Of a stretch of 64,000 bases of DNA, positions 1 to 64,000 are shown in pieces (within the stretch, counting starts at the first letter, position 1; the number at the start of each line of letters is the position of its first letter). The stretch covers positions 3,584,001-3,648,000 of the forward strand of contig CBDHHL010000032.1 of NCBI GenBank assembly GCA_965263355.1, in the 5' to 3' direction. Source of the stretch: Leptolyngbyaceae cyanobacterium. Its GTDB lineage: Bacteria > Cyanobacteriota > Cyanobacteriia > Phormidesmidales > Phormidesmidaceae. The notes below the pieces were generated by a model that worked only from the letters and a program-made list of their open reading frames with translations, searched no databases and was not told where the DNA came from. A program made the position numbers and the translations under genes.

Positions 1-1113
1 CAACATGCGAGCGTAAAGATGCTCCAGCTGGGTGATATTTTTGCCCAGCGTATAGCGATCCAAAACACGTTGTCGGGCTTTGTTGCTCAAAATCGACAGC
101 ATTTCAGGATGATTCCGCAACAGCGGCAAAATCGTTTGGAGCTGCTGTGCCACACGCTGGGTATCGATAACGATACCAGCTCCGTCTTCTAATACTTCTC
201 CATCCGCGCCTGCATCGGTGGCAATGCACGCTGCTCCGCAGGCCATCGCTTCTAACAACGATAACGACAGACCCTCAACTAAGGAAGGCAGAATAAAGGC
301 ATCAGCCCCCCGCAAAATTTCGATGCGGCGATGTTCATCGGCAACGAACCCCAGCCATATGACTGAATCATCGGTGCCATAGGCTGTCTTGAGGGCCATT
401 TCTAGCGGGCCACTGCCAACAATAAGAAGTTTGTTGCCAAGGCCCATATTGGCTAATTTCCAGCCCTTTAGCAGGGACTCTACATTTTTCTCAATGGCCA
501 GTCGCCCTTGATATACATAGATTTGGTTAGCTCTAAATTCTTGTTTAATGCGAGACAGGCCAGGGGCATACCGATAGACATCCACCCCGTTGGGAATCAC
601 GGCTATACGCTCAGCAGGTACGCCAAGCCTGGCCAGGAGTTCCTGCTGCATACGAGAAAAAACAATCACTTGATCGTAATTGGCCAGCCGAGGGGCATAT
701 ACCTGATAAGTAAAATGCTGGGTGCCCGATGTCAGATTGCGACGTTTACGGTCAAAGGCTGGATGGAATGTCGCCACCAGCGGAATCCCTAACTCGTGGC
801 AAATTTCTGGCAGCTTAAAGTCTAACGGAGAGAGAGAGAGGGATGCATGCACCAGGTCCGGTTTTAAGTCAGCCAGTACTTCTGCCAAACGTCGGGCTGA
901 GCGGAAACTAGGAATGATGAGAATCTGGGATTTGAAGATAAAGGGGAGTGAAACCTCTTCATAGCCGACATGTTCGCCTGCGGACTCTGCATCGGTAGCA
1001 AAGTGGAGAAAGGTCACTCGATAACCCCGCTCTAAAAGAGCGTTTGTAATCTCGCGGCCATAGGTGACATTTCCACAAAATGGAGACTTTTTACCAATCC
1101 ATGCAATGTGCAT
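1..1113 (-). CDS. GT4 family glycosyltransferase, probable digalactosyldiacylglycerol synthase (DgdA/Ycf82-like); runs off the left edge
   Basis: Not in the ORF track. Minus-strand ATG at 1113 gives MHIAWIGKKSPFCGNVTYGREITNALLERG; later GT4 motif 'FILPSLVEGLSLSLLEAMACG'; frame still open at position 1. Confidence 0.85.
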   Translation of the reverse strand, partial: MHIAWIGKKSPFCGNVTYGREITNALLERGYRVTFLHFATDAESAGEHVGYEEVSLPFIFKSQILIIPSFRSARRLAEVLADLKPDLVHASLSLSPLDFKLPEICHELGIPLVATFHPAFDRKRRNLTSGTQHFTYQVYAPRLANYDQVIVFSRMQQELLARLGVPAERIAVIPNGVDVYRYAPGLSRIKQEFRANQIYVYQGRLAIEKNVESLLKGWKLANMGLGNKLLIVGSGPLEMALKTAYGTDDSVIWLGFVADEHRRIEILRGADAFILPSLVEGLSLSLLEAMACGAACIATDAGADGEVLEDGAGIVIDTQRVAQQLQTILPLLRNHPEMLSILSNKARQRVLDRYTLGKNITQLEHLYARML

Positions 1114-1477
1114 TTAAAGGGGTCTATAAATCAGATGTTGAGTAAACTTTGTCCACGTCCAGAAAAGTCGTTTTGCTGTAGAAAAAACTACAGGTTTCAA
1201 CCTGGCCGTAGTTTAAGGAGGGTTTTCAAAAGCAGACATGAACGGTTTGACGAATTCAACCGTTTGGCAAGACACCCCCTTCGGAACTCTCATTTACCTA
1301 AGCCGCAGACTAAGTTGCTTAACTTAATGCTGCTTAAGCAACCGTATGAATGCTTTATATGACTTTATCAGGATTTTAAGAGGTTACTGCGGGGTGAGTT
1401 GGTTGAGTGTTGTTTAGTGAGCTTGCCCTGAGCTTGTCGAAGGGGTGAGTAGTGATGGAGGATTGGTGGTGGAACCG

Positions 1478-2968
1478 TTACTTAGAGGGGGATGCAGCGG
1501 ATACGGTAAAGACGGTTTGAGTAAAGAGTCCGCCGATTATGACAATGGCGGCTAGACCTAGTAGTACCGGTCGTAGACCGACGAGGGATTCGGCGACGCC
1601 AGCTAGGGCCAGAGGTAGACTCAAGGCGATATTGACAACATTGTTTTGCAGACCAAAGACTTTACCCCGCATGTCTTCAGGGGTTTGCTCTTGGATCGTG
1701 GTTTGCATGGGAATGCCGACTGTGGCGGCAAAAACTCCAAGAATGGCGAGCAAGGTCAGGCTGCCCCAAAGGCTGTGAATGGTCATCGACAAGCCTGCCA
1801 GGGTACTCCCCATGCCGAGCAGGCCGAATAGGCTGAGCTGACGACGGGCAAAGTGATGCCCAAAATTGCCGATGATGCCTGCGCCCACACCCATACCGAT
1901 ACCACCGGCAGCGAGTAATACGCCAAATTGAGAAGATTTAAGGGTGGGGATAACCTCGGCTAGACGCACAGCTAAAACCGCCAGAGCAGCAAAGACTGAG
2001 AACAGTAACACCAGTTGAATAATGGCGTTACGAATGGCGAGACGCTGGTTGATATAGCGCAGACCATCCTTGATATCGGTCCACACATGGCTGTCTTGGG
2101 TGAGAGTGGCGGCGGATTCGCCCGTCCGCATCATCATCAAGATTAGGCTAGCCAAGCAATAGCTCAGACCAACGAGGCTGTCTTTGCCGATACCACTGCC
2201 GTGGTCAAAGGGGGCCAGCAGATGGTCTGCGATCGCAAGTAATGGCTCCCCCACCGCAAACCCGATAATTACTGACGCCATCATGGTAGTGGTGTAGAGG
2301 GAGTTGGCCGACAGTAGGTGACGCTCTGCCACAATCAGCGGTATGGCAGATTGCTCCGCTGGGGCAAAAAATTGAGTCAATGTCGACACTAAAAATGTAA
2401 TCACCAACAACAGACAAAAGCTGATTGGGATACCGGCTATGGCTCCCAAATCGTGGCTCAGCCATAGCCCCAAAGGCAACAAAATGACTAAAGCCCCCCG
2501 CAGCAGATTAGTCAGCACCAGTACTGGTTGCTTTAGCCAGCGATCTACATAGACCCCTGCCAGGGAGCCAAACAGGACAGCTGGAATTGTGAATGCAATC
2601 ATGACTGCCGATACCCAGCCACTAATGGTTTGACCAGGGACTTGATATTGGCTGGCGATGATGGCAATCATCAGCACTAAATAAACTTTATCGGCCAGTT
2701 GAGAAAAGACCTGTCCCCCCCATAGGGTGAGAAAATTACGATTTTGTAATACTGGCCAAAAACCAGTGGCCTCAGCATCAGGGGCTGATATAGCCGTTTT
2801 ATCGCCGAATGTAGCGGATGACGTCTGGGCTGCTAACTTCGCATGATGAGTTGCATGCCCAGTTGCCGTCGGGTAAGAGCTGGCGGTTAGCCCAGCTTGA
2901 TCGGTTTCTGGCTGCTGGCCAGAATTGTCAGAAATCTTAGATGCACTTGAGTCTGACTCACGAAGCAT
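1478..2968 (-). CDS. MFS transporter (H+ antiporter-like)
   Basis: About 12 hydrophobic segments, MFS motif 'GSLAGVYVDRW', 'NRNFLTLWGGQVFSQLADK'; probable ATG at 2968 overlapping the recO end. Confidence 0.9.
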   Translation of the reverse strand: MLRESDSSASKISDNSGQQPETDQAGLTASSYPTATGHATHHAKLAAQTSSATFGDKTAISAPDAEATGFWPVLQNRNFLTLWGGQVFSQLADKVYLVLMIAIIASQYQVPGQTISGWVSAVMIAFTIPAVLFGSLAGVYVDRWLKQPVLVLTNLLRGALVILLPLGLWLSHDLGAIAGIPISFCLLLVITFLVSTLTQFFAPAEQSAIPLIVAERHLLSANSLYTTTMMASVIIGFAVGEPLLAIADHLLAPFDHGSGIGKDSLVGLSYCLASLILMMMRTGESAATLTQDSHVWTDIKDGLRYINQRLAIRNAIIQLVLLFSVFAALAVLAVRLAEVIPTLKSSQFGVLLAAGGIGMGVGAGIIGNFGHHFARRQLSLFGLLGMGSTLAGLSMTIHSLWGSLTLLAILGVFAATVGIPMQTTIQEQTPEDMRGKVFGLQNNVVNIALSLPLALAGVAESLVGLRPVLLGLAAIVIIGGLFTQTVFTVSAASPSK

Positions 2969-3815
2969 AAGCAGATGACGCAAAGCAGCTATCAATCAGG
3001 GCAGCCGATCGAATGGGGCGATCAAAATGAAACTGGGCATAGTTTCGCAGTAGGCGTTCCACCCGCCGCCACAAACTATGGGGAGCTGCACTAGTTCCTT
3101 CTATAGATGGTAAAGAACTAGACTGGGTGAATACAAGCTCTGCTTGACCTAATTGTTGTAGAAGTACTAGCTCAGGGGCTCCAATCATGGTGGTTAAGGG
3201 GCCGCGTCGTTCGGCCTCATAATCCACTGGCCCAGCATTATTTTCCAGACGTTCTAGCTGTTCTAAGGTGATCACGCCACCGGCTGGGATGCTAAAGCCT
3301 ACCTGCCATTTTTCCCTCAACTGTGGGGTGATGGGTACTCGACTGAGACAGCAATATCTGAATTCTGGAGCCACCCCCGCCAGGGCTAAAATATGGAAGG
3401 TGCCATGGGCTAAACAAGCGAGGATTGTGCTACTTGGCGCGGTTTCTAGACGTTCTAAATGGGCAACCAGGAGTTCAAACAGGTGTTCTTGGGGTTGTTG
3501 GCTGGCTTCACACAAAACTAATTCTGCTAAGTACTGGCCCGCAGTTAGTCGGGCTAGGTCTCGACTTAACCCTGGAAATGACTGCTGAGTTTGGGCCTGA
3601 ATCATTTTGTCCAGGGATTTGCCCCTGGATAGCATGAGTTCATTGACGACAAACAAACCACTGCGCCCCCCTAGCCGAGATTTATGTTTACGGGCTCCAG
3701 GGGCGATCGCACGCAGCAGGCCATGTTCTTTAGTCAAAATGGTCATCAGCCGATCAGTCTCCCCCATTGGTGCGGCTTTGAGGTTGATACCGGTGGCTTT
3801 GTAGGTGCGGGACAT
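2958..3815 (-). CDS. recO: DNA repair protein RecO
   Basis: 'TYKATGINLKAAPMGETDRLMTILTKEHGLLRAIAPGARKHKSRLGG', Cys-containing zinc-finger region, C-terminal 'IRSAALID'. Confidence 0.95.
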   Translation of the reverse strand: MSRTYKATGINLKAAPMGETDRLMTILTKEHGLLRAIAPGARKHKSRLGGRSGLFVVNELMLSRGKSLDKMIQAQTQQSFPGLSRDLARLTAGQYLAELVLCEASQQPQEHLFELLVAHLERLETAPSSTILACLAHGTFHILALAGVAPEFRYCCLSRVPITPQLREKWQVGFSIPAGGVITLEQLERLENNAGPVDYEAERRGPLTTMIGAPELVLLQQLGQAELVFTQSSSLPSIEGTSAAPHSLWRRVERLLRNYAQFHFDRPIRSAALIDSCFASSAYAS

Positions 3816-3822
3816 TAAGCAC

Positions 3823-4566
3823 TCAAAACTTATTTTTGTTGTAGTTTACGTTAATTTGGCTTTTGCCTTCGTATAGCAAGTTCATCTTTTTAGGATCCAA
3901 CCCGGCGTGATACATCACCTTGAGGATTTGATTCAAGGCGGCATGTTTGTAAATGCCTCGTTCCCTAAAGCGACGAGCGGAGGTAATAATCTTACCTGGT
4001 GCTAGGTACGGGGGGCCAAATTTCCTCAGGGCATTGCTGAGGGCCGTATCTTCAAAAATATCCATATCCGGTACGCCACCAATCTCTATCAGTGCTTGAC
4101 GTCGGGCAAATATGCAGTGATCTAAATAAAGAATGTGGCTAAACCGTGGGCGCTGGGTGGTTGAATACCAGGAGGTAAAGCGAAGCAACCAGTGGTCGAA
4201 GTCAAAACTGTGGCGAAAGCCTCCCCAGGTGACCCTATCGTCAGCCATGGTTGTGCGAATTTGAGCCAGGGCATCAACGGGCAGCAGAGTGGCTGGATGG
4301 TGGAGTAAGACGACATCTCCCTGGCTGGCCTGAATCCCAAGGGTTAAACGCTGGGCCCGATTGGTGGCCTCACTTTCAATCAGCTTGAATTCCTTAGCCG
4401 CCGGATGTTGGGTAATGACCTCAAAGGTGCCATCTGTACTCTGGCTGATGACGATAATCAACTGCTTTTTTCCTGGCTGTTGGATGAGGTTGTCCAGAAT
4501 GCGAGGCAGATAACCATGGCGAATTTCATTCAGGCAAGGTAGAACAACTGAAATATTAAGTTCCAT
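3823..4566 (-). CDS. GT2 family glycosyltransferase (TIGR04283-like, divergent)
   Basis: 'ISVVLPCLNE', 'NRAQRLTLG', 'IGGVPDMDIFED', 'TSARRF'. Confidence 0.8.
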   Translation of the reverse strand: MELNISVVLPCLNEIRHGYLPRILDNLIQQPGKKQLIIVISQSTDGTFEVITQHPAAKEFKLIESEATNRAQRLTLGIQASQGDVVLLHHPATLLPVDALAQIRTTMADDRVTWGGFRHSFDFDHWLLRFTSWYSTTQRPRFSHILYLDHCIFARRQALIEIGGVPDMDIFEDTALSNALRKFGPPYLAPGKIITSARRFRERGIYKHAALNQILKVMYHAGLDPKKMNLLYEGKSQINVNYNKNKF

Positions 4567-4738
4567 TCACGACCTACTGTTTGCGACCGCTAGCGCTTAG
4601 TTAAGCATGGCAAGTCTCTCAGAATAATACAAAGTCTATTAAGAGTGACGAGGAGCATTCACAAGCTGCGTTAGCGTTCAAACTAGATGGTGCTTAAACC
4701 GTCCTTAGATTGCTGCTCTCTATCGGTGATTTTGATCT

Positions 4739-5488
4739 ATGACTGTCGCCCCGCCCCGCCAGGTTCACGTGTACACAGATAAGGCTGCACTCGTAACTGC
4801 CGCCACGGATCAGGTGATTGAACTGATTCGGGCTGCGATCGCAGCCCGTGGTCGTTGCTCAATTGCACTCTCAGGAGGCAGTACGCCAAAACCGCTATAT
4901 CAAGCGTTAGCCCAGACGGATTTGCCCTGGGATCACCTCTATATTTACTGGGGAGATGAACGCTACGTGCCAGCCACCCATGCTGATAGCAACGCTAAAA
5001 TGACCTACGAAACTTGGCTAAATCATGTCGCTATTCCGGCGGCGAATATCTACACGGTACCCACGGATACAGACTCTCCCCAAACCAGCGCCGAGCAGTA
5101 TCAGCAGGTATTAGCAACTAGCTTTGACACCACTGATACCCCCATATTTGACATTATTCTGCTGGGCATGGGAGACGATGGCCACACTGCCTCACTGTTT
5201 CCCCATACGTCTGCCCTGAATGAAACCGAACGCTGGGTGACCGTGGGGCAAAAGGCCGATCAGCCTAGAATTACCCTAACCACACGGGTGATTAATCAGG
5301 CCCGCCATGTGATGTTTTTAGTGGCCGGGGCTAATAAGCAATCAGCCCTCTCCCAAGTATTTGCCCCGGAAGCTGACAGTGCTGAATACCCGGCGCGGCT
5401 CATCGCTCCTGTGGGCGATCTCCGCTGGCTATTGGATGCAGATGCCAGCGTAGGTTTGCCCGCTACCATAGAGCGAACGATTCATTAA
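4739..5488 (+). CDS. pgl: 6-phosphogluconolactonase
   Basis: 'ALSGGSTP', 'WGDERYVP', 'LLGMGDDGHTASLFP'. Confidence 0.95.
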   Translation: MTVAPPRQVHVYTDKAALVTAATDQVIELIRAAIAARGRCSIALSGGSTPKPLYQALAQTDLPWDHLYIYWGDERYVPATHADSNAKMTYETWLNHVAIPAANIYTVPTDTDSPQTSAEQYQQVLATSFDTTDTPIFDIILLGMGDDGHTASLFPHTSALNETERWVTVGQKADQPRITLTTRVINQARHVMFLVAGANKQSALSQVFAPEADSAEYPARLIAPVGDLRWLLDADASVGLPATIERTIH

Positions 5489-5678
5489 ACCCCCTGAATT
5501 TAAGCTCCCTTTGGGGGTGTATTACCTCCAGGGGGAATGCCCCTCTGTTTCCCAAATGCTTTGGTAGGCTATGAATACGGAGCAAAGTCAAAGATTACCT
5601 ATACTTCTCACAAAGCATCAACAGAAAATTGCCGAAACCGTGTAGTTTATACATGGCTAGAGCGTAAACCAGACCGCC

Positions 5679-6452
5679 ATGATTATTTGCCCAAATTGCA
5701 ACTATCAAAACCCAGATGCCGCTTCGCAATGTGAGGCTTGTTATACGCCGTTGCCAGCGTTGATAACTTGTTCAAATTGTGGTGCCGCAGTTCAGGCAGA
5801 TGCCAGTTTTTGCGGGCAGTGTGGTCATAGCCTAGCCAGTCAACCAGCAACTGTCGAGGAAACGGTTTCTCCTGCTCCGGTTCCTCCCTCTGCTGAGCCT
5901 GTATCAACGGATATGCCACCAGCACCGCTACCCGTTGAACCGTCTTCAGAATTAGTGGAGCCCGATCCGTTAGTGCCGCCGGATCCGCTACCGGTGACTC
6001 CACCCACCCCTATACCAGCAGAGCCAGTGCCGACAAATCTTCCGACTGCTGTTGACCTTGATAACGAACCGCCTACTACTCAGCCATCGGTTAATGTGAT
6101 GGCTCCCCAAACTCAGCTACAAAGTCTGACCGCCAGACTGCTCCACGTACAGACTAATACGGTCATGGCGTTACCCATGGGGCTTGAGCTTGTACATATT
6201 GGTAAGCCCAATGATCGCATCCCGCCAGATGTTGACGTATCGGGTTTTCCAGAATCAGAGATTGTATCTCGTGTTCATGCCAATATCCGGATTGAGGGCG
6301 ATGTCTACTATATTGAGGATGTTGGTAGTTCTAATGGTACGTACGTGAATAACCTGCCGCTTGTAGCAGGTAATCGTCATCGGTTACGACCCGGTGATCG
6401 CATTGCCCTTGGTAAAGGTGATAAGGTGAGCTTTATTTTTCAACTTGCATGA
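5679..6452 (+). CDS. fraH: FraH-like protein: N-terminal double zinc ribbon, Pro-rich linker, C-terminal FHA domain
   Basis: Four CxxC pairs, PxP-rich linker, FHA motifs 'IGK...VSRVHA...DVGSSNGTYVN'. Confidence 0.8.
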   Translation: MIICPNCNYQNPDAASQCEACYTPLPALITCSNCGAAVQADASFCGQCGHSLASQPATVEETVSPAPVPPSAEPVSTDMPPAPLPVEPSSELVEPDPLVPPDPLPVTPPTPIPAEPVPTNLPTAVDLDNEPPTTQPSVNVMAPQTQLQSLTARLLHVQTNTVMALPMGLELVHIGKPNDRIPPDVDVSGFPESEIVSRVHANIRIEGDVYYIEDVGSSNGTYVNNLPLVAGNRHRLRPGDRIALGKGDKVSFIFQLA

Positions 6453-6536
6453 GGGGCATAAAAGGTATAAAACCATTGATCTAATAGTTACTTTTTGCAC
6501 TGTTCTTTTTGTTACATTGCCCTTCGATGTATTAAC

Positions 6537-7016
6537 GTGATTACCTTATCGTTGCTCCACCCCCTGAATAAGACTCCTATGCAGAACTGGTCCTTTGAGG
6601 AGCAAGAGGTTATTCGCATTGGCCGTTCTACCGATAACGATGTTGTCCTTTACAGTGCTGTGGTTTCCCGACATCATCTGGAGATTCATAAGGGTGTGGC
6701 TGGTTGGGCAATTCAGAGTATAGGTACGAATGGTACCTATCTAGACGGCAAACGTATTCAGCATGTGACGGCTGAGGATGGTCTGGTAGTGCGCCTTGCA
6801 CGGTCTGGGCCCAATCTCCAAATCTCTATTGACCAGCCAGAAAAATCGTCAGTGGCATCGATTAAAGAGTTACTGGCTCGTCGCAAACATCAGCAGCAGT
6901 TTTCGTCACCCCAGCAACCGGTAAGAGTTGATCTAGATGTCGTCAAAACAGATATTCGTGATAAAAAGCCGCTACCGGACAAGCCAGATGCGGCAGGTGA
7001 TGACGGGGTTGTTTAG
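6537..7016 (+). CDS. FHA domain-containing protein
   Basis: 'IRIGRSTDND...VSRHHL...GTNGTYLDG'; probable GTG start at 6537. Confidence 0.9.
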   Translation: MITLSLLHPLNKTPMQNWSFEEQEVIRIGRSTDNDVVLYSAVVSRHHLEIHKGVAGWAIQSIGTNGTYLDGKRIQHVTAEDGLVVRLARSGPNLQISIDQPEKSSVASIKELLARRKHQQQFSSPQQPVRVDLDVVKTDIRDKKPLPDKPDAAGDDGVV

Positions 7017-7022
7017 CCGCTA

Positions 7023-7721
7023 ATGGCCAGAGGCGATCAGATATATGTAATGCGGGATGTGATGGGGGTGCCTTATCAACACCATGGTATTGATGATGGG
7101 GTTGGTCAGGTGATTCACTATCGCAAGGTGGGTACTGCAACTGTGGCGCGCACAAGTATAGAAGCCTTTGCTCGGGGAAATCCGGTGTACACGTTGCCCC
7201 AGTCCATTTCGTTTATTCCAGATGTGGTGATTGATCGAGCGGAAAGCCGGTTGGGAGAACAACGGTACAATCTGTTTTTTAATAACTGTGAGCATTTTGC
7301 CAATTGGTGTAAAACGGGTGAAAATGTGAGTCCTCAGCTCGATGATTTTGGCTTGCGGTTAGATCAGCTGAAGCTACCCGGTGGCTTAATTCGACAAGCT
7401 GCTCAGGAGGAAAGTCCCCAGGCAATTTTGGATTTATTTGCCAAGGCGTTAGGGAATATTGCGATCGCAACCAATACCCTTCTACCCGACTATAATCATG
7501 CCCAGGCTGATAGCGCTCAGTGGCAGCGAGTCGCCCAGGAAGCTTTAAATCGAGGGCGTGAAGATCTAGCTCGTGCTGCCTTATATAAACGTCGTGATGC
7601 CCAGAAAAAAGCTGAATCCATCGAGCGGCAGTTGCAAGCCCTATCTGATTTACAAATTTCTATCCAAACTGACCAAACATTGGCGTTAAAACGCCTGAGT
7701 GAAGAGACTGCAGATTTTTAG
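7023..7721 (+). CDS. LRAT/NC-domain (NlpC/P60 superfamily) protein with C-terminal PspA/Vipp1-like helical segment
   Basis: 'YQHHGI', 'VIHY', 'YNLFFNNCEHFANWCKTG'; C-terminal 'WQRVAQEALNRGREDLARAAL'. Confidence 0.85.
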   Translation: MARGDQIYVMRDVMGVPYQHHGIDDGVGQVIHYRKVGTATVARTSIEAFARGNPVYTLPQSISFIPDVVIDRAESRLGEQRYNLFFNNCEHFANWCKTGENVSPQLDDFGLRLDQLKLPGGLIRQAAQEESPQAILDLFAKALGNIAIATNTLLPDYNHAQADSAQWQRVAQEALNRGREDLARAALYKRRDAQKKAESIERQLQALSDLQISIQTDQTLALKRLSEETADF

Positions 7722-7886
7722 TAGCTGTTGATCGAAGTCTATACAGTTAGTATACGAATAGAGGCAATACTAAAGTTTCTAAGTCCAGATTCTGTTAGTC
7801 CCTTGTCGATCGCTAATTTGCGAAGTACGATTGTAGTCTGTTTGTGATTCAAATGTCGTCTGTTGGATGACATCAGGAGGCATGTC

Positions 7887-9695
7887 GTGGTCAAGTTGCT
7901 CAATATTCTTCGATACTACCAGCAGTACTGGCTAATTACAGTGTTGAGTGCTGCTGCTATGGGAGCATTTGAGATTCTAGATCTTTTTTTGCCCTACGTA
8001 ATTGGTCAACTACTCAATATTCTTTCGCAACAAACTTTAGATAGACCCCTGGAGAACGTTGTTATAGTAATTGCTGAGCTGTTACAACAACCGTATACTC
8101 CAACATTTTCACTATTGGTATTGTTGAGTCTGGTGGGTTTGCTTTCCATTGGACGTGCGCCCGTGCAGCCCTGGATTGGCCCTTGGTTTAACTGGGATAC
8201 TGCTCTACGTGCCCGGCGGGATCAATCCCGTCGTTCTCTGGAGAAAATTTTGACCCTGCCGCTTGAGTTTTACGATGAAAACAACCCAGGACGAATTTCA
8301 GCACGGGTGGCTAAGGGGTTGGCTAACTATACCTGGACTTATCCCGAAATCGTGGGCCAGTTTATCCCGAAGATTTGCCGCATCTTTGGCATCTTTATCG
8401 TGATTGCCTGTATTAATTGGACTATTGCCTTGGTGGTTTTATGTTCGTTTTTGGTGATTGTTGGCTACAGTTTTTCTCGCCTTATGGGCTTGTCCAATCA
8501 GGAAGAGAAACTAGATAAATACGTAGAAAATACCGAGAGTCGCACGTCGGAGATTATTACCAATATCAAAACGGTCAAGGCGTTTGCTGCAGAAAGCCGA
8601 GAACTTGAGCGGCAACAACAACGATTGGACCGAGAATTTAAGGTGTTTGACTATCGTATTCATTTGGGATACATCAAGCTAAGTACCTGGCAGCGGACGA
8701 TTGTTCAAATATGCACGTTTGCCGTGCTGGCTCTGACACTATGGGCAACGGTGCAAGGGAGTATTTCCTTGGGCCATTTTGTCACCATTCTGACGTTGTC
8801 TAGCATGGCCTATGCCGAAATTGATCCCATTTGTGATCTGGCGGAAATGTTTGTGCGTCGTTATGGTGCCATGGCGCGATTTCAAGAGTTTTTGGCGCTG
8901 TCGCCAGGGATGGATGCAGGGCAGCTGATGGGGGATGTGCCAGACTATCGGTTTACTGGCAAGGTGCACTTTAACCAGCTTTCCTTTGGCTATGTGGCTG
9001 ATAAGCCTGTTTTGAAGCACATTCAGCTGTTGATTCAACCCTATCAAACGGTTGCTCTAGTAGGCCGTTCAGGGTCTGGTAAATCCACACTGGTCAAGTT
9101 ACTGTTTCGTTATTTTGAGCCCGATAGCGGTGCGATTTTGATCGATGGTCAGGACCTGCGGCGTTTGGATATTACTGGCTATCGGCGGCGACTAGCGATT
9201 GTGCACCAGGAGGTGGATATTTTTAATGGCACGCTGATGGAAAACCTGTTGTACGGTAATCCAAATGCCACTGTGGAGCAGGTACAGGAGGCGTGTAAAA
9301 TTGCCCAAGCCCATGACTTTATCGAGCAGATGCCCAAGGGCTATCTGACTACGGTGGGTGAGCGGGGTGTGCGGCTATCGGGCGGTCAGCGTCAGCGCAT
9401 TGGCATTGCTCGGGCGTTGATTATGGAGCCAGATGTGCTGGTGTTTGATGAGGCTACCTCTAGTCTGGACTATGAGTCGGAACGAGCAATTCAGGTGGCG
9501 ATGCGATCGCTCTTTGGTACCCGCACGCTGATTATCATTGCCCACCGACTTAGCACCGTTCGTGAGGCCGATCAGATCGTGGTGCTAGACCAGGGGCGCA
9601 TCAGCGAAGTCGGTAGTCATGATCAGCTACTGGCTCAAGCCGGTCTTTACCAGCGACTCCACCGGTTACAAGAAACAGGAGAACTACTGGGGTAA
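7887..9695 (+). CDS. ABC exporter, fused permease/ATP-binding protein
   Basis: N-terminal TMD; Walker A 'GRSGSGKST', signature 'LSGGQRQ', 'VFDEATS', 'IAHRL'; AGGAGG 6 nt before GTG at 7887. Confidence 0.93.
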   Translation: MVKLLNILRYYQQYWLITVLSAAAMGAFEILDLFLPYVIGQLLNILSQQTLDRPLENVVIVIAELLQQPYTPTFSLLVLLSLVGLLSIGRAPVQPWIGPWFNWDTALRARRDQSRRSLEKILTLPLEFYDENNPGRISARVAKGLANYTWTYPEIVGQFIPKICRIFGIFIVIACINWTIALVVLCSFLVIVGYSFSRLMGLSNQEEKLDKYVENTESRTSEIITNIKTVKAFAAESRELERQQQRLDREFKVFDYRIHLGYIKLSTWQRTIVQICTFAVLALTLWATVQGSISLGHFVTILTLSSMAYAEIDPICDLAEMFVRRYGAMARFQEFLALSPGMDAGQLMGDVPDYRFTGKVHFNQLSFGYVADKPVLKHIQLLIQPYQTVALVGRSGSGKSTLVKLLFRYFEPDSGAILIDGQDLRRLDITGYRRRLAIVHQEVDIFNGTLMENLLYGNPNATVEQVQEACKIAQAHDFIEQMPKGYLTTVGERGVRLSGGQRQRIGIARALIMEPDVLVFDEATSSLDYESERAIQVAMRSLFGTRTLIIIAHRLSTVREADQIVVLDQGRISEVGSHDQLLAQAGLYQRLHRLQETGELLG

Positions 9696-9718
9696 AGAGG
9701 AGATGGGGGATGGATAGA

Positions 9719-10519
9719 TTATGTTATTTTTGTTTGGGCCACGATGGGGCCGTTAGGCTGCGCAGGAACTATGGTTGATTCCACCGTTACGATCACATCT
9801 TTGACCCAAGGTTTGGATTGATAAACCTTAGGCATGTCTAATGTGTCGAATGCCTGACCCTCTGCATTGGCTTGAAACTCGCCACAGGGAATATATTCAC
9901 CTTGGCGCACGACCCATAGGGCATAGGTTTGAGTTTCTGGGAGGGGGGGGAGATTTTGGAATGCGATCGCAGCCCTTAAGTTATCTCTGTTCACAATCAT
10001 ATTGCCAGATACCTGGCCGTTGTTATCCGTGCCTTCAAAGTCGTAAAACTGTGTGGCAGGTTGTTGCAAAATTGTCTGAGCTTCCTGAGCAGGCAGGGTG
10101 GCTGAGAGTTGTTTGTCTAACTGTTGATTGGCCAACCGTAGGCGATGGTTGTTAAGCCCTAAAGCTATTGACAACAAAGCGGTCGCTGTGGCTAAAGCGC
10201 CTAACCCCCAAGTGAGGCGTAATAAACGCCTGGAATTGCTCTGGGCATTCGATGTATTGGCAACCGGTGTATCAACAGCCAATGCCTCTGTGGACGGCGT
10301 CTCAATGGCCGCCAAGATCGAGGTTTTTAGCCGTTGAGGGGGAGCCTCTAGGGGGAGTTCATTGAGAATTAACCCGACGGTCTTTTCCAGCCGGTTAACG
10401 GTTGTCCTGAGTTCAGAGCTGGTGTCGATCAACCGAGCAAATTCCATCGCATCCTCGGAAGAGAGACTGCCAGCTATATAGTCGGCGGCTAGTTGGTCTA
10501 ATCGTTGTTCAGAAGCCAT
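9719..10519 (-). CDS. Anti-sigma factor (RskA-like)
   Basis: N-terminal 'LAADYIAGSLSSED' anti-sigma domain, one TM helix, C-terminal 'NLPPLPETQTYALW'; directly after an ECF sigma gene. Confidence 0.88.
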   Translation of the reverse strand: MASEQRLDQLAADYIAGSLSSEDAMEFARLIDTSSELRTTVNRLEKTVGLILNELPLEAPPQRLKTSILAAIETPSTEALAVDTPVANTSNAQSNSRRLLRLTWGLGALATATALLSIALGLNNHRLRLANQQLDKQLSATLPAQEAQTILQQPATQFYDFEGTDNNGQVSGNMIVNRDNLRAAIAFQNLPPLPETQTYALWVVRQGEYIPCGEFQANAEGQAFDTLDMPKVYQSKPWVKDVIVTVESTIVPAQPNGPIVAQTKIT

Positions 10520-10557
10520 GGGTCACAATCGGTAATTAATCGAAAAAAGATAAACAG

Positions 10558-11148
10558 CTAATCGACTAAGTCGTAGAGTACAGTTTTCAGTTTGAGTAAG
10601 CCCTGACGCATGCGAGATTTGACTGTCCCGAGTGGAATATTCGTATGTCGGGCAATTTCAGATTGGCTGAAGCCCTCATAATAGGCCAGTGATAATAGGC
10701 TACGCTGATTATCAGGGAGTGTTTGTAAGGCCTCGCGCACCCGTTGAGAGCGTTCTCCTATAGACGCTTGTTCGACCGGTATGGAGAACCCATCGGTTGG
10801 TTTAGGCTGGGGAGCCATTCCCTTCAAGATACGCTGGCGATTGCTATGGGTACGCACACGATCGATGGCACGATTGCGGGTGATGGTGCTTAAAAAACTG
10901 CTGAGGGAGCTACGATCTGGCTCGTAGGTTTGCTTTTGCCAGAGGTTAACAAATATTTCTTGAGTAACGTCTTCAGCTTCTGAGCCATTATTGAGAATGC
11001 GAAAGGCAATGGTATAAACTAGCCGCGAATAGCGCTCATATAGAACGGTCAATGCAGCCTTATTTCCTTGTCGCAGGGATAAGACTAATGCCTTATCAGG
11101 AGCATCTGTCAAATCTGACGATTGACCTGTGAAATTATCTAAGGGCAT
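10558..11148 (-). CDS. ECF (sigma-70 group 4) RNA polymerase sigma factor
   Basis: Region 2 'EAEDVTQEIFVNLW', region 4 'YYEGFSQSEIA...PLGTVKSRMRQGL'; probable ATG at 11148. Confidence 0.92.
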   Translation of the reverse strand: MPLDNFTGQSSDLTDAPDKALVLSLRQGNKAALTVLYERYSRLVYTIAFRILNNGSEAEDVTQEIFVNLWQKQTYEPDRSSLSSFLSTITRNRAIDRVRTHSNRQRILKGMAPQPKPTDGFSIPVEQASIGERSQRVREALQTLPDNQRSLLSLAYYEGFSQSEIARHTNIPLGTVKSRMRQGLLKLKTVLYDLVD

Positions 11149-11354
11149 AGGCTCAGTACCTATGAGGTAATAACTGGTATAGGGATGAAATATAGGGGTT
11201 TGTAATGAGACAGGTTTCGAAAAAGTGAGTAGCCTCCCAGTCATTGGCGGCACTGTTTAAAGGTCATCCATAAATACGAATGAAATGTCTATCTGGATGT
11301 GTCTAACTAAATTTCGATTTTTGGGTATTTAATACGAAGGTTTTGTACAAGAAA

Positions 11355-11382
11355 TAGGTGAGCTATGTCAATAGCTCACCTT
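11355..11382 (-). terminator. Hairpin downstream of the RTX gene
   Basis: Inverted repeat AGGTGAGCTAT...ATAGCTCACCT. Confidence 0.55.
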
Positions 11383-11467
11383 AGTACCCTGAACTTATGA
11401 CTCTGGGAGGGGGTTTCAAATAGTGCTCGATAATGCTAGCAAAGCATTGATCACTATTAGTCACCCC

Positions 11468-12610
11468 TTATATATAGATAAAATCAAATGCTGTGTTCAC
11501 GTTAGTAGTGTCCTCCAGGACGCCAATTAAGTCACTGTTATAGTAAATTAACGTGTCTAGGTCGTTTGTCCCTGAAAAGTTCTGAACACCCAGACTATAG
11601 GAGCTTTCAGTGCCAGCTAAAGCGATTAGATCCCCTTCTAGACTATTGAAGTCTGTAATGGTTGCATAGCCAAATCCTTCATAGTAGGCTCCAAACGAAT
11701 CGCCCAAGAAGAAGGCATCCGCCCCAGTTCCACCGCTGAGCAGGTCGTACTCTGCTGTAGTAAAACCATAGCCAAATAGGAAATCGTTGCCACTTTCTCC
11801 CAGGAGAGTATCACTACCAGATCCTCCTGAGATGACATCGCTGCCTGTAAAGCCCAAAATGAGATCGTCACCCTCTTCGCCAAATAATTCATCATCACCT
11901 GCACCGCCATCAATGGTGTCATTTCCACTACTAGCTTCGATGAAATCGTTGCCACCAGAGCCATCTATAATATTATTGAGACTGTTGCCAACAATGTTGT
12001 CAGCTTGAGTTGTGCCAATCACATTGACAAAATTCTCAACGGAGAAGGTTTGCGTGCCGATGAAGGGGATATTATTGACTACCAGGCTATTGGCCTCTAA
12101 GTCGATGGTAAAGAAGACCTCGGTGCTATCCCCAGTGGAGCCATCAATCAGGTTGTTATATCCGGTAGCGCCAATGATTGTCTCTACACTAGCGGACTGG
12201 TCAACGCCTGCTGTACCTTTGTTGATAATGCCTTGTGCTTCCAGACTAATGGCTGTACCGAGGAAGCTATAGTCAACAACGTCCAATCCATCACCACCGT
12301 CCATGATGTCATTGCCAGTACTGCCAATCATATAGTCATCATCGGCTTCACCATAGAGAGCATCGTTGCCATTACCGCCATCGAGGGTATCGTTACCCAC
12401 ATGCCCCATTAGTAAGTCATCGCCATCTTCACCAGCCAGTAAATCATTACCATTCCAACCGTCTAATGCGTCATTGCCCGTAAATCCCAGCATCGTATCA
12501 TTGCCGTCATTGCCAAAGAGATAGTCATTGCCATCAAGACCGTCAATTTGATCATCGAGTAAGGTGCCGAAAAGAGTGTCGTCAAAAACTGAACCAGTAA
12601 AAATTGCCAT
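11468..12610 (-). CDS. Hemolysin-type calcium-binding (RTX repeat) protein
   Basis: Many GGxGxDxLx nonapeptides, very acidic, no N-terminal signal peptide, ends 'DFIYI'. Confidence 0.9.
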   Translation of the reverse strand: MAIFTGSVFDDTLFGTLLDDQIDGLDGNDYLFGNDGNDTMLGFTGNDALDGWNGNDLLAGEDGDDLLMGHVGNDTLDGGNGNDALYGEADDDYMIGSTGNDIMDGGDGLDVVDYSFLGTAISLEAQGIINKGTAGVDQSASVETIIGATGYNNLIDGSTGDSTEVFFTIDLEANSLVVNNIPFIGTQTFSVENFVNVIGTTQADNIVGNSLNNIIDGSGGNDFIEASSGNDTIDGGAGDDELFGEEGDDLILGFTGSDVISGGSGSDTLLGESGNDFLFGYGFTTAEYDLLSGGTGADAFFLGDSFGAYYEGFGYATITDFNSLEGDLIALAGTESSYSLGVQNFSGTNDLDTLIYYNSDLIGVLEDTTNVNTAFDFIYI

Positions 12611-13011
12611 TTTGCTACTGAATGTTATTTTCTCTTTTTAGTGGACGTGAGTTTATAATGGTCCCCGGTGATAAATGTGATGTTTTGAAACGTGCTGATA
12701 GCCTCTGAGTCGGAGGTTTTTTTGAGAGACTAAAAACAGTTCATATGTGAACTAAGCTCAACATGTTTTTACAATAGGAAAACTATCAATAAGAAACACT
12801 TGATTTTTTGTCTAAAATTTTTGGCAGAATCTGTAAGGTTTACTTGCGTAAATCTACACTTTGTTGAAAAGGCAGGTAATTCGAGGGTTGCCTAAGTTGT
12901 TGTGCTTAGGCAAATAAGAAGCAACTGATAGTTCTGCCAGTGAGTATGAAGCACTCTGCAATTGTGTTTGCACGAAAATACAGGCAAAAGGCGCTGTATA
13001 AATATGAAGGC

Positions 13012-13054
13012 CCAGATGATGAGATGCAGTGACTAGCTTGCTCTCATCATCTGG
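13012..13054. terminator. 13-bp-stem hairpin downstream of the NaeI-like gene
   Basis: CCAGATGATGAGA...TCTCATCATCTGG. Confidence 0.45.
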
Positions 13055-13105
13055 ACAGTCTCTATCAGCAGTTACATCAGTGCAGGAAAGAGGCGGGCTA
13101 TTAGA

Positions 13106-13594
13106 CTAGGGCCTTTTAGGTATGGCACCAGCAGGAATGAGCCATTTAATATGGCGTTTCCCTGCAGCTGAAACGCTTTTTTTCTTATCTTGATTGCTAC
13201 CGGATGTCAGCATATCCAGGTTGGTTCTAAGGAGGCCAGCCTGGAAAAAATCCTTATCTTCATCAATCCTTGTCAGTAAGCAAATTTCACCAAACGCCTC
13301 GGGGGGAATCATCCATGTTTTACCGATCGTTGCTTTTGAATCAAACTCAATATCAGTGACATAAAAGTCGAGCTTGTTGCCTCTATCCCAAACAAATTCA
13401 TGCCCCAGATAGGCTTCAACTTTCATTCCAAAAATCGTTTTTTCTGCCTTTTCAGCTTCAGCTAGTCTAGTTCTACCCATTTTTTCTGCGTCAATCACAT
13501 AGTCCATGGCTTCGCGAATGACTTTGCCATATCTCAGTTCAAAGTCATCAATTGTTCTGAGTATGGTAAACAGAGTTTGCAGAGCGTTATCCAA
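13106..13594 (-). CDS. NaeI-family type II restriction endonuclease homologue (catalytic domain only)
   Basis: 'EKTIFGMKVE...LDF...FDSK...WMIPPE...NQDKKKSVS...IKWL' resembles the NaeI Endo domain; next to a NaeI-like MTase. Confidence 0.8.
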   Translation of the reverse strand: MDNALQTLFTILRTIDDFELRYGKVIREAMDYVIDAEKMGRTRLAEAEKAEKTIFGMKVEAYLGHEFVWDRGNKLDFYVTDIEFDSKATIGKTWMIPPEAFGEICLLTRIDEDKDFFQAGLLRTNLDMLTSGSNQDKKKSVSAAGKRHIKWLIPAGAIPKRP

Positions 13595-13747
13595 AGGCCT
13601 AAATCCACGAAGACAAACACGATCGCCTCACAGTTTAACAAGTTTCTTTGATATTTCAGTTTCTTAGGCATGATTAAAGGTGAAAATATTGTTTTTCTCT
13701 CGATACACCTGTACTATAGAAATAAGCTACTTTTGAAAGTTCAACCT

Positions 13748-14764
13748 ATGCCGTTGGAGGCATCTGTGTCACAAGGATTCACCTCAATTGAAATTTGTGC
13801 TGGTGCCGGTGGTATGGCTCTAGGATTAGAACGTTCTGGATTTCAGCACCTTGCGGTTTTTGATAATGATAAGCATGCTCATGCCACGCTTTTGCACAAT
13901 CGACCACAATGGAATCCTCAGCTACGAGATGTAAAGTCACTTGATTGTTCTCATTATCAAAATATTGATCTGTTTGCAGGTGGAGTGCCGTGTCCTCCGT
14001 TCTCAATTGCAGGTCAACAAAAAGGGGGGAATGATGAACGTGATCTGTTTCCCGATGCACTGCGATTAATTAAGCAAACGCAGCCTAAAGTAGTGATTTT
14101 AGAAAATGTACGCGGTTTCTCAGGAGCGAGGTTTGCCGATTATCGTCAGCACCTCATTAGGGAGCTAGGACATCTAGGATTTACAACTCAGTGGCGGGTG
14201 TTGAAATCCTCCGACTATGGTGTGCCGCAATTGCGTCCCAGATTTATTCTGGTTGCGCTTCAACAAGAATATGTGCCATTTTTTGCATGGCCTGATGCTA
14301 TTCCTGATCCACCAACTATTGCTGATGTGATCGGTGATCTAATGGGGGCAGATGGGTGGCCAGGTATCACTGGGTGGATGAAAAAGGCTCAGTCGATTGC
14401 TCCAACGTTGGTGGGTGGGTCTAAAAAACATGGTGGGGCTGATCTGGGGCCGACCAGGGCTAAAAGGCAATGGGCAGAGTTAGGTGTGGATGGTAAAGGA
14501 ATCGCTGATGCTCCACCTGGGAGTGAAGATCCTGTGGATAAATTAACGCGTTTGACAATTCCTATGGTTGCAAGGTTGCAAGGGTTTCCTGACGATTGGG
14601 CCTTTCAGGGTGGAAAAACAGCGCAATATCGTCAAATTGGGAATGCTTTACCGCCGCTTGTTGCTCACAATGTTGGGATGGCTGTTAAGCACGCTCTTCA
14701 GAAGTTTGAGCTGGAGGTGACTGTGGATAAGCAGCTTGAGCTAGCAGGAATGAATGTAGCGTAG
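13748..14764 (+). CDS. DNA (cytosine-5)-methyltransferase, M.NaeI/NgoMIV-like (probable GCCGGC target)
   Basis: Motifs I 'ICAGAGG', IV 'GGVPCPPFS', VI 'ENVRG', VIII 'QLRPR', X 'YRQIGNA'; TRD 'PTLVGGSKKHGGADLGPTRAK'. Confidence 0.93.
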   Translation: MPLEASVSQGFTSIEICAGAGGMALGLERSGFQHLAVFDNDKHAHATLLHNRPQWNPQLRDVKSLDCSHYQNIDLFAGGVPCPPFSIAGQQKGGNDERDLFPDALRLIKQTQPKVVILENVRGFSGARFADYRQHLIRELGHLGFTTQWRVLKSSDYGVPQLRPRFILVALQQEYVPFFAWPDAIPDPPTIADVIGDLMGADGWPGITGWMKKAQSIAPTLVGGSKKHGGADLGPTRAKRQWAELGVDGKGIADAPPGSEDPVDKLTRLTIPMVARLQGFPDDWAFQGGKTAQYRQIGNALPPLVAHNVGMAVKHALQKFELEVTVDKQLELAGMNVA

Positions 14765-14855
14765 TGTCTAAAATAAGATTTCGATTAAAGTGACGATACA
14801 ACTGTTAGGTTGCCATCAGTTTTGTCTCTGCAAGTCAGCTACCCAATCAAATTCC

Positions 14856-15088
14856 TTATTGTTCTGGTTCACTCGACGGCAGAAGATCATCGCGATAGCT
14901 TTCAAAGGCTAGAAAATCAGGCATTTTTGGTAGGCCAAAATGGCATCCGGCCACTTTGAAATGGATGGATTTTGAATGATTTGTCGTAGTACTTGCAGAA
15001 TTAGTCTCTTCAGAGAAATGTTAGACTTTGCTGCCTGACAGGTTAAGTTTTGTTCTAAGTCTGAGGGGCAGTCAATGATTATTTGCAT
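14856..15088 (-). pseudogene. Frameshifted paralogue of the antitoxin at 16433-16669
   Basis: MQIIIDCPSDLEQNLTCQAAKSNISLKRLILQVLRQIIQNPSISKWPDAILAY, then a 1-nt loss near 14925; the shifted frame continues PDFLAFESYRDDLLPSSEPEQ*. Confidence 0.85.
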
Positions 15089-15181
15089 AGGTTAATGTGA
15101 AATATAAACGGCAATACGAGCAACCTTTTTACTCACATTGTCTCTTATCAGATTCCATTTTTCACGATAAGAAGTGATGTA

Positions 15182-15290
15182 CTATGAATTGTCATATTCT
15201 ATCCTCGCCTCTTAAGGAATTTCTGAAGGTTCTAAAACAACATCTTCGTAAAGCTCAGCAAAGGTACCTGTAAAGTCAATACTCTTCAAA
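15182..15290 (-). pseudogene. Remnant of a Uma2 endonuclease 3' end
   Basis: Translates LKSIDFTGTFAELYEDVVLEPSEIP*EARIEY versus LRSIDFTGTFVELYEDVVLEPSEIPEDVRVEY in the intact gene; DNA nearly identical to about 16710-16808. Confidence 0.85.
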
Positions 15291-15679
15291 GCAGATGTAT
15301 AAGCTTTTTGTGTTGTCACTTCAAGTTGTTGTTTAACAAAGTATTATCTGTTATTTTTGCAGTTAGCTAGATCAATTTTTTTATGGTACCTGTAGGTACA
15401 CGTATATTAGGTACACGTATATGTTGCCATATCAAAAGTTTGTAGCGTCAGTCTAGTTGTTACTGATGGGATTGGCGAGCTAATGAGAGTACATGGATAA
15501 CCAGGTATAAAGCGTTGGAAGCATTGATAATGTCTATTCTTTGCTTCATAGAAGTATCAAGTCTTTAAAGATTTTATTCCAGAGTGCACCTATTTTAAAG
15601 ATTACACTATTCCTACCTGTAGGGCTTTTTAGATTGTGCACACACAATTTATATCCTCTGCTGGGTACCTTAAGCCCAC

Positions 15680-15967
15680 ATGGATAATCTTTATAACTTG
15701 AAAAGTATGTCAAACTTTATCCACAAGAAACCCTCGAAAGTTAGGATGTTTCTGATAATCGCTGTCCTCAGCTTTAGCTTTATCCTGGCTGTCTACTGGA
15801 CCGCTACACAACAGGGGACTGCGCTACACCTGATTAAGTGGCAAGTAGCTATGTTTGACGGGTACTATATCAAATTAACGTTTGCTCTCGTGTTGTTGAC
15901 AATCCTGGTGCCTTGTTTGCCCATAGCGTTTGTGTTGGGCTGGTTATGCGACAGGCTAGGTTTGTAG
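15680..15967 (+). CDS. Hypothetical small membrane protein
   Basis: 95-aa ATG ORF with 2-3 hydrophobic segments. Confidence 0.5.
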   Translation: MDNLYNLKSMSNFIHKKPSKVRMFLIIAVLSFSFILAVYWTATQQGTALHLIKWQVAMFDGYYIKLTFALVLLTILVPCLPIAFVLGWLCDRLGL

Positions 15968-16028
15968 TGTGCCTGTGTTGTGAATTAAGTTATGGTGCGA
16001 TCGCTATTTGGCTAAAACTCTTTAAACG

Positions 16029-16433
16029 TTAGGTTTGTCGCCAGTTTTGTATCTGCAGGTTGGCGACCCGATCAAATTCTTTTTGGTTGGCTGTTACCAT
16101 GATTAGGCCATGACGCAAAGCTGTGGCTGCAATTAGAGCGTCGTAGGCTCCAATGGGCTTCCCTTGTTTTTTCAGGATTGAACGAACTTGGGCAGTTTGT
16201 TCGGCATCCTCCTCACTGAATTTCAAAATGGATACAGAGTTGAGTAAGCTAGTAATGGCAGGCTCAATTTTCTTCGCTCGTTGGGGATTGTTGAGTAGGC
16301 CATAGCGAAGTTCCATTACGGTGATCACTGAAACAGCGATATCGGCAGGAGACACCTGCTTAAGGCGAATTTGGGTACCTGGTTCACCTTTGATAAAGTC
16401 GCTGATAACGCAGGTATCGAGGAGATATTGCAT
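16029..16433 (-). CDS. vapC: VapC-family PIN-domain toxin
   Basis: 'YLLDTCVISD', 'ITVMELRYG', 'YDALIAATA', 'VTAN..EF'. Confidence 0.92.
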   Translation of the reverse strand: MQYLLDTCVISDFIKGEPGTQIRLKQVSPADIAVSVITVMELRYGLLNNPQRAKKIEPAITSLLNSVSILKFSEEDAEQTAQVRSILKKQGKPIGAYDALIAATALRHGLIMVTANQKEFDRVANLQIQNWRQT

Positions 16434-16669
16434 CAGAATAACTCCGGTTCGCTTGGAGGTAAAAGCTCATCGCGGTAGCTTTCGAAGGCTGGGAAATCAG
16501 GAATTGCTTCGTAAGCAAGGATTGTGTCTGGCCATTGAGGAATGGATGGTTTTTGGGTGATTTGCCGCAGTACTTGAAGGATCAGTGTGGGCAACGGAAC
16601 GTTTGATTGTTCTGCTTGACGGATTAAGTCTTGTTCTAAATCTGGGGGTAAGTCAATTGTGATTTGCAT
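16433..16669 (-). CDS. Putative antitoxin partner of VapC
   Basis: 78 aa, ribbon-helix-helix-like N-terminus 'MQITIDLPPDLEQDL'; stop overlaps the vapC start. Confidence 0.8.
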   Translation of the reverse strand: MQITIDLPPDLEQDLIRQAEQSNVPLPTLILQVLRQITQKPSIPQWPDTILAYEAIPDFPAFESYRDELLPPSEPELF

Positions 16670-16705
16670 CGCTATTCTTCATAAATTTTGTTATTTCAGA
16701 GCTGT

Positions 16706-17311
16706 CTAACCATACTCCACTCTCACATCTTCAGGAATTTCTGAAGGTTCTAAAACAACATCTTCGTAAAGTTCAACAAAGGTCCCTGTAAAGTCAATAC
16801 TCCTCAAATCAAAGGTCTCATCTTCTGATGTATAAAACTGCAAAACCCAGAGTCCAGAATCATTACGGCGAAAAATCTCCACCCGCTGATGTCGAGTGTT
16901 GATCAACACATATTCTTGCAAACTCTCTAATGCCTGATATGTCAAAAATTTATCGCCCCGGTCAAAGGCTTCTGTCGATTTAGACAACACCTCAACCACT
17001 AACTTGGGCAACCGCTTATAAGTATCCGTTTCCTGATCACGTGGATCACAGGTAACCATCACATCCGGATAAAAAAAGCGATTCCGTGTCTCCACACGTG
17101 CTTTCATATCAGAAATATACAGACGACAGCCCGTGCCCCGTATGTGTGTTCGCAGAGCAGCGAATAAGTTACCTGCTATAGTCACATGGCTATCACTAGC
17201 CCCAGCCGTAGCATAGACTTTGCCATCAGTGTACTCATGTTTGATGGAGCTTTTGGCTTCTAGCTGCAGATAATCATCGACACTTAGATACTGCTCGGGT
17301 AAAGCAACCAT
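16706..17311 (-). CDS. Uma2 family endonuclease
   Basis: 'KHEYTDG', 'FFYPDVMVTCD', 'VEVLSKSTEAFDRGDKF', 'LQEYVLI'. Confidence 0.92.
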   Translation of the reverse strand: MVALPEQYLSVDDYLQLEAKSSIKHEYTDGKVYATAGASDSHVTIAGNLFAALRTHIRGTGCRLYISDMKARVETRNRFFYPDVMVTCDPRDQETDTYKRLPKLVVEVLSKSTEAFDRGDKFLTYQALESLQEYVLINTRHQRVEIFRRNDSGLWVLQFYTSEDETFDLRSIDFTGTFVELYEDVVLEPSEIPEDVRVEYG

Positions 17312-17355
17312 GGCTACTTTGGTTAGGCTTCTACATAGTCCCATTGTAGCCCCAG

Positions 17356-18171
17356 TCAACGAGCCAATGAGTCACAAGCAGTTTGGGTTAGGTCAGCCAC
17401 TGTCGGCTCACTTAACTCTACGCCTTCCCCACCAGCTATCAGCCATAGCAAATATTCGATATTACCTGCTGGTCCTCGAATAGGTGACCAAGTCAATCCT
17501 TTGGCGTACCAGCCCAACTGTTGCGCAGCAACATACACCTGCCAGATAGCCTCTGCATGGTCTTTTGCATCTCTCACCACGCCCTTTTTACCAATTTTCT
17601 CTCTGCCTACTTCAAACTGAGGTTTGACCAACAAAACAGATTCTCTTACCCCCGTCATCAGGTTCCAAAATGCAGGGAGAACTTTCGAGAGAGAAATGAA
17701 TGAGACGTCCATTACTCCTAGATCAGGCCACTGGGTGTTTTCTTTGTATAACTCTTCTGGTGTCAGATGGCGCAAGTTGGTGCGTTCTCTCAAAATAACT
17801 CGTGGGTCCTGACGAATTTTCCAGGCTACCTGGCCATACCCTACATCGATGCCGTAGACCTGTTTCGCTCCGTTTTGCAGCAGGCAGTCGGTAAAGCCTC
17901 CAGTGGAGATGCCACCGTCAATACAAATGCGCCCTTCTACCTCTACCTCAAACTCAGCAATGGCCTTTGCTAGCTTTTCCCCACCCCGCGATACATAGGG
18001 AGATTTTTGTTTAAGGATGACGACTGCGCCTTCTTTAATCGGCGTCCCCGGCTTATCAATGACGGCATCATTCACCTTTACCTCGCCAGCTCGAATGCAT
18101 CGCTGGGCCTGCTGGCGAGATTCACATAGTCCCTGTTCTACCAGGTATATATCCAAGCGTTGTTTGGCCAT
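17356..18171 (-). CDS. tlyA: TlyA family rRNA 2'-O-methyltransferase
   Basis: S4 domain 'KQRLDIYLV', 'YVSRGGEKL', 'DGGISTGGFTD', 'DVSFISL', 'LVKPQFE', 'GNIEYL'. Confidence 0.95.
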   Translation of the reverse strand: MAKQRLDIYLVEQGLCESRQQAQRCIRAGEVKVNDAVIDKPGTPIKEGAVVILKQKSPYVSRGGEKLAKAIAEFEVEVEGRICIDGGISTGGFTDCLLQNGAKQVYGIDVGYGQVAWKIRQDPRVILRERTNLRHLTPEELYKENTQWPDLGVMDVSFISLSKVLPAFWNLMTGVRESVLLVKPQFEVGREKIGKKGVVRDAKDHAEAIWQVYVAAQQLGWYAKGLTWSPIRGPAGNIEYLLWLIAGGEGVELSEPTVADLTQTACDSLAR

Positions 18172-18539
18172 CACGGGTGGGTGGATTTAAGCATAGGCGG
18201 CAGTGCCTACCCTACCATTGGGCTCCCTACGCACCACTCACGTTCGGCTAAGGCTTCGACGGTGAACCCAGCCGAACTACGCGCACGTTGAAGCCCACTT
18301 ACCGTCCCAACTCAAATCTTTAAAGCTGACAGACTACTAGACAGTGCTGACAATTTGTCTTTAGATAGGAATGGGTAAAGAAATATTAAGTGTATTTGCT
18401 CATGAGCTGCTAACAGTTGATTGCTTATCTTACCCTGCTTCTGACCTGCTAAGAGGCTGTTGAGCGTATTAGCCCATGGGCTATTGGAGTGGACGTTGTT
18501 CTGCTCACGAAGGTTTGATTTTCAGCTGAAGGAGACCCC

Positions 18540-20042
18540 TTGAATACGCGTAATCTTAATTTCCAATCCCTAAATTGGCGTGCCATTAAGCGGGAATGGT
18601 TGCTTAACCCCAAGGATGACCTACTGGCTGGTGCCTTAGTGGGTCTGGCGTTGATTCCAGAAGCCATTTCTTTTTCTATCATTGCCGGGGTGGACCCAAA
18701 AGTGGGTCTGTATGCCTCGTTTATTATTGCGGTGATTACGGCCTTCCTGGGGGGGCGACCAGCCTCGATTTCGGCGGCTACCGGAGCCATGGCTCTGTTG
18801 ATGGTGGACTTGGTGAAAGAGCATGGGTTGGAGTACCTGCTAGCGGCCACCTTTTTGACCGGTATTTTTCAGGTGATATTTGGGGTGCTTAAGCTGGGCC
18901 GTCAAATGAAATTTGTCCCCCGAGCAGTGATGATTGGCTACATCAATGCCTTGGCGGTGCTGCTCTTTTTGGCGCAGTTGCCCCAGCTGACGAATGTGCC
19001 AACTATGGTCTACGTGCTTACCCTCGCATCCCTCGGGATTATCTATATTCTGCCTCGTTTTACAAAGGTGGTGCCGTCTCCATTGGTGGCTCTGGCGGTG
19101 ATGACGATTGCTGCGATCGCACTCCGTTTAGATGTCCCCACCGTCGGCGACATGGGTGAACTCCCCACCACCCCCCCGGTTTTTGCCCTGCCTCAGGTTC
19201 CCTTCACCCTAGATACCTTAGAGATTATCTTGCCCTACTCTCTCACCTTGGCAGTGGTGGGACTGCTAGCCTCTTTCTTGACCGCCTCCTTGGTGGATGA
19301 CTTTACCGACACCCCCAGCGATAAAAACCAAGAAGCCAAAGGGCAGGGGGTGGCTAATATAGTTACCGCTTTCTTTGGGGGCATGGCCGGATGTGGCATG
19401 ATCGGCCAGTCGGTGATTAATGTACAGTCCGGCGGTCGTGGTCGCTTATCTACCCTATCGGCAGGGGTATTTTTACTAATTGCCATTTTGTTTTTGCAAG
19501 ACTGGGTGCGACAGATGCCCATGGCGGCTCTGGTGGCCGTCATGATCATGGTGTCCATTGGTACCTTTCGCTGGTCGTCGTTTACTAATATGCGCCGAGT
19601 GCCCCGCAGTGAAGTAGTGGTGATGCTGGCGACCATGTTTGTGATTATTTTTACCCGCAACTTTGCCCTGGGGGTGGCGACAGGCATTGTAATGAGTACA
19701 GTATTTTTCTCCCGCAAAGTTGCCAAGCTGGTACTTGTGGATAAGGTGCTAAGCGAAGATGGTACCCACCGCATTTACAAGGTGTCTGGGCAAATTTTCT
19801 TTTTATCGCGGGATGAATTTTCGGCATCCTTTAACTTTACTGAACTGATCGAGCAGGTAACCATTGACCTCAGTCAGGCCCAATTGTGGGATCAGGGAGC
19901 TGTGGAGGTTCTAGATAAAACCTTGCAAAAGTTTCGTCGTAAGGGGGTAGAGGTAACTGTGGTGGGTCTGAATGAAGCAACTGCCACGCTTCTAAACCGT
20001 CTGGCTACGGAAGAGCAGCTCGTCACCAGCGGTAAATCCTAG
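18540..20042 (+). CDS. SulP family inorganic anion transporter with STAS domain
   Basis: 'LALIPEAISFSIIAGVDPKVGLYAS', 'GGMAGCGMIGQS', C-terminal STAS. Confidence 0.93.
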   Translation: MNTRNLNFQSLNWRAIKREWLLNPKDDLLAGALVGLALIPEAISFSIIAGVDPKVGLYASFIIAVITAFLGGRPASISAATGAMALLMVDLVKEHGLEYLLAATFLTGIFQVIFGVLKLGRQMKFVPRAVMIGYINALAVLLFLAQLPQLTNVPTMVYVLTLASLGIIYILPRFTKVVPSPLVALAVMTIAAIALRLDVPTVGDMGELPTTPPVFALPQVPFTLDTLEIILPYSLTLAVVGLLASFLTASLVDDFTDTPSDKNQEAKGQGVANIVTAFFGGMAGCGMIGQSVINVQSGGRGRLSTLSAGVFLLIAILFLQDWVRQMPMAALVAVMIMVSIGTFRWSSFTNMRRVPRSEVVVMLATMFVIIFTRNFALGVATGIVMSTVFFSRKVAKLVLVDKVLSEDGTHRIYKVSGQIFFLSRDEFSASFNFTELIEQVTIDLSQAQLWDQGAVEVLDKTLQKFRRKGVEVTVVGLNEATATLLNRLATEEQLVTSGKS

Positions 20043-20218
20043 TACGCTATCAAGGCTCAAACTGGAAACCGTATTAGATGCTGATGATGATTGAAGGGCT
20101 AAAATTAAGTTTCTCCCCACGCTTTCGGCCCTAATGTAAGTTTCAAAGCTCTATGCTCTTGCTGCCTCCACGATCTCCTAGATTGCTTTCTTAAAGGAAA
20201 AAGGATAGAACCTAACGC

Positions 20219-21079
20219 ATGAAAACGATTCTTCTGTGCTCCGATGGCTCTGCCTTTGCAGACGGCATTTATCGATACGGTGCCTGGTTTGCCCGTAAAT
20301 TTCACACCCAGGCTAAGGTGCTATTTGTCACCGATATTCGCAGCCAAAAGGTCGTTTCTACCGGCAATTTTAGCGGCAGTATTGGCCTGGGGGCTTCGGA
20401 GCAACTGTTAGACGATTTAGTCAATCTAGAGCATGAAAGAGCCAAACTCAATAACCAGCGAGCAAGGCTCATTTTGCAAAATGCCGATGAGGTCCTGAAG
20501 GCTGAAGGGCTCAGTGAAGTGGAGTTGATTAACAAAACGGGTTTTTTAGTGGACTGCTTCCATGACTTTGAGGCTGAAGCCGATATGGTGGTGTTGGGTA
20601 AGCGGGGTGAAGCCGCAGAATTTGCCTCAGGCCACCTAGGGGCAAACATTGAACGCATTGTGCGCAGTAGCACCAAGCCCTGCCTGGTTACCCCTAAAAC
20701 CTTTAAGCCGGTTGAGCGTTTGCTGGTGGCCTACGACGGTAGCCCCACAGGCAAGCGGGTGTTGAGCTTTCTAGTGGACAGTGCTGCAGGATTTAAGGAT
20801 ATTGACATTCATCTGCTGATGGTGGCTAAGTCGGATGCCAGTCAACCTCAGGAACTAACGGAAGCAGAGCAAACCCTTCAACAGGCTGGACTTAATCCAA
20901 CTATAAACCTGCGTAGTGGCGATCCTGAGAAGATAATTGCTGACTACATCGAGCAAAATCTCATAGGTTTGTTAATGATGGGGGCCTATGGCCATAGTCG
21001 TATTCGCCACCTTGTTATTGGCAGCACTACTGTTCAGTTGTTGAGAAGTGTTCAGGTGCCGGTGTTGTTATTCCGTTAG
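20219..21079 (+). CDS. Universal stress protein (tandem USP domains)
   Basis: 'ILLCSDGS', 'LVAYDGS', 'MGAYGHSRIRHLVIGSTT'. Confidence 0.93.
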   Translation: MKTILLCSDGSAFADGIYRYGAWFARKFHTQAKVLFVTDIRSQKVVSTGNFSGSIGLGASEQLLDDLVNLEHERAKLNNQRARLILQNADEVLKAEGLSEVELINKTGFLVDCFHDFEAEADMVVLGKRGEAAEFASGHLGANIERIVRSSTKPCLVTPKTFKPVERLLVAYDGSPTGKRVLSFLVDSAAGFKDIDIHLLMVAKSDASQPQELTEAEQTLQQAGLNPTINLRSGDPEKIIADYIEQNLIGLLMMGAYGHSRIRHLVIGSTTVQLLRSVQVPVLLFR

Positions 21080-21156
21080 GTGTCGTCGGTGTCAACAATT
21101 GAATATTTCTGTATGGGAAACTGTGGGCCTGGATGCTCAACAATGCTGTTTAAAGA

Positions 21157-22116
21157 ATGCTGAGATACGTTTGCCGCCGTTTATTGATTGCCATTCCAAC
21201 ATTATTAGCTATCAGTGTGGTGATTTTTGTGTTGCTTGCGATCTCACCCACCAACCCCCTTGGGGAACTGGCAACCAACCCATCGATCACACCGGAGGTG
21301 CAAGAAAACCTGCGGCGGTCCCTGGGGCTGGATGACCCCATAATTATTCGCTATTTCAAATGGCTGTGGGCATTAATGCAGGGGAATTTTGGCTATTCTT
21401 TTGGCAGTCGGAGTCCTGTGAGTGAACTGATTTTGCAGCGGTTGCCGGCCACCCTATGGGTGATTGGTTCTGGTTATTTGCTGAGTGTGCTGTTGGCGCT
21501 GCCCCTGGGTGCGCTCTCTGCAATTAAAAAGGGCACTGTGGTGGATTGGCTGATTTCTACCCTGGCCTTTATCGGTTTTTCGTTACCAACCTTTTTTACC
21601 GGTCTATTACTGATTTTGATTTTTAGCGTTCATCTAGGCTGGTTGCCCTTTATCTACAGCAGCACCCTGGTGGTGACAGACTGGTCTAGTGTTTGGGAAT
21701 TGGTGCGACAATCGGTTTTGCCTGTGATGGTTCTGGCCCTGTTTCAAACGGCAATCTTAATGCGGTTTGTGCGCACTGCCATCGCTGAAGAATTGCCCCA
21801 GAACTATGTGCGCACTGCCCGTGCTAAGGGCTTGTCGCGATCGCGCATTCTGGGAGTACATATTTTGCGCAATGCCTCTATTCCTGTGGTGACGCTGTTA
21901 GCTCTTGATATTCCTAGCCTGTTTACCGGATCTCTGGTGCTCGAACAAGTGTTTCGTATTCCAGGGATGGGAGCGCTCCTAATCGATTCGATTAACCGCA
22001 GCGATACGCCAGTCGTGATGGCGGTTTCGTTTATCTATGCTGTTTTAGTCGTCATCTTCAATCTTGTTGCCGATGTACTATACGGCTGGTTGGACCCTAG
22101 AGTCAGATTGGGATAG
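21157..22116 (+). CDS. Peptide/nickel ABC transporter permease (DppB/OppB-like)
   Basis: 'RRLLIAIPTLL', EAA loop 'YVRTARAKGL', 'LYGWLDPRV'. Confidence 0.92.
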   Translation: MLRYVCRRLLIAIPTLLAISVVIFVLLAISPTNPLGELATNPSITPEVQENLRRSLGLDDPIIIRYFKWLWALMQGNFGYSFGSRSPVSELILQRLPATLWVIGSGYLLSVLLALPLGALSAIKKGTVVDWLISTLAFIGFSLPTFFTGLLLILIFSVHLGWLPFIYSSTLVVTDWSSVWELVRQSVLPVMVLALFQTAILMRFVRTAIAEELPQNYVRTARAKGLSRSRILGVHILRNASIPVVTLLALDIPSLFTGSLVLEQVFRIPGMGALLIDSINRSDTPVVMAVSFIYAVLVVIFNLVADVLYGWLDPRVRLG

Positions 22117-22128
22117 CCCCCCTTCCGA

Positions 22129-22935
22129 CTACCAAATACGCGGACTAAAGTCAGATGTATTACTAATTTCTACGCTGTCACCAGATTGTTGAATGACATA
22201 CAGTCCCTGATTATGGGCATAGGTATCCACATCTTTATCAATTTCAATGGCGGCGACTGCCCCATAGAGGCGATAGCTAGCGTAGTGGGGAAAGGCAGCC
22301 TTAAATTGCTCTAAACAGCTAAGTACCTGACGAACACTATCTTGGGTGAGGCGAGACTTGACTTCGATAACAACAGCCACATCGTCATTTACAACCAAAA
22401 TATCAATTTCTAAATTACGTTTTCCTCGGGCAGACCGCACCCGCTGATACACCTCCTGCACCGCCATGCCCTGTGCTTGAAACAGTCGTAACGCTGCCGG
22501 AGCTACCAAATTTTCAACAAATCGTCCCCAGCGGCTACCCAGATTATTGACGGTTTGACTTGCCTGGGCCGCTATAGCCTCTGCCTTGGCAAGACGTTTT
22601 TCTGACTCAGCCGCCCGTCGATCAAATTCGGCCCTGGACTCAGCCATACTTTGCTCAAATCTAGCCCTGGACTCAGCTATGCTTTTCTCAAGATCAGCTT
22701 TTGATTGAGCGGCCCGTTTATCGGCTTCGGCGGCTCGTTTATCGGCTTCGGCAAACCGACGGTCTGCTTCGGCCCTGGATTTGGCCATGCTTTGTTCAAA
22801 ATCTGCTTTGGATTGTGCAGCTCGTTGCTCAAATTCAGCAGCACGCCGATCCGCTTCGGCAAACCGACGGTCTGCTTCGGCTTGGGAGCGTTCAAATAGG
22901 GCGTAGATATCTGCAAGCGTAACGGACTCGGACAT
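22129..22935 (-). CDS. Coiled-coil repeat protein with C-terminal PD-(D/E)XK nuclease-like domain (DUF3782-like)
   Basis: AEADRRF/AEADKRA repeats; 'LGSRWGRFVE', 'EIDILV...IEVKSRL'. Confidence 0.8.
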   Translation of the reverse strand: MSESVTLADIYALFERSQAEADRRFAEADRRAAEFEQRAAQSKADFEQSMAKSRAEADRRFAEADKRAAEADKRAAQSKADLEKSIAESRARFEQSMAESRAEFDRRAAESEKRLAKAEAIAAQASQTVNNLGSRWGRFVENLVAPAALRLFQAQGMAVQEVYQRVRSARGKRNLEIDILVVNDDVAVVIEVKSRLTQDSVRQVLSCLEQFKAAFPHYASYRLYGAVAAIEIDKDVDTYAHNQGLYVIQQSGDSVEISNTSDFSPRIW

Positions 22936-23287
22936 TGACTAAGTCAGTTGATAGAAATGGCCACTTCTAATTTTAGCTTGAGGCATTGGATGATAAAGGG
23001 CAGTTCACATCCTAATCTAAAAAACAGCGCTTTTATAGATAAACGTTTTCAGGCTGGTGAGAAACCTGGTTGAGAATTGTAATTCTGCTTTAGCCATTTG
23101 AGTTCTTCATCAATTTCTAAATCAGTGACCCTACGTGTTAGGCACTAATATGGACGTTTGCTGTGTCAATTAATCTGGGTGACTAAAGCTGTGACATGAG
23201 CCCTTGTGCAGCTAATGGCCTTTTATAGCCAAGCCAATATCCTCTATATATGAAGCATCACCATCCCTGCTAGATTAAAGCCACCCT

Positions 23288-24133
23288 ATGTCTCAGTATC
23301 GCCAGCTATCACCGACAACTATATTTGGTATCGTTACGCTTGCCCTGATTGTTCTGGCAATTTTTATCGGTCCCTGGCTTTATCTTCAGTCGGCAGAGGC
23401 TATCGATTTTGCCCTGGCCAGCCAGCCGCCGAGTTTAGCCCATCCCTTTGGGACCAATACCTTGGGCCAAGATCAGTTGGCGCGGGTGATGTTAGGGGGG
23501 CAAGTGTCCCTGACGGTCGGTCTGACGGCGATGGCGATGGCCGTGAGTTTGGGGACCGTGATCGGCGCGATCTCAGGTTTCTATGGCGGTTTGATGGGTG
23601 TATTGCTGATGCGTTTTACCGATCTATTTTTGTCTTTACCCCAGCTGCCCCTGTCTCTGCTCGTGATTTATCTATTTGGCGATGCGGCCCGGTCAGCATT
23701 AGGGCCTCAGAATGGCATCTTTGCCCTTGTAGTGCTGGTAATTGGTGGATTTAACTGGATGTCAGTGGCACGGTTGGTGCGGGCCGGATTCTTGGCAACT
23801 CGAGATCGCACCTTTATGCAAGCTGTCCAAGCGTTGGGAGCCAAACCACGCCGGTTAATTTGGCATCATTTGCTACCCAATGTGTTAGGTCCAGTGATTG
23901 TGGCAGCCACCCTGGCGGTTGGGAATGCTGTGCTAACGGAAGCCACCCTGAGCTTTTTGGGCTTAGGCTTTCCCCCCGATGTGCCTACCTGGGGACGCAT
24001 GCTTTATACTGCTCAGGACTATTTGGATAGTGCTCCCCATATGGCCATTTTCCCAGGGGCTGCTATTTTTCTCACAGTTTTGAGTATTAATTTTATTGGG
24101 GATGGTCTCCGAGATAAACTTGATTCGAATTAA
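23288..24133 (+). CDS. Peptide/nickel ABC transporter permease (DppC/OppC-like)
   Basis: 'HPFGTNTLGQD', 'HHLLPNV', 'EATLSFLGLG', 'GDGLRDKLD'. Confidence 0.92.
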   Translation: MSQYRQLSPTTIFGIVTLALIVLAIFIGPWLYLQSAEAIDFALASQPPSLAHPFGTNTLGQDQLARVMLGGQVSLTVGLTAMAMAVSLGTVIGAISGFYGGLMGVLLMRFTDLFLSLPQLPLSLLVIYLFGDAARSALGPQNGIFALVVLVIGGFNWMSVARLVRAGFLATRDRTFMQAVQALGAKPRRLIWHHLLPNVLGPVIVAATLAVGNAVLTEATLSFLGLGFPPDVPTWGRMLYTAQDYLDSAPHMAIFPGAAIFLTVLSINFIGDGLRDKLDSN

Positions 24134-24668
24134 GTTTAAGTCATATTTTTTGTCCGGACTTTTTAGGCTAAATTCTCCTAAGTATCAACAATTTCTAAGG
24201 TAATTTACGGAGGTTCAACAAATTTTCTGACCTGTAATTCTTCGGTATTTAGCGGTATTTAGCGTTACTGCAACAATATTGGTAATAGCTATCGCAAAGC
24301 CTTACGTTAGAATGACAACAATTCTCCGGGTAACTGATAACAATCGATGTAGAACATTTATAGCAACCTTGAGTTAATAACAACTTGTTAGCTCAATTGC
24401 TGAAGGGATTTCTGCCAGATCGTCGGAGCTTTTATGTTTGGTTGATACAATAGACCTTGGCGTGAGTGCTCTAACCATTGCCGTATCATGTATTAGCATG
24501 GCCAAACCTATATTCGAGTTGAAGCTGTTTGCTTCTTCTCGGTCAAACCTAAAGCTTGGCGCATATAGTTGACTCTATCCATTGGTACGCCGATAACGCA
24601 GTCCAAGTTAGGCTGTTGTTTACGCAGCAATATCAAGGGATATGCTCAGGTTCTTTTCTACTCTAAAA

Positions 24669-24707
24669 AGCCCATATTTAGCTCTAACGGGGGCTAAATA
24701 TGGGCTA
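24669..24707 (-). terminator. Rho-independent terminator of the aminotransferase gene
   Basis: AGCCCATATTTAGC...GCTAAATATGGGCT inverted repeat with adjacent A-run, about 25 nt past the stop. Confidence 0.75.
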
Positions 24708-24732
24708 AACCGTATCAGTAGGTGTTCAGCTA

Positions 24733-25905
24733 TTAAGCTATCTGTTGTACAAAATCGTTGAGGCGCTCCATACCCTTCTCAATGGTAGCCATATCAGTGG
24801 CGTAGGAGACGCGAATACCGCTATCGGCCCCAAAGGCGATGCCTGGAACAGCGGCGACATATTTTTCATTGAGCAATCGGGTGCAAAAGTCTAGGGACTT
24901 TAAACCTGTTTTACTAATATTGACAAACAGGTAAAACGCTCCTTCTGGCGGTAAACAGCTGAGGCCAGGGATTGCATTGATTAGATTGACCATGGCTGTA
25001 CGCCGTTTGGCAAATGCTTGGCGCATGGTTTCGACACAATCTTGGGACGATTCCAGAGCTGCGATCGCACCATACTGGGCAAAGGTACACACATTAGACG
25101 TGCTCTGGCTTTGTAAGGTGTTGGCCGCCTTAATCAGTTCAACTGGTCCAGCCAAATACCCTAATCTCCAGCCAGTCATGGCGTACGCTTTAGCAAATCC
25201 ATTACTGACAATGGTCCGCTCAAACATCGCGTCACTAACCGCACCAATGCTGAGGTGTTGGGCCCCATTGTATAAAATTTTCTCGTAAATCTCGTCGGCA
25301 ACGACCCAGATATCATTGGCTACAACCACCTTGGCTAAGGCCTGAACTTCGTCTGGCGTGTAGACCATACCAGTGGGGTTAGAGGGAGAATTAAAAATGA
25401 GAAATTTGGTTTTGGGCGTAATCGCCTGTCTTAGTTGCTCAGGCGTAATCTTATAGCTACTTTCTGCGGTCGTCGGTACAATCACTGGCTTACCACCAGC
25501 GAGCTTAACCATTTCTGGGTAGCTCACCCAGTAAGGTGCTGGTATCAGCACTTCATCCCCCGGTTCAAGGGTGATCATCATTAGGGCATAGAGGGAATGC
25601 TTGCCGCCGTTAGTAACGATGATGTTCTCAGGGTTGTAGGGTAAACGATTGTCAGTGCGTAGCTTTGTTGCGATCGCGGTCCTCAATTGAGGTTCCCCTG
25701 CAGCTGGTCCATACCGGGTTTTACCATCGTCAAGAGCCTGTTTAGCCGCGGCACGAATATGGTCTGGAGTATCAAAATCAGGCTCGCCAGCACTGAAACC
25801 GCAAACATCTAGTCCTTCAGCCTTCATGGCCTTGGCCTTAGCCGAAATTGCCAAGGTCATTGAAGGTGTTACTTGCTGCACTCTAGCAGCTAATTTGATA
25901 CTCAT
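24733..25905 (-). CDS. aspC: PLP-dependent class I aminotransferase (aspartate aminotransferase)
   Basis: 'AGEPDFDTP', 'NSPSNPTG', 'DEIYE', PLP lysine in '[14 protein letters not shown]'. Confidence 0.9.
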
Positions 25906-26021
25906 TAGAACGCTGTTGGCCTCCGGCTCAAAACCCTATTCTGATTAGCTTAGATCGATTTGTGATGGAGATCGCAAATCTTTATGATTTGCTTGAATCA
26001 TGCTCTGTCGCTGTACCAGCC

Positions 26022-26119
26022 AAAAAAAACTCCCCTGTGTTATCAGAGGAGCTTGTGTTCTTGATCTGTGTGAAGGAAACGGTGTGAGGAGAGTTTGTCA
26101 TGGGCAATGCCCAGGCAAG
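26022..26119 (-). ncRNA. Candidate Yfr1-like small RNA
   Basis: TTGCCG-16-TACATT promoter, 5' hairpin, single-stranded CUCCUCACACC, 8-bp terminator plus U8. Confidence 0.55.
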
Positions 26120-26483
26120 ATCCCAATGTAAGGAGCACAGCTCGTACGGCAAATTGGCTGTAATAACTGTGATGATGCTTTTCAGGAACTCCAATGTTTG
26201 GATTACATCCAACTATCGGATTGATTTAATCATCTCCCAGATAGAGTGGCCTTGATGTGATTTCAGGGTGCAAAAATTGTGATATCCCAGTCTGTTATCG
26301 GTGATATCAGGGAGAGTTATCGGTGATACTGATTGTGTGGGTGTGTGAGCGATATCACTGAGAAATAATTCCTATTAAGAATGTTGTATCAGTGGTGCTG
26401 CGGTTGCGGATTCATCAAAATGAGGCATATCAAATCGCATTGCTATGCCATTGAGCGCTATTCAATCAGTACAGTAGTTGGCC

Positions 26484-27275
26484 CTAAACCAATAACCAAA
26501 TGGCCAATCCCCAAAACGGAATAAACCGTAATGCTCGACGTTGCTCTTCTGCAGGAATAATGGCCCCCATCAGCCAAATCTGAAACACCCAGAACAATGT
26601 GATATCAACGGTGAATGCCAGGGTGACCCGATTATAGAGAATTTGCTGACCTAGATCCCTAAAGCGACTTAACACCCCGCCCAACTCAGGCCTATTAAAG
26701 CAAAACCAGATAACTGCCAAATTCCCAACGGTCAGACCTAACGCGCCAAAGCAGCGAGCCAGTATACCTTTGCTGGCTACGCGAGGAGCATACACAGGCT
26801 GCCTCAGTCGCAGTGCCATATAAGGCATTAAAAAAACATTGGTGAGCAACATTGCCAGTCCCCAAAGCATCAGTTTGGGTAGACCCTGACTACGCTCATC
26901 GATGAGCATCAGGGGTAAAAACATAAAAATCCAGGCTTCTGCCAGATTAAAAAAGCCTTGGGCAGCGGGATTAACCATGGGGGCTTGCATGTAGCTAAAC
27001 CCCAAAACGTTTAACAAGGGCAGAATAAAAAAGAAATTGAGAGATTCATTGAGAATCTCCCGGATAGTGTCGGGTTGGATGGCCCATATGGGTTCCCCTG
27101 GTAACCAACCAAGTGGTGACAGTAGTAGTAGGCCAATATAAACGATGGTTGCTGTCCACAACAAAGCAAACAGACTGTTCTGGCCTTGTCTAGTTGCGCA
27201 TAACGAAGATTCAGACGGTGTTGGTGAAGGGGGGATAGGCGGGACTGACTTACTCATTTTTGACGTCCCCACCAA
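26484..27275 (-). CDS. Conserved hypothetical integral membrane protein
   Basis: About 6-7 TM helices; overlaps the upstream NTF2-like gene. Confidence 0.75.
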   Translation of the reverse strand: MVGTSKMSKSVPPIPPSPTPSESSLCATRQGQNSLFALLWTATIVYIGLLLLSPLGWLPGEPIWAIQPDTIREILNESLNFFFILPLLNVLGFSYMQAPMVNPAAQGFFNLAEAWIFMFLPLMLIDERSQGLPKLMLWGLAMLLTNVFLMPYMALRLRQPVYAPRVASKGILARCFGALGLTVGNLAVIWFCFNRPELGGVLSRFRDLGQQILYNRVTLAFTVDITLFWVFQIWLMGAIIPAEEQRRALRFIPFWGLAIWLLV

Positions 27276-27688
27276 TAACGTACTAAAGGTGTCACCAAAC
27301 GGATAATAGTGAATGCGGCTTTCCCAGGCTTAAGGGGCGGCTCTACACAATCACGGGCAAAACTGAGTTTGCCATTATTAGGGGAAAAACGATAAAAACT
27401 CACACCCCGCCCATTGGGAAAAGGGATGCCACTAAGTTCAATATGCCAGGTCACACCCACAGCTAAATCATCTCCGGCAATATCATCAATGACAAATTGT
27501 AGATCGTCCGGAACTGCCTGACATGACTCTGTAAATACTCCTTCTACCGCTGCTTTACCTATAAAGGTGGCAGAAAAGTTTAAGTCTTCATAACAGCATT
27601 GGTCGTCAATTAGGGTAACTGCCTCGGCAACATCCCGATGATTAATGGCTGCGTACATGGCCCGAATCCGATTGATTGCTTGACTCAT
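27254..27688 (-). CDS. NTF2/SnoaL-like (ketosteroid isomerase-like) protein
   Basis: 'YAAINHRDV...CYEDLNF...GVTWHIEL...PFPNGRGVSFY...RDCVEP'. Confidence 0.85.
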   Translation of the reverse strand: MSQAINRIRAMYAAINHRDVAEAVTLIDDQCCYEDLNFSATFIGKAAVEGVFTESCQAVPDDLQFVIDDIAGDDLAVGVTWHIELSGIPFPNGRGVSFYRFSPNNGKLSFARDCVEPPLKPGKAAFTIIRLVTPLVRYWWGRQK

Positions 27689-27976
27689 CTCGAATTGTTC
27701 ACACTAGTTTTATTCCTTTTAAAGTAGGAAAGTTTAATCTCTTCAAAAATCTTCCTGATACACTACTGTGATTGTTGTCACAACTATTAGTGATTGTTGT
27801 CAAATCGCCTATGCGTATTTGAAAAGCCCATTGTATTTAGGGTTTAGCTTCCTAGGAAGAACTTTAATCTTCTTGAAGCTATCCTGAAAACTTCTGGGTA
27901 TCCTTACTTTTTTATATAAGAAGTTAAGTGTTTTTGCCAGAATAGGTTCAATTAATAATGATGAGCATGTGACCGA

Positions 27977-28537
27977 ATGTTCCCGCCTTTTAATCAAAAC
28001 AACCGTAGACGACACGCTCGTCATAATTCTAAAGTAGCAACTGAGGTCTTAAACTCTGCTGTTCAAACGCCTGATCGGCTCATAGATGCGGGTTTGGCAC
28101 TAGCAAGACAGCAAGGATATCAAGCAGCTTTGGACTACTTTGACAGGGCGCTTGACCTCAGTCCCAATCATCCAGAAGCGCTTAAAAACCGTGCTTTGAC
28201 CTATGTTCACTTAGGGCAAACGCGAGCAGCGCTAGTTGATCTAGATCGGTTGATTGACCTAGATCCTAAAAATCTATGGGCCTATGCTAACCGGGCGATT
28301 ATCTTTCGTGATCTGGGCCATTATGGTAACGCTATCAGTGACTTTACTCATTTAGTCAAGTATGACCGAACTAAACGTTGGCAGTGGCTAATTTCTCGCG
28401 GTAGCACATTTAAACTCATGGGGCACTATGATGAAGCTCTGCAGGACTTTAACCAGTCTCTAAAAATTAAGCCTGACAATAGCTGGGCCATCGGTGCTCG
28501 TGATGAAATGATGCTTCAAGTAAGGCATTACTCCTAA
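27977..28537 (+). CDS. Tetratricopeptide repeat protein
   Basis: About four TPR units (e.g. 'ALDYFDRALDLSPNHPEALKNRA'). Confidence 0.85.
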   Translation: MFPPFNQNNRRRHARHNSKVATEVLNSAVQTPDRLIDAGLALARQQGYQAALDYFDRALDLSPNHPEALKNRALTYVHLGQTRAALVDLDRLIDLDPKNLWAYANRAIIFRDLGHYGNAISDFTHLVKYDRTKRWQWLISRGSTFKLMGHYDEALQDFNQSLKIKPDNSWAIGARDEMMLQVRHYS

Positions 28538-28628
28538 GCCACCATTGCTTACTGATTAATCCCCCTCATTCCTTAAGATTGGTGGTTGGCCAGACCTCTT
28601 TGGGGACAGATGAAAGGATTTGTTGAAA

Positions 28629-29969
28629 CTATGTCGTATATTCGGCGTTGATGTTGACGTAGTTGTAGCTCAGATCACAACCCCACGCTTGCCCATTGCC
28701 TTCTCTATTGCCAACTGTGACTGCAATGTGTACTGGGTGAGCTAAGGCTTCAGGAGCCATAGCCCGGCGCTCAATTGCCTGAATGCCATCAGTACTAACG
28801 ATATCATTAGCTTGATTTGTGCTACTAAATGCTTGAACACTAAGGTCTGAGCATTGTTTGAGATAGCTATGGGCTGCCATCCGATCAAAGGGTTGAGGTT
28901 GACCGTGTTCCAATAGTACAAAATCCCCCATCATAATCGTTAGTTCTGTTTGATCTAAGCTGACCCCAGCTCGACCCGCAGCACCGGCAATTCTTCCCCA
29001 ATTTGGGTCTCGACCAAAAATAGCTGATTTTACTAAGGATGAACTGGCAATAGTGCGTGCAATTTTTCGGGCGTCTTGATCACTAGCGGCTCCGGATACA
29101 GATACTTCTATTAAACAGGTGGCTCCTTCTCCATCGCGGGCAACGCTTTTGGCTAGATACGTGCATACTTCGGTCAGCATTGCTTCTAATCGATTGGCAT
29201 CTGCATCTTGGGCAGAGATGATGGGGGTGTTAGATTGCCCATTGGCCAGGGCGATTACCGTATCGTTTGTACTTGTGTCACCGTCGACGGTAATTTGGTT
29301 AAAGCTTTGGTCAACGGCACGGGTGAGGAGCGTTTGCCACAGGTCTGGTGAAACGGCTGCATCACAGGTGATGAAGGCTAGCATTGTGGCCATATTAGGA
29401 TGGATCATGCCCGATCCTTTTGCCATCCCACCGATACGGATGGGACGTCCATTAAGGGTGGTTTCTAGGGCATAGGTTTTGGTGACTAAATCTGTGGTTA
29501 CAATGGCCTGGGCCGCAGCCTCACCTCCCTGATCAGATAGTTGGGCCACCAGCTGTGGTAAATGGGTTAGCAGGGGAGTCATTTTGATCCGTTGGCCAAT
29601 GACACCAGTGGAGGCGATCAATATTTGATCTGCACTAGTGTCGAGGGCAGTGGCGGTGGCCGTGGCCATGGTGACGGTATCTTCCCACCCTTGCTTACCG
29701 GTGCAAGCATTGGCCTGCCCTGAATTACAGAGAATGGCTCGAACTGAGGGTTGAGTATTTAATTGTTGTTGGCAGTAGTCTATGCAAGCTGCTCTTACTT
29801 GGGATTGGGTGTAGACTGCGGCTGCGATCGCATCATTCTCAGACACAATCAGTGCTAAATCCGGTGCTCCTGAGGCCTTGAGCCCAGCCCTAATTCCGGC
29901 GGCGGTAAAGCCTTGTGGTGCGGTTACCCCACCTGGAATCACCTGCCACTGTGTTTCACCCTGTTCCAT
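28629..29969 (-). CDS. argJ: Bifunctional ornithine acetyltransferase/N-acetylglutamate synthase
   Basis: 'NSGQANACTG', 'KGSGMIHPNMATML', 'VDGDTSTND', 'DPNWGRI', 'NAEYTT'. Confidence 0.97.
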   Translation of the reverse strand: MEQGETQWQVIPGGVTAPQGFTAAGIRAGLKASGAPDLALIVSENDAIAAAVYTQSQVRAACIDYCQQQLNTQPSVRAILCNSGQANACTGKQGWEDTVTMATATATALDTSADQILIASTGVIGQRIKMTPLLTHLPQLVAQLSDQGGEAAAQAIVTTDLVTKTYALETTLNGRPIRIGGMAKGSGMIHPNMATMLAFITCDAAVSPDLWQTLLTRAVDQSFNQITVDGDTSTNDTVIALANGQSNTPIISAQDADANRLEAMLTEVCTYLAKSVARDGEGATCLIEVSVSGAASDQDARKIARTIASSSLVKSAIFGRDPNWGRIAGAAGRAGVSLDQTELTIMMGDFVLLEHGQPQPFDRMAAHSYLKQCSDLSVQAFSSTNQANDIVSTDGIQAIERRAMAPEALAHPVHIAVTVGNREGNGQAWGCDLSYNYVNINAEYTT

Positions 29970-30328
29970 AGTTATCGCTTTGCTTTATCTACCTGTTTTA
30001 TCAACTGTGACGTTAATGGGTGGCCTAATTTGAACTTATCCTAAGTCTCTATGACCTACTATGAAAGACATAGGCAATACCTGTTTAAATTACCAATAGT
30101 TAGCTTGAACAGCGATTGGCTATGGTTAGCCGACAACGTTAACATTACTTCGGGACTGTTATCTGGTAAAAAAAGATTGACAACAAACCTAAGAGTACGC
30201 TCAACAGCATCTTCTCTTCCGTCAACGGTGATAAGACTTGGGGACAAATCTGAATTTGTTCAATGTGACTTGCTTGGGATGATTATTCACTGTAACAATC
30301 TCTTTTGATATCTCTCCTACCATCCTAG

Positions 30329-31672
30329 CTACCCCATCACTTGATTGACAAAGTTGGTGTATACCTCTCCCTTGAGAAATTCAGGACGTTCCAATACTTG
30401 TTGGTGAAAGCTAATTGTAGTAGGTAATCCAGTAATTGCACATTCTCTCAATGCCCGTTTCATCCGTTGAATAGCGATCATACGATTAGGACCCCAGACA
30501 ATTAACTTTCCAATGAGAGAATCATAATAAGGAGGAATCTCATAGTCAGTGTAAACATGGGAATCCATACGTACCCCAAGACCACCAGGTGCTAAATAAC
30601 CACTAATGCGGCCTGGATTAGGGCGGAAGTTATGCTCGGGATCTTCGGCGTTGATGCGACATTCAATGGCATGCCCCTTCAGGAGGATATCGTTTTGAGT
30701 AAACGATAGACGTTCGCCTTGGGCTACCCGGATTTGTTCTGCAATCAGGTCGATGCCCGTAACCATTTCAGTCACTGGATGCTCTACCTGGATCCGAGTG
30801 TTCATTTCCATAAAGTAGAAATTTTCCTGGCTGTCCACCAGGAACTCTATCGTACCCGCCCCCACATAGTTGATGGCCTTGGCAGCACGCACAGCGGCAT
30901 CTCCCATTTGTTCGCGTAGGTCAGGGTTTAGGGCCGGGCTAGGGGCTTCTTCGAGTAATTTTTGGTGGCGACGCTGAATTGAGCAATCCCGTTCGCCCAG
31001 GTGCACGACATTACCATAACTGTCGGCCAATATTTGAAACTCAATGTGGCGCGGATTCTCGACAAACTTTTCTAGATACACACCACCATTACCAAAAGCG
31101 GCTTCGGCTTCACCTTGGGCTGAAAGAAATAGCTTGGTCATTTCCCCAGCTTCTCTGACCAGCCGCATGCCACGACCGCCGCCGCCTGCTGTGGCCTTAA
31201 CCATGACGGGATAGCCGATGTCAGTAGCTAAAACCATGGCCTCTTCAGGGTTATCCAATAGGCCCTTGCTACCAGGTACTATGGGTACGTTGACCCGCTG
31301 CATGGTGGCTTTGGCTGTGGATTTGTCCCCCATGGCGCGCATCGCTGCTGCTGATGGGCCAATGAATACAATTTTATGGTCCGCACAAATATCGACGAAT
31401 CGATCATTTTCAGCCAGAAAACCGTAGCCAGGATGAATGGCGCTGGCCCCCGTTGTCATGGCGGCAGCAATGATGTTGGGGACGTTGAGGTAACTACGAC
31501 TGCTTGGGGCTTCACCAATGCAAATAGCTTCATCTGCTAGTTGGACGTGGAGGGCATGGCGATCAATGGTGGAATGAACCGCTACCGTCGCTATCCCCAT
31601 TTCCTCACAGGTGCGTAAAATGCGCAGTGCGATTTCACCTCGGTTTGCAATCAAGATTTTGGAAAAACGCAT
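30329..31672 (-). CDS. accC: Acetyl-CoA carboxylase, biotin carboxylase subunit
   Basis: 'KILIANRGEIA', 'HPGYGFLAEN', 'GGGGRGMR', 'EMNTRIQVEHPVTE'. Confidence 0.97.
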   Translation of the reverse strand: MRFSKILIANRGEIALRILRTCEEMGIATVAVHSTIDRHALHVQLADEAICIGEAPSSRSYLNVPNIIAAAMTTGASAIHPGYGFLAENDRFVDICADHKIVFIGPSAAAMRAMGDKSTAKATMQRVNVPIVPGSKGLLDNPEEAMVLATDIGYPVMVKATAGGGGRGMRLVREAGEMTKLFLSAQGEAEAAFGNGGVYLEKFVENPRHIEFQILADSYGNVVHLGERDCSIQRRHQKLLEEAPSPALNPDLREQMGDAAVRAAKAINYVGAGTIEFLVDSQENFYFMEMNTRIQVEHPVTEMVTGIDLIAEQIRVAQGERLSFTQNDILLKGHAIECRINAEDPEHNFRPNPGRISGYLAPGGLGVRMDSHVYTDYEIPPYYDSLIGKLIVWGPNRMIAIQRMKRALRECAITGLPTTISFHQQVLERPEFLKGEVYTNFVNQVMG

Positions 31673-31852
31673 CAGCTAACCAGTGCCTTAAGGAATTTGT
31701 TTTATCTATGTGCATCATAGGATGGAAGCTGATCGTACCACGCAGACTTACCCGGAATAATTACTCCAAATTAGCCAAACAAAATCTAGTAATTGAAGGG
31801 GCTGTTTGTGGCATACTGCTATATGCTATTGTGCGATTTTTGATAGCATTCT

Positions 31853-31934
31853 GCGGATGTGGTGGAATTGGTAGACACGCACGCTTGAGGGGCGTGTGGC
31901 TTATGCCATGCGAGTTCGATTCTCGCCATCCGCA
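31853..31934 (+). tRNA. tRNA-Leu(GAG)
   Basis: Acceptor stem GCGGATG/CATCCGC, anticodon arm CACGC-TTGAGGG-GCGTG, long variable arm, GTTCGA T-loop. Confidence 0.95.
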
Positions 31935-32120
31935 TTAATTTTTTGTTTCCAAAGGGCTAGTACTAGCGATACCTTAAGCAATCGGTTGAGATAAGGATAG
32001 TTGAAGTCTTCACTTTTAGCGGTTCCTAGCCGGTTTGCTTTTGGGCTCAAGGTAACCCTGTCTGCATAGCTTGGGCCAAACGTATATCATGACAATAGTC
32101 ATGAATTTTTGTAAACAGCT

Positions 32121-32735
32121 TTGACTTCAACGCTTGGACCGCTATCAAAGGCTCACAAGGCTGCCGGTTGGCATTCTCTAGATATGCTTTGGCAGGGGGA
32201 TGAAACGGTTGTTAAGAGGGGGTTGCCCCATGATCAGCTATCGCCAGCCTGGCAGATCTTGATGCTAGGTGACGGTTCCCCTACCAGGCATCTACAGTTA
32301 CTGACGCGGGAGCCCACTGAGGTTGATGTCATTGAAATGTCCCTGGTGGGGATGGCGAATGATGGTGCTCCAGCTCCGATTAGTTATGTCCCTGGGCCTC
32401 GTTTAAGACGCCAAGTCTGGTTGCGTACGGCGTCAGGGCAGCGTTTAGCCTATGCCACATCTTGGTGGGAAGCCAGTCATGTGGATGACTACCTGAAGAA
32501 TCGTTCCCTACCTATTTGGGCGAGTTTGGCCAATTTACGCACAGAGCTTTATCGCGATATTCAAGGCATCTACTATGGTTGGTGTCCACCTCTAGAAGCT
32601 GCTTTTGGTCAGAAGGGGCCGTTCTGGGGACGTCATTATTTATTTTGGCACCATGGCAAGCCGCTGACCCTCATTTATGAGGTTTTTTCGCCTTATTTAA
32701 TGCGATACCTGGGGCCTATGCGGTCATCTTTGTAG
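32121..32735 (+). CDS. ubiC: Chorismate pyruvate-lyase (Ycf21/DUF98 family)
   Basis: 'LMLGDGSPTRHLQLL', 'LRRQVWL', 'FWGRHYLF', 'IYEVFSP'. Confidence 0.85.
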   Translation: MTSTLGPLSKAHKAAGWHSLDMLWQGDETVVKRGLPHDQLSPAWQILMLGDGSPTRHLQLLTREPTEVDVIEMSLVGMANDGAPAPISYVPGPRLRRQVWLRTASGQRLAYATSWWEASHVDDYLKNRSLPIWASLANLRTELYRDIQGIYYGWCPPLEAAFGQKGPFWGRHYLFWHHGKPLTLIYEVFSPYLMRYLGPMRSSL

Positions 32736-32753
32736 GGGATGCCATGCCGCCCC

Positions 32754-32933
32754 TTACAATACTTCATTTGTTTTTGTTGGGGGGGGAGTTTGATGGCGTC
32801 GTTTACGACATCGGTCAGAGCAATATTTCACCTCATCCCAGCAGTCAGCCCATTTTTTACGCCAGGTAAAGGGGCGTCGACAGACTAAGCAGGTTTTTGT
32901 GGGTAAATCGGATTTTCGACGTTGTCGGGCCAT
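32754..32933 (-). CDS. DUF2256 domain protein
   Basis: '[34 protein letters not shown]'; ATG at 32933. Confidence 0.88.
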
Positions 32934-33020
32934 ATTTTTGATTAAATGTTTTTCTAAACTAATGCTCGCGGTATGCTCAGGAACTAGTCTAAAAGGCATC
33001 GGCTAACGGTGCCGGTTTAG

Positions 33021-33803
33021 ATGCAGCTTGTTTGCGATCGCATGTCCTCTGACCCATCCCTAGCTCTACTACGTATTGTCTTAGTTGAACCCGCTGGTCC
33101 CTTGAATATCGGTTCAGTCGCACGGGTGATGAAAAATTTCGGGCTATCCCAGCTCGTTTTAGTGAATCCCCAATGTGACCCCCAATGTGACGATGCTAGG
33201 CAAATGGCAGTCCATGCCTACGATGTCATTCAGACATCAAGGACGGTGGCTACGTTGCCTGAGGCATTGACGGGTTGTCAGCGAGCGATTGCTACTACAG
33301 CCCGTGCCCGTGATCTCAAAACTCCCCTCGAATTACCTCAGTTGGCCTTACCCTGGTTGCTAGAAGCAATGCCCACTGCACTCATTTTTGGCCCCGAAGA
33401 TCGGGGGCTCAATAACGACGAAATGCTGCAAGCTCAGCGTTTTATTAAAATTGATACCTGTCCTCACTATGAGTCTTTAAACTTAGCCCAAGCGGTTGCT
33501 ATTTGCTGCTATGAACTGTCTCGGGTGGGGCAACGATCGTTATCTATCGAGTCATTTCCTGAGTCAGGAACGCCCAGTAACACTGCCACTCTGGATGAGC
33601 TGGATGGGTATTATCAGCATCTAGAGTCGATTTTGTTGAAAATCGGCTATCTTTATCCCCATACGGCTCCTAGCCGCATGCGGAAATTTCGACAACTGGG
33701 GCATCGTGCCGCCCTATCTACCCAGGATGTTGCCATGCTGCGCGGTATCCTACGACAAATAGATTGGGCCACTCATCAAAAAATTGATTCTAAGTCCCCT
33801 TAG
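33021..33803 (+). CDS. trmJ: SPOUT RNA methyltransferase, TrmJ/LasT family
   Basis: 'IVLVEPAGPLNIGSVARVMKNFG', 'FGPEDRGL', 'SLNLAQAV'. Confidence 0.88.
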   Translation: MQLVCDRMSSDPSLALLRIVLVEPAGPLNIGSVARVMKNFGLSQLVLVNPQCDPQCDDARQMAVHAYDVIQTSRTVATLPEALTGCQRAIATTARARDLKTPLELPQLALPWLLEAMPTALIFGPEDRGLNNDEMLQAQRFIKIDTCPHYESLNLAQAVAICCYELSRVGQRSLSIESFPESGTPSNTATLDELDGYYQHLESILLKIGYLYPHTAPSRMRKFRQLGHRAALSTQDVAMLRGILRQIDWATHQKIDSKSP

Positions 33804-33845
33804 GTTGTCCCAACGTTCCTTATATGTTGGGCGATCATTAGCAAT

Positions 33846-35180
33846 GTGTTCAAACCTATGACGGATCCACAGCAGCCTTATCCTAAATCACGTCGATCTG
33901 GTCGACCGCGGCGGCAGCGTAGAACTAATTCTTTTGGGCAGCCATCAGAGCGGCAACGGTCTGTCAGACTACCGCAACGAACGACCAGGTCTAATGCTAA
34001 GGCTGGCATGTTTGGTGACATGGTTGATCCATCTCGTCATGTCCGCCGTACTCGCCGGAGTTCTCGGTCTACCTGGCCCCCTCAGCCGAGGGCATCGCTG
34101 CTACCCAAGTTGCCCAAGCCAGTGGTGTATAGCATTCGCTTATTGATTATTGGGCTCGGGGTGGCAGCGATCGCAGGCACGGTTCTATCGGTGTTTACAC
34201 CAGCTGATGATCAGTTAACCAATGGCACCGCTGCTGAAACTCAGTCAACCGTTACTGCATCTAAGGCTCCTGAAAATGATGTGCTCGTTCGCACTCAAGA
34301 ATTAACAGACTTGACGACGACTCTAGTGGAGCTACAGGAGCTTTTTCCGATGCTTACTCCAACTATTTATGCATTTGATTTAGATACGGGCAACTACATA
34401 GATGTTTCTGGTACTACAGAAACGCCAGCAGCCAGTACAATCAAGCTGCCGATTTTGTTGGCTTTTTTTAAGGCTGTAGATGATGGCCGGATCCCTTTGG
34501 AACAGACCCTAGCTATGCAGTCGAGTCAGATTGCTGCCGGTTCGGGTGATATGCAGGTTGAGCCTCCAGGAACGCGCTATACCGCATTGGAGGTGGCAAC
34601 CCAGATGATTATTAACAGCGATAATACGGCCACCAACATGATGATCGATTTGTTGGGAGGGGCCACAGAACTGAATCAGCAGTTTGCTGATTGGGGGCTG
34701 ACGGCGACGGTTCTGCGGAATCCGTTGCCTGATTTGGCAGGGACTAACACCACCAGTGCCGAAGATTTGGTGCGTATATTAGCCCATTTGCACAAGGGTG
34801 AGATTTTGAGTCTGCGCTCCCGTGACCGGGTATTAAATATTTTGCAGCGTACTTACAATAAAAAATTGCTACCAGCGGGGGTGAGTGAGACCACTGTTAG
34901 TTACAACAAAACTGGTGACATTGGTGAGGTTTTAGGAGATGTTGCCCTGATGGATTTGGCCAGTGGTAAACGATATGCGATCGCAGCCCTGGTGCAGCGT
35001 CCGGAAAATGATGGCCGTGCGCGGGAGCTGATTCGGAGGATTTCCCAGACTGTTTACCAATCTATGAATCAGCCTGTGCCTATTCCTCAACCTAGCAATG
35101 GAATTACTGAGATAGACTCTCAGTCTGATCTTCAGCCTGATGGTGAGATACCGGATCCAGCGATTGCTAATCCTCAATAG
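33846..35180 (+). CDS. Membrane-anchored serine hydrolase, class A beta-lactamase-like (cyanobacterial PBP-A type)
   Basis: SxxK 'ASTIK', 'SDN', 'KTG'; one TM helix after a basic N-terminus. Confidence 0.85.
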   Translation: MFKPMTDPQQPYPKSRRSGRPRRQRRTNSFGQPSERQRSVRLPQRTTRSNAKAGMFGDMVDPSRHVRRTRRSSRSTWPPQPRASLLPKLPKPVVYSIRLLIIGLGVAAIAGTVLSVFTPADDQLTNGTAAETQSTVTASKAPENDVLVRTQELTDLTTTLVELQELFPMLTPTIYAFDLDTGNYIDVSGTTETPAASTIKLPILLAFFKAVDDGRIPLEQTLAMQSSQIAAGSGDMQVEPPGTRYTALEVATQMIINSDNTATNMMIDLLGGATELNQQFADWGLTATVLRNPLPDLAGTNTTSAEDLVRILAHLHKGEILSLRSRDRVLNILQRTYNKKLLPAGVSETTVSYNKTGDIGEVLGDVALMDLASGKRYAIAALVQRPENDGRARELIRRISQTVYQSMNQPVPIPQPSNGITEIDSQSDLQPDGEIPDPAIANPQ

Positions 35181-35401
35181 CAGGAGCCAGTGGTCAGAAA
35201 CCAGAAGATTGTAGAGACTGTGCTTTTTGCAAGCCCCAGGTATTGGAGGCTAGTGGCCAAAATTTCGTATTACACCTGGTTATTTACAAAATACCTTGTA
35301 AAAACAGTTGACAAAATAGGCATCTTTGATGGACCCTGTCAAACAGTTTCGGGGGTTTAGTAGTCCATCTACACTCTGATACCTGTCAGCGCTAGAGGAA
35401 T

Positions 35402-37840
35402 ATGGTCAATACCCCTGTCGATATTAATCAGGTAAAACAGTTAGCTGCCACCGGGCATTTTCGTTCTGTCGCTCTGTGGCTGAACTATCCGTTGGTACCC
35501 CAAGCCATTTATGCTCAAGTTCAAACCGATCAATATCCAGGCTATTTACAGGTTTTACTTGAGTTTGAATGCATTCCAAAAAAGGATGCGTTAATTCGGT
35601 TAGTTTGCAACCGTCTTTGCCACCTAGAATCTACGGTTATACGTGGAGTTTACCTGGTGGGTCGGTTGGTCGGTACCAAACAACCCCTGTGGCAACAGCG
35701 TGTGCGGCTGCCACAGCATCGGCGTTTAGTCAAAGAGCCTGTTTCACAAGCGGCTGCTTCGTCCGACCCTGCACCAGTTATCGCTGTGCCTGAAGACGCA
35801 ACTTCCAGCCAGCCATCAATGGCTGCTGAGTCATCAACTAGTGCTCAGCCTGAAATTATTACTGCAACTACCTACGGTAGCGATGTGCGTAATGCTGTGC
35901 CGTCTTATCTAATTCCGCGAGAGTCCAATACTCAAGAGCGACGAAGGCGATTAAATCGTAGCGTTGCCCCGTTTCCCATTGTCCAAATTCGTTCAACTGA
36001 TCTTGACACCACGCAAACGTCAGCTCAGCGTCGTATAAATCGACGACGGAGCGCGCCAAAAGATGTAATTGAACAGCAGTTTAAATATCTGCGGGCCATT
36101 GTTGTCACTGGTTCGGCGGCAGCGGCCTTTATTTTAGGCTGTGTTACTGAGGCGATTTTGTCGCAGCAGGGGCAAGTTGCGCGTAAAACATCTCCCTCTT
36201 TACCGACATTCAATGACGGTGGTTGGCGTCCTCTGAGCGATGTAGAAAACCAAGAAATTACCTATCGGTCGGCTATGCGGGGTCCCACTGTACCGGCTGC
36301 CCTTGAACCGATTGCGGTGATGCCCCATGAACCCAGCAGCGATCCTGCCGACCCCACGGTCACCTTGGTGTTTGGGGGAGAGGTGCCAGTGGGGGATGTG
36401 CCATTGCAAACCCCTGATGCTGTTGCAAAGGTATTAGGTGGATTAGAGGTATTCCGAGAGGCTGATGTGGCTATGGTCGGCTTGGGCAATTCCCTAGCAA
36501 CGGCAGACACATCTTTACAGGAAAATTACTTTGACCGAACTCGACCTGATGCGTCAGATGCTCTGTTGAAGGGGGGGATTGATATTGTCGGTCTGACTGG
36601 GGACCAGACTATGGATTTTGGCCGTCAAGGCCTGATAGAAACCCTAGAAACTTTAGATAGTGCTGGTATTTACCGTGTAGGTGCTGGTCGCGATCCTCAG
36701 GAGGCTCGTCGTCCAGAAGTTTTAGAGGTAAAGGGACAGCGCATTGCTTACCTAAGTTATGCACCTGAGAGTGAGGCAGTGGCGACCTTAGGGCAAGCAG
36801 GTCTTAATATCCAAGAACGGGGCAGCATTATTGAAGATATTGCGGCTTTGCGTGAGGCGGTTGATTGGATTATTGTGAACTATCGATGGTACGGCGATCT
36901 AACTGCTGAACCCAATGAAACCCAAGTAAATCTGTCTAGATCGGCGATTGATGCTGGTGCAGACTTAGTCGTTGGTTATCATCCTCAACAGCTGCAAGGC
37001 GCTGAAGTTTATAAGTCCCGACCGATTGTCTATTCCTTGGGCGATTTTATTTTTCAGGATGCGCCCTTGGAGGACCACGATACAGCCACGCTACGAGTTT
37101 CTCTGAGGGACAAACAGATGAAGGTTGAGTTTCTACCCATTAGTGTCAGGGAGGCCCGTCCTCAGGCAGCGTCTGGAGAAACTGCAAAAGCTATTCTCAA
37201 GCAAATTCGTCAATCGTCTGAGGTGCTAGCTGCGCCACTACAATTTCCAGTTGTTTTAGATGCATTGCCTCAGACTAGTCCTTTGCTCAAGCCAAATAAG
37301 CCTGCAGCTCCTCTTAAAACCTTAGGGGAGTTAGAGCCAGGGCCATCATTCGATGATGGCCATTATTCAGATAGTCCTACTGATTATCCTGCCTATGTGA
37401 ACGAGTATGCTCCTGGGGTAGAGGGATTTACTCCAGATCCCTTTACCGATGACTTCATCTCTGAACCCGAACGTTTGGAGGATAATTCCTTTGATGACTT
37501 CAACCTTGAACCCGAACGTTTGGAGCCCAACAATGCTGTTGAACCTCAAGGGGATATTATTTCAAACCCTACAGAGCAGTCATTGCCTGGGTACGATTCA
37601 TTAGAGTTAGAGAGCTGGGGCGAGAAATCATCTCCCCAGCAAGAATTTCATCCTATGCAAGAGCGTTTAGATGGCTTTGAGCCAAGTCTTGAGTCATCTG
37701 GATTAGAACCATCAGGTGGTTTGTCAGCAATATCTGCAGATGACACAGACGATGCAACAGATGGTGATATGTCTGAAGATGTCTCTGTACAGGAGGCAAT
37801 TTCTCCCCATGATGAACCGCTGGTGGGGCCTCTGAGTTGA
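35402..37840 (+). CDS. CapA (PGA_cap) family metallophosphoesterase-like protein, multidomain
   Basis: 'IDAGADLVVGYHP', 'PIVYSLGDFIF', 'GQRIAYLSY'; central TM helix; acidic C-terminal tail. Confidence 0.85.
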   Translation: MVNTPVDINQVKQLAATGHFRSVALWLNYPLVPQAIYAQVQTDQYPGYLQVLLEFECIPKKDALIRLVCNRLCHLESTVIRGVYLVGRLVGTKQPLWQQRVRLPQHRRLVKEPVSQAAASSDPAPVIAVPEDATSSQPSMAAESSTSAQPEIITATTYGSDVRNAVPSYLIPRESNTQERRRRLNRSVAPFPIVQIRSTDLDTTQTSAQRRINRRRSAPKDVIEQQFKYLRAIVVTGSAAAAFILGCVTEAILSQQGQVARKTSPSLPTFNDGGWRPLSDVENQEITYRSAMRGPTVPAALEPIAVMPHEPSSDPADPTVTLVFGGEVPVGDVPLQTPDAVAKVLGGLEVFREADVAMVGLGNSLATADTSLQENYFDRTRPDASDALLKGGIDIVGLTGDQTMDFGRQGLIETLETLDSAGIYRVGAGRDPQEARRPEVLEVKGQRIAYLSYAPESEAVATLGQAGLNIQERGSIIEDIAALREAVDWIIVNYRWYGDLTAEPNETQVNLSRSAIDAGADLVVGYHPQQLQGAEVYKSRPIVYSLGDFIFQDAPLEDHDTATLRVSLRDKQMKVEFLPISVREARPQAASGETAKAILKQIRQSSEVLAAPLQFPVVLDALPQTSPLLKPNKPAAPLKTLGELEPGPSFDDGHYSDSPTDYPAYVNEYAPGVEGFTPDPFTDDFISEPERLEDNSFDDFNLEPERLEPNNAVEPQGDIISNPTEQSLPGYDSLELESWGEKSSPQQEFHPMQERLDGFEPSLESSGLEPSGGLSAISADDTDDATDGDMSEDVSVQEAISPHDEPLVGPLS

Positions 37841-38355
37841 TGGCTAACTCAAGCCGATTAGCCTTTGTTATTTCTTTAGGCTCTCCATTAATAACTTGTC
37901 ATTCTTCTGGTGGTTATAGGGTGTTATCAACTTTTCTGTATATCAGTGATACACGCGGTTAGTTAAACCGATGTATCGCCATTTCAATTAATGCAGATTA
38001 AAGAAAAAAAAATATTTAGTTTCAGCGATATTGCTCTTTCTTGAAAGCTTTGCCTGGATAGGCTTTAAGCTTTAGATGTATTTTTTTTAGTACATATTAA
38101 CTCAGTGTTATTTCTGTTTTGGATACAAGGGGTTTACCACTTCGTTAAAGATTCAGGTATACTTTTATTTTCCAGCTGGATCCTTGTAGAAATCATAGAA
38201 ACCAGGGTAACCGCGTAGCTTTTTGAGACAAAAGACACATTCTAGAGCCGTTTTATACTGATAACGTTTAGGGGCTCGGAAGAAAGAACGTAGGCAGGTC
38301 AATAAAATATGGGCCTGTTGTTGATGTTGTAATCTTTGTGAGATTTATAACCGCT

Positions 38356-38601
38356 ATGGGAAGGGCAGGAAAAGCACTAAAGCATGTACTAACTCAGTAC
38401 GGAATTAGTCAAAATCGTCTAGCCGTAACAATGGGTGTCGCCCGTTCGACGGTCAATCAATGGGTGAATGAAGTTAGCGATCCGCTAGCAGATTCTGTAC
38501 CCGAAATCATTATTGCTCTAGAAACATTAGAGCCATCAGCCGCTAGCATCTTCCTCAGCATGTATTTGGAACGCGGCGCTGAAGCAACTATTGATCGCTA
38601 G
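38356..38601 (+). CDS. XRE family helix-turn-helix regulator
   Basis: 'GISQNRLAVTMGVARSTVNQWVN'. Confidence 0.85.
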   Translation: MGRAGKALKHVLTQYGISQNRLAVTMGVARSTVNQWVNEVSDPLADSVPEIIIALETLEPSAASIFLSMYLERGAEATIDR

Positions 38602-38605
38602 ATCC

Positions 38606-40081
38606 TCAAGGAATCCAGACAGGATTGATACCAGCAAAAGGAAGTTCTTGGGGTTCAATTTTTTGCGGTCTTTTGTTTAATCGATCGTCAGACGTCTGGT
38701 AAAGCGGTAGTAACCATAACTTTGCTACTGAGATCGCAATGCCATCGTTCAAAATTACTGATTTATCTGCATCAGCACTAGGCACTGTTTCATCAAATAA
38801 CAGTGCTAATCCATCAGGGGCCAGGCTCATTTGGGCAGAGGGTTGAGGCGCTAATGTAATCAGCGTTTCTACATCGCCAGTTTTCAAATTAATTGCTGAA
38901 ATAGAGGGCTGCACTTGATAGGTGTCGCTATCAAGTAGCTGGCTAGTCAGACAAAATAAAAGTTCATTGGTGGGGTCGAACTGTGCATCTAAGATCGACC
39001 CTGTAACATCGATTAAGGGTTTTTCATCTCCCTGATTTGACACCCAAAATAAAGTCTGGGTGTAGCGCTTTTCCGGGTCATCTTGGTTAAAGCTCACCAT
39101 GGCTGCTGCAGAGCCATTGTGAGCCACATCCATGACCAATCCATACTGGGGCAAAAAATCTAATGTGTCTCCACTCTGTTCATTTTGAGCATCATTCAAT
39201 GCAATGACAGCAGTACCTTGTCCCTGCTGTAGGAGAAGGGACTGGCTATCAGGCGCAATGATAAAGTCTCCACCGGGTTCGGTTTCTAAACGGCGGGGTT
39301 GTTGCCCTTGGATGATAACCCAGGGGCCAAAGTCGGCTGGGTTATCGCGTCCAACCCGCTGCACTACAATAGTTTGCCCATCGGGTGAAAGATCAAATTT
39401 CAGGTTTTGATAGTCGCTATTGTCAACTACCGTTTCAATTTGGCCGCTAGCCGCTTTAGGCCTTGTCCCCAATCCGGTAGTAACGGTATATAGTTGCTGG
39501 TCCTGTTGGCTGCTTTGCCCATTGTCTAAAGCGGCAAACAGAATCCGATCACCCTGATTGTAGGGCTTGTAATCCACAATGCTCCAACCTTTGGGAGTTA
39601 GCGCTGTTTTAGCCTGGTTGCTCAAGTTATAGAGCATCAATCTTCCCTTTTCTTCGCCCTCTACGCCGATATAGGCAAAAGCACGTTCACGGGACTTAAA
39701 GCTAGCTTCAAAGGGCACAAATTTAGCGCCTGGGCCGCTAAATCGATCGCTGGCCTGGGGTAGGCTTACCGTAAACTCGTTGCCATAGGGGGCTGGAAAG
39801 TTAAGGGTATAGGCCATGCGTCGCCCTGCCCAACTGAATCGCCCAGGCAGTGGTGGTTCGATAATCAGATTTTCTTCGACACTAGCCTGGAGCATGGGGC
39901 GGCTAAATGTGAGCAAAAAAGCAGTATCATCCGCGCCCACCTGGCGATCTTTCCAAGAAAAGTTCCTTACTTTTGCAGCGGCAGGACCTCCTAAAAGGAC
40001 CATGCCACCAATAACCACAGCTAGTAGCACCATTAATGCCTGGGCCAGGCGATCAACGGGTTGACGACGGGATTTGGCCAT
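38606..40081 (-). CDS. Membrane-anchored Ig-like (SbsA/Big_5) plus TolB-like beta-propeller protein
   Basis: N-terminal TM helix, 'LTFSRPM...SVEENL.IEPPLPGRFSW', repeated SPDG/APDG motifs. Confidence 0.75.
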   Translation of the reverse strand: MAKSRRQPVDRLAQALMVLLAVVIGGMVLLGGPAAAKVRNFSWKDRQVGADDTAFLLTFSRPMLQASVEENLIIEPPLPGRFSWAGRRMAYTLNFPAPYGNEFTVSLPQASDRFSGPGAKFVPFEASFKSRERAFAYIGVEGEEKGRLMLYNLSNQAKTALTPKGWSIVDYKPYNQGDRILFAALDNGQSSQQDQQLYTVTTGLGTRPKAASGQIETVVDNSDYQNLKFDLSPDGQTIVVQRVGRDNPADFGPWVIIQGQQPRRLETEPGGDFIIAPDSQSLLLQQGQGTAVIALNDAQNEQSGDTLDFLPQYGLVMDVAHNGSAAAMVSFNQDDPEKRYTQTLFWVSNQGDEKPLIDVTGSILDAQFDPTNELLFCLTSQLLDSDTYQVQPSISAINLKTGDVETLITLAPQPSAQMSLAPDGLALLFDETVPSADADKSVILNDGIAISVAKLWLLPLYQTSDDRLNKRPQKIEPQELPFAGINPVWIP

Positions 40082-40086
40082 AGGAA

Positions 40087-40869
40087 CTAATATTCATAAG
40101 GGTTTTTAGGTTCTGGAATGGTTTCGAGGCGAGTGGGCTCAATGGTTAACTGGCGCTGACCATTGATGGTTGCGGTCACCATTTTTCCTTCAACCTGTAA
40201 CCAGCTATCGGGTTCATAGGCCTGGCGCGATACCGCCAACTGTACCGGTAGACCAACGGGGTAAGCATCCGCTGCACAACAGGTTAAAACAAAACGCGAC
40301 AGCATAAGATAGCCTTCAGGCCAGTCCTGGGGATGGATCACAAAACCAGATACGCTAACAGATTGTCCAGTGTAAGCATCGGGTTCTGGATAAACGTTTA
40401 GGGTGCGAATCCAGTCAATAATGGTGCGATCTTCTGAGGATGCTTGGCGGATAAATCGCTGAGGTTGAGATCGCGTTAGGGTTAAACTATCCGATACCCC
40501 ACGTTGGATGGCGGCATCACTAGCAAAGGCTTGGGGTGTATAAATCAGGGATACCACGCCGATGGCTAATAGGATCAAGCTACTAAGCTGGGGGGGGAGG
40601 AGTGTAGTGTGTCCTCCGGACGAGGGTGTTTTGCGTTTGCTTTGAGTGAGTTTAAAAAGGGCCAAACCCAGCAGTACAATTCCTGCTCCATTGGCCAACC
40701 ACATGTAGTCGGGGTGAAGTAGCAAAAATAGCTTGCCAGTCAACCAATAGCGAAAAAATGCTAGACTCCAAGTCGCTAAAACGAGAGCATCCAGTAGCTC
40801 TGGTCGGTACCAGAGAGTGGGATTAACTTTCCTAGGGGATTTGTGCCCACGCTGGCGTTTAGCTGACAT
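40087..40869 (-). CDS. TIGR03943 family (DUF1980/YcgQ-like) permease-associated protein
   Basis: 'LSRFVLTCCAADAYPVG', C-terminal 'PEPKNPYEY'. Confidence 0.88.
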   Translation of the reverse strand: MSAKRQRGHKSPRKVNPTLWYRPELLDALVLATWSLAFFRYWLTGKLFLLLHPDYMWLANGAGIVLLGLALFKLTQSKRKTPSSGGHTTLLPPQLSSLILLAIGVVSLIYTPQAFASDAAIQRGVSDSLTLTRSQPQRFIRQASSEDRTIIDWIRTLNVYPEPDAYTGQSVSVSGFVIHPQDWPEGYLMLSRFVLTCCAADAYPVGLPVQLAVSRQAYEPDSWLQVEGKMVTATINGQRQLTIEPTRLETIPEPKNPYEY

Positions 40870-41860
40870 AGAAGTTTATAAATAACGTCAAGATAAAACA
40901 GAGCTGTGCTGCCAAGACAAAGATGTAAAAGATTACCCTGGGCTTAAACAGCGTTAAGAGCAGACCAATATTTTTCAGGTCAATCATGGGGCCAAAGACT
41001 AAAAAGGCGAGCTGGGCCCCGGTGGTAAATGTGGACGCAAATGATAGGGCAAAAAATGAGTCGACTGTGGAACAAATCGACACCACCGCCGCTAGCAGCA
41101 TCATAGCCAAAATGGATGTAATGAAGTTTTGGCCCAGGGCTAAAATCCAATCTCTGGGTATAGCAACCTGAACAAATGCTGCGATCGCACTTCCCATAAT
41201 CAACACAGCACCTAATTCCCTCATCTCCTGGACCATGTTGTCCAGGGCCAACTGCAGCTTGACCGACCACGGTTTAGCAGGGCCGCTGGTAATCCTTTCT
41301 TGGGTAGCTGGGTCGTCCATCTGTAGGGTGGTGCCATCGGCCTGCATCAGAAACGTCCCTGAGCGCAGTAGGGGGCTAGCGGCTTCAGTGGAGCGAGGTT
41401 TCAGCATCTGGCGTGCCACTACGGGTTGTAATAGAGGCCGCATATCTCGCTGACGACTAAAAATCCAAGCAATCGTGATCGCAATCACTAGGGTAAACCC
41501 TACCCTCAGGAAGACAATTTCCGGCTGGCCCCGAAAGGCGACCCAAGTGGCCCAGAATACGATTGGGTTGATGGTGGGAGCCGCCAATAAAAAACCTACC
41601 GCTACAGAAGAAGGTGCTCCTTGGATGATCAATCGTCTGGCTACAGGTACATTGCCACATTCACACACCGGAAAAAAGACCCCCATCAAGCTACCGGCCA
41701 CAGATCCCAATAGAGGATGTTTCGGTAGTAGTTTAATCAGGGTGCGTTCATTGACAAAAAACAGCAGCAGGCTAGAAAACGCGACACCAATCAGCAGAAA
41801 TGGAATGGCTTCCACTAAAAGGCTAAAGAAAAGCGTCAGGCCATTACTAAATTTCTCCAT
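40859..41860 (-). CDS. Permease, DUF318/YcgR family
   Basis: 'FPVCECGNVPVARRL', 'SICSTVDSF', 'FGPMIDLK'; ATG at 41860. Confidence 0.9.
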   Translation of the reverse strand: MEKFSNGLTLFFSLLVEAIPFLLIGVAFSSLLLFFVNERTLIKLLPKHPLLGSVAGSLMGVFFPVCECGNVPVARRLIIQGAPSSVAVGFLLAAPTINPIVFWATWVAFRGQPEIVFLRVGFTLVIAITIAWIFSRQRDMRPLLQPVVARQMLKPRSTEAASPLLRSGTFLMQADGTTLQMDDPATQERITSGPAKPWSVKLQLALDNMVQEMRELGAVLIMGSAIAAFVQVAIPRDWILALGQNFITSILAMMLLAAVVSICSTVDSFFALSFASTFTTGAQLAFLVFGPMIDLKNIGLLLTLFKPRVIFYIFVLAAQLCFILTLFINFYVS

Positions 41861-41980
41861 GGGCAGGGTATGGATACCGTTGGGGCTCCTAGAGGTGGCC
41901 AATGATGAGTTGGCCAATCATTTTACAGGAAATAGATTCTATCGCTTCAGAATTTATTTATGGGCGCGTTAGATAGCGAT

Positions 41981-42691
41981 TTACCACAGCGCAATTTGAC
42001 TGATGCTAATTTTGCCAGAAAAGCAAACATCAACATCAGCATTGGCATCTCGTCGCCGATCTTGATAGTCGCCTGTGTAGCAAAATTTTCCTCCTTCTAG
42101 ACTGGAGGGTGTAGGTAGTGGCTGGGTACACACTGGGCAAAAAACGATGTCGGGTTCAGGGTGATTCGGGGCCACAGACGGTAAATTGACATTCCAAAAC
42201 TGGCCTGATGCTAACGGCTGCTCCATCAAAACGTCGAGTACACGGGCTGTACGACGAGCGGCCACCTCCCAATCAATGGAGGCATTGCGAGCCTTGTAAT
42301 GGGAGATGGCAATGGCAGGAATCCTTAGCAGGGTTGCTTCTCGGGCAGCGGCTACGGTGCCAGAAACATAAATATCAGCCCCCAAATTACCGCCATTATT
42401 AATACCCGATAGCAACCAACCCAGTTGTGGATATAGATGATGGGCTACACGGGTGCAGTCCGCAGGTGTGCCACCGATGGCGTATCGTTGCTCAGCTTGC
42501 TGTTCGACCGTGATAAGGCCGCCGCGATTGATCTGGTGGCTACAGCCAGAGAGGGGTTGGTCGGGGGCAACAATGCCGATAGCTTGAGTGGGAGCGCGAT
42601 TCAAGCTAGCGATTGCCTGATGCAATGCTTGAATGCCAGGAGCATTGATGCCATCGTCATTGGTTAAAGCAATTGTGGTAGAGCTAATCAC
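41981..42691 (-). CDS. surE: 5'/3'-nucleotidase SurE
   Basis: 'LTNDDGINAPG', 'GTPADC', 'SGINNGGNLG...YVSGTVAAAREA'. Confidence 0.93.
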   Translation of the reverse strand: MISSTTIALTNDDGINAPGIQALHQAIASLNRAPTQAIGIVAPDQPLSGCSHQINRGGLITVEQQAEQRYAIGGTPADCTRVAHHLYPQLGWLLSGINNGGNLGADIYVSGTVAAAREATLLRIPAIAISHYKARNASIDWEVAARRTARVLDVLMEQPLASGQFWNVNLPSVAPNHPEPDIVFCPVCTQPLPTPSSLEGGKFCYTGDYQDRRRDANADVDVCFSGKISISQIALW

Positions 42692-42703
42692 AAGTAGGGC
42701 TAA

Positions 42704-43561
42704 TCACAGAAACACCTCACCCGAAAATACCAAAACTGCAGGACCTGTCATATATACGTGATTGTCAGCAGTGGACCATTCGATTTGCAGGGGGCCGCCT
42801 GGCAGTTCAACCGTAGCTTTGCGATCGCATTTACCATTAAGCACCGCCGCCACTAATGATGCACAGGCCCCAGTGCCACAGGCAAGCGTTGCGCCAGCCC
42901 CCCGTTCCCACACCTGCATTTTGAGATAGTCAGGCCGAACCACCTGAATAAATTCAGTGTTAGTGCGTTGAGGAAATACCCCGTGGTGCTCAAATAAGGG
43001 GCCGATCTGGGCCAGAGGTAAGGTGTCAGTATTCTCTACAAAGGTGATGCAGTGAGGATTCCCCATGCTGACACAGGTCACCTGATAAACTTGGCCCGCT
43101 ACCGTCAGAGACTGGTCAATAACGCGATCGTTATCTGTAGTCAACGTGGTGGGAATGTCCTTGGCTAACAGGTGCGGTTTACCCATGTCAACTGTAATCT
43201 GACCGTTGAGTTGTAGGGTGGAGACAATCGGCCCAGCTAACGTGTGAATAGTATAACTGTGAGGGGCTTGTAGGGGATGATTGGTGGCAATAGACAGGTC
43301 TTCTAAGTACTTTGCCAGACAGCGAATACCATTGCCGCACATCTCGGGTTCTGACCCATCAGAGTTAAAGATGCGCATGGTGTAGTCAGCCCCATGCGCA
43401 CCGGGTAAGGCAAAAATAACGCCATCAGCCCCGATACCAAAGTTGCGATCGCAAAGCTCAATAGCCTGGGCAGATGTTAACACTGGTGATGATTGGTGAC
43501 GATTATCCATCAGAATGAAATCGTTACCAAGACCGTGATACTTGCTAAAGGGAAGCCCCAT
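42704..43561 (-). CDS. dapF: Diaminopimelate epimerase
   Basis: 'KYHGLGNDF', 'EMCGNGIRC', 'MGNPH', '[13 protein letters not shown]'. Confidence 0.97.
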
Positions 43562-43667
43562 GATGTTTAGCCGTCAACAGAGATTTGGAAAGCATGCGTC
43601 AATAGCTTACCGGAAGTAGTATAGACCGGGTACGTTATTACTGTTTCATCGTTTATCCACGACTGCT

Positions 43668-43880
43668 ATGGCTACCGAATTTGATACAGGTTTACCCAGC
43701 ATTCGCCAAATACAAACGCTAATTCGCGAACAGCAAACTGTTGAGATGAAGCTACTGACCGGTGATGTGTTTAATGGCAGTGTTGTTTGGCAGGATGTTC
43801 AGGCAATTTGTCTGAGTATTGACGGCCAAACAATGCTGGTTATGCGTGCAGCAGTGGCTTACATCAAGATCATAGGTTAG
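43668..43880 (+). CDS. hfq: Cyanobacterial Hfq RNA chaperone homologue
   Basis: 'EFDTGLPSIRQIQTLI...EMKLLTGD...WQD...AVAYI'; divergent from dapF. Confidence 0.9.
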   Translation: MATEFDTGLPSIRQIQTLIREQQTVEMKLLTGDVFNGSVVWQDVQAICLSIDGQTMLVMRAAVAYIKIIG

Positions 43881-43917
43881 TTGGGGCGCACAATTGCAGA
43901 TCATTGAATGCATATAG

Positions 43918-43948
43918 AACGAAGTCCTACAAGGGACTTCGTTTTTTA
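43918..43948 (+). terminator. Rho-independent terminator after hfq
   Basis: AACGAAGTCC...GGACTTCGTT followed by T-run. Confidence 0.8.
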
Positions 43949-44467
43949 TTTTTATCAGTATCTATTTCGTTTTTGATATGGTAATGGTTTACCTGGATTG
44001 CTATTAAACAATTCTTTGAAAAGAGTAGGGGTGATATTTATTTCTTTTTTGAGGTTATCTAAACGCAGACTTTTAGATTTATTGGTTGATTTTAGTTGAT
44101 GTGTTATTCGTGGTTTTATGCAGTTGATGTGTTTGCTAAGGCACCTCCGGGCACAATAAAGCCAACACAATCCTGAGGGGCGATTTTGTGATGCCTGATA
44201 AGGGTTGTAGTTGCTGATAACGCAAATATCTTAATCAATTAATTAGGACGTTTGTCGGTTCCATTTTTACTATGTTTTATGGTTTCTAGAACTCTCTTGA
44301 ACCAAAGCAATGGAACTAGCGCAAAGCCATTTTCTCAATTGTAAATATGGTGTTTATTGACTATATTTGCCAGGTCGGAGAACGGTTAGCAGGTGCTAAT
44401 GTGCATGACAGCCTTCAGCAACATATAAAACTGTTTACAGAGATATGCAACGGAGCCATTTGACAGG

Positions 44468-45013
44468 ATGAGCAGTATTGAGAAAATTGTTGAGCAAGCG
44501 TTGCAGGATGGTTATTTAACCCCTGCCATGGAAGCGGAAGTGGGTCGCATTTGTGATACCGCATCGGAGCTTTCTATTGAAGAATATATGGCCCTTGATC
44601 GACTCATGGGGTCGCTTTTAACTGGCGAGGTTGTGGCTGTTCCACGCAAGCAGTTTATCAATGTAATGGAGGAGCTAGTACTCACAGAAGCCATTGCTCG
44701 TGTTGCTGAAATTGAGGCGAGCAATGACTGTAGTCTTGATCTAGGGGATATTGCAGCCTATGCGCTGAATCGACTACCTCCCCTCTATGCCACCACTGAA
44801 GAAGGGGCCACCTATCAGCGAAATAAGGCCCATGAAGCGCTATCTGACATGGTTGCTGACCAGGTTAAGGATGCGATCGCAAATAACTTGGATCGTCCTG
44901 ACTTCTTCCCCGAACGTGAAGGAATTAAGCGCTCTAGTGATGGTTTCTTAGGCCAGATGAATGAACTCCTCAAGGACTATGCCCATAAGTTTGAGCCTGT
45001 TCAAGCTGCTTAG
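44468..45013 (+). CDS. ComFB family protein (CdgR-like cyclic-dinucleotide receptor)
   Basis: ComFB motif 'NVMEELV...DIAAYALNRLPPLYATTEEG'. Confidence 0.85.
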   Translation: MSSIEKIVEQALQDGYLTPAMEAEVGRICDTASELSIEEYMALDRLMGSLLTGEVVAVPRKQFINVMEELVLTEAIARVAEIEASNDCSLDLGDIAAYALNRLPPLYATTEEGATYQRNKAHEALSDMVADQVKDAIANNLDRPDFFPEREGIKRSSDGFLGQMNELLKDYAHKFEPVQAA

Positions 45014-45230
45014 GTCCTGACATAAGGGGACGCTAGGACGTCAGAGATACAAAACGTAGAACATCTAAAAACGCAAAGCAAACGCGTCGTTATACCTAGC
45101 GGCGCTTTTTTATAGAAAAAACATTGTCTACATCCAGAACGGTCGTTTTTCCGTAGAAGAATCTGAGGTTTTCAACTTTGACTTGGTTTAGAAATATTTC
45201 AGGGAAGTATGCTCCCACAGACTTTAGACT

Positions 45231-46820
45231 TTATAGAGGGCGATAGACCCGATAGTCGATGCTGGGAAAGATATTGTCAATTTCCTCTACTTTTTCTAGC
45301 CAACCCGAGTCAACTTTGCCTGCTGTAATATCTTCCCGCAGCTTTTCAAACCTTAGTAAATGGGAGCGGGTACGGCGCACTGCATAGGGCACCATCGTAC
45401 CGGTGCGCATAATAAAGGCCCAGTCTGAGGATTGGGCTAACAGCAATTCCCTTGCAGCCTGATTAAGGGCACGCTCCTCAAGGTTGTCAGCCGGTTCATG
45501 GCAAGCCAGCTCAATCATCCGTTCCGCAGCTTTGTGCAGATGAGGATAAATCCAGGCGTTGGTTTCATTTAACCAGTATTCATGGAAGCCCTGATAGCCC
45601 CAGCTTGATTGGGATGGACGGCATACCTGTTGAGTTGGATGACCACGAAGGTAGTCGGTCAGATGGGTCATTTCGTAAGTGTCTTGGTCGTACCAAGTCT
45701 TACGAAAGAGATAGTCAATAAACCATGGTCCTTCGTACCACCAATGCCCAAAAAGCTCTGCATCATAAGGCGCAATCACAATAGGTTTGCGCTGCATTAT
45801 GCTGTTGAGGTGAGCAATTTGCTGACCCCGGTTGAACATGAAATTACCTGCGTGTTCCGCCGCCTTTTCACGGGCCCAATAGGGGTCATACCAGTCTTTA
45901 TCAGATAGTCCCAAATTTTTGCCCGTGATTTTGTGATACTTGATGCCTACATTTTTCCGCTGACCGTTGGGCATAATATACGGCTTAATATAGTCATACT
46001 CTGCATCCCAACCCAGGTCACGATAGAACTCGCGGTATTCTGATGCGCCTGGGTAGCCTACTTTAGAAGACCAGACTTGCTGAGAGGACTCATGGTCACG
46101 TCCAAAAGCGGCGACACCTGTTTCCGTATAGATGGGGGCATAGGCTCCAAAGCGAGGTCGGGGACGAGCATAGAGAATGCCGTGACCATCGGTCAGGAAG
46201 TACCGTAAGCCAACATCGGCCACCATCCGTTCAAGGCCTTCATAGTAAGCGCATTCCGGTAGCCAAATGCCAGTGGGAGGGTGACCAAAGTTTTCTTCAT
46301 GGCTTTCTACGGCTACTTTAAGCTGGGCCCAAACCGCCTCAGGATACATTTTCATCAGCGGCAGATAGCCGTGGGTAGCGCCGCAGGTGACAATGTCTAA
46401 ATTATTGCTATCGACATACTGCTTGAAGGCAACAATCAAGTCTCCCTTGTGGTCTTCCCACACCTGGCGGGTACGATTAAATTCGTTGGCATAGTACTCT
46501 GCTAGATATTTGAGATGACCGGTATGTTGATTCCGTTCAATTTCGTTTTCAGCCAGATCCTCTAGGTTGGTTAGGTGTTCGTCGTAGCGTTCCTGTAGCA
46601 GAGGGTCTTTAAGCATTGACACCAGAGGCGGCGTCATACTCATGGTCATTTTGAAATCAATGCCGTCTCGTTTAAGGCCATCAAATATGCTCAAAAGCGG
46701 AATATAGGTTTCGGTGATTGCCTCAAACAGCCACTCTTCTTCTAAAACAAAATCACTCTCTGGATGCCGAACGAAGGGTAAGTGTGCGTGAAGAACTAGA
46801 GCAAGATATCCGAGAGACAT
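45231..46820 (-). CDS. Glycoside hydrolase family 57 (branching-enzyme type, DUF1957 C-terminus)
   Basis: 'LVLHAHLPFVRH', 'GIWLPECAY', 'PYDAELFGHWWYEG', 'LLAQSSDWAF'. Confidence 0.93.
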   Translation of the reverse strand: MSLGYLALVLHAHLPFVRHPESDFVLEEEWLFEAITETYIPLLSIFDGLKRDGIDFKMTMSMTPPLVSMLKDPLLQERYDEHLTNLEDLAENEIERNQHTGHLKYLAEYYANEFNRTRQVWEDHKGDLIVAFKQYVDSNNLDIVTCGATHGYLPLMKMYPEAVWAQLKVAVESHEENFGHPPTGIWLPECAYYEGLERMVADVGLRYFLTDGHGILYARPRPRFGAYAPIYTETGVAAFGRDHESSQQVWSSKVGYPGASEYREFYRDLGWDAEYDYIKPYIMPNGQRKNVGIKYHKITGKNLGLSDKDWYDPYWAREKAAEHAGNFMFNRGQQIAHLNSIMQRKPIVIAPYDAELFGHWWYEGPWFIDYLFRKTWYDQDTYEMTHLTDYLRGHPTQQVCRPSQSSWGYQGFHEYWLNETNAWIYPHLHKAAERMIELACHEPADNLEERALNQAARELLLAQSSDWAFIMRTGTMVPYAVRRTRSHLLRFEKLREDITAGKVDSGWLEKVEEIDNIFPSIDYRVYRPL

Positions 46821-47190
46821 AGGCAACCTTATTAATGAAACGTGAGATATTCTAGAGAGTTACTAAGCTAATCTGGACGCCTCATTCACAGACGGACAAG
46901 GCCGGCTAGTCAGAGTCTGTGGACGCGACCTGTTTAAGTTGCTGAAATCCTCTTTAGAAAAGGCCTATGGATAACTGGTGATGGCAGTAATATCAGCGAC
47001 TCACATCAAATCTCTATAGGAGTTTAAGCATCTTCTGCGCGTGATAGAGCGGATGAACTGAACTGATGCAGGCAGCGTTTTTGCTTCTATATTTGGGCTT
47101 TACTGTAATCCTGAGATGGGAAATGCTGCAGTAACAGTTATGTCTTTTTGTAAATGAAGACCTTGACTATTGATGCTAGCAGCTATCTGT

Positions 47191-48261
47191 TCAATTTTTT
47201 AAGTCGCTTAACTGCTGTTCTAATGCGGCTACCTGTTTTTTTAGCTGTTTTAGGGTGCGATGCATCTCGGGCAGGCGATTATAAATAGCGGATGATTTTA
47301 GATAGGTCTGGTAATGACTGGCAGGTGTGCCCATCATGATGCTGCCGGGGGGAACATTGCTATGCAGGCCAGCTTTAGATCCGGCTTGGGCTCCCTTACC
47401 AATCTTGGCGTTGTTGGCCACACCCACTTGACCACCAAGCACAACCAGGGCTTCCAGTTCTACCCCCCCTGCCAGGCCTACTTGGGCGGCTAAGACACAG
47501 TTGTCAGCCAACTGACAGTTATGGGCCACATGAACTAGATTGTCGAGTTTGCTATTGTGGCCAATGCGAGTTTCCCCCACCGCTGGTCGATCGATCGCTG
47601 CGTTACACCCAACTTCGACATGATCTTCGAGGATGACGATGCCAGACTGGTGCATTTTTTCCCAACCTTGAGCAGTGGGGACAAAGCCAAAGCCTTCAGA
47701 GCCAATAACAGCACCAGCATGGATGATGCAGTGGTTGCCGATTTGAGCCCGTTCATGGATGACACAGCTGGCATGGAGAGTTGTATCGTTGCCTATCTGG
47801 GCAGCGGGGTACACCACTACCTGGGGATGAATGCAAACGTTGTCGCCGATGGTGGCACCAGCATGGATTACGACATAAGGGCCAATGGCGACGTTGTTGC
47901 CAATCGTGGCGGTGGAGTCAAGAATGGCGGTTGGATGTATACCAGGGGCAAGTTTGAAAGGCTGATAGAAAAGTGAGATTGCCCGAGCAAACCCCAATCT
48001 GGGTGTTTGGGTGCTGACCCAAGCAATTCCTCGCTCTGTGGCCTGGACTTGCAGTGACTCATCCACTGGCAAAATTAGGGCAGCATTAGCGGTCTGCTCA
48101 ATATAAGGGGCAAACTTTTGACCTTCAATATAGCTGATGGTATCTGGTTGAGAGATTTGCACGGCGCTGACGCCAGTAATTTCTGGGTCAAGCTCTGGTT
48201 GCGACTCCAGGCTGGATGCCTCAGCAATGCCTAACTGCTCTACGATTTCGCTAAATCTCAT
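47191..48261 (-). CDS. lpxD: UDP-3-O-(3-hydroxymyristoyl)glucosamine N-acyltransferase
   Basis: Hexapeptide repeats, 'IGSEGFGF', 'KLDNLVHVAHN'. Confidence 0.95.
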   Translation of the reverse strand: MRFSEIVEQLGIAEASSLESQPELDPEITGVSAVQISQPDTISYIEGQKFAPYIEQTANAALILPVDESLQVQATERGIAWVSTQTPRLGFARAISLFYQPFKLAPGIHPTAILDSTATIGNNVAIGPYVVIHAGATIGDNVCIHPQVVVYPAAQIGNDTTLHASCVIHERAQIGNHCIIHAGAVIGSEGFGFVPTAQGWEKMHQSGIVILEDHVEVGCNAAIDRPAVGETRIGHNSKLDNLVHVAHNCQLADNCVLAAQVGLAGGVELEALVVLGGQVGVANNAKIGKGAQAGSKAGLHSNVPPGSIMMGTPASHYQTYLKSSAIYNRLPEMHRTLKQLKKQVAALEQQLSDLKN

Positions 48262-48297
48262 GGGGGCTATGCTCACTGATGTCTCAGCGTCAGGCTA

Positions 48298-49686
48298 TCA
48301 AAAAATTGTCTGCTCCAAAAAAGCAACACATTCCACGTGGGCGGTTTGGGGAAAGAAATCAGCGGGCTGGATCATGGTTAAGGTATATCCTTGGTTGCTT
48401 AGCAGCTTCAAATCTCGGGCCAAGGTGGCTGGGTTACAGCTCATATAAACGATTTTGGCTGGGGCAATTTCTAGTAGAGCCTCTAATACGGTGCGATCGC
48501 AACCCTTGCGAGGTGGGTCCAACATTACCACATCAATAGGACTAGACTGCTGAGCGCTAATCTCCAGGAGCAAATTTTCGACAACCCCGGCAAAAAAATC
48601 CGTATTTTTCAGTCCATTCAATGCCGCATTTTGTCGAGCCTGGGCTACTGATTCTGTCTGCACCTCAATCCCCACACAGCGAGCAGCCCTTTGTGCTAGA
48701 GGCAATGACAGTGTGCCAATGCCGCAATAGGCATCAATAACGGTTTCATTACCTTGTAAATCTAGCTGCTCCAATACAACTTTCACCAGAGCCTCTGCTT
48801 GGGCTGTGTTGACCTGAAAGAACGTCGTGGGTTGAATACGTAATCGTAGACCCAGAAATAGTTCTTCCAAATACAATTGACCTGCCAGACAGCGAGTCTC
48901 GTCGCCAAATAGCTTATTGGTTTTTTCTGGATTGATATTCAGACAGACACCCACCAAATTTGAATGCGCCGCTAACCACTGTTCAGCCTGTTCCTTGACC
49001 TCTGGTAGATAGCTAGTGGTGACTAGCGTCAGTAATGCTTGCCCTGTATGTTGTCCTACTCGCAGTGCCAAATGGCGTAATCGACCCTGGTGTTTATTCT
49101 CGTTATACAGGCTCCAGCCCCTTGTCCCAATCGCTGCCTTGGCATCTACCAACAGTGGGTTAAGGCTCTCATGTTGAATGGGACACTGGTTTAAATTGAC
49201 AATCTGATGAGTACCCTGGCGATAGTACCCAGCTTTGACTTTGCCTCCATTGCCCCGTGCTAATGGATAGGTGACTTTGTTGCGATAGCCCAGGGGCTGT
49301 GGCGCACCCAAAATTGGCTGCATGGGGACCGTCGCAAACCCCCCAATGCGTTCCAACGTAGACCGGACCTGATGTTCTTTGGCCTGTAATTGCCGTGGAT
49401 AGGTAACCGCCTGCCACTGACAGCCCCCACATTTGTCAGCCACAATACAAGTAGGGCGTACTCGATGGGGCGATGGCTCTAGAATTTGTAGTGATTTACC
49501 GTAGCCATAGGTGGGTTTGACCCGTGTCAGACGTACTTGTAGTCGATCGCCAGGTACTGCATTGGCTACAAATACAACTCGATCCTGCCAGCGGCCTACG
49601 CCATCACCACTATTGCTGAGTTCATCAACGGTCAGGTCAAGTACCTGTCCCTGTTGCCATTGAGACGCATTTGCTAATGAAGTCAT
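48298..49686 (-). CDS. rlmD: 23S rRNA (uracil-C5)-methyltransferase
   Basis: TRAM domain, 'CGGCQWQ', 'FFQVN', 'DAYCGIG', 'DPPRKG', 'YMSCNPATLARD', 'FFPQTAHVE'. Confidence 0.93.
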   Translation of the reverse strand: MTSLANASQWQQGQVLDLTVDELSNSGDGVGRWQDRVVFVANAVPGDRLQVRLTRVKPTYGYGKSLQILEPSPHRVRPTCIVADKCGGCQWQAVTYPRQLQAKEHQVRSTLERIGGFATVPMQPILGAPQPLGYRNKVTYPLARGNGGKVKAGYYRQGTHQIVNLNQCPIQHESLNPLLVDAKAAIGTRGWSLYNENKHQGRLRHLALRVGQHTGQALLTLVTTSYLPEVKEQAEQWLAAHSNLVGVCLNINPEKTNKLFGDETRCLAGQLYLEELFLGLRLRIQPTTFFQVNTAQAEALVKVVLEQLDLQGNETVIDAYCGIGTLSLPLAQRAARCVGIEVQTESVAQARQNAALNGLKNTDFFAGVVENLLLEISAQQSSPIDVVMLDPPRKGCDRTVLEALLEIAPAKIVYMSCNPATLARDLKLLSNQGYTLTMIQPADFFPQTAHVECVAFLEQTIF

Positions 49687-49921
49687 AGTGCTGTTGGCGT
49701 AATAGGGGTCTTATATTCTATGGCAAGCGACAAAAACCGTGACATCTGTGGCCAGAATGGATGGTTCGTAAACTCTCTTAACATCACTCTCAGGCTAGAG
49801 AACACGAACAGTTATCCTTTATAAGGACAAAGATCCTTTGAACCAGGGCAAAATGATTCTTTCTTGTATGCCCTAGAGTCGTTACACTGTAGTTATTACG
49901 AGTCACCGCATTCACTAAGCT

Positions 49922-50410
49922 ATGTCTGTCGTCAGTCAAGTAATTCTCAATGCAGATGATGAGCTGCGCTATCCTACCAGCGGCGAGCTCCAGGGTATCC
50001 AAGACTTTTTGCAGACAGGCCCCCAGCGCCTTAGCATTGCTCAAAGACTGGCTGAAAATGAGAAAAAAATTGTCGATCAAGCCAGTAAAGCTCTCTGGCG
50101 TCGTCGCCCTGACTTTATTGCTCCAGGGGGGAATGCCGCTGGGCAAAAGCAGAGGGCTCTTTGCCTGCGCGATTATGGTTGGTACCTACGTTTGATTACG
50201 TACGGCATCATCTCAGGGGGCAAAGAACCTATCGAGAGTATTGGTTTAATTGGTGTACGAGAAATGTACAACGCTCTCAATGTACCTGTACCCGGTATGG
50301 TAGCAGCCATTGAATGCTTAAAAGATGCTTCTCTGGCGCTGTTAACTGAGGCCCAAGCTGCTGAAGCTGCTCCTTATTTTGATTACATCATTCAGGCGAT
50401 GGCTGGCTAG
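49922..50410 (+). CDS. apcD: Allophycocyanin alpha-B subunit
   Basis: '[18 protein letters not shown]', chromophore Cys in '[13 protein letters not shown]'. Confidence 0.93.
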
Positions 50411-50495
50411 CGTCTGGTTGAGACATTGAGTGCCAAACATTGAATAATATGAAGTCGGGAGTACATTTGATCGTCCTTCTGACTTCATATTAGAT

Positions 50496-51161
50496 ATGCT
50501 AGGGGCGCTGTCAAAAATCAACGTCTACATGGTGTCCAGTAAGCAAGGGCGGCAAGGCCACAAGTTGGGCACAGTGGTGAAGTCAAATTCTCACTGTGAT
50601 TATGTGGTGCAGCTAAATACGAATAGAGATGTGATTACCCCACCTGTGATCAGTGATTACGGCTTTGGCCAGTTTGTCACCCTAGATACAGAGAAACAGC
50701 ACTGGGCGGTGGGAATTATTTATAACTCGCAGCTATTTAACCCGGCATTTTTGCACAACGGTCTTCAACTCACAGGGGCCCCCGATCCATTGTTTACCCC
50801 TGATCTGATTCAAGAAACTAAAACTTTGCTGAATGTAGTGTTGATTGGCAACCTTATTCATCAGGGTAAGCATATCTATGGCCAACATGGGATTCCACGC
50901 CATGTTGTGCCTGTCAATACCCCTGTCTACCGCATGGATGCTGAATGCCGTCATCAGTTTCACTTGACAGCTGATGGCCTACCGCAGTTCAGATATTACG
51001 GTCATCTTCTCAATTGTGGCGGTAGCTTTGCAACTCAGCTGACTCAGCAAGTCCTAACCGAACTCAGTGATTCAGGCCTCTTTACTGATGCCGATCAGCG
51101 AGCATTACAAGTGCTGTGTAAAGAGTTGACCTGGAAAAATACATTGGGAGCTATGGGATAG
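50496..51161 (+). CDS. Conserved hypothetical protein (HAS-barrel-like)
   Basis: 221-aa ORF, 'GTVVKSNSHCDYVVQ...YGFGQFV'. Confidence 0.7.
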   Translation: MLGALSKINVYMVSSKQGRQGHKLGTVVKSNSHCDYVVQLNTNRDVITPPVISDYGFGQFVTLDTEKQHWAVGIIYNSQLFNPAFLHNGLQLTGAPDPLFTPDLIQETKTLLNVVLIGNLIHQGKHIYGQHGIPRHVVPVNTPVYRMDAECRHQFHLTADGLPQFRYYGHLLNCGGSFATQLTQQVLTELSDSGLFTDADQRALQVLCKELTWKNTLGAMG

Positions 51162-51229
51162 TGTTTTACTCCAATACATGTCGGCACCCACAGGCATCTG
51201 TGATTATCATCAAGAAAAATGTGATCAAA

Positions 51230-51245
51230 TGTGATCAGAATCACA
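51230..51245. promoter_or_regulatory. CRP-family (SyCRP1-type) binding site
   Basis: Perfect TGTGA-N6-TCACA (TGTGATCAGAATCACA). Confidence 0.6.
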
Positions 51246-51344
51246 GGGCAGCAATGACTTAGATCGCTATCACTACCCGGTAAATTCAGCATACTAAGGA
51301 TGACTCAACTCTAGCCGAGTCATCTACAGGGAACACACAACCAG

Positions 51345-51381
51345 CCGATGGAACTCGCGGGAGTTCTATCGGTTTTTTTTT
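51345..51381 (+). terminator. Rho-independent terminator (3' end of a candidate sRNA or of the apcD operon)
   Basis: 12-bp stem CCGATGGAACTC/GAGTTCTATCGG followed by T9. Confidence 0.85.
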
Positions 51382-51525
51382 GGTGAATGGTGTGTGATAG
51401 CGTCTGCCTTGAGCAGTTCAGCTCATCGAAGAAATAAATGTAATTAGCCCTGATCAGAACAGGTTAGATTCACCAAAGACGGTTTAAAATCAACCCTTGT
51501 CCACCCTGTCAATTCATTCCTATTA

Positions 51526-53862
51526 ATGTCTACGACTGCATCTACCTCAATTCCGTGTTCTGCGGAGGAAATTGCTTCTGAAGGATTAAAACCAGGCGAA
51601 TATGAGGAAATTATTCAGCGTTTAGGGCGTCACCCGAATCGGGCTGAGTTAGGCATGTTTGGTGTGATGTGGTCAGAACACTGCTGTTATAAGAACTCTC
51701 GGCCTTTGCTCAAGCAGTTTCCCACTGAAGGGGCACGTATTCTGGTTGGTCCTGGGGAAAATGCGGGGGTGGTAGATGTTGGAAATGGTCAGCGGCTGGT
51801 CTTTAAAATTGAGTCTCACAATCACCCGTCAGCGGTAGAACCCTTTCAAGGGGCGGCAACTGGGGTAGGCGGGATTTTACGTGACATCTTTACCATGGGG
51901 GCACGGCCCATAGCGGTTTTGAATGCGTTGCGGTTTGGGCCGTTGAATGATGCCAACACGCGACGGATTTTTACTGGTGTGGTCTCAGGAATTTCTCACT
52001 ATGGCAACTGTTTTGGTGTACCGACGGTGGGCGGAGAAATCTATTTTGATCAGGCTTACATGGGTAATCCTTTAGTCAATGCCATGGCCATTGGTCTGAT
52101 GGAAACTGAGGAGATTGTCAAATCTGGTGCCTCGGGCATCGGCAATCCGGTGCTTTATGTTGGGTCTACTACGGGCCGTGATGGGATGGGGGGGGCTAGT
52201 TTTGCCAGTGCTGAGCTAACTGACGAATCAGAGGCTGATCGACCTGCAGTTCAAGTCGGCGATCCATTTCTAGAAAAGTCTTTGGTAGAAGCTTGTTTAG
52301 AGGCCTTTAAGACCGGTGCGGTGGTAGCGGCTCAAGACATGGGAGCTGCCGGGATTACCTGTTCTACTTCTGAGATGGCGGTGAACGGCGGTGTGGGGAT
52401 TGAGTTAGATCTCGATAAAGTACCTGTGCGGGAAACGGGAATGGTGCCCTATGAGTATTTACTGTCCGAATCCCAGGAACGTATGCTTTTTGTTGGGGAA
52501 AAGGGACGAGAACAGACGCTGATAGATATTTTTGAGCGTTGGGGACTCCATGCAGTGGTCGCAGGTGAAGTGATCCAAGCGCCCATTGTGAGGATCTTAT
52601 TTCAAGGTAAGGTAGCCGCTGAAGTTCCGGCCTCTGCTCTAGCAGATAATACGCCGCTGTATCAGCGTGAGGTTTTGGCAGAGCCTCCGGCCTATGCACA
52701 AATGGCCTGGGCTTGGCAAGAGAGTGATTTACCGGATTGTTCTGCTGACGGTATTGAGGGCCAATCTTGGCATAGTGTGATGTTGGCGCTATTGGGTACG
52801 CCGACTATTGCTTCAAAGCAATGGGTGTACCACCAGTATGATCATCAGGTTCAAAACAATACAGTAATGCTTCCAGGAGGAGCTGATGCAGCCATTTTAC
52901 GACTGCGACCCTTGGAAGGGGATGATGGTTCTAGCAGTCATTCGGGCGTCGCGGCAACAACGGATTGTAATCCTCGCTATGTGTATCTTAATCCCTATGA
53001 AGGAGGACTGGCTGCTGTTGCAGAAGCTGCGAGGAATTTAAGCTGTGTAGGGGCAGAGCCGATTGCAGTGACGGATAATTTGAATTTTAGTAGTCCTGAA
53101 AAGCCGGTTGGTTACTGGCAGTTGGCGGAGGCCTGCCGAGGTCTGGCTGATGGCTGTCGTGCCTTTGATACACCAGTTACGGGGGGGAATGTCTCGCTTT
53201 ATAATGAAACCGTTGATAGTGAGGGCAAGCCCCAGCCCATATATCCCACTCCAGTGGTTGGTATGGTCGGTGTGATTGATGACCTGGATAAGATTTGTGG
53301 TCAGAGCTGGCAAAACCCTGGTGACCAAATATACCTCCTAGGTTTATCCCTGGGGGAAAATGCGGATGGTAGAGTGACCCTGGGGGCATCGGAATATTTG
53401 AAGGTTATCCATGGTCAGGTAGCAGGACATCCTCCTAAAGTAGATGTTGAATTAGAGCTAAAGGTGCAAGCTGCTTGTCGTTACGGCATTCGTCAAGGGT
53501 GGATTACGTCAGCCCATGATTGTGCTGAGGGAGGGGTGGCGATCGCACTTGCCGAGTCTGCCATCGGGGGGAATCTAGGCGCGACTATCACTCTGCCCAG
53601 CAATGGGCAACGCTATGACACCCTGCTGTTTGGTGAAGGTGGTGCTCGAATTATTGTCACCGTAGCGCCTAACCATAGACTTATTTGGGAAACGTATTTA
53701 AAGGAGTCCCTGACTCACCAATGGGCGTTAATCGGCACTGTCGCCGATGCCAACGCTCAGCTAACCATCCAAACAGCCGAGAAAGAATGCTTGATCCATT
53801 TGGAAGTTACTGCCATGGCCGACTGCTGGCGTTACGCTATAGAAAGAGCCCTTGTTGATTAA
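51526..53862 (+). CDS. purL: Phosphoribosylformylglycinamidine synthase subunit PurL
   Basis: 'MWSEHCCYK', 'ESHNHPS', 'QDMGAAG', 'SESQERM', 'GGNVSLYN'. Confidence 0.97.
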
Positions 53863-54096
53863 ACACAGAGCTACTTAATCTGATCTTGTCACAAGCTGTC
53901 AACCTGCTTTGGATGCTAGGATCGTATTGATTAAGAAAGTGTTAAGACCTTTGCTTTCTCAAGGCTTCTATTGGGCCCCTAAGCCTGTTAGCGTCTTGAG
54001 AGCATAAGCTGCTTCCTAACAAAATCACAGGTTTAGAGCTAGACAAATTTAAACGCTAGTTGCTTTTTTGCCGTCATTAACGCCAGTGGACTCACG

Positions 54097-55587
54097 ATGC
54101 CTCTTCCCCCTAAGACTTTTGTTCCCGCTTCTGTAGTGGATGTTCACCCCGATAAACCAGAAGAAGCCTGCGGTGTGTTCGCTGTTTTTTCGCCGACAGA
54201 CGATGTCGCTACGTTAACTTACTTTGGTTTGTACGCCTTGCAGCACCGTGGGCAAGAATCGGCTGGTATTGCCACCTTTGATCGGGGTGATATCAATGTC
54301 CACAAAGCTATGGGACTGGTTTCTCAAGTGTTTGACGAAGAGGTACTAGAGCGTCTTCCTGGACAGTGGGCAGTGGGGCATACGCGCTACTCTACTACTG
54401 GCTCGAGTCGTATTGCTAATGCCCAGCCTGCCGTAGTTTCTACTCGCCTCGGGGCAATGGCCTTGGCCCACAATGGCAATGTAGTGAATGCAACCGAGCT
54501 GCGGGAGGAGCTACTTAAACGTGACCATACGTTACTGACTACCACCGACACAGAGCTGATTGCCCTGTTTATGGCAGATGCGGTTAATGATGGTAAAGAT
54601 TGGATGCAAGCGGCAATAGATGCTTGTGAACGTTGTAAAGGAGCCTTTAGTCTGACCATTGCTACCCCTGAAGGGATTTTGGCAATTCGTGATCCCAACG
54701 GTATTAGACCCTTAGTGTTAGGGTACTTTGGTGGAGATGACCCTCAAGATGGCCCAGGTCAATATGCGATCGCATCTGAAACGTGCGGTCTAGATATTGT
54801 CAATGCCCACTATATTCGTGATGTTCAACCTGGAGAGCTGCTCTGGATTAGTGAGCGGGGTATCCACTCATTGCAGTGGGCTCAGCCTCGGCGGCGTCTA
54901 TGCATATTTGAAATGGTTTACTTTGCCAGGCCTGATAGCCTATATCACGGTGAGAGCCTATACAGCTATCGAAAACGACTGGGCAATATCTTGGCACAAG
55001 AAGCCCCAGCTGATGTGGACTTGGTTATGCCAGTGCCCGATTCTGGTATTCCTGCAGCAATTGGCTTTGCCGAAACATCGGGTATCCCCTATGCAGAAGG
55101 GTTGATAAAAAATCGATATGTTGGTCGAACGTTTATTCAGCCGACCCAAATGATGCGGGAAGCGGGTATTCGCATTAAGCTAAATCCCCTTCGCGATGTG
55201 TTGCAGGGTAAGCGAATTTTGCTGGTAGACGATTCCATTGTTCGGGGCACAACTAGCCGCAAAATTGTTAAGGCTTTACGTGATGCAGGAGCTATAGAGG
55301 TACATATGCGGATTTCATCGCCGCCGGTAACCCACCCCTGCTTTTATGGCATTGATACCGATAGCCAAGATCAGCTCATAGCAGCGACTAAATCTGTACA
55401 AGAAATCGAAGCTCAAATTGGTGTAGATACATTGGCCTATCTAAGCTGGCAAGGCATGCTAGATGCTACCCGACAAGATACTGAAACATTCTGCTCTGCT
55501 TGTTTTACTGGAGGCTATCCGGTAGAAATTCCTGAAATGTTCAGGCGTTCTAAACTAATGTTAGAAAAAACGCCAGTTAAGGCTTGA
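54097..55587 (+). CDS. purF: Amidophosphoribosyltransferase
   Basis: 'EEACGVF', 'LQHRGQE', 'GHTRYST', PRPP loop 'VDDSIVRGTT'. Confidence 0.97.
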   Translation: MPLPPKTFVPASVVDVHPDKPEEACGVFAVFSPTDDVATLTYFGLYALQHRGQESAGIATFDRGDINVHKAMGLVSQVFDEEVLERLPGQWAVGHTRYSTTGSSRIANAQPAVVSTRLGAMALAHNGNVVNATELREELLKRDHTLLTTTDTELIALFMADAVNDGKDWMQAAIDACERCKGAFSLTIATPEGILAIRDPNGIRPLVLGYFGGDDPQDGPGQYAIASETCGLDIVNAHYIRDVQPGELLWISERGIHSLQWAQPRRRLCIFEMVYFARPDSLYHGESLYSYRKRLGNILAQEAPADVDLVMPVPDSGIPAAIGFAETSGIPYAEGLIKNRYVGRTFIQPTQMMREAGIRIKLNPLRDVLQGKRILLVDDSIVRGTTSRKIVKALRDAGAIEVHMRISSPPVTHPCFYGIDTDSQDQLIAATKSVQEIEAQIGVDTLAYLSWQGMLDATRQDTETFCSACFTGGYPVEIPEMFRRSKLMLEKTPVKA

Positions 55588-55766
55588 TAAAAGGTAGATT
55601 TAAGGGAGATATAGGTTTTTGGGCCAGTTAGAGTTGATGAGGATACGTCACTCAACTGGCTTTGATAGCTTTTGAAAGCCTTTCTCTAAAATACTTTCAG
55701 CCTGGTTCAATTATTTGTTGAGATGGCAGGTATAGACATCTATATTAACTTTAATAATTGAGAGGG

Positions 55767-55955
55767 ATGCAACCAGGCGATAGAGTTCAAGTTTTATATC
55801 CCGACTATGCTGCTGGTAAGATGGGAACCATTTTGGAGAAAGAAATGCTCCAAAATGGTTCTGAAACCGGCTATTGGCTAGTTCAAGTCGATAATGATGA
55901 CTGTATGATCCTGGCTTTACTACCGCAAGAAATGAAACGACTGAAGAGCGCTTAA
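55767..55955 (+). CDS. Small hypothetical protein (SH3/KOW-like)
   Basis: 'MQPGDRVQVLYPDYAAGKMGTIL...YWLVQV...ILALLPQEM'; GAGAGG just upstream of the ATG. Confidence 0.6.
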   Translation: MQPGDRVQVLYPDYAAGKMGTILEKEMLQNGSETGYWLVQVDNDDCMILALLPQEMKRLKSA

Positions 55956-56006
55956 AATGTTCTTGAGATAAAACTGAGTCAAAAGTTTGCCAACTCATTA
56001 GGCAAT

Positions 56007-56038
56007 AAGAAAGGCCCCACATTTGTGGAGCCTTTCTT
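56007..56038. terminator. Terminator between the convergent small ORF and porin gene
   Basis: AAGAAAGGC-CCCACATTTGTGGA-GCCTTTCTT inverted repeat. Confidence 0.7.
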
Positions 56039-56063
56039 GAGTTAAATCGCTAAGCTAAAAAAC

Positions 56064-57452
56064 TTAGAACTTGAAGGTGGAACGAATTACACCATAGAGA
56101 CTGTCGTTATCATCACCATCTAGGTTTCCGTAAACAACAGCAGGAGTTAGAGACCAGTACTTGTTGATCTTAGCGTTGTAGTAAGCTTCGATAACTTCAT
56201 CCTCATCAAAGTCTTGAGCATAGTAAGCACCAAAACCGCCAAAGGCAGCACCAAACTGGAAGCTCTCATCACCATCTTGGTCAGCGAAGTAACCACCAAC
56301 TTCGAATCCACCGAAGTCAAGGCTTAACAGACCTGCGATAATGCCATCAACACCGCCACCACCAACGGCTTCACCATCCATGTAGGTGATAGCTGCATCA
56401 ACTATGCCATCAGTTAGGAAGTTCAACTGAGCAATATACTCAAAGCCATCAAATAGACCAATCTCTGAGTCATTACCGTCAGCAGTTGCATAGCCTAGGT
56501 CAAGGATGATGTTGTCAGTGAAAGCAACGTTGAAGCCAACACCAAAGGAACCACCGCCGATACCTAGCTGATCATAAAAGATAGGGCCACCAGGATCAGC
56601 TACAGAAGGACCATCGAAAGGAACGATAGTGCTAGTTACAAAGTCATCGGAAACAGTGCTGTTAGCGGAGATGATAGCGGAAACACGACTACCGATGGGG
56701 AAGGAGTAGTAAACGTCATCAAGACCAACGTTATCTTCCAGACCGTTACGAGGACCACTTTGGCTAGCTAAGCCACCAAATACACCCCGGAAAGAGCGAC
56801 CATCATCGTCACGATCACTAGCCTGTAGACGAATACGCAAACGGTCTTCACCAGTGAAGCTAGTATCGAAGTTCAAACGAGCACGATACTCAAAAGTAAC
56901 TTCGTCTTCGTCTACGCCACCACCATCGAAGTCTTCAGCTTCGAAAGGAACGATCAGGTGAGCATCCAATTGACCCTTCAACTTAGTAGTTGTAGAGAAC
57001 TGGTTAGCTTCCAGCTCAGCCACGTCAGCTTCTAAAGTGTCAACACGACCACGAATAGTAGCAAGCTCAGCAGCGAACTCTTCCTGCAAGCGACGAATAG
57101 TCTCTAGAGCTTCAGGATCGCCACCATCGATTAGCTGAACGATTACATCTAAACAAGCGTTCAAACCAGCAGCAAACTCGTAGCGAGTCATAGCGCGGTT
57201 GCCGCGGTAAGAGCGATCGGGATAACCCTCAAGACAGCCATACTCCTCTACTAGGCGCTGCAGTGCAGTGTAAGCCCAGTCAGAAGGAAGAACATCGGAT
57301 AGTTCGGAAACACTAGTAACCTGAGCTAGCTGAATGGACTCGGAGTTGCTCAGAGCATCAACACTTACAGTCTCAGCAGCAACACCAGTGCTAGCAAGGA
57401 CAGTTCCCACTAGAAGTGGGCTAGCCGCTAGGGCCTTCCACAAATTAGACAT
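56064..57452 (-). CDS. Cyanobacterial outer-membrane porin (SomA/SomB type, SLH plus OprB-like barrel)
   Basis: Signal peptide, 'QVTSVSELSDV.PSDWAY', 'TRYEFAAGLNACLD', 'NQFSTTTKL', terminal Phe; GAGGAG RBS before ATG at 57452. Confidence 0.93.
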   Translation of the reverse strand: MSNLWKALAASPLLVGTVLASTGVAAETVSVDALSNSESIQLAQVTSVSELSDVLPSDWAYTALQRLVEEYGCLEGYPDRSYRGNRAMTRYEFAAGLNACLDVIVQLIDGGDPEALETIRRLQEEFAAELATIRGRVDTLEADVAELEANQFSTTTKLKGQLDAHLIVPFEAEDFDGGGVDEDEVTFEYRARLNFDTSFTGEDRLRIRLQASDRDDDGRSFRGVFGGLASQSGPRNGLEDNVGLDDVYYSFPIGSRVSAIISANSTVSDDFVTSTIVPFDGPSVADPGGPIFYDQLGIGGGSFGVGFNVAFTDNIILDLGYATADGNDSEIGLFDGFEYIAQLNFLTDGIVDAAITYMDGEAVGGGGVDGIIAGLLSLDFGGFEVGGYFADQDGDESFQFGAAFGGFGAYYAQDFDEDEVIEAYYNAKINKYWSLTPAVVYGNLDGDDNDSLYGVIRSTFKF

Positions 57453-57706
57453 TATTTTAGTTCTCCTCACACCTAGGAAGAAAATAGTGACTAGCTGAAT
57501 TGCTAGACCACATTTAATCTTTTTGCCTGAACTGAAGAGCATATTCAAGTTGTTTAGAACAACTTAGCTAGTACTCAGCAATTACTATGGCTAATGCTAG
57601 CAGATCTCTCTATGAAGAGCTAGCAACGTAAGCTACCTTTTAAGCAATTTTTACAAGTAGCTTGCCTAGTGACGGTAACGTGGTTTCTTTGCTTAAAACA
57701 GTTGAG

Positions 57707-58106
57707 TTAGGCCAGTTGAGCGAGTGTCTTTGCGAGGGTTAAATCTTTCTGAGTCAGTCCCCCTGCATCATGGGTGGTCAGACTAATGGTGACTCGATTA
57801 TAGGAAATTGTAATGTCGGGGTGATGACCAGCGGCCTCTGCAGGCGCCACTAATTTATTGACGAATTCAATTGCATCAAGAAAATTCTTAAAGGTCAACA
57901 TGGTTTGGATGGAGCTGCCCTCTATGGCCCAGCCAGGCAGTGAATCGAGCGGCCTCTGCAGGCGCCACTAATTTATTGACGAATTCAATTGCATCAAGAA
58001 AATTCTTAAAGGTCAACATGGTTTGGATGGAGCTGCCCTCTATGGCCCAGCCAGGCAGTGAATCGAGTTGGGACTGGATTTCGGCAGAAGTGAGAAGGTT
58101 TGTCAT
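57707..58106 (-). pseudogene. 4a-hydroxytetrahydrobiopterin (pterin-4a-carbinolamine) dehydratase, frameshifted by a 118-bp tandem duplication
   Basis: N-part 'MTNLLTSAEIQSQLDSLPGW' and C-part 'AEAAGHHPDITISYNRV.ISLTTHDAGGLT.KD' are in different frames. Confidence 0.88.
57830..58067. repeat. Perfect 118-bp tandem duplication
   Basis: 57830-57947 equals 57948-58065, with AG microhomology at the junction. Confidence 0.95.
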
Positions 58107-58239
58107 GAGGCGTAATAAGTAGTGGGCATTAGGAAAGCGGTTTGTAAAGTTTCTACACCCGAAGAAAGTTGTATAGGATGAACAACTTTCTAGCGAAGTG
58201 AACTCGTTATTTCCTAGTGAGGTAAATTCAACCCTCTTT

Positions 58240-58502
58240 AAAAAAACTATCCGCTCCTATCAGGGAAGTGCCTTAGCAACTTCAGAATAGGAGCGGTCTA
58301 GTGGGGTCTTAGGTTGAAACTAGACTGCCGGAAGGAACTCTAGCTCGTCAGTTTCAAATATATTGAAGCTAATTCTAAAGAACAGCCCCGGCACACAGCC
58401 AGCTCACGTCAACCTGAAGACCCATGCATATACAACTACTTTCACTCATGGGCATCACCTCCTTATCCCTAGACGGTTTTAATACCAGGAGCACTTTGTG
58501 CT
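58240..58502 (-). ncRNA. Candidate ~260-nt small RNA / micro-ORF transcript
   Basis: Extended -10 TGnTATAGT at 58509-58517, TAAGGAGGTGAT, 4-codon ORF, 10-bp terminal stem plus U-run. Confidence 0.5.
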
Positions 58503-58520
58503 AACTGAACTATAGCACAT

Positions 58521-58557
58521 AAAAAAAGCCCCGATTTTAAGAGTCGGGGCTTTTTTT
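58521..58557 (-). terminator. Rho-independent terminator of psbD
   Basis: AAAAAAAGCCCCGA...TCGGGGCTTTTTTT. Confidence 0.9.
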
Positions 58558-58572
58558 ATTGCTGTGTGACCC

Positions 58573-59631
58573 TTATAGAGCGTTACCGCGTGGCAGTACC
58601 TCTTCGGGGAATACAAACTTCTCGTGGGGCTGGTCCTGAGAGGCCATCCACGCACGAATACCTTCGTTCAGCAGAATGTTCTTGGTGTAGAACGTTTCAA
58701 ATTCAGGGTCTTCGGCAGCGCGAGTTTCCTGAGAGACAAAATCGTAGGCCCGTAGGTTCAATGCGAGCCCCACGATACCGACAGCACTCATCCACAGGCC
58801 GGTAACCGGTACAAACAGCATGAAGAAGTGCAACCACCGTTTGTTGGAGAAAGCGATACCGAAAATCTGAGACCAGAAGCGGTTCGCAGTGACCATGGAG
58901 TAGGTTTCTTCGGCCTGTGTGGGTTCAAAGGCGCGGAAAGTGTTCGCCCCTTCCCCATCTTCAAACAGTGTGTTTTCCACAGTGGCCCCGTGAATCGCAC
59001 ACAGGAGTGCCCCACCGAGGACACCAGCGACCCCCATCATGTGGAAGGGGTTGAGGGTCCAGTTGTGGAAGCCCTGCAAGAAGAGCAGGAAGCGGAAGAT
59101 AGCCGCCACGCCAAAGCTGGGTGCAAAGAACCAGCTGGACTGGCCCAAGGGATACATCAAGAACACCGATACGAACACGGCAATCGGAGCCGAGAACGCA
59201 ATGGCATTGTAGGGACGTAGGCCGACCAGACGAGCCACTTCGAACTGACGCAGCATAAAGCCAATCAGCCCGAATGCGCCGTGGAGGGCAACGAAGGTCC
59301 AGAGTCCGCCGATTTGGCACCAGCGAACAAAGTCACCCTGTGCTTCGGGACCCCAAAGCAGGAGTAGGGAGTGACCCATGCTGTCAGCGGGAGAGGAGAC
59401 AGCAACAGTCAGGAAGTTAGCGCCTTCCAGATAGGAGGACGCCAGTCCATGGGTGTACCAGGACGTGACAAAGGTGGTGCCAGTGAGCCAGCCGCCTAGT
59501 GCCAAGAAGGCGCAAGGGAACAGTAGCAAACCGGACCAGCCGACGAAGACAAATCTATCGCGCTTGAGCCAGTCATCGACGACGTCAAAGACGCCCCGAT
59601 CGGCTCCAGCACGGCCCATTGCAATGGTCAT
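58573..59631 (-). CDS. psbD: Photosystem II D2 protein (monocistronic psbD2-type copy)
   Basis: MTIAMGR...'[16 protein letters not shown]'...'[10 protein letters not shown]'; 352 aa from ATG 59631; followed by a terminator, not psbC. Confidence 0.98.
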
Positions 59632-59936
59632 CTCAAATCCTCTAGTGATTTTATTTTCTAAATGTAGAGACAAGTATGCTGCTAATCAGGCGATGGAAGG
59701 CATGGAATTAGGTATGTAAAATCCAATATGTAATCCGTATTGCGGAATATTGCCTGACATTAATCGATCGCCTTTAGAACAGAAATTTACTTATCTTTAC
59801 TATTCCTCTCATTTATTATAAGTGGATATTTATTTATGGCTAGTGTCGTTTTGGCAAGTAGTATTTTCTCACGGTATTTATGAGGCATTTTTGACATACT
59901 AGAGACCAGACTTCTCAAATTGATAATTCTTTACGC

Positions 59937-60209
59937 ATGTATATAGTTGAACTTTTGCTGAAGCATACGGCTTTACCTATGTCAGTTCAGAAGAAGACGG
60001 CAGAGGCTGCGAATGAGGCGTACGCTATGGTTTTGAATGCGCTCAAAACTGGTCAGCCCGCAGTCTTAGAGTTAACTTGTGATAAGCAAGAGGGCAAGAC
60101 GCTATCGATTTTGGTGAGTGAATTAGCTGCGGTGCAAGTTTATGAAAAATCGGGTGGAGCTTCTTCGTCTGGTAAGGCGGCTGGATTTTTTGCCATGGCG
60201 AATGATTAG
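59937..60209 (+). CDS. Conserved cyanobacterial hypothetical protein (UPF0367-like)
   Basis: 'ELLLKHTALPMSVQKK...LELTCDKQEGK...AAGFFA'. Confidence 0.75.
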   Translation: MYIVELLLKHTALPMSVQKKTAEAANEAYAMVLNALKTGQPAVLELTCDKQEGKTLSILVSELAAVQVYEKSGGASSSGKAAGFFAMAND

Positions 60210-60224
60210 GGCTAAAGATTTTTG

Positions 60225-60902
60225 ATGATTGCTCCGTCTTGCGCGATCGCAATTGATGATTTGCACTTTAGTTGGGACTCAGGCGCATCGGTGCTCGCTG
60301 GATGTTCATTGCAGGTCCAGCCTGGAGAGTTCTGTATGCTTTTGGGCACCAACGGGAGTGGTAAATCAACTCTACTCAGGTTATTGGCAGGGCTGTTAGA
60401 TGCTCCCCAAGGTTCTATCCATTTGCAAAAACCGGTGGGTTTTGTATTTCAAAATCCAGATCATCAGCTGGTGATGCCCACCGTTGGGGCTGATGTTGCC
60501 TTTGGTCTGGTTGACGAAGAGCTGCCCTATGAAGTAGTGCGTAGGCGAGTTGATGAAGCGTTGACCATGGTTAATTTGCTACATCTGAAGCGTCGCCCTA
60601 TTTATGCCCTAAGCGGTGGACAAAAACAGCGAGTTGCGATCGCAGGGGCCCTTGCTCGACATTGCCGAGTATTGCTATTTGATGAGCCCACAGCCTTGCT
60701 GGATCCAGATAGCCAACTGGAGCTAGTTGTTCAGGTGCGCGATCTGGTCAAACGTCAGGGTATTACAGCCCTGTGGGTAACCCATCGATTAGGGGAATTA
60801 GACTATTGCGATCGCGCCATTTTGTTAGAGCAAGGCCGTGTAGCAACCGAAGGTGACCCTAATCAGGTCAAACAAGCCTTGAAAAATTTGCATTTAGCCT
60901 AA
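60225..60902 (+). CDS. ABC/ECF-type transporter ATP-binding protein
   Basis: 'GTNGSGKST', 'FQNPDHQ', 'LSGGQKQR', 'FDEPT'. Confidence 0.9.
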   Translation: MIAPSCAIAIDDLHFSWDSGASVLAGCSLQVQPGEFCMLLGTNGSGKSTLLRLLAGLLDAPQGSIHLQKPVGFVFQNPDHQLVMPTVGADVAFGLVDEELPYEVVRRRVDEALTMVNLLHLKRRPIYALSGGQKQRVAIAGALARHCRVLLFDEPTALLDPDSQLELVVQVRDLVKRQGITALWVTHRLGELDYCDRAILLEQGRVATEGDPNQVKQALKNLHLA

Positions 60903-60973
60903 GAAAAATCGTCAGGGATGCTTGTTACGTAGATAGCGAACGCTAAGCTAGAGGAAGCATAGACTGAGCTTAT

Positions 60974-61546
60974 ATGTTATCCAGGCACCCGCAGATGAAA
61001 GGTTCTACCTCCCAGGCAATTTTATTGGTCGATGGGTATAACGTGATTGGTGCCTGGCCTGATTTAAAGGAGCTGCGAGATTTTCAGGGTTTAGAGATCG
61101 CCCGCACTTGTTTGGCAGAGACCTTGGCCAACTACAGTGCTTATCGCGGATTTGAAACATTGCTGGTGTTTGACGCCTATGGTCAGCGTCAAACCCACCG
61201 CATTGAAAAATTTACTCAGCATCTCTCTATCCATTACACCAGTTTTGGGCAAACGGCTGACAGCTACATAGAAATTTCCTGTGCCAAATTTCGTAACGAT
61301 ATTCGTAAATTTGAGCAGCGATTAATTGTGGCTACCTCTGACCGGGCTCAGCAGCTTACCGTTATTGGATATGGTGCCGAATGGATGTCAGCGGCGCAAC
61401 TAAATGCGGACGTAAATCTTTCTGTACAGAAAGTCAAACACCGTCAAACGCCTCAGAAAAAGTCGAAGCAGCGATTTCTTTCCAAATCCTTGAATCCAGA
61501 GATGCAGGCCAAGTTGGCCAACTTGCGTTCTAAACTAATGGATTGA
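60974..61546 (+). CDS. NYN domain protein (YacP/Rae1-like ribonuclease)
   Basis: 'LLVDGYNVIG', 'LVFDAY', 'TADSYIE', 'VATSD'. Confidence 0.9.
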   Translation: MLSRHPQMKGSTSQAILLVDGYNVIGAWPDLKELRDFQGLEIARTCLAETLANYSAYRGFETLLVFDAYGQRQTHRIEKFTQHLSIHYTSFGQTADSYIEISCAKFRNDIRKFEQRLIVATSDRAQQLTVIGYGAEWMSAAQLNADVNLSVQKVKHRQTPQKKSKQRFLSKSLNPEMQAKLANLRSKLMD

Positions 61547-61683
61547 TGAGTCGTGCCTATTTCAATCACTCACCACTTACTGTCTTACGCTGTTTCAGGG
61601 TGGGATATTTGTCTAGGGCAAAATTAATAAAAATCTGCTTGCACAACTGCTACACAATTGCCTATATTAGTAAAGCTGAACAA

Positions 61684-61755
61684 TCCTCAGTAGCTCAGTG
61701 GTAGAGCGGTCGACTGTTAATCGATTGGTCGTAGGTTCGAATCCTACCTGGGGAG
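61684..61755 (+). tRNA. tRNA-Asn(GTT)
   Basis: TCCTCAG/CTGGGGA acceptor stem, anticodon loop CTGTTAA, GGTTCGAATCC T-arm. Confidence 0.96.
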
Positions 61756-62353
61756 TTTACAAAATGGTTCTTTGCTCGCTGAGCTGTATCTAGGCTGAGG
61801 TCGGTGTTTTCCCTAGCGGAAGGTTCTGGTTGCGAGCACTGACAAGACTTACGTACTTATCATACTTATCTGTACAGGCTAGGGGTGCTATTTGGCTATT
61901 TAGTACCTAACGGTTCCTAGTGCAGTGTCAACGCTAAAAATTAGAATTCTGTATTGATGAAGAGTAATGGGTAAAGCGTCATGCTTCATCCTGTTTGCCT
62001 CTTCACGCTTTACTAGCCTCATCCTAAATCTCTTAGGCTTGACAGACCATGAGTGGCTTTGACTGCTACTCTCTGCCCACCACTCACTGCCCTAAACTAA
62101 ATTTCTGCTCTAAGCCACTGCACTAGTCATACTTTGCCAGGCTTCTAGCGCAAGTACACTTAGCGCTATTACCTACGGCGCACCTATAACGTGAATTAAA
62201 CCTTAAGCTATTAGTTATGTAACTGATTGTAGAGATATTATATATTTGGGATACAATTTGTCTCTCATTCTAAATCGTTTATTTCTAAGGAGAGCAAATT
62301 AGGAAATCTGCTTAGGTTTTCAGGTCCTTCATAACAAATTCTCTCTCTTTAAG

Positions 62354-63088
62354 ATGCCTCGTATACTTGTCATCGACGATGATCCTGCTATTTCTGAACT
62401 GGTGGCGGTTAATTTAGAAATGGCTGGATATGATGTCAGTCAGGCTGAGGATGGCGTGAGGGGGCAAGCGCTTGCTGTGCAGCTCCTACCCGACCTAATC
62501 ATGCTTGATTTGATGTTACCTAAGGTAGACGGCCTTACCGTTTGCCAACGTGTTCGCCGTGATGAGCGAACAGCAGATATTCCGGTGTTAATGCTGACTG
62601 CCTTGGGGCAAACCCAGGATAAGGTAGACGGCTTTAATGCAGGGGCTGATGATTACCTCACAAAGCCGTTTGAGCTAGAGGAAATGTTGGCTCGAGTTAG
62701 GGCGTTGTTGCGACGTACTGATCGTATTCCCCAGGCCGCCAAGCATAGCGAGATTTTGAGCTACGGTCCTTTGACGTTAGTGCCTGAACGCTTTGAAGCT
62801 ATTTGGTTTGAGCGCACTGTTAAGTTGACCCACTTAGAATTTGAATTGCTTCACTGTCTTTTGCAACGTCACGGCCAGACGGTTGCCCCCAGCGAGATTT
62901 TGAAGGAAGTTTGGGGGTATGACCCGAACGATGACATCGAAACGATCCGTGTGCATATTCGTCATCTACGCACTAAGTTAGAACCAGATCCACGTCATCC
63001 CAAGTTTATTAAGACCGTTTACGGCGCTGGTTATTGTCTGGAGCTACCCCAAGATGATCAAGTTTTTTCTGGCCGTGCGGCTAGTTAG
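62354..63088 (+). CDS. rpaA: OmpR-family response regulator RpaA (circadian output regulator)
   Basis: '[26 protein letters not shown]...[16 protein letters not shown]...[12 protein letters not shown]...[13 protein letters not shown]'. Confidence 0.93.
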
Positions 63089-63329
63089 GGTGTATCAAAT
63101 GATAAGCATTGGGAGAAAACGTCTGAGTGATTAGGTTTTATCGCTTGCTGTACGTTTGGAGGTATGGCATTACAGCACTTTTGATATGTATGAAAAGGGG
63201 GCCTTTGGGCTCCCTTTTTAATTGTTTCCAGTATGTCTCCTGCATAAATCAAATTAAAAAGCGGTCCTAGGCTTTTCCCTAGAGCCGCTTCGGATTTATT
63301 AACCCATTGTCTGTGGATTAATCTGATGT

Positions 63330-64000
63330 TTACTTAGTAATCGCTTCAACTGGGAAGTACTCAGCAGGTGCCAGGGCATTACCACGAATCAAGCTACCAA
63401 TGGTTTTGGCCGTAATTTTCATTTGGGTAATGGGGTTTGCAGGAACGACTGTTTTGTACAGGTAGCTGTCAAAGGTAAGCTTCTGGACATCAATATCAGA
63501 ACACATTTCTACAAATGCTTCGCGGGTAGCATCGGAACGATAGAAAACACGCTGCAGAATATCTAAAACTAGATAGGTAGCACCGTAGGTCTTGTCCCAG
63601 CGCTTGATGTAGGTTTTTAGATCCTTTTCGGTCAAGGCACGCTCACCACTGTTGGATAGTTCAACAATGGTCTCGGCACACATGCGACCAGACTTGGCAG
63701 CAAAGTAGATACCTTCACCAGACGACTTGGTAACGGTGCCAGCAGCATCGCCCACTAGCGCAACGCGACCAACCACACGACGAGGCCTGGGGTGCTCAGG
63801 GATGGGATGAGCTTCTACCTTAATGATTTCGCCACCTTCAAGGCGCTTGGCTGCCCGCTCGCGAATACCTTTCTGTAACTGTTTAATTTTGGCTTGATTT
63901 ACCCGCATGGTACCAGTACCTACGGCTACGTGATCGTACTTGGGGAATACCCAGGCATAAAAGTCAGGGGAAACGTCGTCGCCGACATACATTTCCGCTA
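63330..64000 (-). CDS. chlP: Geranylgeranyl reductase (3' part; start lies beyond the right edge)
   Basis: 'EMYVGDDVSPDFYAWVFPKYDHVAVGTG', 'GDAAGTVTKSSGEGIYFA'. Confidence 0.95.
   Translation of the reverse strand, partial: AEMYVGDDVSPDFYAWVFPKYDHVAVGTGTMRVNQAKIKQLQKGIRERAAKRLEGGEIIKVEAHPIPEHPRPRRVVGRVALVGDAAGTVTKSSGEGIYFAAKSGRMCAETIVELSNSGERALTEKDLKTYIKRWDKTYGATYLVLDILQRVFYRSDATREAFVEMCSDIDVQKLTFDSYLYKTVVPANPITQMKITAKTIGSLIRGNALAPAEYFPVEAITK

Follow-up and report, generated by a model that had tools for sequence, protein, structure and literature searches.

The element described here lies on the minus strand at 26022-26222 of the window (the whole 64,000-nucleotide stretch of Leptolyngbyaceae DNA that was analysed), between aspC and a membrane-protein gene of no known function; neither neighbour is guaB or trxA. 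The downstream neighbour (24733-25905, minus strand) encodes an aspC-like class I aminotransferase, for which the best families are aspartate transaminases, below their curated cut-offs. Upstream of this gene, and separate from the element, is a conserved promoter-like block (25945-26000, minus strand) in which 33 of 56 columns are invariant among 21 aligned sequences. The block includes an inverted repeat, GCAAATC-N5-GATTTGC, which is a possible operator. On the other side, the closest named relatives of the upstream neighbour come from Leptolyngbya sp. PCC 7375, Heron Island J and Leptothoe, which suggests a Leptothoe/Adonisia-like lineage. A SnoaL-like ORF and a 263-aa membrane-protein ORF (26484-27688) are fused as a protein of about 390 aa in many relatives. 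Elsewhere, the window holds a SLH/OprB (Som-type) porin gene (56064-57452, minus strand; NCBIfam por_somb) and two tRNA genes (31853-31934 and 61684-61755).

An AspC query among 251 genomes identified two close genomes (85-87%), and the intergenic DNA of the aspC region of one of these matched 20 of 150 genomes of the family. The alignment (n=21) comprises the window and all 20 matching genomes, and the element lies upstream of aspC on the same strand in every sequence. Conservation begins at 26222, six bases past a GAT(G/T)AT box, which gives an inferred non-coding RNA of about 201 nt (186-206 nt in relatives and 198 nt here, counted to five T of the tail). A preliminary description, whose quoted letters and coordinates were all confirmed in the window, had proposed an RNA of about 100 nt transcribed from TTGCCG (26152-26147), a 16-nt spacer and TACATT (26130-26125). 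A conserved minus-strand non-coding element ending in a terminator was borne out by the alignment, whereas the size and 5' end were not, as conservation starts about 100 nt further upstream. The letters of both boxes are present, but a promoter role for them is not supported: TACATT is intact in 3/21 sequences, with A at its second position in 6/21, and TTGCCG is intact in 9/21. Both boxes fall inside predicted stems of the long RNA, and a promoter scan did not call them. The element is real and conserved, but was mis-delimited. It is very probably a stand-alone RNA, and its long form of about 200 nt is likely.

Strong matches to a covariance model of the element (R1) were limited to the 20 training loci, with no further full-length copies in the 150 family genomes. 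Of 10 weak matches in the family, three resemble plain terminators, while seven proved to be a different small RNA, here called X, on the opposite strand. No new homologues were found by covariance model with strict filters in a sample of 151 genomes of the class. A plasmid search returned one match, attributable to chance, and matches in viral and metagenome pattern scans were likewise chance-like, with element-like sequence in none and X in two of 119 metagenome loci. The element had been likened to Yfr1; it matches no Rfam family, either in the window (at the gathering score or at E 10) or in eight relatives. Two coding candidates were also rejected. The start of a plus-strand 51-codon ORF from 26100 reads AAG in 17, GAG in 2, ACG in 1 and ATG in 1 of 21 sequences, while a minus-strand small ORF from TTG/ATG/GTG at 26101 has TCG in 2/21, is frame-shifted in 6/21 and crosses the terminator.

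Upstream of the element lies a CRP-type promoter array that the preliminary description missed, as it did a 15-nt complement to X. The array starts with a full CRP-type palindrome, GTGA-N6-TCAC (26344-26359, minus strand), the right half of which is at -126 from the inferred start; the palindrome is present, with this half at -126 to -129, in 20/21 sequences. It is followed by four RTCAC half-sites with a 22-bp period (26256-26327, minus strand), at -104, -82, -60 and -38, all four of which keep their positions within 2 nt in 21/21 sequences when RTCAY is allowed. About 22 bp past the last half-site is the inferred -10 box (26229-26234, minus strand), found in all 21 sequences as GATGAT (17) or GATTAT (4). 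A three-box pattern matched the element locus in 5/5 genomes and only three other places in total. Cyanobacterial CRP sites have been described, in the part of the source available, as TGTGAN6TCACA about 22 bp before the -10 box (PMC2633013). At that spacing only the right half is present here, the full palindrome lying at -126 (20/21), and the -38 half-site coincides with the expected place of the right half of a promoter-proximal CRP site. Taken together, the invariant -10-like box, the 22-bp array and the palindrome point to a single start, 26222, and to an activator that would belong to the CRP family, of which there are about 8-11 domain matches above the cut-off per genome. That four of the five boxes are half-sites is unusual for CRP. 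Two further near-perfect CRP-type palindromes occur in the window, at 27767-27782 (between the SnoaL-like and TPR genes) and at 51230-51245, upstream of an ORF at 51526.

The predicted fold of the 201-nt RNA has a z-score of -3.0, and that of the 3' 100-nt piece is -2.9 on the minus strand and -1.8 on the plus strand relative to shuffles. At the 3' end is an intrinsic terminator (26022-26052, minus strand), for which the earlier reading held: its minus-strand stem contains a U-G pair, and a U8 run follows at 26029-26022. Among the 21 sequences, 6 of its 11 pairs have changed on both sides. Counting all named pairs, 9/54 show such changes, namely six in the terminator, two in the tip of stem P3 and one in hairpin P5, with none in P1, P2, basal P3 or P4 (n=21). 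Without the terminator, the body folds better on the sense than on the antisense strand in just 10/21 sequences, which is no strand preference. The terminator is therefore well supported and the inner structure modestly so.

Within the body, the 5' hairpin P1 (26190-26220, minus strand) forms in most single folds, although its inner pairs are often broken, it has zero compensatory changes (n=21) and it might just as well represent two DNA palindromes in tandem, ATCC-N7-GGA. Stem P3 (26136-26171, minus strand; CACAG/CUGUG) has a base with 97.6% of cells paired and a variable tip, and covers the proposed -35 box. P5 (26095-26118, minus strand; 81.5% of cells paired) is the hairpin previously placed at the 5' end; it is present, but internal in the long RNA. 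A second C/U-rich motif (26057-26080, minus strand), from which a 23-mer at 26080-26058 is exact in 15/21 sequences, also forms the 3' strand of a predicted long-range stem, P2. This stem would pair with the site complementary to X, with a mean probability of 0.39 and zero compensatory changes.

The position of the element directly upstream of aspC, on the same strand in 21/21 sequences, raises the question of whether it is an aspC leader, in which X or a ligand would switch the terminator and allow read-through into aspC. This is extremely improbable. When the site complementary to X is blocked, the terminator pairing probability stays at 0.96 and seed accessibility is unchanged, so no antitermination is predicted, and there is no match to a riboswitch family. 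Moreover, aspC has its own promoter-like block, and a similar block occurs in two element-less relatives (loci L114 and L116), while about 100-130 extra bases separate terminator and block in 4/20 relatives. In L114 and L116, a terminator also precedes the aspC block, about 110-250 nt upstream of aspC, and in L116 a CTCACACC stretch is found before that terminator.

RNA X is a predicted small RNA of about 55 nt, with 22 invariant 5' letters in 19/19 aligned genomes followed by a variable terminator (loci L177:1440-1530, L178:1465-1585 on G297:C91, and L186-L215). Of 251 genomes searched, 93 contain the X 19-mer, and a control gave no match. As raw genome counts that ignore kinship, X is present in 91/135 genomes with hetR and 2/116 without, and both of the latter are one-mismatch matches. 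A GGGN5CCC box lies at -48 to -51 in all 35 X promoters read, against a background of 24/1333 windows. A GGG-N5-CCC-type motif is needed for HetR binding, according to the portion of the report consulted (PMC4649674). X is mostly single-copy. It matches no Rfam family and is not among the RF02399 (NsiR1) matches of five genomes even at E 0.5. At three mismatches it is absent from Nostoc LEGE 12450, a Rivularia MAG and two further genomes, and a fifth has one match, which is intragenic. X appears to be a widespread and apparently undescribed small RNA, its transcript being predicted from sequence.

In the lineage of the element, X lies behind genes that we take from their translations to be gltA-like and before those presumed to be ndhA-like. 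A second copy of X at L365 (G275:C21:88257) has a different terminator, has no HetR-type box and lies among small ORFs without known function. In two other genomes of the family, aspC is divergent from a hetR copy (G240:C15:249881-252821 and G214:C21:36353-39355).

The 5' part of the element contains a site (26179-26194, minus strand) with 15 nt complementary to the X seed, or 16 bp with a G-U; the window letters 26193-26179 are the exact complement of 15 letters of X. Invariance within the element peaks at this anti-X site (12/12 columns), whose 14-nt core is exact in 19/21 sequences, the remaining two carrying A>G. X is present in 18/20 element-bearing genomes, and two smaller assemblies show the element alone. 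For a 17-nt complement of X, the element is the sole one-mismatch site in 4/5 genomes and is tied at two mismatches in the fifth. The exact 15-mer is otherwise rare, and only two other wobble-tolerant sites were found in five further genomes, both in coding regions and one of them on the coding strand. Among 12,792 slices of the window, the one holding the anti-X region pairs best with X (-29.8 versus -22.8 kcal/mol), and its pairing was reached by none of 1000 shuffles. By comparison, none of 12 NsiR1-family RNAs paired with the element better than shuffles.

After opening of both RNAs, the net energy of the element with X is -12.5 to -14.6 kcal/mol in three cognate pairs. For the window RNA it is -11.9 kcal/mol (with X from G297), weaker than with the porin (-18.0) or Yfr2 (-17.9), and the anti-X site is predicted to be mostly paired. 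As X is invariant, no compensatory change can be demonstrated. Nevertheless, because a near-invariant stretch of the element is the exact mirror of X, the element is predicted to soak up X, and functional pairing of the two RNAs seems reasonably likely from their complementarity.

A similar arrangement is found in a sister lineage. A 57-aa ORF, divergent from hisG in Phormidesmis-like genomes and with Phormidesmis-named relatives, is present in 39 of 150 family genomes and in none of the 20 genomes with the element, so that the two occupy non-overlapping genome sets (loci L379:4036-4209 on G133:C14, and L382-L411). Thirty small-ORF loci were read, and in 29 of them a full CRP-type site is followed about 38 nt later by an anti-X motif. 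The motif is exact in 14 and within two mismatches in 25/29, and some loci have further anti-X-like copies in the 3' UTR. The order of CRP site and then anti-X would repeat the design of the element in a protein-coding gene. The 57-aa protein falls in no Pfam family, and neither NCBIfam nor PDB yielded a convincing relative. The small-ORF mRNA is the only candidate mRNA target found for X, and hetR mRNA offered no consistent site in the 14/20 loci that were readable.

Recurrence of the 15-mer in three settings is also what would be expected if it were a DNA operator for a transcription factor acting behind the starts of X, the element and the small-ORF mRNA, the RNA then being merely a long Yfr10-like sRNA. 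In each of the three, the inferred start is followed within about 45 nt by the motif, which is partly palindromic and whose substitutions at the small-ORF sites (A>G 5, C>T 5, G>A 6, T>C 2, other 3) are not clearly biased towards G-U. However, wherever the motif occurs in the other transcripts it is antisense to X: its reverse orientation has at least three mismatches at all 29 small-ORF loci. In addition, X consists of little beyond 22 invariant letters and a terminator in 19 genomes, a far stricter conservation than that of the HetR- and CRP-type boxes in the same promoters, and the rarity of the exact 15-mer elsewhere also argues against an operator. This explanation is therefore considered improbable.

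The pairing could also work in the reverse direction, with X as the regulator and the long RNA as its target. Cleavage or decay would then remove the RNA, or free a 3' part of about 100 nt that has the Yfr1 architecture of hairpin, seeds and terminator and acts on porin and other envelope mRNAs. This is consistent with the sister lineage, where a protein-coding mRNA carries the site at its 5' end, the place expected of a target. It also fits the ancient and invariant nature of X relative to a lineage-limited element, and the ability of the 3' 100 nt to fold independently as a hairpin, open seed and terminator. On the other hand, the element has no conserved ORF to control, and the extra anti-X-like copies in some small-ORF 3' UTRs look like decoys. 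The seed is predicted to be open with or without X, so release of the 3' part would not be needed. Overall, X as the regulator is an unlikely reading, and sequestration of X is the preferred one.

The 3' part of the element carries a Yfr1-like seed (26081-26092, minus strand) with 10/11 letters of the Yfr1 motif, predicted to be single-stranded with an unpaired probability of 0.7-1.0. As previously described, UCUCCUCACACC (26092-26081) is the exact 12-nt complement of GGUGUGAGGAGA (57473-57462), which covers the Shine-Dalgarno region of the porin gene (57462-57473, minus strand), a candidate target of both this seed and canonical Yfr1. The site, unchanged in 4/4 orthologues, precedes by 9 nt the porin ATG at 57452, from which the orthologues align. 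This is the longest exact match of the element within the window. A shuffled 99-nt element produced a 12-nt exact match anywhere in the window in 128/300 trials but in 50 start-codon regions in only 36/3000, so what is unusual about the match is its position alone. Of the 50 start regions in the window, that of the porin comes out on top for this seed.

Among the 21 sequences, the exact seed is found in 5. Twelve consecutive pairs with the porin site, allowing G-U, are retained in 13/21, and the run drops to 8 in 2/21, including one genome (G144) with an unchanged porin site. Canonical Yfr1 is a separate RNA in the same lineage, with its own RF01116 match in 5/5 relatives, which agrees with the earlier view that the element is distinct from it. 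Yfr1 already pairs with the porin site over 11 bp and the element over 12 bp, so the match extends a known Yfr1 target by a single base pair. In the window, the net porin pairing energy favours the element (-18.0 kcal/mol, against -16.1 for the Yfr1 of G297), but in 3/3 cognate genomes the advantage lies with canonical Yfr1. A second porin is a weak target of the second motif (-4.7 and -6.4 kcal/mol).

The preliminary description had combined these features into an sRNA of about 100 nt, transcribed from TTGCCG/TACATT, that represses the porin. The open seed and its first rank among start regions remain in favour of such a role, and Yfr1 represses som porins likewise by blocking translation at the ribosome-binding site (PMC2796815, as far as that source was available), with other envelope targets given in the accessible part of PMC6974561. 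Porin specificity is weakened by the varying seed and the better energy of Yfr1. With promoter boxes that are unconserved and buried in predicted stems, and a seed less conserved than the anti-X block, the short porin repressor is very improbable as an account of the whole element. Porin repression as such is plausible, although the porin seed is not the most conserved part; judged by the modelled pairing, its chance falls slightly short of even.

Sequence comparison shows that the element is conserved, with its promoter geometry, its terminator and its 15-nt complementarity to X; that X exists as a conserved sequence whose distribution is linked to hetR; and that canonical Yfr1 is separate. 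The mechanism preferred here, and every function assigned to the element, is deduced from these comparisons. CRP would nucleate on the full site at -126 and spread across the four half-sites to -38, with transcription starting at 26222, while HetR would activate X through the GGGN5CCC box. X may then enter at an unpaired AAAA after the anti-X site and open stems P1 and P2, the outcome being its sequestration. If X is sequestered, cAMP-CRP activity would damp a HetR-driven sRNA. As a side function, the 3' seeds would add to Yfr1-type repression of envelope mRNAs, their predicted partners being the ribosome-binding site of the porin and also Yfr2 (the latter at -13 to -18 kcal/mol). The chances are about even that the element is, as this implies, a CRP-induced RNA of about 200 nt that sponges X with its 5' part and carries secondary Yfr1/Yfr10-type seeds in its 3' part. 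A Cyano-1/Yfr2 match is found in 5/5 relatives, above the cut-off in two of them. In all five, it lies about 2 kb from an opposite-strand HTH_Crp_2 match (G297:C166, G144:C17, G291:C18, G265:C5 and G326:C11).

Several known systems resemble parts of this element. Like Yfr1 (RF01116), it has an unpaired CUCCUCACAC seed between a hairpin and a terminator and modelled complementarity to the ribosome-binding site of a Som/OprB porin and to the 5' end of Yfr2. Yfr1 RNAs are 54-69 nt long with an invariant 11-mer, according to the part of PMC2190773 consulted, and have two stem-loops around a 16-20-nt linker. The element is about 201 nt long with an extra 5' domain, its linker exceeds 40 nt even in the short form, and it has no RF01116 match. 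The exact ACUCCUCACAC is absent from the window; the element has UCUCCUCACAC, which varies among relatives. It also lies beside aspC, whereas a guaB/trxA neighbourhood is common, though not universal, for Yfr1. Other RNAs with the Yfr1 motif include Yfr10, the Yfr10-like Syr5, Yfr104 and two Nostoc RNAs; those of the Yfr10 type are conditionally expressed and carry the motif in a hairpin loop (PMC6778093, sections available). The element may share with these the status of a second, lineage-limited RNA with a Yfr1-type motif and no shared synteny or structure. It differs from them in an imperfect motif (10/11) placed in a predicted multiloop linker instead of a hairpin loop, in lacking an Rfam hit, and in its CRP-type promoter array and anti-sRNA site, which those sections of PMC6778093 do not mention.

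Bacterial sRNA sponges cover the conserved seed of another sRNA. The predicted anti-X site would do the same, as does Yfr2/Cyano-1 (RF01701), the antagonist of Yfr1 and Yfr10 (PMC6778093, in the part seen). Unlike Yfr2, however, the element has a partner other than Yfr1, a perfect complementarity of 15-16 bp, mRNA-type seeds of its own and an unrelated sequence. In the literature searched, which was mostly non-subscription, no RNA was found to combine a sponge site, a CRP array and envelope seeds. Neither RNA was found in the accessible portions of PMC4734099 (or six of its supplements), of PMC4143802 (or two supplements; that study omitted RNAs under 300 nt), or of PMC12873609 and PMC6596454. 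PMC12873609 screened 202 genomes, and its supplement may list either RNA.

A second RNA with the Yfr1 motif would alone be ordinary, given the several in the part of PMC6778093 consulted; what is surprising is the anti-X module, together with X itself. X is a widely conserved candidate output of HetR, and the element would be a natural antagonist with which to probe it. A bolder and rather doubtful proposal is that heterocyst-less filamentous cyanobacteria possess X as an ancient HetR-driven RNA of about 55 nt, and that this locus is its dedicated cAMP-CRP-induced sponge, in which the cooperative 22-bp array would serve as a threshold switch and the sponge would be joined to envelope seeds of the Yfr1 type; the sister lineage would use the CRP-driven small-ORF mRNA instead. 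If true, cAMP signalling, HetR and outer-membrane control would cross over at the RNA level. To our knowledge, the role of HetR in filamentous cyanobacteria that make no heterocysts is an open question.

X itself is reminiscent of NsiR1 (RF02399), sharing a length of about 55 nt, a conserved 5' seed followed by a terminator, and a tie to HetR. It is distinguished by a different seed, the absence of an RF02399 match, its mostly single-copy occurrence and its absence from the two named heterocyst formers searched. In 10/29 small-ORF loci (L382-L410), a GGTRYATC-like stretch complementary to the NsiR1-family seed precedes the small-ORF ATG, with duplex energies not above those of shuffles in the five pairs tested. 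NsiR1-family copies above the Rfam cut-off number 5-6 in genomes of the element lineage and 2-3 in Phormidesmis-like genomes (L571-L597). Among the same loci, several copies have DIF1 TCCGGA promoters and one weaker copy has a HetR-type box.

Follow-up and report, generated by a model that had tools for sequence, protein, structure and literature searches.

An abundant cyanobacterial RNA family encoded behind psbD combines an unusually strong Shine-Dalgarno sequence with a fixed layout, suggesting a role in holding ribosomes

The small RNA encoded directly behind psbD in a Leptolyngbyaceae cyanobacterium is, judging by the motifs it shares with published sequences, a member of the known cyanobacterial family ncl0160/Sye_sRNA1, and its unusually strong Shine-Dalgarno (SD) sequence, together with a fixed layout, suggests that the RNA works by holding ribosomes rather than via the tiny peptide that it encodes. 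Since the RNA, its SD and the predicted peptide are already in print, the locus itself is no discovery. What is new here is the reading of published gradient data as co-sedimentation with the 30S subunit, the near-neutral evolution of the peptide, the fixed start of the long helix and a branch of the family that appears to be picocyanobacterial. The evidence narrows the question to the product, that is, to a choice between peptide and ribosome occupancy. If occupancy is what matters, the family would be an RNA-based regulator of the small ribosomal subunit found throughout the phylum, with a bearing on light-tuned translation in phototrophs.

Results

Organization of the locus

The window, a stretch of 64,000 nucleotides, had been annotated initially from its letters as carrying a unit of about 260 nt behind psbD on the minus strand, with an extended -10 element, a near-complete complement of the 16S rRNA tail, a 4-codon ORF, a region with hairpin potential and a terminal stem followed by a U7 run. 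The features of the locus are as follows.

58573..59631, minus strand: psbD (D2 protein), upstream neighbour, a 352-aa ORF that is terminated separately
58521..58557, minus strand: psbD intrinsic terminator (A-run, hairpin, T-run), identified from sequence, with Rfam hits that are sub-threshold and of terminator type only
58509..58519, minus strand: extended -10 promoter (TGnTATAGT), TGTGCTATAGT, identified from sequence and homolog conservation
58240..58502, minus strand: RNA of the ncl0160/Sye_sRNA1 family, predicted at about 263 nt from fold, homologs and literature match
58454..58465, minus strand: 12-nt SD, TAAGGAGGTGAT, with a predicted duplex of -19.1 kcal/mol
58420..58453, minus strand: possible early hairpin H1 (58453-58447 with 58426-58420), predicted to lie over the AUG
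58375..58449, minus strand: 24-codon ORF, MSESSCICMGLQVDVSWLCAGAVL followed by a stop, with no Pfam or NCBIfam family
58435..58440, minus strand: AGUAGU single-stranded motif (codons 4-5), conserved at the RNA level
58304..58423, minus strand: long conserved hairpin, supported by covariation
58240..58301, minus strand: terminator hairpin with a conserved GA/A internal loop (motif in 95 of 115 homologs), then U7
57707..58106, minus strand: pcd/phhB (pterin-4a-carbinolamine dehydratase), downstream neighbour (PF01329, NF002017)

Most of the initial annotation is borne out by these features. The psbD terminator (58557-58521), the extended -10 (58519-58509) and the long SD (58465-58454) were all found on the minus strand, as were both strands of the terminal stem (58296-58287 and 58260-58251) and the U7 run (58246-58240), and the stem reaches 58301/58247 by way of the GA/A internal loop. 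Transcription would be expected to start at about 58502. The 4-codon ORF, however, was a misreading: the sequence runs ATG AGT GAA AGT AGT TGT, without the AAG TAG on which the short frame depended, and the ORF has 24 codons (58449-58375). The exceptional character of the SD was confirmed, its duplex of -19.1 kcal/mol comparing with a best value of -9.5 kcal/mol among the 51 long ORFs of the window, for first-ATG starts and a canonical anti-SD rather than the 16S of the source organism. Ordinary cyanobacterial mRNAs mostly have weak SDs.

A generic promoter and terminator scan flagged neither the promoter nor the terminator of the unit in the window. Among the 115 homologs described below, TGnTAnnnT lies upstream of the SD in 78 (13% in shuffles) and a canonical terminator lies downstream in 96. 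RNA-library contigs from three studies (X2, X3 and X4) fall within 58293-58502; they come from relatives, carry no information on ends, strand or level, and provide a weak hint. Two side observations concern the neighbouring genes. The pcd/phhB ORF is split by a 118-bp exact tandem duplication (57830-58067, minus strand), which one contig of run X6 skips and which is probably an assembly artefact or a strain variant; relatives carry an intact 93-aa pcd gene. On the other side, a 90-aa PRK13683 hypothetical gene (59937-60209, plus strand) is divergent from psbD, a position that it keeps even in a picocyanobacterial locus (L212).

Identity with ncl0160/Sye_sRNA1

In the sections available of Brenes-Alvarez 2016 (PMC4734099), ncl0160 is reported in 83 of 89 genomes with its SD boxed and a peptide of 23-25 aa predicted, and Leptolyngbya PCC 7375, whose copy is 91% identical to that of the window, is marked as a carrier. 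Tan 2018 (PMC6091082), in the portion consulted, describes Sye_sRNA1 as an RNA of about 200 nt by northern blot with 53 homologs, mostly behind psbD or cobB, and ranks it first in abundance among the non-rRNA sRNAs of several cyanobacteria; the same source equates it with Synechocystis TU475 and has cobB running 24 codons into the RNA in PCC 6803. In one of the homologs collected here (L120), cobB likewise runs on into the RNA, by exactly 24 codons (477 versus 453 residues). TU475 is tagged ncl0160 in the accessible part of PMC4195498, where its reads number up to 1.66 million, peaking in exponential phase and reaching their minimum in darkness. The window copy lies directly behind psbD, combines a ribosome-binding site with an ORF of 24 aa and shares with the published family a conserved secondary structure, here seen as a consensus fold with covariation. 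Its only departure from ncl0160 is one extra codon, as in close relatives, and there is no difference at the family level. By eye, the Nostoc 7120 sequence of ncl0160 in Table S3 agrees with the present alignment in the block from SD to AUG, the ORF, the 3' arm and the beginning of the terminator, and rows of Fig. S1 share motifs with the window family. Any novelty of the RNA and its SD is hence forestalled, at least by what these portions of the two papers contain (PMC4734099, PMC6091082).

In main-text literature searches, no paper but the 2016 one named ncl0160 and none but the 2018 one named Sye_sRNA1, and no function for either was found in the literature searched. Within the parts of these accounts consulted, there was no 30S co-sedimentation, near-neutral peptide, +24 helix, H1 or picocyanobacterial branch. 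Literature searches with the peptide or a DNA motif returned unrelated papers only, and searches of Pfam and NCBIfam with the 24-aa peptide found no family. A comparison was run with the covariance models of Rfam 15; no family matched the RNA body in the window, where sub-threshold hits centre on the psbD terminator, and eight further loci (seven homologs and L181) gave 0 hits at E 0.5. The family is thus one without an Rfam model in that release.

A resemblance to PmgR1/Ncr0700, raised in the initial annotation on grounds of size, does not extend to identity. PmgR1 is an abundant Synechocystis sRNA of similar length (251 nt), but the published Ncr0700 sequence, as given in the part of PMC6596454 consulted, lacks by eye the SD-AUG block, helix and terminator motifs of the family. 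The gradient profiles also differ, with a fraction of 0.007 in F16-17 against 0.175 for ncl0160 in the portion of the Grad-seq table examined (PMC8136920), and PmgR1 peaks in darkness, where TU475 is lowest. Yfr6 was also dropped as a candidate, having in the available text a 33-aa ORF, other loci and no copy in WH8102 (PMC1242208), and a type I toxin mRNA does not fit the peptide, which is polar and variable rather than a conserved hydrophobic membrane peptide.

Distribution and synteny

A BLASTN-type search, which had been proposed at the outset, revealed phylum-wide conservation: of 401 genomes across the phylum, 155 matched at E 0.01 (22 of these treated as weak), essentially at one place per genome. 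Copies 90-93% identical to the window RNA occur in Leptothoe, Adonisia and Leptolyngbya genomes that were reached through the neighbouring 90-aa gene. The homolog set comprises 114 loci chosen among the matches listed plus the window, 115 in all. By its layout, the RNA is a free-standing unit. In main-clade loci with long flanks, the upstream gene is psbD in 39 of 74 and cobB in 9 of 74; downstream, 54 of 74 have a co-oriented pcd or porin gene, and 11 of 75 have a convergent gene next. Exact searches of viral contigs with three patterns gave 0 matches.

A sequence-only model (R1) was then applied to 160 of the 268 genomes with no BLAST match or a weak one. Because 50 candidates were scored per genome and many genomes are incomplete, its misses count as "not found" and not as absence. 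Ten genomes matched at E 0.05, of which seven proved real on inspection (L170, L171, L176-L180), comprising four more main-type copies and a shorter version in three small genomes, where it was the best match of the model (E 3.6e-5 to 1.2e-3). This shorter version was matched in 39 of 46 genomes of one genus, 37 of them strongly, and in 83 of 121 genomes of its family, 75 at E below 1e-7. It is about 250 nt long as estimated by eye, occurs in 1-2 copies per genome and has a 17-codon ORF in 47 of 48 loci, a median SD of -15.8 kcal/mol, psbD upstream in 22 of 48 loci and, in the loci inspected, a convergent next gene. The helix starts at +24 in 48 of 48 loci, and the GACCC-terminator junction and GA/A loop are the same, with the flanking pairs changed. 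On the gene content of the small genomes, we infer that the shorter version is picocyanobacterial, and the family hence appears to reach the picocyanobacteria. An AT-rich 2-Mb genome also yielded a strong SD with an unrelated 23-aa hydrophobic ORF and a terminator (L181; G146:C14:104396-104432 and downstream); it does not belong to the family and resembles a type I toxin-like gene.

A covarying helix at a fixed distance from the start codon

The hairpin potential recorded in the initial annotation is substantial, the predicted unit folding at -92.8 kcal/mol with a z score of -3.55, a value matched by 0 of 200 shuffles. In the long hairpin, codons 10-24 of the window ORF form the 5' arm and a non-coding 3' arm ends in GACCC; across homologs, the last two thirds of the ORF are base-paired with the non-coding arm in this helix. 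For the helix and terminator together, 20 of 45 pairs are changed on both sides and 96.4% of cells are paired, which exceeds 500 of 500 shuffles and all slid controls, in an alignment of 41 homologs with a canonical terminator that omits 10 more divergent ones. Sequence conservation in the non-coding 3' arm and in the GA/A terminator loop exceeds what pairing would require. A putative long-range interaction between the 5' CCGUYUAGG motif and the terminator strand was dropped, as no compensation was seen by eye.

The geometry at the start codon is nearly invariant. Counted from the AUG, the helix begins at +24 in 98 of 115 homologs and at +27 in 15 (113 of 115 together), the latter corresponding to one extra codon, as in the window copy. 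GGAGG, which served as the anchor and failed at no locus, lies 8 nt upstream of the start codon in 114 of 115 homologs and 9 nt in the remaining one, and the start codon is AUG or GUG. In the full-length RNA the SD is predicted to be partly open, with a median unpaired probability of 0.42 across homologs and 0.13 in the window. Folding predictions give the 7-bp early hairpin H1 in 87% of the 115 transcripts when truncated and in 13% when full-length, and the positions of H1 pair in 104-113 of 113 sequences (96.5% of cells); the homolog alignment has no covariation at H1, and H1 is not kept in the picocyanobacterial version. It is possible that H1 would cover the AUG in the nascent RNA and compete with the main helix.

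Selection on frame and stop under a near-neutral peptide

ORF lengths among the 115 homologs are tightly distributed (23 aa in 95, 24 in 16, 17 in 3 and 25 in 1), with TAA stops in 58 and TAG in 57. The initial annotation held that a long intact ORF behind this SD in relatives would mark a decayed gene; there is none above 25 codons in the 115 homologs, and the unit is therefore not a decayed gene. The 25-aa ORF is the only frameshifted one of the 115 (L093; G319:C2), and it ends two codons past the usual stop position. Elsewhere, indels within the ORF comprise whole codons in several groups. Four homologs that lack the usual stop end one codon later, at a position where only 5 of 101 others have a second stop. 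Given the whole-codon indels, with that single exception, and this backup stop pattern, translation itself looks selected.

The comparison of structure with coding conservation, likewise proposed at the outset, sets the covarying helix against a peptide that is scarcely constrained. By parsimony on a tree of 111 sequences (the frameshifted ORF and the three 17-aa ORFs being dropped), omega is 0.89 in frame versus 1.52 and 1.63 in the other frames. By segment, it amounts to 1.12 for codons 2-8, 0.92 for codons 9-16 and 0.41 for codons 17-23, the last against 1.35 and 3.44 in the other frames. The low C-terminal value is a real hint of peptide selection in the alignment, confounded because these codons lie in the helix and are subject to pairing. 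Radical residue changes occur in codons 2-16, and Cys18 swaps with Arg, Ser, Trp or a stop. At Ala21, the unpaired second base never changes and the third base does. A stop at codon 18, inside a helix bulge, is found in L170, L177 and L116-118, with the helix sequence kept in L170 and L177, and another homolog (L178) has the same ORF length with a different C-terminus. The two Ser codons at positions 4-5 are AGT in 106 and 107 of the 111 sequences, with a single synonymous AGC; since they almost never change synonymously, constraint at the RNA level is indicated. In this alignment, the start, frame, stop and covarying hairpin are maintained around a peptide whose evolution is almost neutral.

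Association with the small ribosomal subunit

In the portion of the Synechocystis Grad-seq table consulted (PMC8136920), ncl0160 is bimodal, with a fraction of 0.258 in F7 and 0.08/0.175/0.065 in F14-15/F16-17/F18. Its 3' row, in cluster 16, has 0.129/0.295/0.115, close to uS4 (0.30/0.267/0.113) and to two rRNA rows of the same cluster, taken as 16S by their profile (0.138/0.357/0.111). The large-subunit proteins uL2 and uL3 are 95-97% in F18 (pellet), and the norf1 mRNA has 0.012 in F16-17. In the one part, out of 220, that served as background for the table, F16-17 exceeds 0.1 in 2 of 19 sRNA rows (ncl0150 and ncl0160) and 1 of 18 mRNA rows. On these partial data, roughly a quarter to a third of ncl0160 travels with free 30S, and the larger peak, at F6-8, is free of ribosomes. 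The co-sedimentation could reflect SD pairing that was kept or formed after lysis. The earlier proposal that 30S binding is itself the function thus gains from the co-sedimentation of ncl0160 with 16S and uS4 and from the weak selection on the peptide, whereas sequestration of ribosomes is only putative. Neither the main text of the Grad-seq paper (PMC8136920) nor that of a Ribo-seq preprint (bioRxiv 10.64898/2025.12.20.695498) mentions ncl0160. The latter, in the part available, places Synechocystis start-codon peaks 19 nt 3' of the start codon, and the helix, at +24 or +27, would therefore begin just outside the initiating ribosome. As a separate observation, ncl0150 has 0.325 in F16-17 and falls with the 16S cluster in the portion of the table consulted (PMC8136920); it may be adjacent to the ncl0160 unit or a read-through portion of it, or else a second 30S-bound RNA.

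Discussion

The reading that we tentatively favour, at somewhat less than even confidence, is that of a free-standing, structured and highly expressed RNA that serves to load ribosomes and retain them, its peptide being largely a by-product. In this model, the unit has an extended -10 promoter and a terminator of its own, as their conservation and the published transcription of homologs show. An SD of -16 to -19 kcal/mol would capture the 30S subunit, in line with the co-sedimentation in published Synechocystis data. An open window of about 23 nt precedes the long helix, which begins at +24 or +27, just past the leading edge (about +19) of an initiating Synechocystis ribosome, so that the AUG could be accommodated in the P site with no structure to melt; here the geometry is observed and the fit conjectural. 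The over-strong SD and the helix would presumably slow escape into elongation, so that the RNA dwells on 30S or initiation complexes. Since frame and stop are conserved, elongating ribosomes would be expected to unzip the helix, terminate within its 5' arm and briefly free the non-coding 3' arm. As the least certain output, the RNA might buffer or report spare initiation capacity in phototrophic growth, and its structure and turnover would then depend on ribosome traffic. The wider proposition, that a 30S-capturing RNA with slow release at the +24 helix acts as a dedicated buffer or sensor of initiation capacity from filamentous cyanobacteria to picocyanobacteria, is plausible but doubtful. 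Several points count against the holding reading: an SD of this strength might keep any RNA on 30S, or let it bind there, after lysis, the main peak at F6-8 is free of ribosomes, omega falls to 0.41 in codons 17-23 and the SD is only partly open.

The same omega value speaks for the reading of Brenes-Alvarez 2016, in which the RNA is an ordinary structured mRNA and its product a 23-aa microprotein that functions, perhaps in connection with photosystem II, through an active C-terminal RLCAGAVL. Linkage to psbD, the conserved start, frame and stop, the in-frame indels against a single frameshift (L093), the backup stop pattern and the invariant second base of Ala21 all point the same way. We consider it a rather unlikely account, given an omega of about 1 with radical changes in codons 2-16, a variable Cys18, a C-terminus that several lineages and all picocyanobacterial copies have lost or exchanged for another, the confounding of the C-terminal omega by helix pairing and the lack of a Pfam or NCBIfam family. 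Sequence conservation beyond pairing in the 3' arm and the GA/A loop, a very high steady-state level and the large ribosome-free pool at F6-8 (in the gradient and expression data consulted) would instead fit a trans-acting or protein-binding sRNA whose helix or 3' arm is the active part, with an SD-bound ribosome shielding and stabilizing the 5' end. Such a role is unlikely: neither a conserved frame nor a conserved stop position is needed for shielding, the helix buries the 3' arm, and in all 23 of the 23 loci tested the pairing of this arm with the psbD 5' region failed to surpass shuffles.

A ribosome-mediated attenuator, in which a leader peptide and terminator control read-through into pcd and the porin gene, would account for the co-oriented pcd or porin gene in 54 of 74 loci, for the helix end that abuts the terminator and for the extension of Synechocystis TU475 some 430 nt past the RNA in the accessible part of PMC4195498. 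It is improbable nonetheless, as a convergent gene comes next in 11 of 75 loci and in those picocyanobacterial loci that were inspected, the codon table reveals no conserved run of sensing codons, the consensus fold contains no antiterminator and, in the portion of PMC6091082 consulted, the RNA accumulates as a discrete abundant species. Lastly, near-neutral amino acid evolution is what a remnant of a decayed gene, or chance SD-like text, would display; this explanation is scarcely credible, being refuted by phylum-wide and essentially single-copy conservation, covariation, fixed geometry and the lack of a long ORF in the 115 homologs.

Short ORFs tied to RNA structure, in which the position of the ribosome matters over the product, are familiar from TnaC-type leader peptides and arrest peptides, and SD-bound 30S subunits from STAB-SD elements. 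In the STAB-SD of Bacillus thuringiensis cryIIIA, a ribosome at the SD reportedly stabilizes the RNA. The window RNA differs from both kinds of system in having no fixed regulated downstream gene and no conserved sensing residues, and in accumulating as a free-standing species.

The 17-codon version recalls, in its range, Yfr103, which the consulted part of PMC5069720 reports from marine Synechococcus and low-light Prochlorococcus as an orphan RNA that is extremely abundant and structured. The picocyanobacterial branch may be Yfr103, but the reported dimensions differ, Yfr103 having 290-328 nt and seven paralogs in CC9605 in the same part of that source, against about 250 nt and 1-2 copies for the 17-codon version. 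Should the two coincide, two orphan RNAs of top abundance would be united. Loci of the shorter version (L220-L267) have a conserved 5' domain of their own, about 100 nt upstream of the AUG and behind an extended -10 (19 loci by eye), unlike the main branch, in which the leader is short and variable. In one picocyanobacterial locus (L212; G229:C1:2016500-2026000), a degenerate copy with no SD and an early stop lies right behind psbD, and an intact second copy lies 5.4 kb beyond it; the intervening DNA holds three long convergent ORFs. Such an arrangement would correspond to a duplication in which one copy has lost its ribosome-binding part.
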